Source: an uncultured delta proteobacterium
GTDB lineage: Bacteria; Desulfobacterota; Binatia; UBA9968
Length of the DNA: 64,000 bases
NCBI GenBank assembly: GCA_963745035.1
Contig: CAVUVW010000005.1
Location: 32,001-96,000 of the forward strand
Direction: 5' to 3'
In this document: piece by piece, positions 1 to 64,000 of the stretch
Layout: each line of letters starts with the position of its first letter
How positions within the stretch are numbered: position 1 is the stretch's first letter
Translations under genes and position numbers: made by a program
Notes under the pieces: generated by a model
The model's input: only the letters and a program-made list of their open reading frames with translations
The model's database searches: none
Told to the model about the DNA's origin: nothing

Positions 1-1009
1 TGATCGAGCCCATCGCGCGGGAAACGGTGATGTTGCCGTCTTCGAGCGGCTGGCGCATCACTTCCAAAACGTTGCGGCGGAATTCCGGCAGCTCGTCTAA
101 AAACAATACGCCGTTGTGCGCGAGTGAAACTTCGCCCGGCTTGGGCACCGTACCGCCGCCGACCAGACCGGCATCAGAAATCGTGTGGTGCGGTGAGCGA
201 AACGGCCGTGTGGCGATGATCGCCTGACCGTTGAGCGTTCCCATGACGCTGTGGATCTTGGTGGTCTCCAGCGCTTCGGTCAAGGTCAAATCCGGCAGGA
301 TCGTCGGCAGTCGTTTCGCGAGCATAGTCTTGCCGGACCCGGGCGGGCCGACGAGGATGACGTTGTGGCCGCCGGCGGCGGCCACTTCCAGGGCGCGCTT
401 GACGTGCTGCTGGCCTTTGACGTCGTTGAAATCGGCGTTGTACTGCGAGTGGCGCGTGAACAGATCGGCAACGTTCACGGTGGTCGGCTCGATGGCTTGC
501 GCGCCGTTCAAAAACTCCACCACCTGGGGCAAGTTGCGCACGCCAAGGACTTCAACTTCGCTTACGACCGCAGCCTCGGACGCGTTTTGCTCGGGCAGAA
601 TCAGGCCTTTCACCCGGTCTTTTTTTGCGGCCATGGCGATCGGCAAGGCGCCGCGCACCGGCTTGATTGAGCCGTCGAGCGAGAGCTCGCCGATCAGAAG
701 ATATTCCTCGAGCAACCGCTTCCCGATGGCCTCCTCCGCCGCGAGAATTCCCACGGCCATCGGTAGGTCGTAGGCGGATCCTTCCTTTTTGATATCGGCC
801 GGAGCGAGGTTGATGGTGATGCGCTTGGCGGGAAACGTGTAGCCGCAGTTTTTCACCGCGGCGCGAATGCGGTCTTTGCTTTCCTTCACCGCGCCTTCCG
901 GCAGGCCGACCGTGGCGAGCTGCGGCAGACCGGATGCAAGATCAATCTCGACCTCGACCCGCAGAGCATCGATGCCGTACAGAGCGGCGCTGTTCACTTT
1001 GGCGAGCAT
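1..1009 (-). CDS. comM: YifB/ComM Mg-chelatase-like AAA+ ATPase (3' end outside window)
   Basis: Manual translation from ATG at 1009: [51 protein letters not shown]...[17 protein letters not shown]...GPPGSGKT...[11 protein letters not shown]; open to the window edge. Confidence 0.93.
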
Positions 1010-1113
1010 GGCCGGGCGCGAAGCGTCCGTACGCTAGCAAAGCACCGGTGGAAGCACAAACGGTATTTGGCGAGAACGGGGATCGACTTCGGAAATGATC
1101 GCTTGGGTTCGAG

Positions 1114-1143
1114 TTGAGGATCGATGATTGAGGACGAGGATCG
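1114..1143. repeat. Short heptamer tandem repeat (TTGAGGA/TCGATGA)
   Basis: ttgagga tcgatga ttgagga cgagga tcg in the intergenic space. Confidence 0.5.
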
Positions 1144-1149
1144 CGCCGA

Positions 1150-1383
1150 CTAGAATTTATCTTTCTTCAATGACTTGAGCGATGATGGGCGAGCGCGTAA
1201 TGCATCGTCCTTGGTGACTCGGTCGAAGACGTGAACGCCGCGGTTGTGAAGCAAGGTCGGCTGCGAGACCGTGCGCCTGGCGGTCGCCGAGCAAACGCCG
1301 CAGCGCTTGAGCGGCCTGTCGCTGATCTTTTGGATCGCTTCGAAGCGGTGGCCCTTGGCGCATTCGTATTCGTAGAGCGGCAT
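1150..1383 (-). CDS. FmdB-family zinc-ribbon protein
   Basis: MPLYEYECAKGHRFEAIQKISDRPLKRCGVC matches the FmdB CxxxH...CxxC pattern; ATG at 1383. Confidence 0.85.
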   Translation of the reverse strand: MPLYEYECAKGHRFEAIQKISDRPLKRCGVCSATARRTVSQPTLLHNRGVHVFDRVTKDDALRARPSSLKSLKKDKF

Positions 1384-1502
1384 GGAGATGTGCCTTACCA
1401 CGCCGACGCCTTCTTCTCAATTGAACGTAGCCGCTTTCCCATTTTTGGGACCGATAGGGCGAAGGGCGCATTGAATTCCCTACGAAAACAGATCCCGGAT
1501 TT

Positions 1503-1519
1503 CTGGCAGGTGATTTGCG
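1503..1519 (+). promoter_or_regulatory. Putative sigma54 (-24/-12) promoter
   Basis: CTGGCAGGTGATTTGCG has TGGCA and TTGC with exact GG-N10-GC spacing, about 80 nt upstream of the small ORF at 1601. Confidence 0.6.
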
Positions 1520-1600
1520 TCAGCCAAGGAAACGGCGATCGCGGCGTATTCGTCCGTGATCGCGATAATAATTCTTAGATTGTTAGAAGGAGGTGTCCTT

Positions 1601-1678
1601 ATGCCCGGCAACATTTTTTACATCATCGGCGTGGTCGTTGTGGTTTTATTCATTCTCGGCTACTTGGGTTTGCGTTAG
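1601..1678 (+). CDS. 25-aa single-TM small membrane protein
   Basis: AGGAGG SD then ATG; [25 protein letters not shown]; below the ORF-track size cutoff. Confidence 0.75.
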
Positions 1679-1872
1679 GGCCGCCGGTATAGCAACTGCC
1701 GCTAGACGCCGATTTTCTTGCGATACCAAGCATCGCAAAGCGCCTCTCCATATTTTTGTTTGTCCCCCAGGCGGTGGTTCTGGTTCGCCCGCTTTAGAGC
1801 GGTCTCGACCAAACGTATTGTCAGCGGGTTGAACCGACCGATTGGAATAGAGTTGGCGAGGCCATTCTGCGT

Positions 1873-1901
1873 TTGCCGCTCGAAAAATTTCCTGGTATAA
1901 G
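1873..1901 (+). promoter_or_regulatory. Putative sigma70 promoter of guaBA
   Basis: TTGCCG-N17-TATAAG with TG upstream of the -10. Confidence 0.55.
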
Positions 1902-1936
1902 ACTTCATGTTTGCTTGTGAACAAACGAGCAGCGCC

Positions 1937-1967
1937 AAAACCCAGGCCCAGGTCTGGGTTTTTTTTT
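1937..1967 (+). terminator. Intrinsic-terminator-like hairpin in the guaB 5' leader
   Basis: AAAACCCAG...CTGGGTTTT stem followed by a T run, ending about 20 nt before the guaB ATG. Confidence 0.65.
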
Positions 1968-1985
1968 AGCCTCGCTCGGAGGTGA

Positions 1986-4988
<3,003 letters not shown>

Positions 4989-5003
4989 TTCGTCAGCCGC
5001 TGC

Positions 5004-5453
5004 ATGAAAGAAATCGCCCAAGTTCTGCTGTTCGATCGGCATGGCCGGCTGCTCATCTATCTGCGCGACGACAAGCCGGAGATCCCGTTTCCCAATCGCT
5101 GGGATTTTTTCGGCGGCCATCTGGAACCGGATGAAACACCAGAGCAAGCGTTGGTCCGCGAGGTGAGCGAAGAGCTGGGCGTGCGATTGGAAGCGTGGCA
5201 ATTCTTCCGCCGTTACGAATGCCATTCCGGCGATGCTTATCCCAACATCAAGCATATCTACCACGCGCAGATCGACCGGCGCGCGACGGAGCTGACGCTC
5301 GCCGAAGGACAGCGACTTGCGGCGATCGCGCGCGCGGAGCGAAGCGGCTTTGCCTTCGCCAATATTCTCGCGGCCATTCTCGAAGATTTCATCGCCGCCG
5401 GTCTGTGGCCGGTTCCTGTGGATAACTCTTTTGCGCGAGTAGCCGGCAAATAA
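5004..5453 (+). CDS. NUDIX hydrolase
   Basis: Nudix box GGHLEPDETPEQALVREVSEELG. Confidence 0.9.
   Translation: MKEIAQVLLFDRHGRLLIYLRDDKPEIPFPNRWDFFGGHLEPDETPEQALVREVSEELGVRLEAWQFFRRYECHSGDAYPNIKHIYHAQIDRRATELTLAEGQRLAAIARAERSGFAFANILAAILEDFIAAGLWPVPVDNSFARVAGK
5417..5425 (-). promoter_or_regulatory. Consensus DnaA box (TTATCCACA) upstream of dnaE
   Basis: + strand CTGTGGATAAC, about 70 nt before the dnaE ATG. Confidence 0.5.
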
Positions 5454-5495
5454 TTTGTCGCGCGGTTTGCTTTGTGCTAGTTGTTACGTAGCCCG

Positions 5496-8400
5496 ATGGA
5501 ATCTTCTCGCTTCGTTCATCTTCACTGCCATACCGAATACAGCCTGCTCGACGGCGCCAACAAGGTCGATAAGCTCTTCGAGCGCATCAGAGCGCTGAAG
5601 CAGCCGGCCGTCGCCATGACCGACCATGGCAACATGTTCGGCGCGGTCGAGTTCTATCGCGAAGCGGTGAGCCGCGGCATCAAGCCGATCATCGGCTGCG
5701 AAATCTACGTGGCGCCGACCAGCCGGTTCGAAAAAAAGGGCGTCGACAAGGGCCCCAAGGAATACAATAACCATCTGATCCTGCTAGCGATGAACAACGA
5801 GGGCTACCGCAATCTCTGCAAGCTGGTTTCGCTCGGCTACATGGAAGGCTTCTATTACAAGCCGCGCATCGACAAGGAGCTGCTAAAAGAGCTCAATGGT
5901 GGCTTGATCGCCTTGAGTGCGTGCTTGCAAGGCGAGATCTCGCAGGCGCTCAACTACGGCATTTACGAAAAAGCCAAGGCCGCGGCCGAAACCTACGCGT
6001 CGATTTTCGGCGACCGCTACTACATCGAGATCCAGGACAACAAGCTGGCCGAGCAGGAAAAAGTGAACCGCGAGCTGGTCGAACTCGCCAAAGAGTTGTC
6101 GCTTCCTGTCGTGGCCACCAACGACTGTCACTACGGCGAGCGCGCCGACTTCCACGCCCACGACGTGCTCCTGTGCGTGCAGACCGGGAAAACCGTCGCC
6201 GACGACAATCGTTTGAAGCTCGAAACCGACGAGCTCTATCTCAAATCCGCAGACGAGATGATCCACGGGTTCGATTATTGCCCGGGAGCGGTCGAGCGCA
6301 CGTTGGAAATCGCCGAGCGCTGCAACGTCGAGATCGAGTTCGGCAAGTATCATTTCCCGACGTTCAAGCCGCCCAAGGAAATCAGTCTCGACGACTACCT
6401 CGACGAGCTGGCGCGCCAGGGACTTGAAGAGCGGCTCGACGGCGTGACCGACGACGAAACGCGCAAGAGCTATTACGAGCGCCTGGAATACGAGCTCGAC
6501 GTCATCAAACGCATGCAGTTCCCCGGCTACTTTCTGGTGGTGGCCGATTTTATCAACTACGCCAAGCAAAGCGGCATCCCGGTGGGTCCGGGACGGGGCT
6601 CGTCGGCGGGCAGTCTGGTCGCCTATGCGCTGCGTATCACCGATCTCGATCCGATCCGCCATATCCTGCTGTTCGAGCGCTTCCTCAATCCCGAGCGCCG
6701 CTCGATGCCCGATATCGACGTCGACTTTTGCATTCGCGGGCGCGCCCAGGTCATCCAATACGTCAAAGACCGGTACGGCGCCGACCGTGTGGCGCAGATC
6801 GCGACATTTGGAACGCTCAAGGCCAAAGCGGCGATCCGCGACGTCGGCCGCGCCATCGGCATGTCCTTTGCCGAGACCGACGCCATCGCCAAGTTGATTC
6901 CCGCGCCCAAGCAAGGTTTCGACTACCCGCTCACCGAGGCGCTGAAGATGGAGCCGCGCTTGCCGGAGATGATGAAGAGTGACCCGCGGGTCAAAACCTT
7001 GATCGAGCACGCACTCCGATTGGAAGGTTTGGTGCGCCACGCCTCGACCCACGCCGCCGGCGTGGTGCTGTCGAATCTACCGCTGGTCGATCACCTGCCG
7101 CTGTTCGTCGATAAAGAGGGCGGCATCGTCACCCAGTACGACATGAGCTGCGTCGAGAAGATCGGCCTGGTCAAATTCGATTTCCTCGGTCTCAAGACCC
7201 TGACCTTGATCCACGACTGCCTGAAGCTGATCGAGGTGACGCGCGGCGAGAAGCTCGATATCAACCGCATGGAGCTCGCCGACAAAAAAACCTATCGAAC
7301 GCTTTGCAACGGCAACACCACGGGTGTGTTCCAACTGGAAAGCACCGGCATCCGCGAGATGACGGTGAAGATCCGGCCCAATTGCTTCGAGGACCTGGTT
7401 GCCATCCTGGCGCTCTATCGTCCCGGCCCGCTCGATAGCGGCATGGCCGAAGAGTACATCAAACGCAAGCACGGCAAGGAAAAGATCAAGTACCTGCACC
7501 CGCTGCTCGAATCGATCCTGAAAGACACTTACGGCGTGATCGTCTATCAAGAGCAGGTCATGCAAATCGCCCAGGTGCTCGGCGGCTACACTATGGGCGA
7601 CGCCGATATTCTGCGCCGCGCCATGGGCAAGAAAGACCCCGAAGAGATGGCCGCCCAGCGCGACCGCTTCGTCGAGGGAGCCAAGCAGCAAAAAATCGAC
7701 GAGAAAAAAGCCACCGAAATCTTCGACCAAATGGAAACCTTCGCGCGCTACGGCTTCAACAAATCGCACTCGGCCGCCTACGCTCTGGTTTCCTACCAGA
7801 CCGCCTATCTGAAAACTCATTATCCCGTGGAGTTCATGGCCGCTTTGATGACCTCGGAGATGGGCGACACGGACAAGGTGATCAAGAATCTCGCCGAGTG
7901 TCGGGAAATGGAGATCGAAGTTCTGGCGCCGGACATCAACGAAAGCCGTTCGGATTTCACTCCGGTGGGCGATAAAATCCGCTTCGGGCTCACGGCGGTT
8001 AAAAACGTCGGCGAAAAGGCGGTGGAAGTCATCCTGCAAAGCCGCAACCAGGACGGTCCGTTCCAGTCTCTTTTCGATTTTTGCCGGCGGGTGGACATGA
8101 CCGCGGTCAACCGCCGGGTAATCGAAAACCTGATCAAGTGCGGCGCCTACGATTCCACCCAGGTGTCGCGCGCGCGCATGCTCGGAGCGCTCGATGACGC
8201 CATGAAGGCGGGCCAGGCGCACCAGCGCGATCAGGCGAGCAATCAGATCGATATTTTCGCCATCCTCGGCATGGCGACCAAGAGCGGTCCGAAGCCTGGA
8301 GACGTTTACGCTCAGGTGGCCGAATGGTCGTCGCAGGAGCTGCTCGCCTTCGAAAAGGAAGCGCTGGGGTTTTATATTACCGGCCATCCGCTCGACAAGT

Positions 8401-9002
8401 ACGACCGCGCGCTCAAAAAGATCACGAGCGGCACTATTGCCGCGCTCAAGGAAAAGGCCGCCGCGGGAGAAGTTCGCCTCGGCGGGGTGGTGTCGGCGTT
8501 GAAGCTGCGCAACACTAAGAAAGGCGATCGCTACAGTAACTTCAATCTCGAGGACAAGACCGGCTTCGTCGAAGTGATCGCCTGGCCGGACACGTACAAG
8601 CGCTGCGCCGAGCTGCTCGGCGGCGACGATCCCATTTTCGTCAAAGGCCGCCTGGAAGTCGGCGAAGACCGCATGCAGGTGATCGCCAACGAGATCGGGA
8701 CGCTGGCTGAAGCGGTGAAAAACCCGAAAAACGGCGCATCCAACGGCAACGGCAAGTTGAACGGGGAAAAGGTCCATCTCTACGTGCGCGAGCGCGATGT
8801 GTCCGCCGACGAGCTGGTGCGGCTACGCGATACCTTGCTCGACTATCCGGGTCGCGCCACTGTGTTCCTCCACATGCTCGGCGTCGGCGAAACCGTCATC
8901 GAGCTTCCCGACCAAGTGCGCGTTTCCGCGACGCCGGAGCTGGCGGCGGTGGTGGAGCGGCTGTTCGGTCCGCGCGTCAGCTTCCAAGCGCTAAACTCTT
9001 GA
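5496..9002 (+). CDS. dnaE: DNA polymerase III alpha subunit
   Basis: PHP motif [40 protein letters not shown]. Confidence 0.98.
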
Positions 9003-10300
9003 AATCCGTTGTTTCAACACGGCCGCCGAAAGAGCGCGCCTTGCTCGTCGGAGTTGCGCTGCCCGCGCGCGACCGGCAAGCGCCGCTCGATCTGAGCCTC
9101 GAGGAGCTCGAAAGGCTGGCCGAAACCGCCGGCGCGACGGTGCTGGCAAGGCACAGCCAGCAGGTGAAAAGCATCACGCCGGCGACGTTGATCGGGCGCG
9201 GCAAGGTCGAAGAGATCCAAAAGTCTTTGCGCGACAGCCATGCCGATCTCGTGATCGTCGACGAGGATTTGACCCCGGCGCAGCAGCGCAATCTGGAAGC
9301 GGCGTTCAAAGTTCGGGTCATCGACCGCAGCCAGCTCATTCTCGATATTTTCGCCCAGCGCGCGCGCAGCAACGAAGGCAAGCTGCAAGTCGAGCTGGCA
9401 CAACTCGAATATCTGCTGCCGCGTCTCACGCGCCAGTGGACCCATCTTTCCCGCCTGGGCGGCGGCATCGGCACCCGCGGCCCGGGCGAAACCCAACTCG
9501 AAGTGGACCGGCGGCGCATCCGCGAGCGCATCGGCCATCTGAAACAGCGGCTGAAAACGGTCGAGCGAACGCGCGCACTGCAGCGCCAGGAGCGCCACGA
9601 AGTGCCCTTCGCCACCGTGGCGCTGGTCGGTTACACCAACGCCGGAAAATCGACGTTGATGAACACCCTCACGCGCGCCGGCGTGTTCGTCGAGGACAAA
9701 CTTTTTGCGACGCTGGATCCGACGACCCGCGCCCTGCGGCTGCCCAACGCCGACAAGGTGATGCTCGTCGACACCGTCGGCTTTATCAACAAGATTCCCC
9801 ACTCGCTGATCGAGGCGTTCAAGAGCACGCTCGAAGAAGTGAGCCGCGCCGACTTGCTGCTGCATCTGATCGATATGTCGAACCCGCTCTGGGAAGAGCA
9901 GATTCACGTCATCGAGAAAGCCCTCGGCGAGATCGGTGCGGCGGAGATTCCCACCGTGCTTGTGCCCAACAAAATCGATGTGGCCACAGCGCCGCCGGCA
10001 GCGCGGCTGAAAGCGGACGGCGCGCTCGATGTCTGTCCGATATCGGCTCTCACCGGCGCGGGCGTCGATCGGCTGCTCGAAACGGTGGGACAAATTCTCG
10101 ACCGCGGCAAGGAAGAGTTTCATGCCTGCTTCGCGCCGTCCCAGGGCGAGTTGGTCGCGCTCTTGCGCGAGCGCGGCCGCGTGGTCAGCGAAAGCTACGA
10201 CGGCGACGCGATTCGCGTAACCGCCATGGTTACGCCGAAGCTTGCCGGGCAGGTGCGCAAGCTCTTGCGCAAGGCTGCGGTTCGCGAACGGTTGTCATGA
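8999..10300 (+). CDS. hflX: GTPase HflX
   Basis: [42 protein letters not shown]. Confidence 0.96.
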
Positions 10301-10523
10301 TTCGCAAGCCGCAGTCGAGCCCGCGCGACGCAATCCTTCCGCGTGAAGAGACAATGCTTTACTGCCGCCGAGCGGATTGTGATCAGCAGTGGTTTATGAA
10401 GAATCGTTGCCGTCTTGGAGATGCTGGCAAGGCGCGGAAGAGTTTGCGGCCGCGCGCTTGGGTGTCTGCGCTACCGGGAGCGGCCGAGCCGAGTTAGCAC
10501 CGCGGAAGCCGGAATGACGCATC

Positions 10524-11090
10524 ATGCTCAATCTCGCCAATTGCTTGACGCTCTTTCGCATCCTGACGATCCCGGTCTTTCTTGAGTTGCTCGTCTACCA
10601 CTTTTACTGGCAAGCGCTGCTGGTGTTCGCCATCGGCGGATTCAGCGATTTTTTCGACGGCTTTGTCGCCCGCAGGATGAACCAGCAAACCGCGCTGGGC
10701 GCGTATCTCGACCCAGTCGCCGACAAGCTGCTGGTCATCACCTCATTCATCATGCTCGGCTTGATCGGCGGCCTGCCGGTTTGGCTCAGTGTGCTGGTCG
10801 TGGTTCGCGATGTTCTGATCGTCGTCGGCTATGGAATTATTTACTTTCTGCTAGAGGAGCGGCTGCAAGTCCGGCCGAGCCGTATCGGCAAGTGGAGCAC
10901 GACCTTGCAGCTTCTGACTTTGGCGCTAGCGTTGCTCATGCTTCACGATCCAAAGCTGCTCAGCCCGCGAGTGCTCGATGTGTTTATCGCCGCCAGTGCG
11001 CTCGCCACCGTCGCATCCGGCTTACAGTATCTGTACCGGGGCTTTGTTTGGCTGCAAAATAGAGCATCCTCAATCGCTCCCCCCGGTTGA
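10524..11090 (+). CDS. CDP-alcohol phosphatidyltransferase (PgsA-like)
   Basis: SDFFDGFVARR...GAYLDPVADK motif; multiple TM segments. Confidence 0.9.
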   Translation: MLNLANCLTLFRILTIPVFLELLVYHFYWQALLVFAIGGFSDFFDGFVARRMNQQTALGAYLDPVADKLLVITSFIMLGLIGGLPVWLSVLVVVRDVLIVVGYGIIYFLLEERLQVRPSRIGKWSTTLQLLTLALALLMLHDPKLLSPRVLDVFIAASALATVASGLQYLYRGFVWLQNRASSIAPPG

Positions 11091-11237
11091 CACGGCTATG
11101 GGAAATTGATAATAAAATCGGTCTCTTGCATTGTCAATGTCGATCGCTACGGGGATCCCCCGACCGGCAATTGGAACAAGCCGCAAAGACGATTTTGTTA
11201 AGGTTATCTCGTTTGATTCACTACGTTTGGTTCATGC

Positions 11238-11312
11238 AGGCACGTAGCTCAGTGGGAGAGCGCTTCCTTGACACGGAAGAGGTCGGCAGTTCAATCCTGC
11301 CCGTGCCTACCA
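11238..11312 (+). tRNA. tRNA-Val(GAC)
   Basis: Acceptor stem AGGCACG/CGTGCCT plus ACCA; anticodon arm CTTCC-TTGACAC-GGAAG; TTCAAT T-loop. Confidence 0.96.
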
Positions 11313-11326
11313 TTTTCTCTTTTTAA

Positions 11327-13242
11327 ATGGACAGCATTCGGATCATTTTATCGGGCGGCAAGTCCGTCGATGTGCGTCCCGGCACGACGATCGACGAGAT
11401 CGCCACGTCCAGCGGCGTGAGAAAAGCGGCCATCGCCGCCAAAGTCGACGGGCGGGCGGTGGATCTCGCGCGCTCTCTCGACCGTGATTGTAGCCTCGAT
11501 TTTGTCTTGCCGGACAGTCCCGAGGGGCTGGAAGTGCTGCGCCATTCCACTGCTCATCTCATGGCCCAGGCGGTGCAGGATCTGTTTCCGGGGACTCAAG
11601 TGACGATCGGGCCGACCATTGAGGACGGCTTTTACTACGACTTCAAGAGCGATCACATTTTTTCTCCGGAGGATCTGGAGCTCATCGAGAAGCGCATGCA
11701 GGAGTTGGCGAAGGCCGATTTGAAAGTCGTGCGCGAGGAGCTGTCGCGCGCCGAGGCGATCGCGCTGTTTCGCCAGATGGGCGAGGACTACAAGGTTCAG
11801 ATCATCGAAGGCATCCCGGAGGAAACGGTTTCGCTCTATCGCCAGGGCGACTGGGTGGACCTCTGCCGCGGCCCGCACGTGCCGAGCACCGGAGCGATCA
11901 AGGCTTTCAAGCTGACCAGCATCGCCGGCGCTTACTGGCGCGGCGACTCACGCAACGAGCAGCTCCAGCGCATTTACGGCACCGCCTGGGCCAATCGGAA
12001 AGATTTAGACGCGTATCTGAAGCGCATCGAAGAAGCGAAACAGCGCGACCACCGCCGGCTCGGCCCCGCGCTGGATCTGTTTTCGCTCCACCCGATCGCG
12101 CCGGGGTCGCCGTTTTTTCATCCCAAGGGCGCGATCATTTACAACCTTTTGGTTCAGTACATCCGCGCTCTCTACGGCCGCTACGGCTACAGCGAGGTGG
12201 TGACGCCGCTCATCTACAAAACCGATCTGTGGAAAACCTCGGGCCATTACGAAGCTTTCCACGACGATATGTTCTTGATGAACGTGCACGACGGCGAGTA
12301 TGGCGTGAAGCCGATGAACTGCCCGGGGCATTGCTATCTGTTCGGCTCGCGGAAATATTCTTATCGCGATCTGCCGGTCCGCTACGCCGATTTCAGCCGG
12401 CTGCACCGCTTCGAGCAATCCGGCGTGCTTTCCGGCCTGATGCGCGTGCGCTCGTTTGCCCAGGACGATGCGCATATTTACTGCACGCCCGAGCAGCTCG
12501 ACGACGAGCTCGAACAATTCGTCGCGATGACGCGCGAGGTTTATAAAGTATTCGGCTTTGACCGCATCGAAGTCACTTTGCAGACCCGACCGGAAAAATT
12601 TCTCGGCCGCGTCGAGCTGTGGGACGCCGCCGAGGCGGCGCTGCGCCGCTGTCTCGAGCGGGCGGGATTCACGGTGGAGATCTTGCCGGGCGAGGGAGCG
12701 TTTTACGGGCCCAAAATCGGCTTCGATTTTCGCGACGTGTTGGAGCGTTCGTGGACCTTGGCGACCGTGCAGATCGACTGCGCCATGCCCGAGCGCTTCG
12801 GCCTCAATTACGTGACTCCGGAGGGAACCGAAGCGACGCCGGTGATGATCCATCGGGCGGTGCTAGGCTCCATCGAACGCTTCATCGCCATTCTTTTGGA
12901 ACATTGCGCCGGTGCTTTCCCGCTCTGGCTCGCGCCGGTGCAGGCGAGAATCTTGACCGTCACCGACGATCAGAAGGAATATGCGGCTCGGGTTCTTGGC
13001 GACCTGCGCCGAGACGGCTGGCGCGCCGAGCTCGACGGGCGTAACGAAAAGCTCGGCTACAAGATACGCGAAGCGCAGCTCGCGAAGATTCCCTACGCAA
13101 TCGTGATCGGCGACAAAGAGGTGGCGGCGGCAAACCGTGGCGCCGCGCCGGCGCGGCGGCGAAAATCTCGCACCGCAGCCCGTCGCTCAATTCAGTCGAA
13201 CGGCTGCGCGCCGAGGTTGCACAAGAAATCGGAGAAGCATAA
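11327..13242 (+). CDS. thrS: Threonine--tRNA ligase (indels near 13130-13200)
   Basis: LRHSTAHL, DLCRGPH, KPMNCP, GEGAFYGPK, IHRAVLGSIERF; true stop probably TAA at 13240-13242. Confidence 0.97.
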
Positions 13243-13275
13243 AAATAGGGATCAAACCAGGACTGGAGGTGTCCT

Positions 13276-13782
13276 ATCGCCAGAGAAGCGAGGATCAATC
13301 ATCAAATTCGCGCCCGTGAAGTACGGGTCATCGGACCGAAGGGCGAGCAGCTCGGCGTCATGGCGCTGCATGAAGCGCTCAAGCAAGTGGACGCGCTGGA
13401 AATGGACTTGGTGGAAGTCGCGCCCGATGCCCAGCCGCCGGTTTGTCGCATGATGGATTACGGCAAATTTCGCTACGAGCAGAAAAAACGCTCTCATAGC
13501 GGCAAGAAGCCGTCGGTCGTCGAAATCAAAGAAGTCAAAATGGGTTCTCGCACCGACGCTCACGACGTGGAGCATAAGGTTCGCAACATTCGCCAGTTCA
13601 TCGGGAAAGGGCAACGGGTCAAAGTGTCGGTCTTCTTTCGCGGCAGGGAAATCACGCATCCGGAGCTGGGCAGGCAGATGCTCAAGGGCGTAGTTGTGCA
13701 AGTGCAGGACATCGCCAAAGTCGATATCGAGCCGCGCCTGGAAGGACGCAATATGGCAATGCTGCTTACGCCCAAGGCATGA
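13276..13782 (+). CDS. infC: Translation initiation factor IF-3, non-canonical ATC start
   Basis: GGAGGT SD, then ATC GCC AGA GAA GCG AGG ATC AAT (IAREARINHQIRAREVRVIG) in frame with the ORF-track ORF; DLVEVAP, MDYGKFRYE, FRGRE. Confidence 0.93.
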   Translation: MAREARINHQIRAREVRVIGPKGEQLGVMALHEALKQVDALEMDLVEVAPDAQPPVCRMMDYGKFRYEQKKRSHSGKKPSVVEIKEVKMGSRTDAHDVEHKVRNIRQFIGKGQRVKVSVFFRGREITHPELGRQMLKGVVVQVQDIAKVDIEPRLEGRNMAMLLTPKA

Positions 13783-13815
13783 TCGGATTCATCAATCAAA
13801 TTAGAGGAGCAAAAA

Positions 13816-14013
13816 GTGCCAAAGATCAAAACCAACAGAGCCGCAGCGAAGCGTTTCCGCGTGACCGGCAGCGGCAAGATCAAGCGCAACAAGGGGTACA
13901 AGCGCCATATTTTGTCGAGCAAGGGGAAGAAGCGCAAGCGCCAACTGCGCAAGGCGACGACCGTGGCGGCGGTGGAGTCGCGCAATATTCGCCGGCTCAT
14001 ACCCTACAAGTAA
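13816..14013 (+). CDS. rpmI: 50S ribosomal protein L35
   Basis: [24 protein letters not shown]. Confidence 0.97.
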
Positions 14014-14019
14014 ACAGGC

Positions 14020-14073
14020 CTGAGTAACGAGGACGGAGAAGCGATTCGGTTCCAGTGCTCAGTCCGTCAGTCC
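14020..14073. repeat. Inverted short-unit repeat between rpmI and rplT
   Basis: ctgagtaacgaggacggag ... gtgctcagtccgtcagtcc, complementary heptamer-like arms. Confidence 0.4.
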
Positions 14074-14093
14074 CTATTAGGAAGGAGTTTTTC

Positions 14094-14453
14094 GTGCCCA
14101 GAGCTAAAGGTGGAAGCAAATCGAGACAACGGCGCAAAAAGATCATGAAGCTTGCCAAGGGCTACGTCGGCGGGCGGGGACGACTATATCGCTCCGCGCG
14201 CGAGACGGTGGAGCGCGCTTTGGTTTTCGCCTACCGGGATCGGCGGGTCAAAAAGAGAACCTTTCGGGGTTTGTGGATCACGCGGATCGGGGCGGCGGCG
14301 AAGATCAACGGCCTGTCGTACAGCCAACTCATCAAGGGACTCAAGCAAGCCGGAGTGGAGTTGGATCGAAAGATCCTGGCGGAAATCGCCGTCGCCGACA
14401 TGGCGGGTTTCGGCCAGTTGGCCCAGACCGCGAAGTCTCACCTCAACGCTTAG
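14094..14453 (+). CDS. rplT: 50S ribosomal protein L20
   Basis: AAGGAG SD, GTG start; [28 protein letters not shown]. Confidence 0.97.
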
Positions 14454-14473
14454 TTTTCGAGTTTCTCAGCGAC

Positions 14474-15514
14474 ATGAACGATTCCCTGGAAGCTCTCCAA
14501 GGAGAGGTTCTGGATCGAATTCAACGATCCGGCTCCGAAAGCGAGCTCGAACAGATTCGTGTGGAGACGCTCGGGCGAAGCGGGGCGGTCACGCTGTTGC
14601 TGCGCGGCATGAAAGACGTGCCCGCGGCGGAGCGGCCGCGCCGGGGCGAGGAGTTGAACCGTCTGCGGCGGGTGGTCGAAGATCGTCTGGAAGAACGGCT
14701 GGGGGCGGTGAGAGAGCAAGCCAAAGCGCGTGCCTTGGCGGAGGAGAGAATCGATATCACGCTTCCCGGCAAGCGCTTCGCGCGCGGCGCGCTCCATCCG
14801 CTGACCCTGGTCATCGATGAGATCGTCGATATTTTCCGTGGGATGGGATTTGAAATTGCCCGGGGGCCCGACATCGAAGACGACTATCATAACTTCGAGG
14901 CGCTCAATTTTCCCAAAGACCATCCGGCGCGCGACATGCAGGATACCTTCTTTGTATCGAACGGCCGGCTGCTGAGAACGCACACCTCGCCGGTGCAGAT
15001 CCGCACCATGGAGAGCCGCAGGCCGCCGCTGCAGATCATCGTGCCCGGCGCGGTCTATCGCCACGACGACGACGCGACGCATTCGCCGATGTTCCATCAA
15101 GTCGAAGGGTTCATGGTCGACGATGCCATCGCGTTTTCCGACTTGAAAGGTGTGCTGACTCATTTCCTGCGCCAGATCTTCGGCGGCGAGCTCGCCGTCA
15201 GATTCCGTCCGAGCTTCTTCCCGTTTACCGAGCCCAGCGCGGAGATCGACATTCAGTGCGTGATCTGCGGCGGCGGCGGTGCGAGCAAGTCCGGTCAGAG
15301 CTGCCGGGTATGCAAGGCGACGGGCTGGCTGGAAATTCTCGGCGCCGGCATGATCGATCCGGCGGTGTTCCAGTTCGTCGGCTACGATCCCGAGCAAGTA
15401 TCCGGCTTCGCGTTCGGCATGGGCGTCGAACGCATCGCCATGCTGAAATACGGCATCGACGATATTCGCCTGTTTTTTCAAAACGACCTGAGATTTCTGA
15501 ACCAGTTTCGCTGA
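14474..15514 (+). CDS. pheS: Phenylalanine--tRNA ligase alpha subunit
   Basis: HPARDMQDTF, LRTHTSP, HSPMFHQVEG, FPFTEPS, GFAFGMGVER. Confidence 0.97.
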   Translation: MNDSLEALQGEVLDRIQRSGSESELEQIRVETLGRSGAVTLLLRGMKDVPAAERPRRGEELNRLRRVVEDRLEERLGAVREQAKARALAEERIDITLPGKRFARGALHPLTLVIDEIVDIFRGMGFEIARGPDIEDDYHNFEALNFPKDHPARDMQDTFFVSNGRLLRTHTSPVQIRTMESRRPPLQIIVPGAVYRHDDDATHSPMFHQVEGFMVDDAIAFSDLKGVLTHFLRQIFGGELAVRFRPSFFPFTEPSAEIDIQCVICGGGGASKSGQSCRVCKATGWLEILGAGMIDPAVFQFVGYDPEQVSGFAFGMGVERIAMLKYGIDDIRLFFQNDLRFLNQFR

Positions 15515-15530
15515 ACGAAACCTTGAGAGA

Positions 15531-15584
15531 TGGAGTATTGGAGGATGGGGTCGTGACTTCCCCAACCCAAAACTCCAGTACTCC
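15531..15584. repeat. Palindromic 8-mer repeat element (GGAGTATT.../...AGTACTCC)
   Basis: tggagtattggag ... ctccagtactcca inverted arms between pheS and pheT. Confidence 0.6.
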
Positions 15585-15590
15585 AATCCG

Positions 15591-17679
15591 ATGAAGTTCA
15601 CTTTGAGTTGGCTAAAAGAGTTCGTCGAAGTCGATCTCCCGCCCGCGGAGCTTGCCAAGACGCTGACGATGGCGGGCCTCGAAGTGGAATCGATGGCGGC
15701 CGCGCACGAGCTGGAAAACGGCCAGGAAGACTGGCTGTTCGAAATCGCCGTCACGCCCAATCGCGGCGACTGTCTGGGCATCGCCGGAATCGCGCGCGAG
15801 GTGGCGGCGCTCACGAAAGGAAAGTTAAAGACGCTGCCGGTGGATGTCGCAACAAAGGATCCGAACCTGCAAAAGCGGATTGCCATCGCGATCGAAGACC
15901 CGCTGCTCTGCGCGCGCTATTCGGCGCGCATCGTGGACGAGATCAAGATCGCGCCGTCGCCGGCGTGGTTGCGCCGCCGGCTGGAAAGCTCCGGCATCCG
16001 CGCGATCAACAACGTGGTCGACGTGACCAACTACGTCATGCTCGAAACCGGTCAGCCGCTCCATGCCTTCGATCTCGAGCGGCTCCGGCACAAAGCGATC
16101 GTCGTCAGAGCCGCCGGCGCGGCGAAAAGATTGACCACACTCGACGGCGTTGAAAGGCAGTTGGTGGAGGAAGATCTCTTGATCTGCGATGGCGCCTGAG
16201 CCGGTGGCCCTGGCCGGAGTCATGGGCGGGGCCGACTCCGATGTGCGGCAATCGACCGCTTCGGTGCTGCTCGAAAGCGCCAACTTTGCGCCGGTCTCGA
16301 TTCGCCGCACGGCGCGCCGGCTCGGCCTCCACAGCGAAGCGTCGCATCGCTTCGAGCGCGGCGTCGATCCCGATGGAACGCTTGCGGCGCTCCATCGCGC
16401 GGCCTATTTGCTCGGCCACATCTCGGCGGGCCGTGCCGTCGCCGGAACAGCCGACCGCTATCCCGGTAAAGTGAAGCCGCCGACTATCATTCTGCGCGAA
16501 GATCGCATCGAGAGCCTACTGGGACTCAAGATCGAGCGAGGGCAGGCGGCCGAAACTGCTGAGCGGCCTCGGACATGAAAATCACAGATCAGGCCCGGCG
16601 TCGAAGCCTTGCGGTCGTGCCGCCGTCGGGTCGCAGCGACATCACGCGCGAGGCCGACCTGATCGAGGAACTGGCCCGGCTGCGCGGCTATGATCATATC
16701 CCGAGCACGCTGCCGCTGCTCAGAAACTCCGGGGGCAAAAACGATCCCCAGTTGAACTGGGAAAGACAGCTCCGGTCCTTGCTGGCGGGAGAGGGGCTAA
16801 GCGAGGTGATCAATCTGCCGTTTACGACGGCAGCGCTCAACGCCCTTTTTCCCGGATTGCTTCCCGAGTCTGGCCCGCCCGTCGCCGTACACAATCCGCT
16901 GGCGAAAGAAGACGCGGAAATGCGCCGCAGCCTGGCGCCGGGGCTGATCGAAAATTTTCGGCTCAATATGGCCTTCAAGACGCATGGCTTCCACGCCTAT
17001 CACCTGGGCAAGGTTTTCGGCGTGAGCGCCGCCGGAGACATCGAAGAGCGGCAGTGCGTCGCGGGGCTGCTTTACGGTCCGCGTGGACGTTATGGATTGC
17101 GTCTGGGCGAGGAAACTCCCGGCGATTTTTTCGCGTGCAAGGGCGTGGTCGAGGCCGTTCTGGAGCTGTTTCATCTGCGCGAAGCGGCGCTCTGGGAACG
17201 ACGCGAAAGGGCATCGCTCCATCCGGGTAAATCGGTCGATGTCAGCTATGGCGACGCGCGCCTCGGCTATCTCGGGCAAGCGCATCCCAATATCGTCCAA
17301 CAGCTTGAGTTGCCTCCGTTTTTTCTCTTCGAACTTGACTTCGCAGAAACTGCTTGAGTATGCTCCGCGGCGAATAGCGATAAACGCACTTCCACGCTTT
17401 CCGGCCGTTGAACGGGACGTTGCTTTGGTGGTAGATCGCGACTTTGCCTCACAGCAAGTGATCCGATGGATTAAGGACCTCGGCGAACCTTTGATCGAAC
17501 ATGTTGAAGTCTTCGACCAATACACGGGGGCGCCGGTTCCCGAAGGCAAAAAAAGCTTGGCTTACAAGATTTCTTATCGCGCCGGCGAGAGAACTCTGAC
17601 GGATTCGGAGGTCAATGAACTGCACCATAGCTTGGTGGAACGGCTTGGCAGTGCCTTTGGCGCCGAGCGGCGCAGCTGA
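15591..17679 (+). CDS. pheT: Phenylalanine--tRNA ligase beta subunit, short form lacking the B2 OB domain; about three indels (16195, 16555, 17345)
   Basis: TPNRGDCLG, NNVVDVTNYVMLETGQPLHAFD, SHRFERGVD, RSDITREADLIEE, FPAVERD, GKKSLAY spread over four ORF pieces. Confidence 0.93.
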
Positions 17680-17716
17680 CGGTTTCGACCGCTGGTCCGC
17701 GGGAGAAGGTGTAACT

Positions 17717-18040
17717 ATGACAAAAGCTGAAATTATCACGCGAATCTACGAGAAAGTCGGGTTTTCAAAAAAGGACGCCACGGACGTGGTCGAGGCGACG
17801 TTCGATATCATCAAAGGCTGTCTGGAACAGGGCGAGAAAGTGAAGATTTCCGGGTTCGGAAACTTTGTCGTCAATACCAAACGGCCGCGTAAAGGCCGCA
17901 ACCCACAAACCGGCGATGAGATCATCATCGTCGGCCGCAAAGTTTTGACCTTCAAAGCAAGCCAAATCATGAAGAAGAGCCTCAATAGCATGTCCTCGAG
18001 CGGCGCCGCCGCGTCGCCGAGCTCGACCGCTTCCGAATAG
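17717..18040 (+). CDS. ihfA: Integration host factor alpha subunit
   Basis: MTKAEI...VKISGFGNF...GRNPQTG; conserved position after pheT. Confidence 0.92.
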   Translation: MTKAEIITRIYEKVGFSKKDATDVVEATFDIIKGCLEQGEKVKISGFGNFVVNTKRPRKGRNPQTGDEIIIVGRKVLTFKASQIMKKSLNSMSSSGAAASPSSTASE

Positions 18041-18049
18041 GCATGGGCA

Positions 18050-18404
18050 ATGGCCCCCCGATTGCCGGAAAAAATATATTTCAAGATCGGCGAGGTTAGC
18101 GAGATTGTCGGGGTCGAGCCTTACGTCTTGCGCTATTGGGAAACCGAATTTGAGCTCCTCAGGCCGGCCAAAGCGCCGTCGAAGCACCGGTTATACAAAA
18201 AGCGAGACGTAGAACTTTTGTTGGATATCAAGACGACTTCTGTACAGCGAAGGTTTCACCATCGAAGGCGCGCGCCGCAAACTGAAAGAGACCAAGAAAG
18301 AAGACAAAGATCAATTGAAGCTGCCGCTCTCCGAGCAAAAATATAAAAGCGCTCTGGTAAAACTGAAAAAAGATTTGGAATCTCTCCGCAAATTGCTCTC
18401 CTAA
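18050..18404 (+). CDS. MerR-family regulator (frameshift near 18232)
   Basis: YFKIGEVSEIVGVEPYVLRYWETEF, continuing as LLYSEGFTIEGARRKL in the next frame; ihfA-merR-tRNAPro synteny. Confidence 0.9.
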
Positions 18405-18503
18405 AGATGTCGTAAGTTGTGTCTTGATGGTCCGGCGATGTCCGGGCAGCTAAATTGATTTGGCGCCGGCCGAGTGTTACATTTCGCCTGCTTTAACCCC
18501 TGT

Positions 18504-18580
18504 CGGGGCGTAGCGCAGCCTGGTAGCGCACACGCTTGGGGTGCGTGTGGTCAGCGGTTCAAATCCGCTCGCCCCGACCA
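18504..18580 (+). tRNA. tRNA-Pro(GGG)
   Basis: CGGGGCG/CGCCCCG plus ACCA; anticodon arm CACGC-TTGGGGT-GCGTG; TTCAAAT T-loop. Confidence 0.96.
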
Positions 18581-18732
18581 TTTCATCTCCTGTAGCGTCG
18601 GTTCGCTCCATCCAGCCCGACGCGATTTTCGCCGCGTTCCTGCTGCGCCGTGTTGGCTGCGCCAACCGTATTCCAGAGAATTCCAAAAATCCTTTCTGGA
18701 GCGTGCCGACCGCACTTAGGAGGAATCGTTAA

Positions 18733-18915
18733 ATGCTGCTGAGTGTCTTCGAGAGCGCCGAGAGGAAAGAGCCACCAAGCAAGAACCCGCCGATCCGCCC
18801 GCCCGATGGTAGAAGAAAGCCGCCGAAAAAAGAGCCGCCGGATCCCGCGCACGATGATCGGCCTCCCATCGGCGAGCCGCCGCGGCGACGAGGGCCCAAG
18901 AAGCTGCTCGCATGA
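18733..18915 (+). CDS. 60-aa Pro/Lys/Arg-rich hypothetical protein
   Basis: AGGAGG SD upstream; seven PP dipeptides. Confidence 0.55.
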   Translation: MLLSVFESAERKEPPSKNPPIRPPDGRRKPPKKEPPDPAHDDRPPIGEPPRRRGPKKLLA

Positions 18916-19235
18916 GACGATCGAAAACCTCGTCGTCGGTGGGCGCGCGAGTCCAGCAAGAGGGCAGCTCTCCATTCAGACGAAGCATTCCCGGCGAGCG
19001 ATTGGTGCGGGGGATTTTGCGGCTTGCTGGAACCGCGTCCATCCCGCGCCTTTGGTGGAAAGCCGCCTTGGTTTGGTGATAAAGTTATAGCAATGATATC
19101 TTCAAGCCGGTCCAGCCGAAGATTGGTCTCATGCGTGTCGGCGCACGGTTTGCGGCGTCGCAAAGCTGGCGCGCGAGAAGCCGGCTGGCATCCTATCCGC
19201 GCGGCATACGCGGCAGCTTTCGTCGTCCTTGTAAA

Positions 19236-19902
19236 GTGAAACATTCCGAACCGATCCCTCATGATTTTGTCTGGGCGCGCGACCGCATGGTCCAGGAACA
19301 GATCGTCGCGCGCGGTATCGACGATGCCCGGGTCATCGCCGCGTTGCGGAAAATCCCCCGGCACCTGTTTGTCGATCCCGGCATCGTCAACCGTTCTTAC
19401 GACGACAGCGCCTTGCCGATCGGCGAGAAGCAGACGCTTTCCCAGCCATTCATGGCTGCGCAGATGACCGCCGCGCTGGGCCTGGGCGGACACGAGAAGG
19501 TGCTCGAAATCGGCACCGGGTCGGGATACCAGACAGCGCTGCTGGCGGAACTTTGTTTCAATGTGTTTTCGGTCGAAAAGCTGCGCGTCGTTGTCGCACA
19601 AGGCCAGAAAGCTGCTCGACCGCCTCGGCTATCAGAATATCGCGCTGCACGTGGGCGACGGCACCATCGGCTGGTCCGAGCACGCGCCCTACGACGCCAT
19701 TCTCGTGGCTGCGGCGGCGCCCTCCGAGCCCAAGCCTCTGCTCGATCAGCTTGCCGCCGACGGTCGGCTGGTCATTCCGGTAGGCGACGAACAGGGGCAG
19801 ACTCTGCTGCGCGTGACGCGCACGGAAAACGGTTTCAAGAAAGAACAGTTGGGCGAATGCAAGTTTGTCAAGCTGCTCGGAAAATACGGCTGGCCGGACT
19901 GA
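19236..19902 (+). CDS. pcm: Protein-L-isoaspartate O-methyltransferase (frameshift near 19585)
   Basis: IPRHLFV, ALPIGEKQTLSQP, VLEIGTGSGYQTA, then GDGTIGW, APYDAILV. Confidence 0.93.
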
Positions 19903-19966
19903 GCGCGGGGCCGCTCTCGGTCGCGCGACGTCCACGTCGCTTCACCGCCCGGCGCCAGGCGCGTCG

Positions 19967-20713
19967 ATGATATTTCGCCGCGGAATTCTTCACGGGCTAC
20001 TATCTTCATTCTTGGTCTTTGCTTGCGCCCCGCCGACAGCCACTCCGCCGCCGCCGGCGAACGTGGCGCGGCAAGGCGCCTATCACGTCGTCAAACCCGG
20101 GGAAAATTTGTTTCGCATCGCCAAAGCCTACGACTTGAGCTACGAGGAATTGGCGCGCGCGAACGGCATCAAAGACCCGCGCCACATTGTGGTCGGACAG
20201 AGAATCTTCATTCCGGGAGGAGCGCGGCAACGGCAGGTCGAGGGGAGCGCTGCCGCGGAAGGATTGCCTGCGCAGGGCGGAGCGCAAGCCGAGCCGAGCG
20301 AAAACGCCTTTCTGTGGCCGGTGAGCGGCTCGCTCAACTCAGGCTTCGGACCGCGCGGCTCGGGCTTTCACGACGGGCTCGACATCGCGGCCCCGGAAGG
20401 AACGCCGATCCGCGCCGTCGAGCGCGGCGAGGTGATCTACAGCGATGAGCTGCGCGGCTACGGCAATATGGTGATCGTGCGCCACGGCGGCGGCATCGTT
20501 TCGGTCTATGCCCATAACCAAGTGAATCTGGTGCGCGAAGGCCAGCAAGTCGCGCGCGGCGAAATCATTGCCCGAGTCGGCAGCACCGGTCGCGTAACCG
20601 GGCCGCATCTCCATTTCGAGATCCGCAAGAACAATCTGGCTCAGGACCCGCTGCTTTATCTGCCTCAGTTGTGCTGCGTTCCGGCATCCGATATGTTGGC
20701 GCCGAAAGGTTAG
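19967..20713 (+). CDS. LysM + M23 peptidase lipoprotein (NlpD-like)
   Basis: Lipobox-like LVFAC, LysM YHVVKPGENLFRIA, M23 HDGLD...YAH...HLHFE; follows pcm. Confidence 0.9.
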   Translation: MIFRRGILHGLLSSFLVFACAPPTATPPPPANVARQGAYHVVKPGENLFRIAKAYDLSYEELARANGIKDPRHIVVGQRIFIPGGARQRQVEGSAAAEGLPAQGGAQAEPSENAFLWPVSGSLNSGFGPRGSGFHDGLDIAAPEGTPIRAVERGEVIYSDELRGYGNMVIVRHGGGIVSVYAHNQVNLVREGQQVARGEIIARVGSTGRVTGPHLHFEIRKNNLAQDPLLYLPQLCCVPASDMLAPKG

Positions 20714-20720
20714 AAATCGC

Positions 20721-21872
20721 GTGAAAGAGTTGGCAAAAATTCGCAGCGACGTGGTCGGAAGTCTGTTGCGCCCGGCGCGTTTAAAGGAAGCCCGGAGGCG
20801 TTACGACGCCGGCGAGATCTCGCTTGCGGACACTGCGCCGGACACGAAGATGAATCGATCCGTGATGCGGTCCGTTTGCAGGAGGAAATCGGCCTCCCTG
20901 TGGTGACCGACGGCGAGTACCGGCGCCTGAATTTTCAGGACAGCTTCGGCGAGTCGGTGGCCGGATACGACGCCGGCAAGCCGAGCATGAAATTCTATGA
21001 ACAGCGGGTCGAGGGCGGCACCCCGCTCAGGCGCTGGGAGATTCCCGACCAGGGAGAAGAGAAAAGCACCGCGGTCGCCCAGCGGCGCCCGGTCAAGGAA
21101 AAACTCCGCCTAGCGCGCAATGTGCCCATGGAGGAGTTTCGCTTTCTCAAGGACGCGGCGCGCGCGCCGGGCAAAGTGGCGCTCATCGGTCCCGACCGCA
21201 TCTCGCAGCGCTTCGACTGGCAGAAGTCGCCAAGCCGTCTATTCGGGCCTGGACGAATTTGTCGGCGATGTCGTCAAAGTGGAGCGCGAGATCATCAGCG
21301 GGCTCGTCGAAGCCGGCTGTCGTTACGTGCAGATCGACGCGCCCGGTTATACGGCTTACGTCGATGGGCCGTCGCTCGACGCCATGCGCGCGCGCGGCGA
21401 AGACCCCAAGGAAAATTTCAGCCGCTCATTGAAGGCTGACAACGCACTGATCGACGGCTTCGATGGCGTTACCTTCGGGATTCATCTGTGCCGCGGCAAC
21501 CAGCGCAGCATGTGGCACCGGGAAGGCAGCTACGACGATATCGCCGAGCGGCTGCTCAACGAGCTCCGGCACGACCGCTTTCTGTTCGAGTACGACACGC
21601 CGCGCGCCGGCGGCTTCGAGCCGCTACGGTTTTTGCCCAAGGGGAAAATCATCGTGCTGGGACTGGTGAGCACCAAGGTCGCGGAGCTCGAGACGGTCGA
21701 CGGGCTCAAGCGCCGAATCGACGAGGCCGGCAGGCACGTGCCTCTCGAACAGGTCGCGATCAGTCCCCAGTGCGGCTTTTCTTCGGACGTCGTCGGCAAC
21801 TTGATCAGCGAGGACGACCAGAAACGCAAGCTCGAAGTGGTCGTCGAAGCGGCGCGGCAGATTTGGGGCTAA
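20721..21872 (+). CDS. Cobalamin-independent methionine synthase II-like single-domain protein (two indels)
   Basis: VVGSLLRP, VVTDGEYRR, YVQIDAP, HLCRGN, FLFEYD, ISPQCGFSS across three frames. Confidence 0.85.
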
Positions 21873-21954
21873 GCCTCGCGGCGCTCGGCGCTGCAAATCT
21901 CAGATCTCAATCTCAGTTTCGTTCTCATTCGTAAGGCCGGGAGAGGAACGCAAC

Positions 21955-22491
21955 ATGATGGAAGACATCGAGAGTATCCAACGGGCGATTCGAGATATTC
22001 CCGACTTTCCCAAGCCCGGCATCGTCTTCAAAGATATCACGCCATTGCTGAGCGACGGGCGGCTATTTGCGAAGACTATCGATTTGCTCGCCGAGCGTTA
22101 CCGCGACGAAAAGGTCGACGCGGTGCTTGGCATCGAGTCGCGCGGTTTTATCATCGGCGCCGCGCTCGCTTACACGCTCGGCGCGGGCTTCAGCGTCGTC
22201 CGCAAGCCCGGCAAGCTGCCCTACGAGACTCACGCCGAGAGTTATGCCCTGGAATACGGCTCGGACAGCCTGGAAATTCATGTCGACGGGCTGGCGCCCA
22301 AATCGCGAGTCGTCATTGCCGACGATTTGATCGCCACCGGCGGCACCGCCGCCGCCACCGCAGCGTTGGTTTCGAAGCTCGGTGGCACGGTGGTCGAATG
22401 CGCTTTCGTGATCGAACTGACGTTTCTCCGAGGCCGCGAAAAGCTCAAGCCCCATGGAGTTTATTCCTTGCTTCAGTATGACTCCGAGTAG
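21955..22491 (+). CDS. apt: Adenine phosphoribosyltransferase
   Basis: IPDFPKPGIVFKDIT, ESRGF, RKPGKLP, DDLIATGGT. Confidence 0.97.
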   Translation: MMEDIESIQRAIRDIPDFPKPGIVFKDITPLLSDGRLFAKTIDLLAERYRDEKVDAVLGIESRGFIIGAALAYTLGAGFSVVRKPGKLPYETHAESYALEYGSDSLEIHVDGLAPKSRVVIADDLIATGGTAAATAALVSKLGGTVVECAFVIELTFLRGREKLKPHGVYSLLQYDSE

Positions 22492-22527
22492 TTCAAGAAA
22501 TCACTGGGTTTTCACCGTCTCGTTTCC

Positions 22528-22557
22528 TTGACATCGCCCAGTGATCGTCGGTAGAGT
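22528..22557 (+). promoter_or_regulatory. Putative sigma70 promoter for nuoI-like/thiC
   Basis: TTGACA-N18-TAGAGT. Confidence 0.5.
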
Positions 22558-22656
22558 GACAGTAACAGAAAATCCAGAATCCGAAAAAAGTTGCCGTGCT
22601 GCGCATGCGCAGCTTTTGGCAGCCTGCATCCGATCGAGACTAAACCCGACACAGCG

Positions 22657-23228
22657 ATGAAACGCATCGAAGAAATGTCACTCTGGGAACGGCTTTATTT
22701 CCCCGAGGTGATCCGCGGCCTGACGGTGACCGGCTACCGATTTTGGCGGAATCTGACGATTCATACTCTGCAAAAGCTCGGTTTGGCCAAGGACGCTCAA
22801 GCGGCGATTACGGTGCAGTATCCCGAGGAGCGGTTGCCCTATCCGGACACCTTTCGAGGGCCGGCACCGCTTGACTCTCAAAGACGACGGCGCGGTGCAG
22901 TGCACCGCCTGTTTTCTCTGCGCCACCGCCTGTCCGGCGGAGTGCATCTACATCGAGGCCGGCGAGTATCCCAACGACCCGGTGGAAAAATTTCCGGTGC
23001 GCTACGAGATCGACACCTTGCGCTGTATCTATTGCGGTTACTGCGTCGAAGCCTGCCCGTGCGACGCGATTCGCATGGATTCCGGCACTCATCCCGGCAA
23101 TCTCGGCTTCAGCCGCAAAGACTTTCGTCGAAACCAAAGAGGTTTTGATGGAGCGCTCGCGAGAGTTGGCCGAAAAGGGTAAAGAGGGACTCTACGAAGA
23201 GTACGTGAAACCCTATCGTCACGTTTAA
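22657..23228 (+). CDS. nuoI: NADH-quinone oxidoreductase subunit I-like 2[4Fe-4S] protein (indels near 22860 and 23125)
   Basis: TVQYPEE...[27 protein letters not shown]. Confidence 0.85.
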
Positions 23229-25245
<2,017 letters not shown>

Positions 25246-25267
25246 TTGCCGCTATTTGTCACTGATC

Positions 25268-25300
25268 GAACTGGCCGCCACGCGCGGCCAGTTTCGTTTC
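25268..25300 (+). terminator. Hairpin after thiC
   Basis: AACTGGCCGC/GCGGCCAGTT stem followed by TCGTTTC. Confidence 0.55.
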
Positions 25301-25343
25301 GGGTGCTTGTTCAGTTCGGCAGAACCGGCGCTCTGTTCCCTCA

Positions 25344-25866
25344 ATGGATAAACCGAAACGAATTTTGCTTTACGGGTTCGGCCCATATCAAGAATTTCGC
25401 GACAATATTACCGCACGAATTATCCAAGTCTTTGCCGCCGAGATCCGGAATGAAGAAAATTGTGTTTCCGGTGCGCTTCCAACGGCGGCAGTTTGTCGAT
25501 GCGATCACGCGATTCAAGCCGAAGATCATTCTTGGCCTAGGACAGAGCTCGCGCCGGAGGATCGATGTGGAAGCCCAAGCGGTGAATCGGCGACGCGGGC
25601 GCGGAACGGATCGCTCGAAAGCGATCTCGCCGCGCGGGCCGGAAACCCTCAAAACTACTTTAAAATTGGCGGCCGGACGTAAAGCCGGGCGATCATCCGA
25701 TGCCGGAGACTACGTCTGCAATTTTTCGATGTATGTGATGCTCGATCACATCCGGCGCGAAGGTGCGGATATTCGGTACGGATTCATTCACATCCCGCAC
25801 GACTACGATTTAGAGAAGGCCGGCAAATTGATCGATAGGATTCTTCGGCGCTGCCGTCGAGTTTAG
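25344..25866 (+). CDS. Pyroglutamyl-peptidase I (C15) family protein (indels in the 5' part)
   Basis: ILLYGFGPY...N, IILGLGQ, VEAQAVN, DAGDYVCN, GFIHIP. Confidence 0.82.
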
Positions 25867-25888
25867 ATTCGCCGAAGACAAACTTCGG

Positions 25889-26758
25889 TCAGCTCGTCAG
25901 CCGCTTGAGCGCCTCGCGGTATTTTTCTTGGGTTTTTTTCACGATTTCCGGAGGCAGCTCGGGCGGCGGCGATTTCATGTCCCACGGCAGATTGACCAGG
26001 TAGTCGCGCACGAACTGCTTGTCGAAGCTGTCGGGCGTCTTTCCCGGATGGTAGCCATCAGCGGCCAGAAGCGCGAGGAGTCGGGCGTTAAGACTTCATC
26101 GATCAGGATGATGTCGTCGCCTTCGATGCCGAACTCGAACTTGGTGTCGGCGATGATGATGCCTTTTTTCTCCGCGATTTCTCGGGCGCGGCTGTAGATT
26201 GCGACGGTCGCGTCGCGCATTTTCTCTGCCCGTTTGCTGCCGACTTTGGCTGCCATCTCATCGAAGGTGATGTTGACGTCGTGAGCGCCGACCGGCGGCT
26301 TTCGTCGAAGGGGTGAAGATCGGCTCGTCCAGACGCGATGCTTCCACCAGTCCCTTCGGCAGCGGAATGCCGCACACCGAACCGGTCTGCTGATAATCTT
26401 TCCAACCCGAGCCAACCAGATAGCCGCGCACGATGCACTCCACCGGCGCCGGCAGGCTTTTCTTCACCAGCATGGTGCGACCTTCGAGCTTCGCGCGATG
26501 CGGCTGGCAAGCGGCCGGAAATTTGTCGACGTCGGTAGTGATCAGATGGTGGGGGATGATGTCTTTGATCACCTCGAACCAGTAAACGGACATCTCGGTG
26601 AGAATTTTCCCCTTGTCCGGGATCAAGGTCGGGAGAATCACGTCGAACGCGGAGATGCGATCGCTGGCGACCAGAAGGAGCCTGTCCCCAAGGTCGTAAA
26701 TGTCACGCACCTTACCGCGATTGAACAGCTTCAAACCGGAGAGCGTTTCTTCAGCCAT
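25889..26758 (-). CDS. purC: Phosphoribosylaminoimidazolesuccinocarboxamide synthase (two indels)
   Basis: [44 protein letters not shown]. Confidence 0.96.
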
Positions 26759-26831
26759 GACTAAGCCTTAATAGGTTTTGTTAAGAACGGTTACTCCAGC
26801 GTGGGATACACGCCGGTTTAGAACAAGCGGA

Positions 26832-27179
26832 CTAGAGCAGTGCTTTGACTTCGGCTTCGTTAAAACCGGTCAATTTTTTTTTGCCTTTGATGATCACCGG
26901 CCGCTTGAGCAGATTCGGGTCTTTGAGCATGAGCTTGATCGCCTCATCTTTGGACGGCGGTTTCTGCTTCATGTTCTTTTCGCGGTAGAGCGGCGTCCGG
27001 GTATTCAGAAAAGGCTCGATGGGATCGTTGCCGATGATGTCGCGCAATTCTTTTTCGGTAAATGGGTTCTTGCCGTACTCTCTTTCGTCGAAATCGACTT
27101 TCTTCGATTGCAAGAAACTTCTTGCTTTACGACAGGTCGTTCACGTTGCTTTGTAGATGAACTTCAATTTATCGGCCAT
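26832..27179 (-). CDS. ArsC/Spx/YffB-family thioredoxin-fold protein; candidate selenoprotein (UxxC)
   Basis: ATG at 27179 with GAGG SD; MADKLKFIYKAT-TGA-TTCRKARSFLQ...PNLLKRPVII; the TGA sits at the first Cys of the family CxxC motif. Confidence 0.8.
27110..27140 (-). promoter_or_regulatory. Candidate bacterial SECIS hairpin
   Basis: After the UGA: ACGACCUGUCGUAAA GCAAGA-AGUU-UCUUGC; 6-bp stem, G-containing apical loop about 21 nt from the UGA. Confidence 0.55.
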
Positions 27180-27189
27180 CGTCGACCTC

Positions 27190-28573
27190 TTACTTGAAAA
27201 ACTTCGCGACCCGCTCGAAGGCATCGGGCTCGATCTCGTTGCGCACCGGCCATTCGCTTTTCGATTTCAGCGGGATGGTCGCGTCGATGATCGCAACCGT
27301 ATCGCCGAGCCAGCCGCGGAAGCTCTGCACCTCGCGGATAATCTCGATGTCCTTGTCCCAGTGGACGCGCGTAGCGACCGCCCACATGACTTCCCGTTCG
27401 TTGAAGACGTCGACGTCGTCGTCGACGATCACCGCCAACTTTAGATTCGGCATTTCCACAAACGCCTGCATGCCGGCCTTGTTGGGCTCGTTTTCGAATT
27501 CCTTCTTGATCGAGATGTAGCAGATGCAGCGGCCGCAGCCCGACGGGGGAAGATGAATTCCCTTGATGCCCGGGACGTTTTTCTTGATGACGTTATAGGT
27601 GCTGCCTTCCTTGGGAATGCTGCCCAAGTTCCAGTGATCCATGTGCCCCGGCCAAAAATCTTCGACGATGCCGCCGCGGCGATGGGTGATCGCGGTCACC
27701 TCGATAACCGGCACGTCCATTTTCGGCTGAGCGTAGCCGAGGATCTCGCCGAAGGGGTTTTGTGACTGGCGCACGCCGGGAAGAATTTCGCCTTCGATGA
27801 TCACCTCGGCGTCCGCGGGAACCATGAATTTATCGCCCCATGTCGTCGATGGGGTGAGCCGCAGCGGTTCCTTCAGAAACGCCGAGGCGGTCAGATAGTC
27901 GTTGTTGCCCATCGCCGTCATGGCGCAGGAGGAGAGATAAAATGCCGGATGATGGCCCAGAATAACGATCACCGGCGCGCGCAGGTTTTTGTCCTCATAC
28001 TCGCAAGCCATGGCTTCAAGGTGGTGGTGCTTGTGCGCCGAGAAGCTCATGTGCCTGGGATCGTGAAACTTGTTCTTCGTGAACGTGATGTCGTAAAACT
28101 CCGCGTCGAGGCCTTTCATCGCGCAGGTCATGGTGTGATAGGGGCCGGCGTCGCCCTTTTGATGCATCGGCATCGGCAGCACTCGAAGATCGGCCTTGTC
28201 TCCGGTGAGGACGACTTCCTTGACCGGCGCTTTCTCCGGCGCGATCACCTGTACACTGCCTTTTTGCTGCTCGAGCTTGGCGACTTCGAGACTCACCTCC
28301 ATCGGGGATTTGATGTCGCCCATGTCGAGCGAATCGGCGACGTACTGGCGCGTGACCCACGGGTTGTAGAACATCGGAAACTCGGACTTCTTGCCGTTCA
28401 GCGCGGGGACGTTCTCGAACAAAACCATCTTGGGCTCATTGCGCACGTCGAGATGTTTCAAATAGGCGACGGTCTCGTAATTGTTGGCGTCGATGAAATT
28501 TTTCTCGCGGATGACGGAGCCTTCTCGTTTCGCCCCTTCCTGGGCGATGAAGCTCGGCAGATCTTTAGGCCAT
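27190..28573 (-). CDS. UbiD-family (de)carboxylase-like protein (indel just after the start codon)
   Basis: KDLPSFI N-terminus, VLFENV, APVKEVV, LPMPMH..DAGPY, VPADAEVIIEG, NPFGE, IVDDDVDV...VMWAVATR. Confidence 0.88.
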
Positions 28574-28650
28574 GGGACACTCCTGTCAGATTGATGAAGC
28601 GAACGGTATCGTCTCTAATTAGTAGAATCCCCCTTGGAGTTCAAGCGAGG

Positions 28651-30181
28651 TCAGCCGCCGGCGAGTCCTTTTAACGCGCGCAGCTTATGGCGCCAGCCGG
28701 TATGGCAAAGCAGGTTCAGAAGGTGACGCACCTGATGCGCCTTCTTCGCTGTTGCGGGATACCACGGGAATTCTTCTTTGAGGCCGAACTTGTCGGTGAC
28801 GACGGTTTTTTGCTGGCAGAACTTGCGGATGCCTTCGGCGCCGTGGCGGTAGCCGAAGCCGCTGTCTTTGCGCCCGCCCATGGGCGCGTCGGCGACGATG
28901 AATGCGCACGAGGCTGTCGTTGATGCAGACCGAGCCGCTTTGCAGCCCCTCGGCCAATAGTTGGGAGAGCGCCGCGTCGCGGCTAAACACCGCGGCGCTG
29001 AGGCCGTAGCGCGAGTCGTTGGCCAAGCGCAGCGCTTCGTCGGCGTCGTCGACTTTCACGAGGGGAATGATCGGGCCAAAAGTTTCTTCGCTCATCACTT
29101 TCATCGAGTGGTCGACGTCGACGAGCACGGTGGGCTCATAGTAATAACCCGGCAGATCCGGACGGCGCCGGCCGCCGGTGAGCGCCTTGGCGCCGCGCGC
29201 AACCGCTTCATCGACCTGGGCCGCAACCTTTTTCAACTGCTCTTCCGAGGTCATGCAGCCGATATCCACGGTATCGGCGCTCGCGCCTTGCTTGATCGCG
29301 CGGACGCGCTCGACGACCTTGTCGACGAAAGGTTGATAAACCGGCGCCTCCACGTAGACGCGCTCGATGGAGGTGCAGATCTGGCCGCTGTTCATTAAGG
29401 CGCCCCACACGCAGGCGCCGGCGGCGCGATCGAGATTGGCGTCCTTGAGGACAATCATGGGATCTTTGCCGCCGAGCTCGAGAGAAACCGGCGTGAGCCG
29501 CTCGGCGGCACGGCGCATGACCATTTTCCCCGTTTCCACGCTGCCGGTGAAGGCGATCATGTCGGCGCAATCGACCAGCGCTTCGCCGGTAGCGCCGTAG
29601 CCGATGACGACTTGAAGGAGGTTTTTCGGAAAGCCCGCCTTGGCCGCGATCTCCGCGCCGAAGATCGCCGAAAGCGGCGTCAATTCGGACGGTTTGATCA
29701 CGACCGCGTTTCCCGCCATGAGCGCCGGCAGGGCTTCGCCCAAGGTCATCGCCAGCGGAAAATTCCACGGGCTGATGATGCCGATCACGCCGCGCGGCGC
29801 GTAGCTTGAAACGACTTTTTTGGCTTTGAGAAGGGGAAAGTGCGGGCGGATCTTCTCTGGGCGGAGAAAGCTCGAAGATTTCTTGGCCCAGACGCCGACG
29901 GCGTCGCAGAGATAGAAGAGCTCATTGCCGTAGACTTCCGCGCGTGGACGGCCGGTCTCCGCGGTCAAAATTTCGGCGAGTCTCTCGCCTTCGTCGAGCA
30001 AGAGATCGCGCAATCTGTAAAGCGCGCGAGCGCGCTCCGCCAGACTGGTTTGGCGCCAGCCGATTTGCGCTTCGCGGCCGCGCTCCACGGCCAGTCTTAC
30101 GTCAGCCGGTGATGCGACCGGCAGCTCGGCTATTTTTTCCAGTGTGGCGGGGTTACGGACGACGATTGAGTCAGCAGTCAC
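28651..30181 (-). CDS. Aldehyde dehydrogenase (frameshift near 28905)
   Basis: ISPWNFP, KPSE, FTGS, LELGGKDP, GQICTS, EETFGP; the C-terminal GGRKDSGFG lies in another frame. Confidence 0.92.
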
Positions 30182-30256
30182 AGGACCTCCGCGTCGATTC
30201 GCGGCGAGAGATTTTCGGCTTATCTTGTCGAAAGTGCCAACTACGGGCGATGGCGT

Positions 30257-31030
30257 CTAGATCATTGTTTGGCCGCCGCAGATGTTCATTGCCTGCCCGG
30301 TAATGCCGCGCGCCGCGTCCGAAGCCACGTAGCACACCAGTTCGGCGATCTCCTCCGCTTCGAGGAACCGCTGGATCGGCACCGCGGCGGTTGCTTGGGC
30401 GCGGAACTGCTCCGGCGTAATCCCCTGAAGTGCCGCGGTCTCCTCGATTCCCAGGGTCGCCATTTCGGTATCGACCCAGCCCGGGCAGATCGTATTGGCG
30501 GTGATGCCGCGGCTCACAACCTCCAAAGCCAAAGCGCGAGTGAAACCGATCATGCCATGTTTGCTCGTGCAGTAAGCCGTGTAGCCCGGCACGCCGAACT
30601 TGCCCAGCACCGACGAGATATTGATAACTCTGCCGCCGGCATGATCGGGCATGCGCTGTAGGACCGCTTTGGTGACGAGATACAAACCGTTCAGATTGGT
30701 GTCGATAATGTCGTACCAGCGGGCGTCGTCCGGATCGTTGAGCATGCTCAGGCCGGAGATGCCCGCGTTGTTCACCAGGATGTGCGGCGGTCCCCAAGTG
30801 GAAACAACCGCGTCTACGGCGCGCTCGACATCCGCCTTTTTTCGCACGTCCATCGCCAGAGGCAGCGCCGCCAGCGAGCGGTTTTTAAGCTCCTCCGCGG
30901 CCCGCTCAACGTTGCTCAGGGCGCGCGACGCGATGGCCACTTTCGCGCCGTTTTGGGCCAATTTTAGCGCGATTGCCCTGCCGATCCCGGTGCCGCCCCC
31001 GGTTATCAGGGCCACTTTGCCGTCCAACAT
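30257..31030 (-). CDS. Short-chain dehydrogenase/reductase
   Basis: TGGGTGIG, NNAG, SS, YCTSK, PGWVDT. Confidence 0.92.
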   Translation of the reverse strand: MLDGKVALITGGGTGIGRAIALKLAQNGAKVAIASRALSNVERAAEELKNRSLAALPLAMDVRKKADVERAVDAVVSTWGPPHILVNNAGISGLSMLNDPDDARWYDIIDTNLNGLYLVTKAVLQRMPDHAGGRVINISSVLGKFGVPGYTAYCTSKHGMIGFTRALALEVVSRGITANTICPGWVDTEMATLGIEETAALQGITPEQFRAQATAAVPIQRFLEAEEIAELVCYVASDAARGITGQAMNICGGQTMI

Positions 31031-31256
31031 GGCTTCGGTTATGCCTCAAAAATGCATGGTAACTATCGGCTTATGCGGGGAAAATCAAGTCTCGGGAGGC
31101 CCCCGCCACCGGGTCATGGGCGTGCCGCGACCGTCGTCGTGGCATGCTGGTCCCGCAATTGCTCAACGAAAGCTCCGCAAAATCAATAATCTTTACACTT
31201 CTTAACGCGATATAATAAAATTCACTCAGAAGATTCCAGGAGTAAATTGCATGGAC

Positions 31257-32328
31257 ATGGATATTACCCAACTGCTCGCGTTTGGCGTGGAGCAGGGCGC
31301 TTCGGACTGTCACTTGAGCGCGGGCGAGCCGCCGATGATTCGCATTGACGGCGAGCTCAAGAAGCTAGACCATCCGCCGCTCACCAAGGAGCAAGTGCAC
31401 GCCTTGGTTTACGACATTATGAGCGATGCCCAGCGCCGCGTGTTTGAAGAAACCCACGAGTGCGATTTTTCATTCGAGATGGAAAAAGTCGCCAGGTTTC
31501 GCGTCAATGTGTTTTTGCAGCGCAAGGGCGAAGGCGCGGTATTTCGCACGATTCCAACCAAGGTCCTGACCCTCGAAGAGCTCGGTATGCCGCCGATTTT
31601 GAAGCAGCTCTGCGACAAAGATAAGGGACTGATTCTTGTCACCGGGCCGACGGGGTCGGGTAAATCGACGACATTGGCGGCGATGGTCGACTATCTGAAC
31701 AGCAGCTTCGAGGGCCATATCCTCACCGTCGAGGATCCGATCGAATTCGTCCATGTGTCGAAAAAGTGCTTGGTCAACCAGCGCGAGCTGGGGCCGCACA
31801 CTCATTCCTTCGCTAATGCGCTGAAGTCGGCGCTGCGCGAGGACCCCGATATCATCCTGGTCGGTGAAATGCGCGATTTGGAGACCATTCAGCTCGCTTT
31901 GACCGCAGCCGAAACCGGCCACATCGTGTTCGGCACTTTGCACACGTCGAGCGCGCCCAAGACCGTCGATCGTATCATCGACGTGTTTCCGCCCAACCAG
32001 CAGGCGCAGATTCGCGCGCAATTCGCCGAATCGATCGAAGCGGTGATCACCCAGACCTTGCTCAAGAAGAAAATCGGCGGACGGGCGGCGGCTTTGGAGA
32101 TTACTCACCGGCACCACCGCGGTGCGCAACCTGATCCGCGAGGGCAAGATTCACCAGATTCCGGGCACCATGCAAGTCAGCCAGAAAGACGGCATGCAAA
32201 CGATGGACATGGCGCTGACGAACCTTGTGACTCGTGGCATCGTGACCCGCGAAGAGGCTCAGTCCAAGAGCATGAACCCTAACCTTTTCGGCGCCGCCCC
32301 CGCCGCCGCGGCGGTCGGAAGAGTCTGA
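31257..32328 (+). CDS. pilT: Type IV pilus retraction ATPase PilT (frameshift near 32105)
   Basis: GASDCHL, RFRVN, GPTGSGKSTT, EDPIE, LREDPD, GEMRD, then RNLIREGK. Confidence 0.94.
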
Positions 32329-32340
32329 TCACTAGGCTGC

Positions 32341-33516
32341 ATGGAAAGTCCGATCGACATCCAAGCTTTCTTCAAGACGATGGTCGAACTCGAGGCGTCG
32401 GACTTGTATCTGACCGTGGCCCGGCCGCCGATGTATCGAGTCGACGGCAAGATCGAGGCGCGCGGCGAGCATTTGTTCAAGCCGGAGGATCTCAGGGAAC
32501 TCGCCCACGGGATGCTGAATGAGAAGCAGCGCGGCGAATTCGCCCAAGCGCTGGAAATGAACATGGCGATGTCGCTGCCGGGGATTGCCCGATTCCGCGT
32601 CAACATGTTTCAACAGCGCGGCTCGGTCGGCATGGTCATCCGGCGCATCAAGGCGGACGTGCTGTCGCTCGCGGAGATGGGGCTGCCGTCGATCCTTCAG
32701 GATGTCGTCATGACCAAGCGCGGTTTGGTGCTGGTCGTCGGCGCCACCGGTTCGGGCAAATCGACTTCGTTGGCGGCCATGATCGACCATCGCAACGCCA
32801 ACGAAGCGGGCCATATCATTACCATCGAAGATCCGATCGAGTTCGTCCACCGCCATAAGCAATCTGTGGTCACCCAGCGCGAGGTCGGTTTCGACACGCA
32901 TTCGTTCCAGTCGGCGCTCAAAAACACCCTGCGCCAGGCGCCCGACGTGATCCTGATCGGCGAGATTCGCGACACCGAGACCATGGAGGCTGCGATCGTG
33001 TTCGCCGAAACCGGCCACCTGTGCCTCGGCACGCTCCATTCCAACAACGCCAATCAGGCGATCGAGCGCATCATGAACTTTTTCCCCAGCGAACGCCATG
33101 CGCAGATCTATTTGCAGCTTTCGCTCAATTTACGCGCGATTATCTCGCAGCGCCTGATCCCATCGCTCGACGGTAAACGCGTCGCCGCTCTGGAAATATT
33201 GATGGACACGCCGCGGCTGAAGGACCTCATCAAGAAGGGCGACGTCGACGCGCTCAAGGAAGGCATGGAGCAGGGCATCCAGGAAGGCTGCCAAACTTTT
33301 GACCAGGCGCTGTTTAGCTTGTACCGCGACAAGAAGATCGGCCTCGAGCAGGCATTGGCGAACGCGGACAGTGCCAATAACTTGAGACTGAAAATCAAGC
33401 TGGCGGGCTTAAAAGTGGACGAGGAGCCGATCGCGGAAGGAGAGAACGAAATATCTAATAATACGGCCAGACCCGGGCAACTTCAGGCTGCGGCGGGGTT
33501 TCGTCTGCGCAACTGA
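32341..33516 (+). CDS. pilU: Type IV pilus ATPase PilU
   Basis: ASDLYL, GATGSGKSTS, LRQAPD, LHSNNANQAIERI, ANADSANNLRL; follows pilT. Confidence 0.92.
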   Translation: MESPIDIQAFFKTMVELEASDLYLTVARPPMYRVDGKIEARGEHLFKPEDLRELAHGMLNEKQRGEFAQALEMNMAMSLPGIARFRVNMFQQRGSVGMVIRRIKADVLSLAEMGLPSILQDVVMTKRGLVLVVGATGSGKSTSLAAMIDHRNANEAGHIITIEDPIEFVHRHKQSVVTQREVGFDTHSFQSALKNTLRQAPDVILIGEIRDTETMEAAIVFAETGHLCLGTLHSNNANQAIERIMNFFPSERHAQIYLQLSLNLRAIISQRLIPSLDGKRVAALEILMDTPRLKDLIKKGDVDALKEGMEQGIQEGCQTFDQALFSLYRDKKIGLEQALANADSANNLRLKIKLAGLKVDEEPIAEGENEISNNTARPGQLQAAAGFRLRN

Positions 33517-33777
33517 TTTCGGGGCGTATACTGCCTCGAATGCGCTTTCACGGCGACCCTCGCATGGATCCGATCATTGGCATTGCGGTCGCCAGCTGAC
33601 GTGAAGGTGCCAGTTAAATCAAGTTTGACGATTCGACAGGAGCCCATCAAGAGCTTGATTTCTCAGACGAAAATCCCAGACGATGCGGGCGGTTGTAAAT
33701 TTCCTTGACAACCCCATGGAGCCAGCGTAAAAAACAGTTATAGAATTCAGACATCTATTTTATTGTTGGGGGACTCC

Positions 33778-34383
33778 ATGACGCTTGCTGAAACCGACAT
33801 TTTGCGCGTTCAAGGGGGGATGATGGTTGGCATGACGGGCTATGCGCAGCCTCTACGGGCGATCGGTCAAGCTTTAGAAGTCTTGAATATGCAGGACTTC
33901 GAGATGGAACCTGTGGGGAGCGACTTTTACATCCGGGGGATCCTGCCATCGACAACCAATAGAGTGCTCTTGGGTCGCGGATGCAGCGCGCAAGAGCTCC
34001 GCGCGATCTGGGGCGCGTTGCCGGGCGAAGGCAATGAATCGCCGGACAGGCAAGCGTGGAACAATCTAAGCCTGCTCTCGTCGGGGGTCGAGCTCTGCTA
34101 CACCGCGCAGGATATCGAGAGGTTAGAAGAAAACGGTCGCGCTCGGCGCGGACAAGCGCAGACATCGGCGGACGCCTACAGCCTCTCGCAGATCATGCGC
34201 TCGATCGGCGCGTATCTCAATCAAAAACGCGCCCGTCTATGCAAGCTCAGCCGTGAAGTCGACTGTGTGGTCGTCGAATACGAGACTTCGCTCGGCAGTC
34301 GAATGAAAGAAACCCTCGCCATTAAGGACCTTTACGATCTCTGGGTGAGAATGTACCTGCAGCGGGCCGAACGCGCGCACTGA
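33778..34383 (+). CDS. Hypothetical protein, paralog 1 (start uncertain)
   Basis: Clear similarity to the downstream ORF (SQxxRxxGA...EYE...LYDxWVxMYL). Confidence 0.75.
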   Translation: MTLAETDILRVQGGMMVGMTGYAQPLRAIGQALEVLNMQDFEMEPVGSDFYIRGILPSTTNRVLLGRGCSAQELRAIWGALPGEGNESPDRQAWNNLSLLSSGVELCYTAQDIERLEENGRARRGQAQTSADAYSLSQIMRSIGAYLNQKRARLCKLSREVDCVVVEYETSLGSRMKETLAIKDLYDLWVRMYLQRAERAH

Positions 34384-34535
34384 AAAAGGCGCCGCGTCTT
34401 TCTTGCCTCAACGCTGCCTGACCGGGATAAATCTACGCCTCTGGCTGCACCCGTGCAAAAAATTCAACCTGCGCAGTCGCGACCGACCCCCGTCTGACGA
34501 GCGCGCCGGTTTATTTTCCTGTATAGTTGCTGATC

Positions 34536-35057
34536 ATGTCCACGGATTTCAGCTTCTCCCAGCTTCTCCGTCCGGTCGGCCAGATGCTGGAGCCGCTGCA
34601 GATCGAATCTTTTTCTCTCAAAGTCGAAGACGGCGGAGTGGCCGTCTTCGCGGACAAGCGCGAAACCCCTCAGCGGGCGCAGAATGTGTCGCTCAAGGTG
34701 AGCTGGCAGATTTTCCGGCGCAAGAAAGCCGAAACCGCGCCTGAGCCCCAGCCCTCGTCGGGCTCATTGGAAATCCATTACAGCCATGACGATATCGCGC
34801 GCATGGAGACCGAAGGGCAAGGCAAGCGGACCGGAGCGCCCGGCAGCCCCGAGGCACACACGCTGTCGCAGATCCTGCGCGCCGTCGGGGCTTTCGTCGA
34901 TCAGAAGCAGGGGCGCCTTCTGAGCGTGGTCAAAGACGGGCAGGAGATCACCATCGAATACGAATCCGCGTTGAAGCGCGCGCTCACCGAAAAGTTTACA
35001 GTCGCGTCGTTGTACGATTACTGGGTGAAAATGTACCTGCGGCGGCGCGACCGTTAG
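34536..35057 (+). CDS. Hypothetical protein, paralog 2
   Basis: Paralog of 33778..34383; a TATAGT -10-like box 8 nt before the ATG suggests a leaderless mRNA. Confidence 0.78.
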   Translation: MSTDFSFSQLLRPVGQMLEPLQIESFSLKVEDGGVAVFADKRETPQRAQNVSLKVSWQIFRRKKAETAPEPQPSSGSLEIHYSHDDIARMETEGQGKRTGAPGSPEAHTLSQILRAVGAFVDQKQGRLLSVVKDGQEITIEYESALKRALTEKFTVASLYDYWVKMYLRRRDR

Positions 35058-35128
35058 CCAATCCACGACGATAGAATACCTCGCCGAAAAATTCCCTGCC
35101 CCTCACTGTTGACCGCAGGTTGTTCAGG

Positions 35129-35464
35129 TCAAATCTTTAACAGAATCCACGCCGTAACAAACGTTCCGACGATCGCTCCGCCGTAGCACAGCACGGCGAG
35201 AAGTTTATTGATTGCTTTGAGCCCGGCGTCATTGAGAGTAAAGTAGAAGCGATGAGCCCAGTGATAGAGGGGAAGAACGATCAGGACAAAGAGATAAAGC
35301 TTTACCCACCACAGGCGGTACAACTCTCCGGTGTCAGCAGTCCAGCCGAGCGGCACGGCGAAGCCAACTAAAATGATGTGAATGGGAACCAAAAATGCGG
35401 CTACTACGCCACCGGCGGAGAAGAGCCCCCACCAGAGAGGTTCGATGGTTTTTTCTGTCGCCAT
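35129..35464 (-). CDS. frdD: Fumarate reductase subunit D
   Basis: EPLWWGLFSAGG, LPLYHWAHR, CYG. Confidence 0.88.
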   Translation of the reverse strand: MATEKTIEPLWWGLFSAGGVVAAFLVPIHIILVGFAVPLGWTADTGELYRLWWVKLYLFVLIVLPLYHWAHRFYFTLNDAGLKAINKLLAVLCYGGAIVGTFVTAWILLKI

Positions 35465-35468
35465 AATT

Positions 35469-35882
35469 TCAGCTCTTAAGCGCGAGGAATAAAACTAGCA
35501 CGATCACCGAGACCACCACCCAGGCGCCAACGTGTAGCGCCGTAACGACCGGCCGGGAAATTAAACGCTCACCGATGCGCAGCGGCAGGACAACGGCGCT
35601 CGACTGAAACCACGTAAAGCTGTGGTACAGCGCGAACAGCAGCGCCACCAAGTGGAAAAGAATCCAGCCTGGCGAACTGAGCTTTTGCGCGAAAGCGCGA
35701 TACGCGTCGGGTCCCTGCGACAACTGATAGAGCTGACAAAGGTAGACAACCAGAAAGACGGCGATAAAGACACTTGAAAGCTCACGCAGCATGAACAGAA
35801 AATAGCTCTGTTGCGTCAGCCACCAAGTCGCCGGCATCTTGCGATGATAAAGCTTGGATGCGTCCGGGCGCACGGCGCTCAT
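35469..35882 (-). CDS. frdC: Fumarate reductase subunit C
   Basis: YHRKMPATWW...FMLRELSS...LYHSFTWF. Confidence 0.88.
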   Translation of the reverse strand: MSAVRPDASKLYHRKMPATWWLTQQSYFLFMLRELSSVFIAVFLVVYLCQLYQLSQGPDAYRAFAQKLSSPGWILFHLVALLFALYHSFTWFQSSAVVLPLRIGERLISRPVVTALHVGAWVVVSVIVLVLFLALKS

Positions 35883-35925
35883 CCTTCGATCCTCCTCAGG
35901 ATGACCCTGAGCTTGGTCGAACGGG
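35883..35925. repeat. REP-like palindrome (CCTTCGA..CTCAGG..CCTGAG..TCGAACGG)
   Basis: Nested inverted arms filling the frdB-frdC spacer. Confidence 0.6.
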
Positions 35926-36669
35926 TCATCGTTGCCCCCAGGGCATCAGGAATGATTGAAACCAGTTTTTGGTAGTGTCCACTTTGGAGCGCTGGATCGC
36001 CGCGGCCGGATCCACATGCTTGGGACAAACGACGCTGCATTCCCCGACAAATGTGCAGTCCCAGATGCCATCGTGGTTGCCGATGATTTCGCGTTGGTCC
36101 TTGCCCTGGTCGCGCGAGTCCATGTTATAGCGGTAGCCGAGCGCGATGGCGGCGGGTCCCAAAAACTTCGGCTCAAGCCCGTAAACCGGGCAGGCCGCGT
36201 AACAGAGCATGCAATTGATACACTGGGTGAACTGATGGAACGCCTCGAGTTCGGCCGGCGTTTGTAAATATTCACCTTCACTGACAGGCTTCTCTTCCTT
36301 GCGTATGATCCAGGGTTTAACGCTCTTCAGTTTGTCCATGAAGTCGGTCATATCGATGACCAGATCGCGGATGATCGGAAAGTTGACGAGGGGCTCTACC
36401 CGAATTTCCTGGGGGTAATAGTCACGAAGGAACGCCGCGCAGGTGAGTTTTGGCGTGCCATTCACCATCATGCCGCAACTGCCGCACACTCCCATACGAC
36501 AAGACCAGCGATAGCTCAGAGTTCCGTCCATCTGATCCTTGATGTGATTCAACGCATCGAGAACGACCCAGTCCTCCCGGTAAGGGACGACGTAGGCTTG
36601 CGAGGTCGGCTCCCGATCTTTTCCGGGGCGGTAGCGAGTAACGTTCAATGTGATAGTTGGCTCTGCCAT
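35926..36669 (-). CDS. frdB: Fumarate reductase/succinate dehydrogenase Fe-S subunit
   Basis: [37 protein letters not shown]. Confidence 0.93.
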
Positions 36670-36738
36670 TGTCTCCTCTTGGAATTTAGCACTGCGCGTC
36701 CGCTGATTGGTTCGCGCCCGGCGCTCAGGCCGCGTGGT

Positions 36739-38469
36739 TTAATACTTGCGCTCCTCCGGCTGCCAGCGGGTAATCGTCACTGGCAGGTATTCGATTCTCG
36801 GGCCATCGGGCGTTCGGTAGGCAACAGTATGTTTCAGAAAGTTTGCGTCGTCCCGTTTCGGAAAGTCCGTCCGAGTATGAGAACCGCGCGACTCCCTGCG
36901 CTTGAGCGCGGAATTTGCGACGGTCTCGGCCACGTCGAGCATGTAGTCCAGCTCGAGCGCGTTCATCACTTCGGTGTTGAACGTGCTGTCTCGATCTTCG
37001 ACGATGATGTTCTTAAAACGCTCGCGCAGAGATCTCAGCGCGTTGCAAGTCTTCTCCATGCTCTGTTCTTCGCGATAGATTCCTGCGCCTTCCTCCATGG
37101 TTTTTTGCATCTCTTGGCGAATCGTAGCGATTTTTTCCTTGCCGCCGTCCTTCTTCAAGAACTCGCGATCGAGACGCTTTTGTTCGTCGGCCGCGAGCGC
37201 TTCGATTTTTGCCGAGGCGGGCGCCGAAGCGGCGGAGGCATAGGTCGCTGCAGAGCGGCCTGCCCGATTGCCAAAGACCAATAGCTCGGTCAGAGAGTTG
37301 GAACCCAAACGGTTAGCGCCGTTAAGCGAAACGCACGCGGTTTCACCCGCGGCGTAGAGTCCTTGGATCGCCGTTTTAGCGTTGATATCCGTCGAGATGC
37401 CTCCCATCATGTAATGCACCACCGGGCGCACCGGAATGGGCTCATGAACCGGGTCGATGCCGACGTACTTGCTCGCTAGCTCTCGGACAAAGGGCAGTTT
37501 CTTGTCGATCACTTCCTCGCCCAAGTGGCGCAGGTCGAGATGCACATAATGGCCGTAGGGACCCTCGAAGGTGCGGCCTTTGGCGAATTCCTGCATATGA
37601 CAACGCGATAGAATGTCACGCGGCCCGAGCTCCATTTTGCGGTGCGTGGGCGTATCGGTCGGCGGGCCGAGTCCGTAGTCTTGGAGATAGCGGTAGCCGT
37701 CTTTGTTCCTCAGCCATCCGCCTTCACCGCGCGATGCTTCGGTAATCAAGATGCCGGTTCCCGGCAATCCCGTGGGATGGTACTGGACGAACTCCATGTC
37801 TTTGAGCGGCACTCCGGCGCGATAGGCTGCCGCCATGCCATCGCCGGTGTTGATCGCGGCGTTGGTGGTGAAAGGGAAGATGCGGCCTCCTCCTCCCGTA
37901 CATAGGATAACGCTTTTGCCGGCGATGACTTCCACTTTGCCGGTATAAAGATTGATCGATGTGACCCCGCACACTTTGCCGTCGTCGACCAACAACGAAG
38001 TGAGGAAACACTCATCGTAGCGGACGATGCTCTCGTACTTCAGGGAAGTCTGGAAGAGGCTGTGGAGCAAGTGAAAGCCGGTTTTGTCCGCGGCAAAAAG
38101 CGTGCGATCGACGCTCATGCCGCCGAAGGACCTGACGCTTACACGACCGTCAGGATCGCGGCTCCACGGGCAACCCCAGTGCTCCAATTGGATAAGTTCG
38201 CCAGGAGCTTCTTGGACAAAAGCCTCGACCGCATCTTGGTCCGCCAGGAAGTCCGCACCAAAAATAGTGTCCTTTGCATGGAGATCGAGGCTATCGAAGT
38301 CGCGCATGACTGCCGCGGTTCCCCCTTCCGCGGAAACCGTGTGACTTCTCATCGGATAAACCTTGGAGACTAGTGCGATCGATAGCTTATTCGATATCTC
38401 TGCTGCGGCTATGGCGGCACGCAGGCCGGCACCTCCGCCGCCAACGATTACGATGTCATGGGTAAACAT
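36739..38469 (-). CDS. frdA: Fumarate reductase flavoprotein subunit
   Basis: [50 protein letters not shown]. Confidence 0.93.
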
Positions 38470-38479
38470 TTCGAGTTGT

Positions 38480-38506
38480 ATTATATGCTGACCCGCTAGG
38501 TGTCAA
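38480..38506 (-). promoter_or_regulatory. Consensus-hexamer promoter of frdA
   Basis: TTGACA-N15-TATAAT, 10 nt before the ATG; the spacer is short (possible indel error). Confidence 0.45.
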
Positions 38507-38622
38507 GGCAGTGATTCGATTAGAGAACAATTTTCCATTCGTACGGTCAAGCGGGATCTTGGCTGCACGAACTACTCTGTCGATCTTTCTTGGAGACGCA
38601 AAGAAAATAGTAAGAATCGGTC

Positions 38623-38954
38623 TTACTTTGCCGGCTGAGCACTGGCTTCTTTGGCCCGGTCTGCGGCTTCGAGCTTCATGTACTGCTCGACGATCTGCGG
38701 CACATCCGCTTTCGTTACTTTCATATACCAGAGCCCTTCGGGCCAAATCATCATATTGGGGCCGAAAGCGCAGACGTCCAGACAGCCCGACCTGACCATG
38801 CGAATCTTGCCTTTTAGGTTGCGTGCTTTGGTGACTTTGCGCAGCTCTTCGACAACCTCTTCGAGCCACTGTAGCCGCATGATGGGCTTTCGCCGTTCCG
38901 ATTGTTGACGCAGACATGAATTTGTCGGACATATGGCTGCGTCCGTTGAATCAT
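38623..38954 (-). CDS. Thioredoxin-like [2Fe-2S] ferredoxin (frameshift near 38860)
   Basis: Reconstructed MIQRTQPYVRQIHVCVNNRNGESPSCG...RSGCLDVCAFGPNMMIWPEGLWY with four Cys ligands. Confidence 0.85.
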
Positions 38955-39118
38955 GAATTCTCCCTTCGCATGATAGAATCATTGAGTTTATAACAAAAAA
39001 AATAATGGTTTGCACGCGTGCCCTTGGCAGCAAACCACACACTCGGCGGACTCATGTCGAAGCCGACTCCGACTTCTGTTTTCGTTTCCCTCTCCCATTA
39101 TGATAACAAATCAATCCT

Positions 39119-39802
39119 ATGAGAGCTCTCGACGAGCTACACCGCAATATAACGAACTGCCGCCGTTGTCCGCGCCTCGTCCGCTGGCGCGAGGTGTCGG
39201 CAAAGAAGCCGCCGCGCCGGTATGTTGGGCAGGACTACTGGGCCAAGCCGCTCGCCGGCTTCGGCGATCCGAACGCGCGGCTCTTGATCGTCGGTTTGGC
39301 GCCGGCGGCGCACGGCGGCAATCGCACCGGCCGGATGTTCACCGGCGACCGCAGCGGTGATTGGCTCTACGGCGCGCTCCATGCCGCCGGCTTTGCCAAT
39401 CAAGCCAACTCGGAACGGCGCGACGACGGCTTAAAGCTCCGCGACTGCTACATCACGGCGGCGGTGCATTGCGCGCCGCCTGCCAACAAGCCCGCGTTGG
39501 TCGAATTTCGGCGCTGCCGGCCGTTCCTAGTACAGGAGCTGAAACTTTTTGGGGAAGCGCGGGTGGTGATCGTCCTCGGCAAGATCGCTTTCGATTCCTT
39601 CTTGGCTGCGCATCAGGAAAACGGCGGCGTCGTGCCCAAGCCGCGGCCGAAGTTCGGCCACGGCGTAAGCGTGCTGTTGCCGGATAACGTCCGACTGATC
39701 TGCTCGTATCATCCAAGCCAGCAAAACACGTTCACCGGCAAGCTCACGCGGCCCATGTTCCAGAGCATCTTCGATCAAGCGCGCGCCGCGCTGGACGGCT
39801 GA
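39119..39802 (+). CDS. Uracil-DNA glycosylase family 5 (UdgB-like)
   Basis: CRRCPRL, GLAPAAHGGNRTGRMFTGD, YHPSQQNT. Confidence 0.92.
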   Translation: MRALDELHRNITNCRRCPRLVRWREVSAKKPPRRYVGQDYWAKPLAGFGDPNARLLIVGLAPAAHGGNRTGRMFTGDRSGDWLYGALHAAGFANQANSERRDDGLKLRDCYITAAVHCAPPANKPALVEFRRCRPFLVQELKLFGEARVVIVLGKIAFDSFLAAHQENGGVVPKPRPKFGHGVSVLLPDNVRLICSYHPSQQNTFTGKLTRPMFQSIFDQARAALDG

Positions 39803-39823
39803 TCTCGCTACGGGTAAGATTTT

Positions 39824-39858
39824 AAAAGTACAAAAGCAAAAATTAAAAGAGGCAAGAG
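39824..39858 (+). repeat. A-rich heptamer-like tandem repeat
   Basis: taaaagta caaaagc aaaaatt aaaaga ggcaaga. Confidence 0.4.
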
Positions 39859-39889
39859 AAAAAACTTGCGGCGATGTTCGGGGGATTTC

Positions 39890-42769
39890 ATGGCCACAGG
39901 CAGGGACTATTTCGAGATCGAGGCGGAGCTCAAGAAGCGGATCGAAGGCGATATTCGCTTCGACCGTTATTCGCGCCTGCTCTATTCGACCGACGCGTCG
40001 ATTTATCAGATCGAGCCGATCGGCGTGGTCGTGCCGCGCCACAAGGGCGACGTTCAGGCGGCCATCGAGATCGCCAATAAACTTGGCGTGACCTTGTTGC
40101 CGCGCGGCGGCGGAACCTCCCTTGCCGGGCAGGCGGTCGGACATTCGATCGTGCTCGATTTTTCCAAGTACATGCAGAACGTCCTGGAGGTCAATCGTGA
40201 AGAGCTGTGGTGCCGCGTGCAGCCGGGCTTGGTCCAAGATGAGTTGAATGCTCATGTCCGTGGGATGGGATTGCAGTTTGGTCCCGACACCTCGACTTCG
40301 AACCGAGCCACCATCGGCGGCATGATCGGCAACAATTCCGCCGGCGCCCATTCGCTGACTTACGGCAAAACGCTGGACCACGTCATCGAGTTGACCGTGC
40401 TGCTCGCAGACGGCAGTGAAGTGGTGTTGAAGGATGTCGCGCCGGACGAGGTCGAAAGGAAAAGCCGCGCCGATAGCATCGAGGGCCGCGCTTATCGCGA
40501 GGTGTTTCGGCTGGCGCAGCAGCACAAGAGCGAGATCCTGTCGCGCTATCCAAAAATCATGCGGCGCGTGTCCGGGTATAATTTGGACGAATTCATTAAG
40601 CCCCAACGGTTCAACCTATCGCGCATGCTGGTGGGTTCCGAGGGTACCTTGGCGACCGTCGTCGAGGCCAAGATGCGCTTGGTCCCCAAGCCCAAATGGA
40701 CAGCGATGGATGTCATTCACTTCAACGACGACATCGAAGCACTGGAAGCATCGCAGGCGATTCTCGAAACGGCGCCCTACGCGTTGGAGTCCACCGACAA
40801 GATGATTCTCAACCTGGCACGGGGGAACATCGTGCAATCGCAGCGTTTGGGGTTTGTGCAAGGAAACCCCAGTTCTCTACTGATGGTCGAGTATGCCGGC
40901 GAGACCGAAAAAGAAGTGAGGGAGCAAGTCGAAAGACTCGAAGAAGTGCGTAGGCGCGAGAAGATCGGCTACGCCTCTACGCTTGCGTTTAGTCCGGAGG
41001 AGGTCAAGTCGATCTGGGGCGTGCGCAAGGCAGGACTGGGGTTGTTGCTTGGCACCACGGGCGACAAGAAGCCGATTGCTTTCGTCGAGGATGCTGCGGT
41101 GGCGCCGGCAAAATTGCCGGAATTTATTCGGCGCTTCCGAGAAATCGTTTCACGCCATGATACGGTCGCGGGCTACTATGGCCACTGCTCGGTGGGCTGC
41201 ATGCATATCCGGCCGCTGATCAATCTGAAAGAGATTAGTGAAAAAGCCAAAATGGTATCGATCGCCAATGAGATTTGCGATCTGGTGCTGGAATTCGACG
41301 GCGCCATGTCCGGCGAGCATGGCGACGGATTGGCGCGCAGCCACTTCAACGCGAAGTTATTCGGTCCGGCGCTCTACGACGCGTTCCGCCAAATCAAGCG
41401 CGCCTTCGATCCGAAAAATCTCATGAACCCCGGAAAAATTGTCGATTCGCCGGCGATGACCGAGTCGCTCAAGATCAGCCCGCAATACAAAGCATGGGAG
41501 CCGACCACTACCCTGAATTTTAGCGAGCAGGGCGGTTTCGCGCGCGCCGTGGAGATGTGCAGCGGTATGGGCGAATGCCGCAAAAAACTCGACGGCACCA
41601 TGTGTCCGTCGTACATGGGAACTCTCGACGAAGAACACTCGACTCGCGGCCGCGCCAACGCGCTCAGAAACGCGATTTCGGGCAGAGCTCCTGAGCAGGA
41701 ATTCACCGGCAAGCGCCTTTATGAAGTGATGGATCTCTGCCTGGAGTGCAAAGCCTGTAAGGCGGAGTGTCCCTCCAACGTCGATATGGCGAAGCTCAAG
41801 TACGAGTTTCTCGATCACTATCACCGCGCCAACGGCTTGCCGCTGCGCAACAGGATTTTCGGCAGGATCGAGAGCTTGAATCGCGTCGGTGCCAAACTGG
41901 CGCCGGTATCGAACTGGGTGGTTCGTTCGCCTGTTAACCGATGGTTGATGGAACTGTTCGCCGGAGTTGATCGGCGCCGCCCTCTGCCGCAGTTTGCCCA
42001 GGAAACTTTCGAAGACTGGTTCCGCAAATACAAAGCGGAAGGGGATGGGTCCAAGGGTGACGTGGTTTTGTTTCACGACACCTTCAATAATTACAACACC
42101 CCTAATGTTGCGACAGCGGCAACACGTTTTCTGGAGAAATCGGGTTATCGCGTGCTGCTCGTCGATAAGAAATGCTGCGGCCGGCCGATGATTTCCAAAG
42201 GCATGCTCAGCCAAGCCAAGGAAAACGCCGCATGGAATGTCGACAAACTGGCGGTGTACGCCGAGAAAGGAACGCCGATCGTCGGACTGGAGCCGTCCTG
42301 CTTGCTCACCTTACGCGACGAGTATCCCGAGTTCATCCGCACGAGCGCAGCGAAGAAAGTGGCCGAAAACAGCTTCCTCTTGGAAGAGTTTGTCATGCGT
42401 GAACGCCGACAGGGTAGATTTACTCTTAATGCAAACGCCAACGGCAAAAAAGCGCTGCTGCATGGGCATTGCCATCAAAAGGCGCTTGTCGGCACGGCGC
42501 CGACCATTGCGATGCTAAAAGCGGCCGGCTACGAGGTGAGCGAAGTCGACTCGGGTTGCTGCGGCATGGCCGGCTCATTCGGCTTTGAGAAAGAGCATTA
42601 CGATCTCTCGACAAAAATCGCCACCCGCCGTTTGGTGCCGGCTATTCAAGCGTCAGGGCAGGAAATCGAAATTGTCGCGCCTGGAATTTCCTGCAGACAG
42701 CAGATTGATCATCTGGCGGGAAGAAAAGCCAGGCATCCAGCGGAGCTGATGTTGGAAGCAATCAGCTGA
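39890..42769 (+). CDS. FAD-linked oxidase/4Fe-4S/CCG-domain oxidoreductase (GlcD-GlcF fusion, YdiJ-like)
   Basis: PRGGGTSLAGQ, GSEGTL, GEHGDG, FDPKNLMNPGK, CLECKACKAECP, CCG motifs. Confidence 0.92.
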   Translation: MATGRDYFEIEAELKKRIEGDIRFDRYSRLLYSTDASIYQIEPIGVVVPRHKGDVQAAIEIANKLGVTLLPRGGGTSLAGQAVGHSIVLDFSKYMQNVLEVNREELWCRVQPGLVQDELNAHVRGMGLQFGPDTSTSNRATIGGMIGNNSAGAHSLTYGKTLDHVIELTVLLADGSEVVLKDVAPDEVERKSRADSIEGRAYREVFRLAQQHKSEILSRYPKIMRRVSGYNLDEFIKPQRFNLSRMLVGSEGTLATVVEAKMRLVPKPKWTAMDVIHFNDDIEALEASQAILETAPYALESTDKMILNLARGNIVQSQRLGFVQGNPSSLLMVEYAGETEKEVREQVERLEEVRRREKIGYASTLAFSPEEVKSIWGVRKAGLGLLLGTTGDKKPIAFVEDAAVAPAKLPEFIRRFREIVSRHDTVAGYYGHCSVGCMHIRPLINLKEISEKAKMVSIANEICDLVLEFDGAMSGEHGDGLARSHFNAKLFGPALYDAFRQIKRAFDPKNLMNPGKIVDSPAMTESLKISPQYKAWEPTTTLNFSEQGGFARAVEMCSGMGECRKKLDGTMCPSYMGTLDEEHSTRGRANALRNAISGRAPEQEFTGKRLYEVMDLCLECKACKAECPSNVDMAKLKYEFLDHYHRANGLPLRNRIFGRIESLNRVGAKLAPVSNWVVRSPVNRWLMELFAGVDRRRPLPQFAQETFEDWFRKYKAEGDGSKGDVVLFHDTFNNYNTPNVATAATRFLEKSGYRVLLVDKKCCGRPMISKGMLSQAKENAAWNVDKLAVYAEKGTPIVGLEPSCLLTLRDEYPEFIRTSAAKKVAENSFLLEEFVMRERRQGRFTLNANANGKKALLHGHCHQKALVGTAPTIAMLKAAGYEVSEVDSGCCGMAGSFGFEKEHYDLSTKIATRRLVPAIQASGQEIEIVAPGISCRQQIDHLAGRKARHPAELMLEAIS

Positions 42770-42824
42770 ACGGTTTTGAAGTGTTGATCTACTTTGGTCC
42801 GTTACGGCACGTAGCTACGCTTCC

Positions 42825-43949
42825 TCAAAAACTGCCCCAAGGTTGTATCCCCGGGTTTACTTCTGCCGTCAGCACACTGCCGTTGAAGCGTGCCGCGGGG
42901 ACATACAACTCCGCGTCATGAGCTTGTGCCATTCGTTCGACGACACTTTGGTGAATGCGCTGGCCGTCGCGTATCGCGCGCGGTTCTTTCTTTAGTTGTA
43001 ATGAAGCGGCAATCTTACCGATGACTCCGATACCCGCGTAAAACTCCGTGTAGGAGTCACGCATCAGGGCACGAGGACTGGTCACGTCGAAGCCGGGAAT
43101 GCCGCGGGCATCGAGGGGCAGGCCGGCGTCGCGCGCCGATTGCAGCATCCAGAAGAGCGCGATGTTGGAGAGATTGGCATCGAAGTAGCCGCCGCCGACG
43201 TTGGTGTGACAGCCGCTGAACCAGACTTCGTCCACGCGGGTCTCGGCCGTCGCCGGCAACTCCCAGAACGCCGGCTCGAAACGCTCGCGTTCCTCGTCCA
43301 GCGCCAGCGCATGGGCGACGCGTTTCACGTTGGCCGGACTGATGCGGTGAAAATTGCCCAAGGTCCGACCGAAGGCGAGCGCGCCCACGGTATCCCAGAC
43401 GCCCAAAAAGTCGATTGCGGCGTCCACGGTTCCGTAGACCGATTTATCGATCGGGCTGGTATCCATATAGGCATCGTAGAGATCCAGAACTTCCTCTTCC
43501 TTGAGCGCGCGCGGCTCCATCGGCAAACCGGCGAGGTCGATGAAGCCGGCGAGGCTGCGGACGGCGAAAGCGCCGCGGCTAAAGCCGAAGGCGAAAATCC
43601 GATCGCCCGGACGGTATCTTTCCGCGAGAAACCGATAGGCGTCGCGGATGCGCTCTGAAGTGCCGGTGCCGGTGGCGCCTTCGAGGACTTGGTGCTTCAC
43701 GGTGCCGCTGGTGCCGATGCCCGCCAGATAAACGACTTCGCCTTCGACTCCGGTAAAAAGAATTTTCGGCTTTATCGGCGCGATGGAGCCGTAATAGAAA
43801 GTTCGGGCGAGGGCCCGATTGGCCAGCGCCTCCCAGGTTCTTACGAGGTTGGACGATGCCGCTTTTTCCTCGGCGCTCACCGGGTCCTTGTCGCGCTGCC
43901 CCGGTTGGTTCCAGGTACCGTCGATGCAAACAATCCAGGTTTTCGCCAT
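42825..43949 (-). CDS. DUF2235 / Tle1-like alpha-beta hydrolase
   Basis: CIDGTWN, GFSRGA, GVWDTV, HALALDE, WFSGCHTNVGGG. Confidence 0.88.
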   Translation of the reverse strand: MAKTWIVCIDGTWNQPGQRDKDPVSAEEKAASSNLVRTWEALANRALARTFYYGSIAPIKPKILFTGVEGEVVYLAGIGTSGTVKHQVLEGATGTGTSERIRDAYRFLAERYRPGDRIFAFGFSRGAFAVRSLAGFIDLAGLPMEPRALKEEEVLDLYDAYMDTSPIDKSVYGTVDAAIDFLGVWDTVGALAFGRTLGNFHRISPANVKRVAHALALDEERERFEPAFWELPATAETRVDEVWFSGCHTNVGGGYFDANLSNIALFWMLQSARDAGLPLDARGIPGFDVTSPRALMRDSYTEFYAGIGVIGKIAASLQLKKEPRAIRDGQRIHQSVVERMAQAHDAELYVPAARFNGSVLTAEVNPGIQPWGSF

Positions 43950-44179
43950 GATCTTCTCCAGTGAAAATAGAACGCGGGGGTTCTTCACGTCCCGCCATGA
44001 AGCGGGATGGAAAATACCGGAGCAAGGATACCAAATCTTCATGGCCGCGCGCGAGAGAATTTCCGAACTTGGTAGTAACTCATTTGGTTGACGGGGTCTT
44101 GATCAAGAGTCGCAGTAAAAAAGTTGTTAGCCTGTCATAACAATTGTGACGTTCAGTCATTTGGTTTACTTTGAAATGA

Positions 44180-44195
44180 TGTGATGTTTCTCAAA
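44180..44195. promoter_or_regulatory. Possible CRP-family binding site
   Basis: TGTGA-N6-TCAAA in the AT-rich divergent intergenic region. Confidence 0.3.
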
Positions 44196-44293
44196 GCCAT
44201 TCCCGCATCGAGCAGCGAGCGGCGGAGAATGTACGGCGATTGATCCGGGCAATGGCGGAAGTTTTTAGCAAGCGTTGCAGACGAGGGGGCGCG

Positions 44294-44638
44294 ATGAAAC
44301 GCAAGCTGGGGTTCGTTTTGGCGATCTTATTTACTCTCGCTCTCGACGCGACGGGGGCGTCCGCCGACATGCAGGAGGATATAGATCGCGCTGTATCGAT
44401 TATCGAGCGCTTTCAGGAGATACCGGAGTCGGCGATTCCGCCGGCGGCGATCTACACGTACGGCCGCAACCAAGGCATTTTTGGCGGCGTGTCGTTGGAA
44501 GGGACGGTCATCGCAACCCGCTATTCAGCTAATGAGGAATACTACGGCAAGCCGATGTTCCCCGCCGATATTCTCGCGGGCAACGTCAAGCCGCCGCCGA
44601 GCGCCCAGAAACTGCTCGACGTCTTATCGAAATACTGA
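44294..44638 (+). pseudogene. SYLF/Ysc84-domain secreted protein with apparent in-frame internal deletion
   Basis: Signal peptide, ...EIPESAIPPA fused directly to AIYTYGRNQGIFGGVSLEG...ANEEYYG; the central Gly-rich SYLF core is absent. Confidence 0.65.
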
Positions 44639-44680
44639 GTTCTTCTTGCCCGTCGTCGGGCGACTCAAATCGTTCCTCGC

Positions 44681-45661
44681 TTACTTGATCTGCTTCGCGC
44701 GCGTATACGGGCCGGCGTCAAAGGCGCCGTCAGGCGCGTCTTTGGCGCCGCCGCCGGCGGCTTTCACGATGTCGTACATCTTTTTCAGCGAAGCGATGTC
44801 CGCGGCTTCGAAGCTCGCGATGTAGGCGCCGTCCCACTGATCGGCGTAAGCGCGCGCGTCGGTGGCGTTCATGTTCGCCGCTTTCTGGAGAATTTCGGCG
44901 ACGCGCGGCTTATTCTTGGAGCCGTATTGCAGCGCGTTGCGGGTGGCGGCGATAAACTTCGCCGCAGGCTCCGGATTCTTGGCGAGATAGTCGCTGTGCA
45001 CGATGGTCACGGCGAGGATCGGCGGCGCATTGCCTTTGGTGAGTTTTTTCCACTCATCGACGATGCTGGCCAGTCGCCGCAGCTTGGTTCCTTCCAACTG
45101 CGCAAGCGTCACCGAACGCAGCACTCCCGCGTCGATTTCCTTCTGCGTCAAGAACTGCGCGAGCTGGGCTTCATTGCCTGGCGCGACGCTGTATTGGTTC
45201 GGCTTGAGACCGAAATTGTTTTCGAGGATCGCCGTGGCGAGCGCGTGGGTCGCGCTGCCGGCCGGCGACATGCCGATCTTTCTGCCCTTGAGCTCGCTCA
45301 CCGACTTGATCGGCGCGCCGTCGAGGACGGCGATCTGCGCTTCGGCGATCTGCGTCGCGAGCACGATCTTCACCGGCACGCCGTCGGCGGCGATGCCGAT
45401 GGAGTTGGTCGAGGGCGCGGCAAAGGCGATATCGATGGCGTTGGAGACGATCGCCCGGGTCGGCCCGTTGACCTCGGCGAATTTCACCCATTCGACGCCG
45501 AGCCCCTGGCTTTCGGCGAATTTCATCTGCTCCATCACCGCGCCGAAGCCGAGGCTGAAGCCGCTCGTCCAGTAACCGACCTTCATCTTTTGCCCGGCGA
45601 CCGAACCGGGAGCAAACACGGCCAGGAACACCGCCGCAGCGATCAGTTTCATCGTTGTCAT
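44681..45661 (-). CDS. ABC transporter substrate-binding protein (NitT/TauT/SsuA type)
   Basis: Signal peptide, IKSVSELKGRKIG, linked to permease and ATPase. Confidence 0.88.
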   Translation of the reverse strand: MTTMKLIAAAVFLAVFAPGSVAGQKMKVGYWTSGFSLGFGAVMEQMKFAESQGLGVEWVKFAEVNGPTRAIVSNAIDIAFAAPSTNSIGIAADGVPVKIVLATQIAEAQIAVLDGAPIKSVSELKGRKIGMSPAGSATHALATAILENNFGLKPNQYSVAPGNEAQLAQFLTQKEIDAGVLRSVTLAQLEGTKLRRLASIVDEWKKLTKGNAPPILAVTIVHSDYLAKNPEPAAKFIAATRNALQYGSKNKPRVAEILQKAANMNATDARAYADQWDGAYIASFEAADIASLKKMYDIVKAAGGGAKDAPDGAFDAGPYTRAKQIK

Positions 45662-45693
45662 TTTTCCTCCCGTGTATTGAAGATGAATCCCGT

Positions 45694-46488
45694 TCAAATC
45701 AGCGCGCGCAGGCGCTGCATACAGCTTGCCACTTCGGGCTGAGTAATTTCGCGGGGGCGCGGCGGGGAAATGTGGACGACTTCCCGAATCGTTCCCGGCC
45801 GCGGCGACATGACCGCGACTTGATCGGCCAACAGCGCCGCCTCCGCTACGTCGTGGGTCACGAACACGACGGTCATGCCCTTCAGCCGGTGGATGCGCAG
45901 CAGCTCGTCGTGCATGAGGCCGCGCGTCTGCGCATCGAGGCGAGAAAAGGGCTCGTCCATCAGCAGAATGCGCGGCTCGGTCACGAGGCTGCGGGCGAGC
46001 GCGACGCGACTGCGCATGCCGCCGGAAAGCTGATAGGGAAACGCGTCTTTGAAGCCTTTCAGCTCGACGAGATCGAGGGTTGCGAGCGCCCGGCGCGCGC
46101 GTTCCTTAGCCGCCGTCGAGCCGGCTTCCAGCGCGAACTCGACGTTGCGCATGGCGGTGCGCCACGGGAGCAGGCGATCGTCCTGGAACATGTAGCTGAC
46201 CGAGCCCCAGTCGTTGAACTCTTCGCCGGCGGCGCCGCAGATGCAGACCTGCCCGCGGTCGGGCTTCAAGATGCCGGAAATGATGTTGAGCAACGTGCTC
46301 TTGCCCGAGCCCGATGCGCCGATCAGGCCGACGATCGCCTGGGGCGGCACCGTGAGGTTGACGTTTTTGAGCACCGCCAGCGCGTGACCGTTGTTGGCGA
46401 AAGTCTTGTCGATGCCGCTCAGCCGGATCGCTGCCTGCGCCGACCCCGCTTCGTCGCAATTCTGTTCGATGAGTTCGCTGCGGCTCAT
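45694..46488 (-). CDS. ABC transporter ATP-binding protein (NitT/TauT)
   Basis: GASGSGKST, FQDDRLLPW, LSGGM, LMDEPF, VTHD. Confidence 0.92.
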   Translation of the reverse strand: MSRSELIEQNCDEAGSAQAAIRLSGIDKTFANNGHALAVLKNVNLTVPPQAIVGLIGASGSGKSTLLNIISGILKPDRGQVCICGAAGEEFNDWGSVSYMFQDDRLLPWRTAMRNVEFALEAGSTAAKERARRALATLDLVELKGFKDAFPYQLSGGMRSRVALARSLVTEPRILLMDEPFSRLDAQTRGLMHDELLRIHRLKGMTVVFVTHDVAEAALLADQVAVMSPRPGTIREVVHISPPRPREITQPEVASCMQRLRALI

Positions 46489-46497
46489 AGCGCCCGA

Positions 46498-47313
46498 TCA
46501 TTGCGCCTCGGCGCTCTTTTTCCAACGGAACAAATAATTTTCCAGCGGCTTAAGCATGCCCATCTCGATAGTCGCCATCATGATCACGAGAGTCAAAGTC
46601 CAGGCGAACACCTGGTCGGTGCGAATCAGATCCGCGGCCTGGCGCAGGCGATAACCGACGCCGCTGGAGGAGCCGATGGTTTCGGCGACCAGCGAAACGC
46701 GCCAGCCGAAGCCGAACGCGAGCCTGGCGCCGGAGAAAAAGTAGGGAAGGATGGTCGGAAAATAGATCTTGGTCATGACCTTCCAGCGCGGCATGCGCAG
46801 CGACTGGGCAAGCTCAATGAAGTCGGCGTTGACCGTGCGCGTGCCTTGCCAGACGTTGGTGATGATCAGCGGCATCGCCGTCATGAATACCACAAAGATC
46901 GTCGTGGCGTTGGAAATGCCAAACCAGATGATGGCGAAGATCGCCCAGATCGCCGAAGAGACGGTGTTCAGCACCGGAAGAACCGGCTCGAAAAACTCGC
47001 CGGCGCGCTGGTTGGCACCGAGCACGATCCCGCACGGCAGTCCGATCAAGGCCGCGGCCACGAAGCCCGCCGCGACGCGCCAGAGCGTGACGGCAAGGTT
47101 GCTCCAGAGATCGCCGCTGCCGCCGATGAGCTGGAGCGCGTCCCAGACGCGCGCCGGTCCCGGCAGAATGTAGTGCGGCATGGAGCGGGACGCGAGCCAC
47201 CATAGGACGACCGCTGCGGCCGCCAATGCGACACGTTGGGCGATCAGATCGAGCCGCAGCCAATGGGAAAGCGGCTGCGCTGGCAGTTTGGTTTCGCTCG
47301 CTTCGCTGGCCAC
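46498..47313 (-). CDS. ABC transporter permease (NitT/TauT)
   Basis: LPGPARV, TLWRV, IELAQSL, LVAET...GVGY. Confidence 0.9.
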   Translation of the reverse strand: MASEASETKLPAQPLSHWLRLDLIAQRVALAAAAVVLWWLASRSMPHYILPGPARVWDALQLIGGSGDLWSNLAVTLWRVAAGFVAAALIGLPCGIVLGANQRAGEFFEPVLPVLNTVSSAIWAIFAIIWFGISNATTIFVVFMTAMPLIITNVWQGTRTVNADFIELAQSLRMPRWKVMTKIYFPTILPYFFSGARLAFGFGWRVSLVAETIGSSSGVGYRLRQAADLIRTDQVFAWTLTLVIMMATIEMGMLKPLENYLFRWKKSAEAQ

Positions 47314-47378
47314 GTTTGCCGCACCTCACCACCGAAACCGTAATGCCTTGATTCAGCCATGAATTTCTCACGATGTCA

Positions 47379-47606
47379 CTAGCTGTAAACCAAGCTATCT
47401 CGTGATCGCGTACAAATAACAATCGCGCGGTCGCCCGACATGGATGGCTGTATAATGTAACGGCGGAGAATCCCTTCGCGGGACATGCCGATTTTCTCCA
47501 GCGTGCGAGCTGAGGCGATGTTTTCCACATCGCAGAAAGCCTGAACCCTGAAAATAGCCGCCTGGCGCAGGGCGTGTTTGACCAAACAGCCTGCCGCTTC
47601 AGCCAT
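47379..47606 (-). pseudogene. C-terminal fragment of a RimJ-type GNAT acetyltransferase
   Basis: RVQAFCDVENIASARTLEKIGMSREGILRRY; no N-terminal half upstream. Confidence 0.65.
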
Positions 47607-47943
47607 GATGCCGCGGCGGAAGCGATGCAGCGTCTCGATCGGCTCAATGCCGAGCGCAGAAGGGCGGGCAAGCCCACCGCCGTGGTCGATCTCGCACTTT
47701 ACGTGGGGGAGGGTTCTCTACGGCAACGTCGGCGCCATCGACCGTCTCGACTTTCACCGTCATCGGCCCGGCGGTCAACGAAGTCGCGCGCATCGAAGCT
47801 TGTGCGAGCCGCTGGGGCGCAACGTGCTCATCTCCGCCGAGTTCGCGTCGCTGGTCGATGAGGGCCCGTCGGTTGGAGCCGCTCGGCCACCGTCCGCTCC
47901 GCGGTGTGCGCGAGCCAAGACAAGTCTATGCGCTCGATCTTGA
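47600..47943 (+). pseudogene. C-terminal fragment of a class III adenylate/guanylate cyclase
   Basis: VLYGNVGAIDRLDF, TVIGPAVNEVARIE, GRNVLISAEFA across frames; N-terminus missing. Confidence 0.7.
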
Positions 47944-48054
47944 CTCTAAGAAGAGAATCGGGCAGCGGTCGTTCCCGCTTGTTAGGATTTTGGGCAAAGC
48001 TGGGATCAGACTTGCCTAAGCCGCGAGCTGTTCGTAGTCGTCGATATTTGGATC

Positions 48055-48270
48055 TCAATCACTGCCAGAGAAGCGGTTGTCCTTGAGCGTTTTCCAGAGA
48101 TCGATCCGGACCTGCGGGTCGGAGAGATCGAGCTTGGTGCCGGTGCGATCGAACGGCTGCTCGGTCACCGGATCGCCGGGCATAAAGAGCGTGAACTGCT
48201 GATGCCATTGGCCGGTGCAGGGGATCTCCTCCTCGGTCAAATCTTTAACTTCGGGTGCCACTCGTTTCAT
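48055..48270 (-). CDS. 71-aa hypothetical protein
   Basis: MKRVAPEVKDLTEEEIPCTGQWHQQFTLFMPGDP...; GC3-rich codons like neighbouring genes. Confidence 0.6.
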   Translation of the reverse strand: MKRVAPEVKDLTEEEIPCTGQWHQQFTLFMPGDPVTEQPFDRTGTKLDLSDPQVRIDLWKTLKDNRFSGSD

Positions 48271-48371
48271 GCTTAAACCGTGTCGGGAAGTCGAGAAAAA
48301 AGTAGCGTTCATCGAGTCGCGAATTGCCCGCCGACGGCGCGAACGCGCTCTCCACTTTGAGAACATTGCGC

Positions 48372-49090
48372 TCAAGTTCTCGCCATCGCTCGGGCCATGC
48401 CGCCGAAATAGACGCGGTGGATGTCCATCGAATCCGTCGCGGTCGTGATCACGTCGTGCTCCCGCCCCGGCGCGACATACTTTTCCAGAACGTCGATGAA
48501 CATGTCCGAGTGCTTCACGTCGGCCTTGCTGTGCGCGGTGAAGTTGGGCATCTGGGCGGCGCTGAAGTTTAAATCGCGCGACCAGATCTTGTAGAGCCGG
48601 CTGCAGTTGCCGCCGCCGATGTCGCCCAACAGCCGATCGTCATTGGTCCACTCGGCGATGGTCGACGCCGCGATGGCTTCCTGCCACGGACGGGTGCGCG
48701 CGATCCAAAACCACGCGTACATGGCCGATTTGGTGGTGGGCAACGGCTCGGCGTTCATGACCTCGTCCACGCTCAACCCGACTTCTTTTCCCTGACGAAC
48801 GATGAGATCCATGTGGCCGATCTTGGAATGCTCGTCTTCGACCAGCTCCTCGTACTCGTGCTCCAAGATCCTTTGCTTGACCTCGAACTCCGGGCAGTTT
48901 GCCGCCACCTGGGGCCAATTGTTGCGCCGCTGGCGCGCATAGAGACCGAGCTGGCGCAGATAGATGCGCGCGCGCTCCGGGGTCATCTTCATCGCGTAGA
49001 AGTCTTCCATCTCGGGCGTGCGAAAGAAGTCTCTGACAACTTCACCGAGCGCCTGGCGCCATTGTTGTGCGTTAATTGACTATCCGCAAC
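48372..49090 (-). CDS. Heme-oxygenase-like diiron protein (TenA/PqqC/CADD superfamily); start uncertain
   Basis: EELVEDEHSKIGH, E in STIAEW, HSKADVKH ligand pattern; the frame extends upstream of 49010 (QQWRQALGEVVRDFF). Confidence 0.78.
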
Positions 49091-49317
49091 AATTCCAAAA
49101 TTGCACGACCGCCGACGGTACAATGCCAACGCGCCTAAAACCCTGGAAGGAATATAAATATAAATGAGCTGGACGTCGAGGCAGCCCCCCAACAGGCGGG
49201 GTGACGTCTTTGAGGTCAATGATCTTCGCTGTCATCCGACCCTAAGCCGGATAACAGCTCCTCGGTTAATCAAAGATAATTCCACGTGAAAAATTTACCC
49301 TGAAAGCCTTGACACGT

Positions 49318-49340
49318 TCAGTAAGTAAATGCTAACTAAC
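49318..49340. promoter_or_regulatory. Putative TetR operator overlapping the promoter
   Basis: AGTAAGT-AAAT-GCTAACT imperfect palindrome between TTGACA (49309) and the tetR ATG. Confidence 0.45.
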
Positions 49341-49342
49341 CG

Positions 49343-50035
49343 ATGATGTCGAGCGCTCCACGGCTGTCCGCGGAAGAGCGGAAGGAGGCGATTGTCGAGG
49401 CAGTGCGCGACGTCTTCGCCGAAAAGGGATTCGACGGCACCACGACCCGCGAGCTCGCCAAGGCCGCGGGGGTTTCCGAAGCGCTGCTGTACAAGCATTT
49501 TCCCAGCAAAGAGTCGCTCTACGCGGCGATGCTCGACGGCTGCGCCAAAGGCCCGACGTTCGCCGAAGCCAGCCGGATTCTCGAGCTCGAAGCCTCGACC
49601 TCGACGCTGGTCGTGATGGTGCATTTCATGATCTCGCACTACGTGCTCGGGCGCGCCGGGGATCTGCATCGCGCGGCGCTCAATGCGCTGTTGGTCCGAA
49701 GTCTGCTGGAGGACGGCGAGTTCGTCCGCTTGATGCACAAGAAGCTCGCCGCGGCGTGGGTCAAGAAATTCGAAGGCTGCCTGCATGCGGCGGCGCGGGC
49801 CGGCGAGCTGAACGACGTGCCGGTGCGCCGCGATCTCTGCGTGTGGTTGGTGCAGCACGTGGCGTTCTCGTTGATGCTGCACTTGCAGCCCAAGACGCCG
49901 GCGATCGACTACAAGGTATCGAAGGAAGAGCTGGTGTCCCAAGCGACCTGGTTCGGTTTATTGGGCATCGGCCTTAAACAGGAGGCGGTGCGGCGCTATT
50001 ATAATCCTAAGGCGCTGCGCTTGCTGGCGAGTTAA
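49343..50035 (+). CDS. TetR/AcrR-family regulator
   Basis: FAEKGFDGTTTRELAKAAGVSEALLYKHFPSKESLY. Confidence 0.93.
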   Translation: MMSSAPRLSAEERKEAIVEAVRDVFAEKGFDGTTTRELAKAAGVSEALLYKHFPSKESLYAAMLDGCAKGPTFAEASRILELEASTSTLVVMVHFMISHYVLGRAGDLHRAALNALLVRSLLEDGEFVRLMHKKLAAAWVKKFEGCLHAAARAGELNDVPVRRDLCVWLVQHVAFSLMLHLQPKTPAIDYKVSKEELVSQATWFGLLGIGLKQEAVRRYYNPKALRLLAS

Positions 50036-50110
50036 CGTCTCTCGCGGGGGAACGATTAATCTCCGCGAGAACGCTGGCAGTCCGGCCCCCGTTTCAGCGA
50101 CAACCGCATC

Positions 50111-50157
50111 GATTCCGGCTTGAGTTGATCCTGAGTACGGCGCAGGGCCGGAATGAC
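50111..50157. repeat. REP-like hairpin (GATTCCGGC...GCCGGAATGAC)
   Basis: Inverted arms with a TGAC tail. Confidence 0.55.
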
Positions 50158-50289
50158 GACAACAACGGTCGAGTAGTGCAGACCCCTGCCGGGAGCCGAG
50201 GGTCGTTCGATAATAATTTCACTTTTTGATTCCGCAGCCGGTAAGCAAAGATTTACCAGATTATTTTTGATCACTTTTTTGGAGGGCAG

Positions 50290-50718
50290 ATGAAAGCGCA
50301 GAATAGCAATGGAAACAGCGCTCCCCAGCGGAGCCACGGTTTGGACGAGCGGGTCGGCTCGCTGTTTCAGCCGGATACGCTCTTGGGCGAGGATTACGCC
50401 GCCAACTTTCGGCGCAAGATTCCGTTGGAGCCCGAGCGGATTCTTCTGCTCGCGATTCTCGAGGATGGCGTCCGCTGCTATCAGGAAAACCTGTTTGTCT
50501 CGGGCGGCAAAAGGCGGGCGTTGTTCGAGGAAGCGAAGGAATGGCTTTTCAGTGACGACGCGATGTGGTTCTGCTCGTTTGTCTCGATTTGCACGATGTT
50601 GAATCTGGATCCGAACTATATTCGCCGCGGTTTGCAGCAGTGGGAGAGCCGCGCGCGCAAGTCGGCGCCTGCAAAGCAGCGGAAAAGCGCCGCCAACGAG
50701 CAAAGGCTGGTCGCCTAG
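50290..50718 (+). CDS. Hypothetical protein
   Basis: GGAGG SD; motif LAILEDG..C.....EAKEWLFSDD...SFVSIC..L.LDP.YIRRGL. Confidence 0.8.
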   Translation: MKAQNSNGNSAPQRSHGLDERVGSLFQPDTLLGEDYAANFRRKIPLEPERILLLAILEDGVRCYQENLFVSGGKRRALFEEAKEWLFSDDAMWFCSFVSICTMLNLDPNYIRRGLQQWESRARKSAPAKQRKSAANEQRLVA

Positions 50719-50739
50719 CGTCATTGTATCGGGGGTTTC

Positions 50740-51906
50740 GTGGTCCATGCCGAAGTCGGTAGGCGCTGGATCGGATGCGCACCGCTTGGCCTCGCGCTGT
50801 TCGCTGCGTGCCTAGCCGTTGGCTGCGGCAAAGAATCGCAGCCCAATTTCGAACGGCCGCCGGCCCCGGTTGTGGTCGCCGCGGCCGTCGCCGAGGACGT
50901 TCCCATCTACATCGACGCGGTCGGCAAGATCGCTGCCCGCGAAGTCGTATCGATCCAGCCGCAGGTCTCCGGCCGCATCGTCAAGCTGCACTTCAGCGAC
51001 GGGGCCGACATCAAGATCGGTGATCTGCTTTTCACCATCGACCCGCGCCCGTATCAGGCACAGCTCAATCAAGCCGAGGCCAATCTCGCCGGCGCGGAAG
51101 CGGCGTTAGACCTGGCGAAGACCAATTTTGCCAGGGTGGAGGCCGTCAGTGACCCGCGTGCGGTTTCGCGCCAGGATTACGACGCGAAAAAAGCCGCCGT
51201 GGAGAGCGCAGAGGCCGAGGTCAGGCAAAACCGCGCGGCGGTAGAGACCGCGCGATTAAATCTCGAATATTGCACGATCCGCTCGCCGATCAACGGCCGG
51301 GCCGGACAGCGGCAGGTGGATGTTGGCAATGTGGTCTCGCCGAGCAATGGCTCACTCTTGGTCATTCAGAGACTCGATCCGATCTATGCCGATTTCACGA
51401 TCACCGAAAAAGATCTGAGCCGGGTGCAGCGCAACATGACGCAGCGCACCCTAAGAACCGAGGTGAGCCTGCCGGACGATGATGGCGCGCCGCGCGAGGG
51501 CAAGCTGACGTTTGTCGATAATTCGGTCCAGGAAGGCACCGGCACCGTAAAGCTTCGCGCGACGTTAGCCAACGGCGACCGGCGCTTCTGGCCGGGACGC
51601 TTTGCTAATGTCCGGCTGATCCTCGCCACTCAGGAGCAGGCCGTTTTGGTCCCGGCGGGGGCGCCGAATATGTCGGCGAAGGGTCCCTTCGTTTACGTCG
51701 TCAAGCCGGATTCCAGCGCAGAGCTCAGGCCCGTCACACCCGGGCAGCGCCAGGGCGAACTGATTGTCATCGAAAAGGGAGTCAAAGCGGGCGAGCGGGT
51801 CGTCGTGCAGGGCCAGCTCGGCGTCACCCCGGGAGGGAAGGTCAGCATCGCTAAACCGGCTGCGCCACAAAATGCGCCTGCGCCAACGCCGGAAACCAAG
51901 TCGTGA
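50740..51906 (+). CDS. RND efflux periplasmic adaptor (MdtA-like)
   Basis: Lipobox LAVGC, PQVSGRI, IRSPINGRAG, TGTVKLRA. Confidence 0.92.
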   Translation: MVHAEVGRRWIGCAPLGLALFAACLAVGCGKESQPNFERPPAPVVVAAAVAEDVPIYIDAVGKIAAREVVSIQPQVSGRIVKLHFSDGADIKIGDLLFTIDPRPYQAQLNQAEANLAGAEAALDLAKTNFARVEAVSDPRAVSRQDYDAKKAAVESAEAEVRQNRAAVETARLNLEYCTIRSPINGRAGQRQVDVGNVVSPSNGSLLVIQRLDPIYADFTITEKDLSRVQRNMTQRTLRTEVSLPDDDGAPREGKLTFVDNSVQEGTGTVKLRATLANGDRRFWPGRFANVRLILATQEQAVLVPAGAPNMSAKGPFVYVVKPDSSAELRPVTPGQRQGELIVIEKGVKAGERVVVQGQLGVTPGGKVSIAKPAAPQNAPAPTPETKS

Positions 51907-54900
51907 ACTTTTCGGAACGGTTCATACATCAGCCGGTCATGACGACGGTCCTGACGCTGTCGGTGATTCTGTTCGGCGTGCTCGCCTATTTTCAACTTCC
52001 GGTGAACGACTTGCCGGCGGTCGATTATCCGGTCATTCAAGTTCAAGCGAGCTACCCGGGCGCCAGCCCGGAGACCGTCGCCAACAACATCGCGACGCCG
52101 CTCGAACGCCAGTTCATGCAAATCAATGGACTCGAGCTGGTGACTTCGAAAAGCACGCAAGGCCATACCAGCCTGACCCTTCAGTTCGCGCTCAGCAAAA
52201 GCATCGATGCCGCGGCCACGGATGTGCAAACCGCCATCTCGCAGGCGACGGGCAGCCTGCCTGTCGATTTGCCGTCGCCGCCGACATTTTCAAAAACCAA
52301 TCCCAACGATCAGCCGATCATGTATATCGCTCTCACCAGCGACTCGGTGACCCGCGGGCAGCTCTACGATTATGGCAGTACGCAAATCGGCCAGCGGATC
52401 AGTATTTTGCCGGGAGTTTCGCGGGTCAACGTATTCGGCACCAAGTCGGCGATACGCATCAAGGCGAATCCATCCAAGATGTGGGCGCGCAATATCTCGG
52501 TCGACGATCTCACCGCCGCGGTGAAAAGCGGCACGAGCTACACCGGCGCGGGGCAATTCGACGACAAGAGCGGCACGATGCTGTTGCGGCCCCAGGGCCA
52601 GCTCGATAGCGCTGAGGCCTACGGCGATCTCATCGTCGGTTCGACCAACGGCGCGCCGGTTTATCTGCGCGACGTGGCTGAGGTGCGCGAATCCGTACAG
52701 GATGAGAGGCTGAACATGCGCTTTTGGGCGCGCGGCTATCCTGTGCCCGGCGCGACGGTGGTGCTCGCGGTTTTTCGTCAGGCCGGCGCCAATGCCGTCC
52801 AAGTCGCCGACAGCATCCGCGCCTTGCTGCCGCAGATCAGCGCCGAGCTGCCCGGTTCGGTGCGCATTACGCCGCTCTACGATCGCTCGCGCGGTATCGT
52901 CAATTCCGTAAAAGACGTGCAGGAGACCTTGCTGATCGCCTTCGTTTTGGTGGTGCTGGTCATATTTCTTTTTCTCGGCCGGGCCACCGACACCTTGATT
53001 CCCGCGGTGGCGCTGCCGATTTCCCTGCTGATCACCTTCGTGGTGATGCAGGTTCTCGGTTACAGCCTGGATAATCTTTCCTTGATGGCGCTGACCTTGG
53101 CGATCGGATTCCTGGTGGACGACGCCATCGTGTTCCTGGAAAACACCGTGCGCCGCATGGAGCAGGGCGAAGGCGCTCTGCAAGCGACGATTCAGAGCGC
53201 CAAAGAGATCAGCTTTACGATCATTTCGATGACGATCTCGCTCGCGGCCGTGTTCATACCTCTGGTGTTCATGTCAGGATTGGTAGGCCGGATTTTCCGC
53301 GAATTCGCGGTCACCATCGTGGTCGCGATCATTGCTTCGGGTCTCGTCTCGCTCACCCTCACGCCGCTCATGTGCGCGCGCCTGCTCAAGGACCGCGGAG
53401 AAGGGTCGCGGCGCACTTGGATGGAGCGCAGGATCGGCGCCTTCGAGAAGCGGGTGCTCGGCGGCTACGGCAGATCGCTGTCATGGTTTCTCGCGCGCCG
53501 CTGGATCTCGCTGGTGATCTGGGTCGTTTGCCTGGCCGGCACGATCGGATTGTTTATGGCGGTGCCGAAGGCGTTCCTGCCACCGGGAGACAGCAGCGTC
53601 GTTACCGGCGTCTTCATCGGGCGCGAAGGCGCCTCGCCCGAGGAAATGTATGCGATTCAGGAGCAGGTCGACGCCGTGCTGCTGCAGAATCCCAACGTCA
53701 TGGCCACCATCGAGGTTACGGGACTGGCTCAATTCATAGCATCTAACCAAGGAATCATGTTCACATTTCTTAAAGCCGCCCGCCGGCCGCGCGCCGATCC
53801 ATGAAGAGGCGGCAAAGCTAATGGGCGCCATGGCAAGAATTCCCGGGGTGATCGCGTTTCTTCGGCCATTTCCGGTCCTGGAAATCAGCACCGGCGCGAC
53901 CAACCAAAGCCAGGGCCAGTACCAGTTCTCTATTTCCGGGGTGAATCCCCCGCAGGTCTATGACGCCAGCGCAAAGCTATTGGCCAAGATGCACGAATAT
54001 CCAGGCTTTCTGACCGTGTCATCGGACTATTACAACAATACGCCAAGTCTCGATATCGAGCTCCGGCGCGAGCAGGCAAAGCTCAACGGCGTATCCGAGG
54101 CGCGCATTCTTACGCTGCTGCGCAACGCCTACTCGCAGAACTATCTCTATTTGATCAAGAAACCCGCGGATCAATATCAAGTGATCCTCGAAGCCGCAGA
54201 TGCCGCCCGCTCTACGGCGGAAGACTTGAGGCTGCTCTACATCCGCTCCGACGACGGCAAGCGGCTCGTGCCGCTCGACGCGCTGGTTAACTGGAAGCCA
54301 TCCTTGGGACCGCAGGCGGTCAACCATTTGAATCAATTCACCAGCGTCACGCTTTCCTTCAATCTCAAGCCCGGAGTTGCGATTGGCGACGCCACCGACT
54401 TTATCAATAACGCGGCAGCGCAAATCGTGCCTTCGAGTTTGCGCGCAAGTTTGCAAGGCGAGGCGCTGACTTTTCAAAACACGGTCCGCGACCTGACGAT
54501 TCTGATGGCTTTGGCGGTGTTCGTCATGTACGTGATCCTGGCAATTCTTTACGAAAGCTATCTTCATCCCTTGACCGTGCTCTCGACTTTGCCAACCGCG
54601 CTCGTCGGCGGACTGCTCACGCTCTATCTCTTCGGCGAGCAAGCCTCTTTGTATGCCTTCGTCGGGATGTTCATGTTGATGGGCATCGTCAAGAAGAACG
54701 GCATCATGATCATCGATTTCGCCATTCATCGCGTCGGCGCGGGGGAACCGGCGGTGCAAGCGATTCACGACGCAAGCATCGATCGTTTTCGACCGATCTT
54801 GATGACCACGCTTGCCGCTGTATTCGGCGCGCTGCCGATCGCCCTCGGCTGGGGCGCGGACGGCGCATCACGGCGCCCGCTGGGACTCGTTATCGTCGGC

Positions 54901-55053
54901 GGCTTGGTCGTGTCCCAGTTCATCACGCTATTCATCACGCCTGTGATTTATCTGTATTTCGAAGATTTCCAGGAAAAGGTCCTCGACCGCACTTCCTTCT
55001 TTCGCTCCTCGCGGACGAGAGCGACGGCAGGCCTAGCGCGCGAGCGCGACTAG
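51903..55053 (+). CDS. RND efflux permease (MdtB/C-like; frameshift near 53780)
   Basis: LPAVDYP, YPGASPE, GFLVDDAIV, GIVKKNGI, RFRPILMTT. Confidence 0.93.
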
Positions 55054-55151
55054 GAGTGGCGCGGGGGCCGGGCCAGTATTTCAGGCGTCGCCAATCGGGC
55101 GTTTGCTTTTCTTCGTGGAAACTTATAAAACCGTAACAGTTTCCTAAGTAT

Positions 55152-55814
55152 ATGAACCGCAAAACCGGCAAAAAAACCACGAGCGTCGCGGTGGTAGGCG
55201 GCGACGGCGCCGCCGCGCAGCGCATCGTCGCGGCGGCGCGGCGCCATTTCTTTGCTCACGGCATTCGCTCGGTGACCATGGACGACTTGGCCGCCGAGCT
55301 CGGCATGAGCAAGAAGACGCTTTACGCCGCCTTCCCGGGAAAGCGCGACGTGTTGCGCGCCGTGCTGTTGGAAAAGTTCCGCGACGTGGAAACGGATCTC
55401 GAGCAGGCGATGACCGGCGCCTCCACCGACGTGCTTGGCGCGCTCCACAAGCTGCTCGCCTGCATGCGCCATCACACCGACGAAATCCAGCCGTCGTTCG
55501 TGCGCGATATCCGGCGCGAGGCGCCTGAGTTCTTTAAATTGATCGAAGACCGGCGCCGCCGGCTTATCCAGCGCTATTTCGGCAGGCTCTTCGAGGCGGG
55601 CCAGAGCGCGGGAATCATCCGCAAGGATATCGCCACTCGATTGATGATCGAGATGTTGGTCGGCGTGACCGAAGCGATCATGAATCCGCCGAAGATGGCT
55701 GAGCTCGGATTAACGCCCAGGGCCGGCTACATCAGCGTGATCACGGTGATGCTCGAGGGGCTGCTGACGGAAAAAGGCAGGGCGGAGAAGGCTGCTGGAT
55801 TGGATCGACTATGA
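55152..55814 (+). CDS. TetR/AcrR-family regulator
   Basis: FFAHGIRSVTMDDLAAELGMSKKTLY. Confidence 0.92.
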   Translation: MNRKTGKKTTSVAVVGGDGAAAQRIVAAARRHFFAHGIRSVTMDDLAAELGMSKKTLYAAFPGKRDVLRAVLLEKFRDVETDLEQAMTGASTDVLGALHKLLACMRHHTDEIQPSFVRDIRREAPEFFKLIEDRRRRLIQRYFGRLFEAGQSAGIIRKDIATRLMIEMLVGVTEAIMNPPKMAELGLTPRAGYISVITVMLEGLLTEKGRAEKAAGLDRL

Positions 55815-56830
55815 AACGATCGGTGTGGATCGCGGTGATCGTCCTCGCGGCGCTGGCAGCCGGGGCGGCGATCTGGCGGTGGACTCGAAACGACAAGACC
55901 AGCGATGAGCTCGCGCTCTACGGCAATGTCGATCTGCGCCAAGTCGATCTCGCGTTCAACAACAGCGAGCGCATCGCGGCGGTGCTGGTGCAGGAAGGTG
56001 AGCGGGTGCGCAAGGGCCAAGTGCTCGCGCGGCTCGACACGGCTCGGATCGAGCCCCAGCTTGCGCAGGTCGAAGCGCAGGCGATGGCGCAGCGCCAGGT
56101 CGTGCAGCGACTGCGCAACGGCACCCGGCCCGAGGAAGTCGCGCAGGCACGCGCCAACGTCGATTCGGCACAGGCCGATCTGGTGAACGCGCGGCTGCAA
56201 CACGAACGGCTGCAGAGCGCCGCGGAGATCTCCGCCGGAAGGGCGGTCAGGCAGCAGGATGTCGACAACGCCAAGGCTGCGCTGCAGGTCGCCGAAGCAA
56301 AATTGGCGGTCAATCAAAAGGCCTTGGATTTGGCCGTCGCCGGCCCGCGCAAAGAAGAGATCGCCGAGAACGCGGCACTCTTGCGAGCCAGCGAGGCGCA
56401 GGCGGCGCTCTTGCGCCAGCAGCGCGCCGACTCGGAGCTGATCGCTCCCGTCGACGCTGTCGTGCGCACGCGCGCGATGGAGCCGGGCGAAATGGCGTCG
56501 CCGCAACGGACCGTATTCGCGCTCGCGATCACTGACCCGAAGTGGGTGCGCGTTTATGTTGCCGAGCCCGACTTGGGAAAAATTCGTCATGGCATGCCCG
56601 CCGCGGTGTCGGTGGATAGCTTTCCTGGCCGGCGCTTCGAAGGCTGGGTCGGATTCATTTCGCCCGTCGCCGAGTTCACGCCGAAATCCGTTCACACCGA
56701 AGAACTGCGCACCAGCCTCGTTTATGAAGTACGCGTCTTCGTCAAAGATCCGGACGACAACTTGCGCCTCGGCATGCCGGCGACAGCGTACTTGCAGATT
56801 GGAGAGACAAGCAAGGAGAAGGGGAGATAA
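55811..56830 (+). CDS. HlyD-family membrane fusion protein (YbhG-like)
   Basis: LYGNVDLRQVDLAF, WVRVYVAE, GFISPVAEFTPKSV. Confidence 0.92.
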   Translation: MKRSVWIAVIVLAALAAGAAIWRWTRNDKTSDELALYGNVDLRQVDLAFNNSERIAAVLVQEGERVRKGQVLARLDTARIEPQLAQVEAQAMAQRQVVQRLRNGTRPEEVAQARANVDSAQADLVNARLQHERLQSAAEISAGRAVRQQDVDNAKAALQVAEAKLAVNQKALDLAVAGPRKEEIAENAALLRASEAQAALLRQQRADSELIAPVDAVVRTRAMEPGEMASPQRTVFALAITDPKWVRVYVAEPDLGKIRHGMPAAVSVDSFPGRRFEGWVGFISPVAEFTPKSVHTEELRTSLVYEVRVFVKDPDDNLRLGMPATAYLQIGETSKEKGR

Positions 56831-56862
56831 GGAGACAAGGAGACCGGGAGACAGGGGGACGA
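56801..56862 (+). repeat. GGAGACAA-type 8-mer tandem repeat
   Basis: ggagagacaa gcaaggagaa ggggagataa ggagacaa ggagaccg ggagacag gggg. Confidence 0.75.
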
Positions 56863-56901
56863 GGAGTGCGAATGAGGATTCAACGAACGCGGCTATCCGA
56901 A

Positions 56902-56977
56902 GTCCATCATCCCGCATGTTTAAGCTGGAATCCAGGAATTCGGAACTGGACCCCCGATTAGAGCATTCGGGGGTGAC
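56902..56977. repeat. REP-like composite hairpin
   Basis: TCCAG..CTGGA and CCCCCGA..TCGGGGG-TGAC stems. Confidence 0.6.
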
Positions 56978-56995
56978 GTTTTAAGTAAGAGTTTT

Positions 56996-58873
56996 ATGAG
57001 TGTTGAAAAAAAAGATGCCGCGCTTATCGGCAGCAATATTCGGAAATCGTTCCGTCGCGAGAGCGGCGGAACGGTGGCGGCGCTGGACGGCGTTTCGTTG
57101 ACAGTCGAGCACTGCGCGCTGACGGCGCTGGTGGGCCCGGACGGGGCGGGGAAGACCACTCTCATTCGTTTGGCGACGGGTCTCATGGAAGCCGACGGGG
57201 GGACGCTCGAAGTGTTGGGCGTCGATGTGAAGCTCGATCCGCAAAACGTGCAAAGCCGGATCGGATACATGCCGCAGCGCTTCGGTCTGTACGAGGATCT
57301 TTCGGTTCAGGAAAATCTCGATCTCTATGCTGATCTGCACGGCGTGACATTCGATGAGCGCCGCGAGCGTTATCCACGGCTCATGGAGATGACCGCACTG
57401 GGGCGGTTTACCGGCAGGCTCGCGGGCCGGCTGTCGGGAGGGATGAAACAGAAGCTTGGCCTGGCATGCACGCTGGTGCGCTCGCCGGAATTGCTATTGC
57501 TGGACGAGCCGACCGTCGGCGTCGATCCGTTATCGCGGCGCGAGTTGTGGGAAATTATTCTCCAACTCGTCAACGAGCGCGGCCTGACCGTGCTGGTCAG
57601 CACTTCCTATCTCGATGAAGCGGAGCGCTGCGGCCGGGTAATTGTGCTTCATGAAGGCCACGTCTTGGCGCAGGGGCGGCCGAGCGACGTGAGCGGCGTT
57701 GCCGAAGGACGCGCCTTTCTTGCCGAGCCGCGCGCGGGGCAGAAAGCCCGCGCGCTGCAGGCGCGATTGCTCGACGAGGCGGGGATCGTCGATGCCGTGC
57801 CGGAGGGCGGTAAGGTGCGGTTTGTTACGAAGGACAGACAAGGAGACAAGGAGACGGGGAGACAAGGAACTGGCGGACAAGGAGACAAAGAGAGAGGGAG
57901 ACAAGGAGTAACGATTGAAGCAGATCCAGATTCGCCTCTCGCCGGCACCGTCATCGTGCCTGCCGAGCCGCGATTTGAAGACGGCTTCATGGCGCTGTTG
58001 GAACGGACAAGGAGACGGGGAGACAAGGAGAGGGGAAGAGAAGGGGATAAGGAGAGAAGGAGACAAGGAGAAAATACGGAGCGCTCCGAGGCTCTGACGG
58101 TCGGGGATGCGGTGGTGGTCGTGCGCGATTTGGTTCGGAAGTTCGGCAGTTTCACCGCCGTCGATCACGTGAACTTCGAAGTTCAGCGCGGCGAGATTTT
58201 CGGTTTGCTTGGTCCCAACGGTGCGGGCAAAACTACGACGTTCCGCATGCTCTGCGGACTCTTGCCCGCGACGGGTGGAGTGCTCCGAGTGGCCGGCGTC
58301 GATTTGCGGCATGCGCGCGCTTCAGCGCGCCAGCGAATCGGCTACGTGGCGCAGAAATTTTCGCTCTACGGCCACCTCGGCGTGGGCGAGAATCTCGAAT
58401 TTTTCGCCAGCGCTTACAATCTGCGCGGCGCGCGAAAACAACAGCGAATCGAGTGGGCTCTGGAGCAGTTCGATCTGAGCGGGTTTGTCGACCTGCCGAG
58501 CGGTCATCTGCCCGGCGGATACAAGCAGCGGCTCGCCATGGCCGCGGCGTTGCTGCATCAGCCGGAGACTTTGTTTCTCGACGAGCCGACCAGCGGCGCC
58601 GACCCGCTGGCGCGGCGCGACTTCTGGCGCCGCATCGTCGCGCTCGCCGACGACGGCGTGACGGTGATCGTGACCACCCACTTCATGGAAGAAGCCGAAT
58701 ATTGCGACCGCATCGCGATTCTCGACGCCGGACGGGTGTTGGCTCAGGGTACTCCGGCCGAGATCCGCACCCGTGCCACTGATATCGGTCGTGAGCCGAC
58801 GATGGAAGACGCGTTCATCGCGATCGTCGAAGAGGCGCGCGAGTCGGCAGCAAACGGTGGAGCCGCAGCATGA
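56996..58873 (+). CDS. ABC ATPase with two NBDs (YbhF-like) carrying repeat-derived inserts
   Basis: GPDGAGKTT/LSGGM/DEPT and GPNGAGKTT/DEPT; two low-complexity GDKE/RQG inserts. Confidence 0.92.
   Translation: MSVEKKDAALIGSNIRKSFRRESGGTVAALDGVSLTVEHCALTALVGPDGAGKTTLIRLATGLMEADGGTLEVLGVDVKLDPQNVQSRIGYMPQRFGLYEDLSVQENLDLYADLHGVTFDERRERYPRLMEMTALGRFTGRLAGRLSGGMKQKLGLACTLVRSPELLLLDEPTVGVDPLSRRELWEIILQLVNERGLTVLVSTSYLDEAERCGRVIVLHEGHVLAQGRPSDVSGVAEGRAFLAEPRAGQKARALQARLLDEAGIVDAVPEGGKVRFVTKDRQGDKETGRQGTGGQGDKERGRQGVTIEADPDSPLAGTVIVPAEPRFEDGFMALLERTRRRGDKERGREGDKERRRQGENTERSEALTVGDAVVVVRDLVRKFGSFTAVDHVNFEVQRGEIFGLLGPNGAGKTTTFRMLCGLLPATGGVLRVAGVDLRHARASARQRIGYVAQKFSLYGHLGVGENLEFFASAYNLRGARKQQRIEWALEQFDLSGFVDLPSGHLPGGYKQRLAMAAALLHQPETLFLDEPTSGADPLARRDFWRRIVALADDGVTVIVTTHFMEEAEYCDRIAILDAGRVLAQGTPAEIRTRATDIGREPTMEDAFIAIVEEARESAANGGAAA
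57831..57908 (+). repeat. GGAGACAA 8-mer repeat inside the CDS (insert 1)
   Basis: gacagacaa ggagacaa ggagacgg ggagacaa ... ggagacaa agagagag ggagacaa ggag. Confidence 0.8.
58004..58071 (+). repeat. GGAGACAA 8-mer repeat inside the CDS (insert 2)
   Basis: ggacaa ggagacgg ggagacaa ggagaggg ... ggggataa ggagagaa ggagacaa ggag. Confidence 0.8.
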
Positions 58874-60015
58874 CAACCGAGCGGGCAATGGATCACGAGC
58901 GCGGTGCCGCGCGTCGGGTGGTTTCACTGGTAAAAAAAGAAGTGCGCCAAGTGGTGCGCGACCCGAGCAGCATCGCCATCGGCATCGTGCTGCCGGTCGT
59001 GCTGATTCTCTTGTTCGGCTACGGCATGTCGCTCGACGTGACCAATGTGCCGGTGGCGATCGTTCTCGAGGATTCGTCGCCGGCGTCGACGGAGCTGGCG
59101 GCAAGCTTCGAGCTTTCACGCTATTTCGAAGCGCAGAGAACGACATCCATGCCTCAGGCCGAGAAGCTGATGCTGGCGCGCAAGGTCGATGGCATCGTGC
59201 GCATCCGGCCCGACTTCAGCCGCCGGTTGAGCGCCGGCGAGGCCGAGGTGCAGATCCTGGTTCACGGCGTCGACGCCAATCGCGCGCGCATCATCCAAAG
59301 CTACGCGCAGGGCGCCGTCGGTACCTGGGCGGCGCGCCGGAGCGCTCAAGGAAAAGAAGTCACGACCGGTCCGGTACGCGTGCAGAATCGTCTTTGGTAC
59401 AACGAGGCGAACGAGAGCCGCTACTTTCTCGTGCCGGGCCTGATCGTGCTGGTGATGACCTTGATCGGCGCGCTGTTGACTTCGCTCGTGGTGGCGCGCG
59501 AGTGGGAGCGCGGCACCATCGAGGCGCTATTCGTCACTCCGGTACGGCCCGGCGAGATTCTGCTCGGAAAAACGATCCCGTATTTCGCGCTCGGCATGAT
59601 CGGCTTCGCGCTCTGCCTATTGGCCGCCAAATTTCTGTTTCACGTGCCGTTTCGCGGCTCGGTGCTGGTGTTGGCCGGAGTGTCGATGCTTTATCTGCTG
59701 GTGGCGTTGGCGCTCGGCCTGCTGATCTCGTCGGCGCTGAAAAGCCAATTCGTGGCGAGCCAGGTGACTTTGCTGGTGACCTTTCTTCCCGCGGTCATGC
59801 TTTCCGGTTTTCTGTTCGATCTGCGCAGCCTGCCGGCGGCCGTGCAACTTATCACTTTTCTCCTGCCGGCGCGCTACTACGTGACACTGTTGCAGACGAT
59901 TTTTCTCGTCGGCGACATCTGGCGGGTGATCCTGCCGAACGCCGCCGTGCTCGCCGCGATGATGACGGCGCTCTTGTGGCTGGCGCGCCGCGCGACAAAA
60001 AAGCAGTTGGCATGA
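58870..60015 (+). CDS. ABC-2 permease (YbhS-like)
   Basis: KEVRQVVRDP, LFGYG, VPGLI, AREWERGTIE. Confidence 0.92.
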   Translation: MTTERAMDHERGAARRVVSLVKKEVRQVVRDPSSIAIGIVLPVVLILLFGYGMSLDVTNVPVAIVLEDSSPASTELAASFELSRYFEAQRTTSMPQAEKLMLARKVDGIVRIRPDFSRRLSAGEAEVQILVHGVDANRARIIQSYAQGAVGTWAARRSAQGKEVTTGPVRVQNRLWYNEANESRYFLVPGLIVLVMTLIGALLTSLVVAREWERGTIEALFVTPVRPGEILLGKTIPYFALGMIGFALCLLAAKFLFHVPFRGSVLVLAGVSMLYLLVALALGLLISSALKSQFVASQVTLLVTFLPAVMLSGFLFDLRSLPAAVQLITFLLPARYYVTLLQTIFLVGDIWRVILPNAAVLAAMMTALLWLARRATKKQLA

Positions 60016-60022
60016 GGCGGCC

Positions 60023-61142
60023 GTGATCGAAACTTTCTTGCGCATCATCGCGCTCACGCGCAAAGAGCTCCTGGCGATTCTCAAAGATCCGCGCACGCGC
60101 TTGAGCCTCGTGCTGCCGCCGATCCTCCAGTGCCTCATTTACGGCTACGTGGCGACCTACGACTTGAACGACGTGGCCTACGCGGTGCTCGACAAGGACC
60201 GCAGCGCGGCATCGCGCGAGCTGCTCTCCGGCCTGGACGGCTCCGGGGTCTTCCGGCGCGTCGCCGATCTGCAGCGCGAGGACGACATCCGGCGCATGAT
60301 CGACGAGCAGCGCGTATTGCTGGTGATCCAGATCGAGCAGGACTTCGCGCGCCGTCTCATGTCCGGCGGACCAGCCGACGTGCAAATCATCGCCGACGGG
60401 CGCAACTCGAACACCGCCGGCACGGCGATGAGCTACGTGAATGAAATCGTCGAAGCGTTCAACGCTGACTGGCGCGCGGCGCATAACCAGGGCGATCCGC
60501 CGCTCCGGCTCATCACCCGTGCCTGGTACAACCCCAATCTGGAAACCCGCTGGCACATGATTCCGGCGCTGCTCGGCATGCTTACGCTTCTCGAGACGAT
60601 TCTCTTGACCGGACTGTCGGTGGCGCGCGAGCGCGAGCAGGGCACCTTCGATCAACTGCTGGTGACGCCGTTTCGTCCGGTGGAAATCATGATCGGCAAG
60701 GCGATGCCGCCCATGCTCGTCGGCATCGTCCAGGCGACGTTGGTGCTTCTGGTGGCGCAGCTGTGGTTCCGGATTCCGTTCGCCGGCTCGTTTGTCTACG
60801 CTTTACATCGGGCTGACCATTTTCTTGCTCGCCGCCAGCGGTATCGGTTTGCTGCTGTCGTCGGTGGCCGCAACCATGCAGCAGGCCATGCTCTATTCGT
60901 TCATGCTGATCATGCCTTTCGCACTGCTTTCCGGTTTTACTACGCCGATCACGAGCATGCCGGAGTTTCTGCAATACTTCACGTTGATCAACCCGCTGCG
61001 CTACGCCATCGAAATGGCCCATCGAGTGTATCTCGAAGGGGCGGGCCTGCCGCTGCTCTGGCCGGAGCTTTGGCCGCTCGGGCTGATTGCGGCGGTGACA
61101 CTCTCCTCGGCGGCGTGGATGTTTCGCCACCGGCTGGTTTAG
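60023..61142 (+). CDS. ABC-2 permease (YbhR-like; frameshift near 60800)
   Basis: KELLAILKDP, WYNPNL, AREREQGTFDQLLVTP; C-terminus LSGFTTPITSMP...NPLRY in the next frame. Confidence 0.92.
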
Positions 61143-61179
61143 ATGCGCGGTCGGATTTGCTAGATTGTCGGAGGTTAGA

Positions 61180-62634
61180 ATGGTTGCCGAAAGATTTAAG
61201 TCGATAGCGGTGAAGTTGGCTCTGCTGCCGCTCGTTCTCGCGACGGCGTGCAGCGTTGGTCCGGATTACAAAGAGCCGGCCCTCGCCGTGCCGGCGGAGT
61301 GGAATGAAGCGCAGCAAAAAGGCGTCGACACGCGCACAGCGGAGCTGGCGCGCTGGTGGACCGCTTTCGAAGACCCGCTGCTCAACTCGCTGATCGATCG
61401 CGCGGTGAAGTCGAATCTCGATCTCCGCGTCGCCGAGGCGCGCATCCGAGAGGCGCGCGCATCACGGGCCGCGGTCGCAGCCGGCGCCTGGCCCACCCTG
61501 GATACTTCCGGCTCTTACACGCGAAGCCGCAGCAGCGAGAATGCGTTCAACATTCCTTTGCAAGGCGGCACAGATGGCACGGGTCAGGGTATCAAGCTGG
61601 AGCGCAATCTGTTCAACGCCGGCTTCGATGCCGATTGGGAGCTCGACGTGTTCGGCGGCGTGCGCCGCAGCGTCGAAGCGGCGGACGCGACCATCGAAGC
61701 GACGGAATACAACCGGCGGGATATTCTCGTGTCGCTGCTGGGCGACGTTGCCAGGAATTATATCGACCTGCGCGGCGCGCAGCGCCGGCTCGCGGTCGCG
61801 CGCGCTAATCTCAAGACGCAGCTGGATTCGCTGGATCTGACGCGGGTGCGTTTCAGCGCCGGGCTGGCCAGTGACCTGGACGTGGCTCGCGCGGAAGCGC
61901 AGCTCAATGCGACCGCATCGCAGGTTCCGACTTTCGAAAGTCTTTTGAAGCAGGCGGCGTACAGTCTCGATTTGCTGTTGGGCCTCTCGCCCGGAGCGCT
62001 CTGGCAGGAGCTTGAAAAGGAGCTGGCGATCCCCAATCTACCGCCCGAAGTGCTCGTGGGATTACCTTCGGATCTGCTGCGCCGCCGTCCGGACATCCGC
62101 TTTGCCGAGCGGCAACTTGCCGCCGCCACGGCGCAGGTTGGTTCGGCGATCGCCGATCTATTTCCGAGGTTCTTTTTAACCGGCGCGGCGGGCCTGCAGA
62201 GCATCAGCGCCAGCGACTGGTTTTCGGGAGGAAGCCATTATTGGTCGATCGGGCCGACGATCCGCTGGCCGATCTTCGATGCGGGCAGAATCCGCGCCAA
62301 CATCGCGATTCGTAACGCGCAGCAGGAGCAAGCGTTGGGTCAATATGAAAAGGCGGTGCTCGCCGCGTTCGGTGACGTGGAGAAGTCGTTGGTCAACTAT
62401 TCGCGCGAGCAAATCCGTTATCGATCGCTCACCGAGGCAGTCGCGGCGAATCGCCGCGCTCTCGAATTGGCCAATGAGCTTTATGTCCGCGGCCTCAATG
62501 ATTACCTCAATGTCCTCGACACGCAGCGCGCGCTCTACCTAACCGAAAACGAGATGGCGCAAAGCGAGGCGACCATGGCCTCGAACCTGGTCGCGCTTTA
62601 CAAGGCGCTGGGCGGCGGCTGGGAGATGAATTGA
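61180..62634 (+). CDS. Outer-membrane efflux lipoprotein (NodT/OprM family)
   Basis: GGAGG SD; lipobox LATAC-SVGPDY, WELDVFG, LPSDLLRRRPDI, LYKALGGGW. Confidence 0.94.
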   Translation: MVAERFKSIAVKLALLPLVLATACSVGPDYKEPALAVPAEWNEAQQKGVDTRTAELARWWTAFEDPLLNSLIDRAVKSNLDLRVAEARIREARASRAAVAAGAWPTLDTSGSYTRSRSSENAFNIPLQGGTDGTGQGIKLERNLFNAGFDADWELDVFGGVRRSVEAADATIEATEYNRRDILVSLLGDVARNYIDLRGAQRRLAVARANLKTQLDSLDLTRVRFSAGLASDLDVARAEAQLNATASQVPTFESLLKQAAYSLDLLLGLSPGALWQELEKELAIPNLPPEVLVGLPSDLLRRRPDIRFAERQLAAATAQVGSAIADLFPRFFLTGAAGLQSISASDWFSGGSHYWSIGPTIRWPIFDAGRIRANIAIRNAQQEQALGQYEKAVLAAFGDVEKSLVNYSREQIRYRSLTEAVAANRRALELANELYVRGLNDYLNVLDTQRALYLTENEMAQSEATMASNLVALYKALGGGWEMN

Positions 62635-62739
62635 CGTGAAATCCGGCGCGCGGGTAATTCGTATTCATTGGGCTCGCGTGGAACTTAATGAAAAGCTCAA
62701 TGGAAGCTCCGGTCTCGCTCTGAAATCTCCGTAAGTATG

Positions 62740-62776
62740 CCCCTCCCTTTGGAAAAGAGGCGCAACGGGAGGTTTT
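62740..62776. repeat. Degenerate REP-like element (CCCCTCCCTTTGGAAAAGAGG...GGGAGGTTTT)
   Basis: CCTTT/AAAGAGG hairpin with CCTCCC/GGGAGG outer arms. Confidence 0.45.
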
Positions 62777-62809
62777 CCCAATGATCGCACGCAATAAGCG
62801 ACCGTCTAC

Positions 62810-62896
62810 ATGCTTCAAACACCGCGGCACTTATACGCCGGACTGATCGAGGTTATCGTCGGCGCTCTGATCGCGCTGGGTCTGTTCACGGTGTAG
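62810..62896 (+). pseudogene. Possible DoxX-family remnant (28 aa)
   Basis: AGLIEVIVGALIALGLFT resembles the DoxX core E...G..L..G..TR. Confidence 0.35.
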
Positions 62897-63198
62897 GCGT
62901 GAAGGTAGTTCGACGAAACAGAGCGGGACCGACCGATCCGTCAAATAAGCCTAAGCCTCCGGACCTTACCATGATAATTCTTTTCAACATTGTCCACTAT
63001 TAGACACTAATCCCTGCCGTGGATGGTTACCTTACGTGTAAAGGCGAGAGCTGTAATGGCGCGCAAGAGGTAGAAGGCCCGTCGAGACGACCGCGTTGGC
63101 ATGGATTTCCGTTGTGGTTCGGCAACGAACGTATTTCCGGTTCAGACCCTCCCTCTTCCAATATCCAAAGGCTCATCACGAGCCTGAAAAGGAGAGTT

Positions 63199-63756
63199 AT
63201 GAATCCACTATTGATAATCGCTGTTCCTCTAGGGTTGGTGATCCTGGGCATGATACTGAACAGCTGGGATCTCGGTTTCAATCAACCGCCGAGTTCCACG
63301 GAGCAAGACGCAGTCAAGAAACTGACCACGGAAAAGGAGTCCTACCGTAAATTCTTTGATCAACAGAGAAGCCGGTCGGTAAAGCGCCAGAAACGGGTTG
63401 GCCAGTATGGCTGGTTGGTGATGGCCTCCTTCATCGGCGCCTTCATCTGGCTTTATTCGGATACCGTGAGCAAGACGAGCCTTTCGAATCGAATTGCCGG
63501 GCTTCAGACATTGGCTACCGAAGAAGGCAAGCAGATGGTTCTGTCGGTGACTCTAAGCGACGGAAACAACGTCAAATACCTGATCAAGCTGCCCCAGGCC
63601 GATAAGTTGCAGGCCACCGCGAAAGAAGCCCCTGCCAACGAAAAGATCTCATCCTGGGAGATCGAGAGATTAGGCACGGCTCTAAGCACCGGCGATAATC
63701 CATTGCCGCTTGGCGTCGCGCTGAAGATGTCTCAATTCGCCGTCAATCCCAGTTAG
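63199..63756 (+). CDS. Hypothetical two-TM membrane protein
   Basis: AAGGAG SD; hydrophobic N-terminus, basic linker, second TM, soluble C-terminal domain. Confidence 0.7.
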   Translation: MNPLLIIAVPLGLVILGMILNSWDLGFNQPPSSTEQDAVKKLTTEKESYRKFFDQQRSRSVKRQKRVGQYGWLVMASFIGAFIWLYSDTVSKTSLSNRIAGLQTLATEEGKQMVLSVTLSDGNNVKYLIKLPQADKLQATAKEAPANEKISSWEIERLGTALSTGDNPLPLGVALKMSQFAVNPS

Positions 63757-63785
63757 ACGCGAGATTTCAGGAAGCCAAATCAGAG

Positions 63786-63822
63786 CTGAGGCGCCTGATC
63801 GGCGCCTCAGTAAATTCTTTTT
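63786..63822 (+). terminator. Terminator-like hairpin
   Basis: CTGAGGCGCC/GGCGCCTCAG 10-bp stem followed by an AT/T-rich tail. Confidence 0.6.
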
Positions 63823-64000
63823 CGACAGGGTCCACTATTATACGGCAAACTCAGCCGGCTATGATGACGTTGAAGCAACAAGGCGAGAACGAATCTGTCT
63901 TTTGCTTAGGACAAAAACGCCGGACAATTTAATCGCGATGTCTTCGCATGGGCGATCCGGCGTCAAACGCTGGGTGTTCGGGAGTGTCTCGACCGCTGTG

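Follow-up and report, generated by a model that had tools for sequence, protein, structure and literature searches.

Is the TGA at positions 27141-27143 on the minus strand of the 64,000 nucleotide stretch of DNA analysed here (the window) a stop codon, or is it decoded as selenocysteine (Sec), and if so in what kind of protein? At this locus the list of open reading frames holds only a frame of 93 amino acids (26832-27113) started by TTG. A preliminary description of the DNA attributed this late start to the in-frame TGA, and translation of the minus strand bears that out. The frame that runs from the ATG at 27179-27177 to the TAG at 26834-26832, i.e., the coding sequence 26832-27179, has the TGA as its sole interruption, at codon 13, and its read-through product is of 115 amino acids, starting MADKLKFIYKAT-U-TTCRKARSFL..., where U stands for the TGA. 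Six nucleotides separate the ATG from a Shine-Dalgarno-like AAGAGG (27186-27191), read directly from the sequence, which overlaps the TAA stop (27192-27190) of a UbiD-like gene on the same strand. The TGA stands in a T-U-T-T-C-R-K-A motif and is aligned with the first Cys of a CxxC pair, the equivalent of C10 of Spx; the second, C16, has its TGT codon at 27132-27134. Further on is a SECIS-type hairpin, GCAAGA-AGUU-UCUUGC (27110-27125), with a 6-bp stem and a tetraloop that has G second and U third, and it is in the 3′ arm of this hairpin that the TTG (27111-27113) used as a start by ORF callers, with its 93 amino acid product, is located. A re-reading of the sequence found the coordinates, peptide, motif position and hairpin of the preliminary description all to be right. 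Judged on comparative sequence evidence, the TGA-containing gene is very probably, at about 0.93, a genuine selenoprotein gene.

How well is the TGA conserved? Matches turned up in 28 of 41 genomes from the same order, and 27 are strong (65–99% identity, the gene's own genome included); the 28th is weak and glutaredoxin-like, and is not among the 27. Every one of the 27 strong orthologues has exactly one TGA and it is always codon 13. In a second collection the TGA is in 30 of 30 close loci, 15 of which are identical to the earlier loci and 15 new. A class-wide draw gave matches (E 1e-10 or better) in 154 of 401 genomes. In it the order's two families account for 45 genomes out of 63 and 22 out of 27, and their listed rows all have one TGA, the exception being one half of a frameshift-split copy, whose other half carries the TGA. 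This ArsC/Spx-like branch is thus present in 67 of the 90 sampled genomes of these two families, and also in much of a neighbouring family. With 60 further loci added, comparison of orthologues for TGA versus TGY comes to a total of 93 distinct copies with TGA and 23 in which this codon is TGC or TGT, though as the genomes counted are kin these numbers overstate independence. The 93 include two from genomes flagged as unpublished (L019, L081), on which no claim rests, and four extra ‘Cys’ pattern matches at other places in the loci proved spurious and are left out of the 23. That Cys is encoded at the aligned codon in 23 homologues upholds the placement, in the preliminary description, of the TGA at the first Cys of the family's C-x-T-C-R-K-A motif.

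For a bacterial SECIS element the distance from UGA to apical loop is 16–37 nt, according to the available text of PMC10778597. What was looked for, drawn from that text and the figure legends of PMC2398784 and PMC1794560, was a stem-loop just after the UGA, with that spacing and with a conserved G in the loop. The hairpin has these features: its arms are GCAAGA (27125-27120) and UCUUGC (27115-27110) with the loop AGUU (27119-27116) between, the stem begins 15 nt and the loop 21 nt from the UGA, and G is at the second loop position. For the ‘SECIS-like hairpin’ of the preliminary description, sequence, spacing and loop G therefore stand, but folding energy as evidence does not, since Cys-form homologues fold equally. 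The mean energy for +9 to +48 is -10.7 kcal/mol in Sec copies (n=57) versus -11.4 in 18 TGC copies and -11.2 in two TGT copies, and that of a 66-nt stretch here is at chance level (z = -1.15; 25 of 200 shuffles fold equally well). Because the folding energy is not above chance, the case for the hairpin rests on comparison with relatives.

What does that comparison reveal? Of the 93 Sec copies 88 have the exact motif GCAAGA[AG]GT[TC]TCTTGC at +18, as does none of the 23 Cys copies, and the loop is always AGUU, GGUU or GGUC. In all 27 orthologues codons +6 to +10 (GCA-AGA-AGT-TTC-TTG) are each a single codon, while the other sense codon columns from -9 to +30 have 2–10 codons each, even where the amino acid is invariant; Cys copies encode the same A-R-S-F-L mostly as GCG-CGN-AGC-TTC-CTG. 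Four of the five Sec copies that depart from the exact motif keep a stem. Two of them (L040 and L041), whose 7-bp stems carry an AGUUU loop, are set apart from one another by a compensatory G-C/A-U pair, another (L098) has a compensatory change of A-U to C-G, and in L108 the stem includes a G-U pair. The fifth, L150, has one stem mismatch, which counts against the hairpin reading. A covariation count over the 89 Sec rows of alignment A1 found three of eight tested pairs invariant and two-sided change in only two. The six core pairs are nearly invariant (one compensatory cell, one G-U), and the two outer pairs are confined to the clade that is sister to that of the window gene. As the stem hardly varies, the near absence of covariation is uninformative rather than negative, and with it and folding energy both weak, the structural argument is sequence invariance plus a handful of variants. 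An Rfam scan of 26950-27250 (E up to 10) returned no SECIS family, only two chance matches. The SECIS of Escherichia coli fdhF has a GGUC-type apex closed by A-U.

Two further observations touch on the hairpin. A genome-wide scan for long frames broken by a TGA that is followed by a 6-bp stem with an RGUY loop returned the selenoprotein locus and eight others, and as these eight are noise-like, with peptides that look to be wrong-frame, it was rejected as a selenoprotein finder. Separately, A-R-S-F-L-R in GC-rich codons makes a hairpin of its own, GCGCG...TGCGC, and this is possibly a SECIS remnant, by analogy with the kind drawn in a figure legend of PMC1794560.

Can the organism insert Sec? 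The preliminary description pointed to the Sec machinery as where to look, and the genome does hold selA, selB, selC and selD, all on one contig (C17). There selA, selB and selD are adjacent, the SelB wing domain is found, and the tRNA-Sec has the anticodon tca. selD itself has one in-frame TGA, and that UGA is followed by GUGCA-AGUUU-UGCAC, whose A-AGUUU-U apex resembles that of the hairpin in the ArsC/Spx-like gene. In the relatives tested, every one of 28 Sec-form genomes yielded selA, against 16 of 23 Cys-form genomes, and the seven without it are each at least 90% complete. In a tree of 114 copies, the clade that holds the window gene is well supported and its 61 rows are all Sec; the sister clade has 30 Sec and 23 Cys, and needs at least eight Sec/Cys switches, of which well-supported branches alone force only two. 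With each such switch the exact hairpin sequence and selA tend to go too. The repeated switching in the sister clade is a clean natural data set on the requirements of SECIS elements and their decay.

Might the TGA nevertheless be a true stop, the product being the 93-residue protein from TTG 27113, and the conserved nucleotides a ribosome-binding region? It is how the ORF list has it, 119 of the 120 best database relatives are N-terminally truncated, and the TTG does fall inside the invariant stretch. However, the 93-residue form is without strand 1 of the fold and the entire UxxC/CxxC motif, and at the protein level the 12 codons upstream of the TGA, with the T-T-C-R-K after it, are conserved while varying synonymously. 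The F, Y/F, K and T codons before the TGA keep their amino acids in the 27 orthologues (KF[IY]YK.T), as do the five codons from TGA to hairpin (T, T, C, R, K), while third positions vary around the TGA (TTC/TTT, AAA/AAG, ACG/ACC/ACT, TGT/TGC, CGT/CGC/CGA). A start codon sought between TGA and hairpin was not found there. Also against a stop, the Cys-form homologues are full length with none at this codon, and the invariant stretch is a stem with compensatory variants that is lost exactly where TGA becomes TGY. A true stop is, on this evidence, very improbable. Neither is a reassigned code the explanation, since TGA is the commonest stop in the genome, where it ends 980 of 2121 open frames of at least 400 codons. 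An error of sequencing or assembly, or a recent pseudogene, has in its favour several 1-nt indels in the assembly of the window. purC is split into two frames, the UbiD-like gene has one extra base after codon 2, and two independent assemblies have a 1-nt difference from the window at 26810. But these defects are, as the preliminary description had it, indels and not substitutions, and the TGA is in 93 distinct copies, so that what would be needed is a systematic artefact common to all assemblies. Independent contigs have it also: at 27141-27143 the letters are the same in a contig of 2401 nt from rhizosphere DNA (run X1, record 4; 14 differences in 773 nt), in one from a soil DNA run of another study (X9, record 21; no differences over 27114-27223, TGA included) and in an RNA-library contig (X15, record 9; one difference, at 27028, over 26956-27223). 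A further contig (X17, record 15), with two differences from the window, was left out of this support. The chance of an error or of a recent pseudogene is close to negligible. Two RNA runs are without cover over the first part of the stretch.

To which family, then, does the selenoprotein belong? Its assignment to ArsC/Spx, made from the sequence at the outset, has held. The protein passes both Pfam ArsC PF03960 (E 2.5e-19; 69.8 bits versus a cut-off of 24) and NCBIfam TIGR01617 (arsC_related, named Spx/MgsR family; 89.6 bits versus 75.05), and a structure model built on 82 aligned family members (mean pLDDT 86.4) has an ArsC-type thioredoxin-like fold that is like that of Spx. In the model a strand of residues 5-9 is followed by a helix of residues 14-25, which puts U13 at the helix N-terminus. 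The best structural match in the PDB is Spx (1z3e_A, TM 0.82), followed by ArsC-family proteins that are uncharacterised, along with YffB, and after these by E. coli ArsC (TM 0.69); the top 16 matches listed, TM 0.70–0.82, are all Spx, ArsC-family or YffB chains. By sequence also, it is Spx proteins that stand nearest among solved relatives, E 1.9e-15 (3l78) to 5e-13. Invariant in both Sec and Cys forms are K10, U/C13, C16, R17, A19, R33, L45, N89, L90, R93 and P94. The column for C16 is invariant in an alignment of 82 rows (A2), its codon alternates between TGT and TGC among orthologues, and it is likely to be the resolving Cys of the UxxC pair. The YffB/ArsC-family reductases (PDB 1rw1, 3gkx, 3fz4) resemble the window protein in fold, in size (TM 0.73–0.78) and in being of uncharacterised function; a difference is that it scores 52.4 on the YffB model NF008107, where the cut-off is 121. 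YffB-type proteins are not known to have the second Cys of the CxxC pair.

Could it be a Sec version of an Spx/MgsR-type regulator, with U13-C16 as redox switch, that binds the RNA polymerase alpha subunit's C-terminal domain? The best matches by sequence and by structure are, as described, to Spx, and the model that is passed bears the name ‘Spx/MgsR family’. The likeness to the Spx of Bacillus subtilis and Streptococcus (1z3e, 3l78) extends to C/U-T-[ST]-C-R-K-A-R at the same position (UTTCRKAR here and CTSCRKAR in Spx), to a TM of about 0.8, and to R61 which keeps R60 of Spx. U13-x-x-C16 aligns with C10-x-x-C13, so that the N-terminal CxxC redox centre which the available text of PMC2801614 gives as a feature of Spx is present, with Cys10 replaced by Sec. 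However, identity to Spx is 28–33%, and the Spx subfamily and equivalog models score below their cut-offs (subfamily NF002459, 72.1 versus 123; NF009210, 53.3 versus 159; NF009885, 51.4 versus 152). In the sequence alignment G52, which in Spx is required for alpha-CTD binding, is Pro53 here, and K62, which like R60 is needed for activation (both from the same part of PMC2801614), is Pro63, with two residues missing just before its loop. The window protein ends where the C-terminal tail of Spx begins. Finally, Spx is described in that text as conserved among Gram-positive bacteria, while the lineage of the window is labelled deltaproteobacterial/Binatia. Such a regulator is on balance unlikely. 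A glutaredoxin-coupled arsenate reductase with Sec as its catalytic nucleophile would accord with membership of Pfam ArsC, with the match to E. coli ArsC folds (TM 0.69), and with the name ‘arsenate reductase’ that some JGI entries give to relatives, but the arsenate reductase models are far from being reached (TIGR00014, the arsC equivalog, 48.1 versus 106.05; NF007456, 17 versus 242). The neighbours are the UbiD-like gene, an aldehyde dehydrogenase and purC, with no ars genes, and the invariant second Cys suggests an Spx-like dithiol-type mechanism; canonical ArsC works with a single Cys. This makes arsenate reduction distinctly unlikely.

For the selenoprotein reading, how may synthesis and function proceed? 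The ribosome would start at ATG 27179, SelB with Sec-tRNA(Sec) would bind the hairpin at 27125-27110, with its apical loop AGUU, 15 nt past the UGA, and Sec would be handed to the ribosome at the codon 13 UGA. We infer both the insertion at UGA and the SelB binding from the features described. The expected product, of 115 residues, belongs to the ArsC/Spx family and has a thioredoxin fold; U13 is predicted to stand at the N-terminus of helix 1, and C16 to follow one turn on. Being one helix turn apart, the two are expected to alternate between selenol/thiol and an intramolecular selenenylsulfide, with U13 as attacking selenolate and C16 as resolving thiol; this is by analogy with CxxC proteins of thioredoxin fold, which cycle via a disulfide. 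The most likely role of the putative enzyme is that of a small selenol-based oxidoreductase or a redox relay.

Is the identity of the upstream gene a clue to the substrate? The UbiD-family decarboxylase gene (27190-28573, minus strand; Pfam UbiD and UbiD_C) stops 10 nt short of the selenoprotein ATG. The true start of this UbiD-family gene is the ATG at 28573-28571, after which is the 1-nt insertion in the assembly, and its protein scores 213.6 bits on TIGR00148, below the cut-off of 244.85. A UbiD-like gene adjoins in 45 of 54 distinct loci with at least about 1.5 kb of upstream flank, and in two of the nine loci without an adjoining one it is about 2.2 kb off (G032, G037). The two genes stay paired across an order of soil bacteria, at identities as low as about 65%. 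Their junction is spanned by contigs from two RNA libraries. As contigs cannot prove one transcript, and DNA may contaminate RNA libraries, this is a weak hint of the probable co-transcription, in this clade, of the selenoprotein gene with that of the decarboxylase. Of the 39 genomes of the order, 36 hold a UbiD-like orthologue (at least 65% identity). In nine nearly complete genomes it is present while the selenoprotein gene was not found with the query used, and so the decarboxylase is not dependent on the selenoprotein. In the sister clade, where the neighbours differ, and in the loci without a UbiD-like gene, a search with Pfam of 18 frames found no shared context. The link is real as synteny, and not obligate. 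A dedicated redox partner of a decarboxylase of the UbiD family (prenylated-flavin type), one that, e.g., keeps a thiol for the active site or for cofactor maturation reduced, is a doubtful proposition; if true, it would link a selenoprotein to a UbiD enzyme for the first time.

Are selenoproteins of this kind new? The statement in the preliminary description that ArsC-like ones had been noted only in metagenomic surveys was mistaken, as both PMC1794560 and the supplement of PMC5029168 give sequenced organisms. The former reports ArsC-like selenoproteins in Desulfotalea psychrophila and Desulfuromonas acetoxidans, and among the rows consulted of its Table 3, which covers 18 selenoprotein-rich organisms, ArsC-like is named only for Desulfotalea and Desulfuromonas. 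The latter's supplement counts 14 sequenced organisms for ‘Arsenate reductase 2, UxxC’ and 12 for ‘Arsenate reductase-like (UXXC-containing)’, with ArsC absent from its main text as available. An ocean survey had 42 sequences of ‘Arsenate reductase 2, cd03032, UxxC’ (PMC2398784), and a 2022 review lists ‘Arsenate reductase-like protein, COG1393, UxxC’ (PMC9312934). ArsC-like UxxC selenoproteins are, then, already known, and from the available parts of these sources have been in print since 2006–2008, from genomes and metagenomes alike. The ArsC-like and ‘Arsenate reductase 2’ families of Zhang and Gladyshev share with the window protein an ArsC/Spx-type thioredoxin fold, UxxC, and an in-frame TGA with a bacterial SECIS downstream. 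The window protein has the UxxC motif and Spx-type similarity, the comparison with ‘Arsenate reductase 2’ (PMC2398784) being by description only. Those families are, as described there, from Deltaproteobacteria and marine metagenomes, whereas the branch studied here is from soil MAGs, with close relatives labelled as MAGs of Deltaproteobacteria, Syntrophobacter(aceae), Thermodesulfobacteriota or Candidatus Binatia. It seems, from published families compared by description and not by sequence, that this branch of ArsC-like selenoproteins is unrecorded.

Annotators do recognise the kind, as NCBI has one curated model for an ‘ArsC family (seleno)protein’, the NCBIfam entry NF041106 (ArsC_rel_Se_1). 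However, the window protein scores 35.1 bits on it, below the cut-off of 85, and of five relatives from other branches three score 31–39 bits and two (L092, L036) have no match at E 1e-6 or better. The branch is therefore without a curated selenoprotein model, which fits its truncated database entries: of the best 120 database relatives, 119 lack the N-terminus (118 are of 93–96 amino acids and one is of 101). A whole ArsC/Spx-like branch is stored publicly as 93-residue fragments without the active site, and while the biological significance is modest, annotation is the practical point and its correction, along with the data set on Sec/Cys and SECIS, the main use. A model built on full-length Sec and Cys forms would mend the entries and enlarge the selenoproteomes of these soil lineages by one family. 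Where the truncated entries are given a name it is ‘Spx/MgsR family transcriptional regulator’ or ‘arsenate reductase’. The sole full-length entry of the 120 (P0002), which counts against the selenoprotein reading, is 85% identical and, from the protein record alone, has Cys at the position of U13.

The genome to which the window belongs has a further gene of interest in this regard, selD (contig C17:318816-319742), which is a selenoprotein itself, with the motif G-U-A-A-K. The start of its hairpin, GUGCA-AGUUU-UGCAC, is about 30 nt past the UGA, and the apex is similar to that of the hairpin in the ArsC-like gene. A stretch resembling the Sec-form hairpin in sequence, GCGCGAAG(T/C)TTCTTGCGC, has been kept by some of the sister-clade homologues with a Cys codon at the motif position (L115, L118 and L037), and these stretches are likely to be SECIS remnants after Sec-to-Cys conversion.

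Among the relatives whose selA was surveyed, three Cys-form genomes have the gene truncated (G748 and G700) or in two parts (G740), as would be expected if the Sec trait were decaying there. One Sec-form genome, G715, likewise has a split selA, where the split may be an assembly error. In a genome of the same genus, G743, the ArsC-like gene itself is in two pieces (C29:32614-32959), one comprising residues 1-46 with the TGA and the other residues 33-115, the break being due either to a frameshift in this copy or to an indel in the assembly.

What of the other interrupted frames in the window? The UbiD-like gene, upstream of the selenoprotein gene on the same strand, has at 28565-28573 (minus strand) an ATG (28573-28571) with GGAG upstream of it, followed by GCC and then TAAAGATCTG. 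As its orthologues begin M-A-K-D-L-P-S-F at the same place, comparison with them shows the frame to be broken by one extra base after codon 2, because of which the gene is called late, at a TTG, and given 423 aa by the ORF lister as against about 465. Further upstream, the 498-aa aldehyde dehydrogenase frame (28651-30181, minus strand) ends in an Arg-rich nonsense tail, and what looks like the true C-terminus is in a second frame, 28651-28881 on that strand, so that another indel is probable. The minus-strand purC (SAICAR synthetase; 25975-26758) is in two overlapping frames, 26258-26758 and 25975-26415, matching profile positions 2-120 and 122-200 respectively, and looks like a case of either a 1-nt assembly indel or a pseudogene. 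At position 26810, within the spacer from the selenoprotein gene to purC, two independent metagenome contigs, from a rhizosphere run (X1) and a soil run of another study (X9), have one base fewer than the window. The plus-strand pyroglutamyl-peptidase gene (Peptidase_C15; 25246-25866) is apparently also spread across two frames, with MDKPKRILLYGFGPY... in frame 25344-25682 and the rest in 25246-25866.
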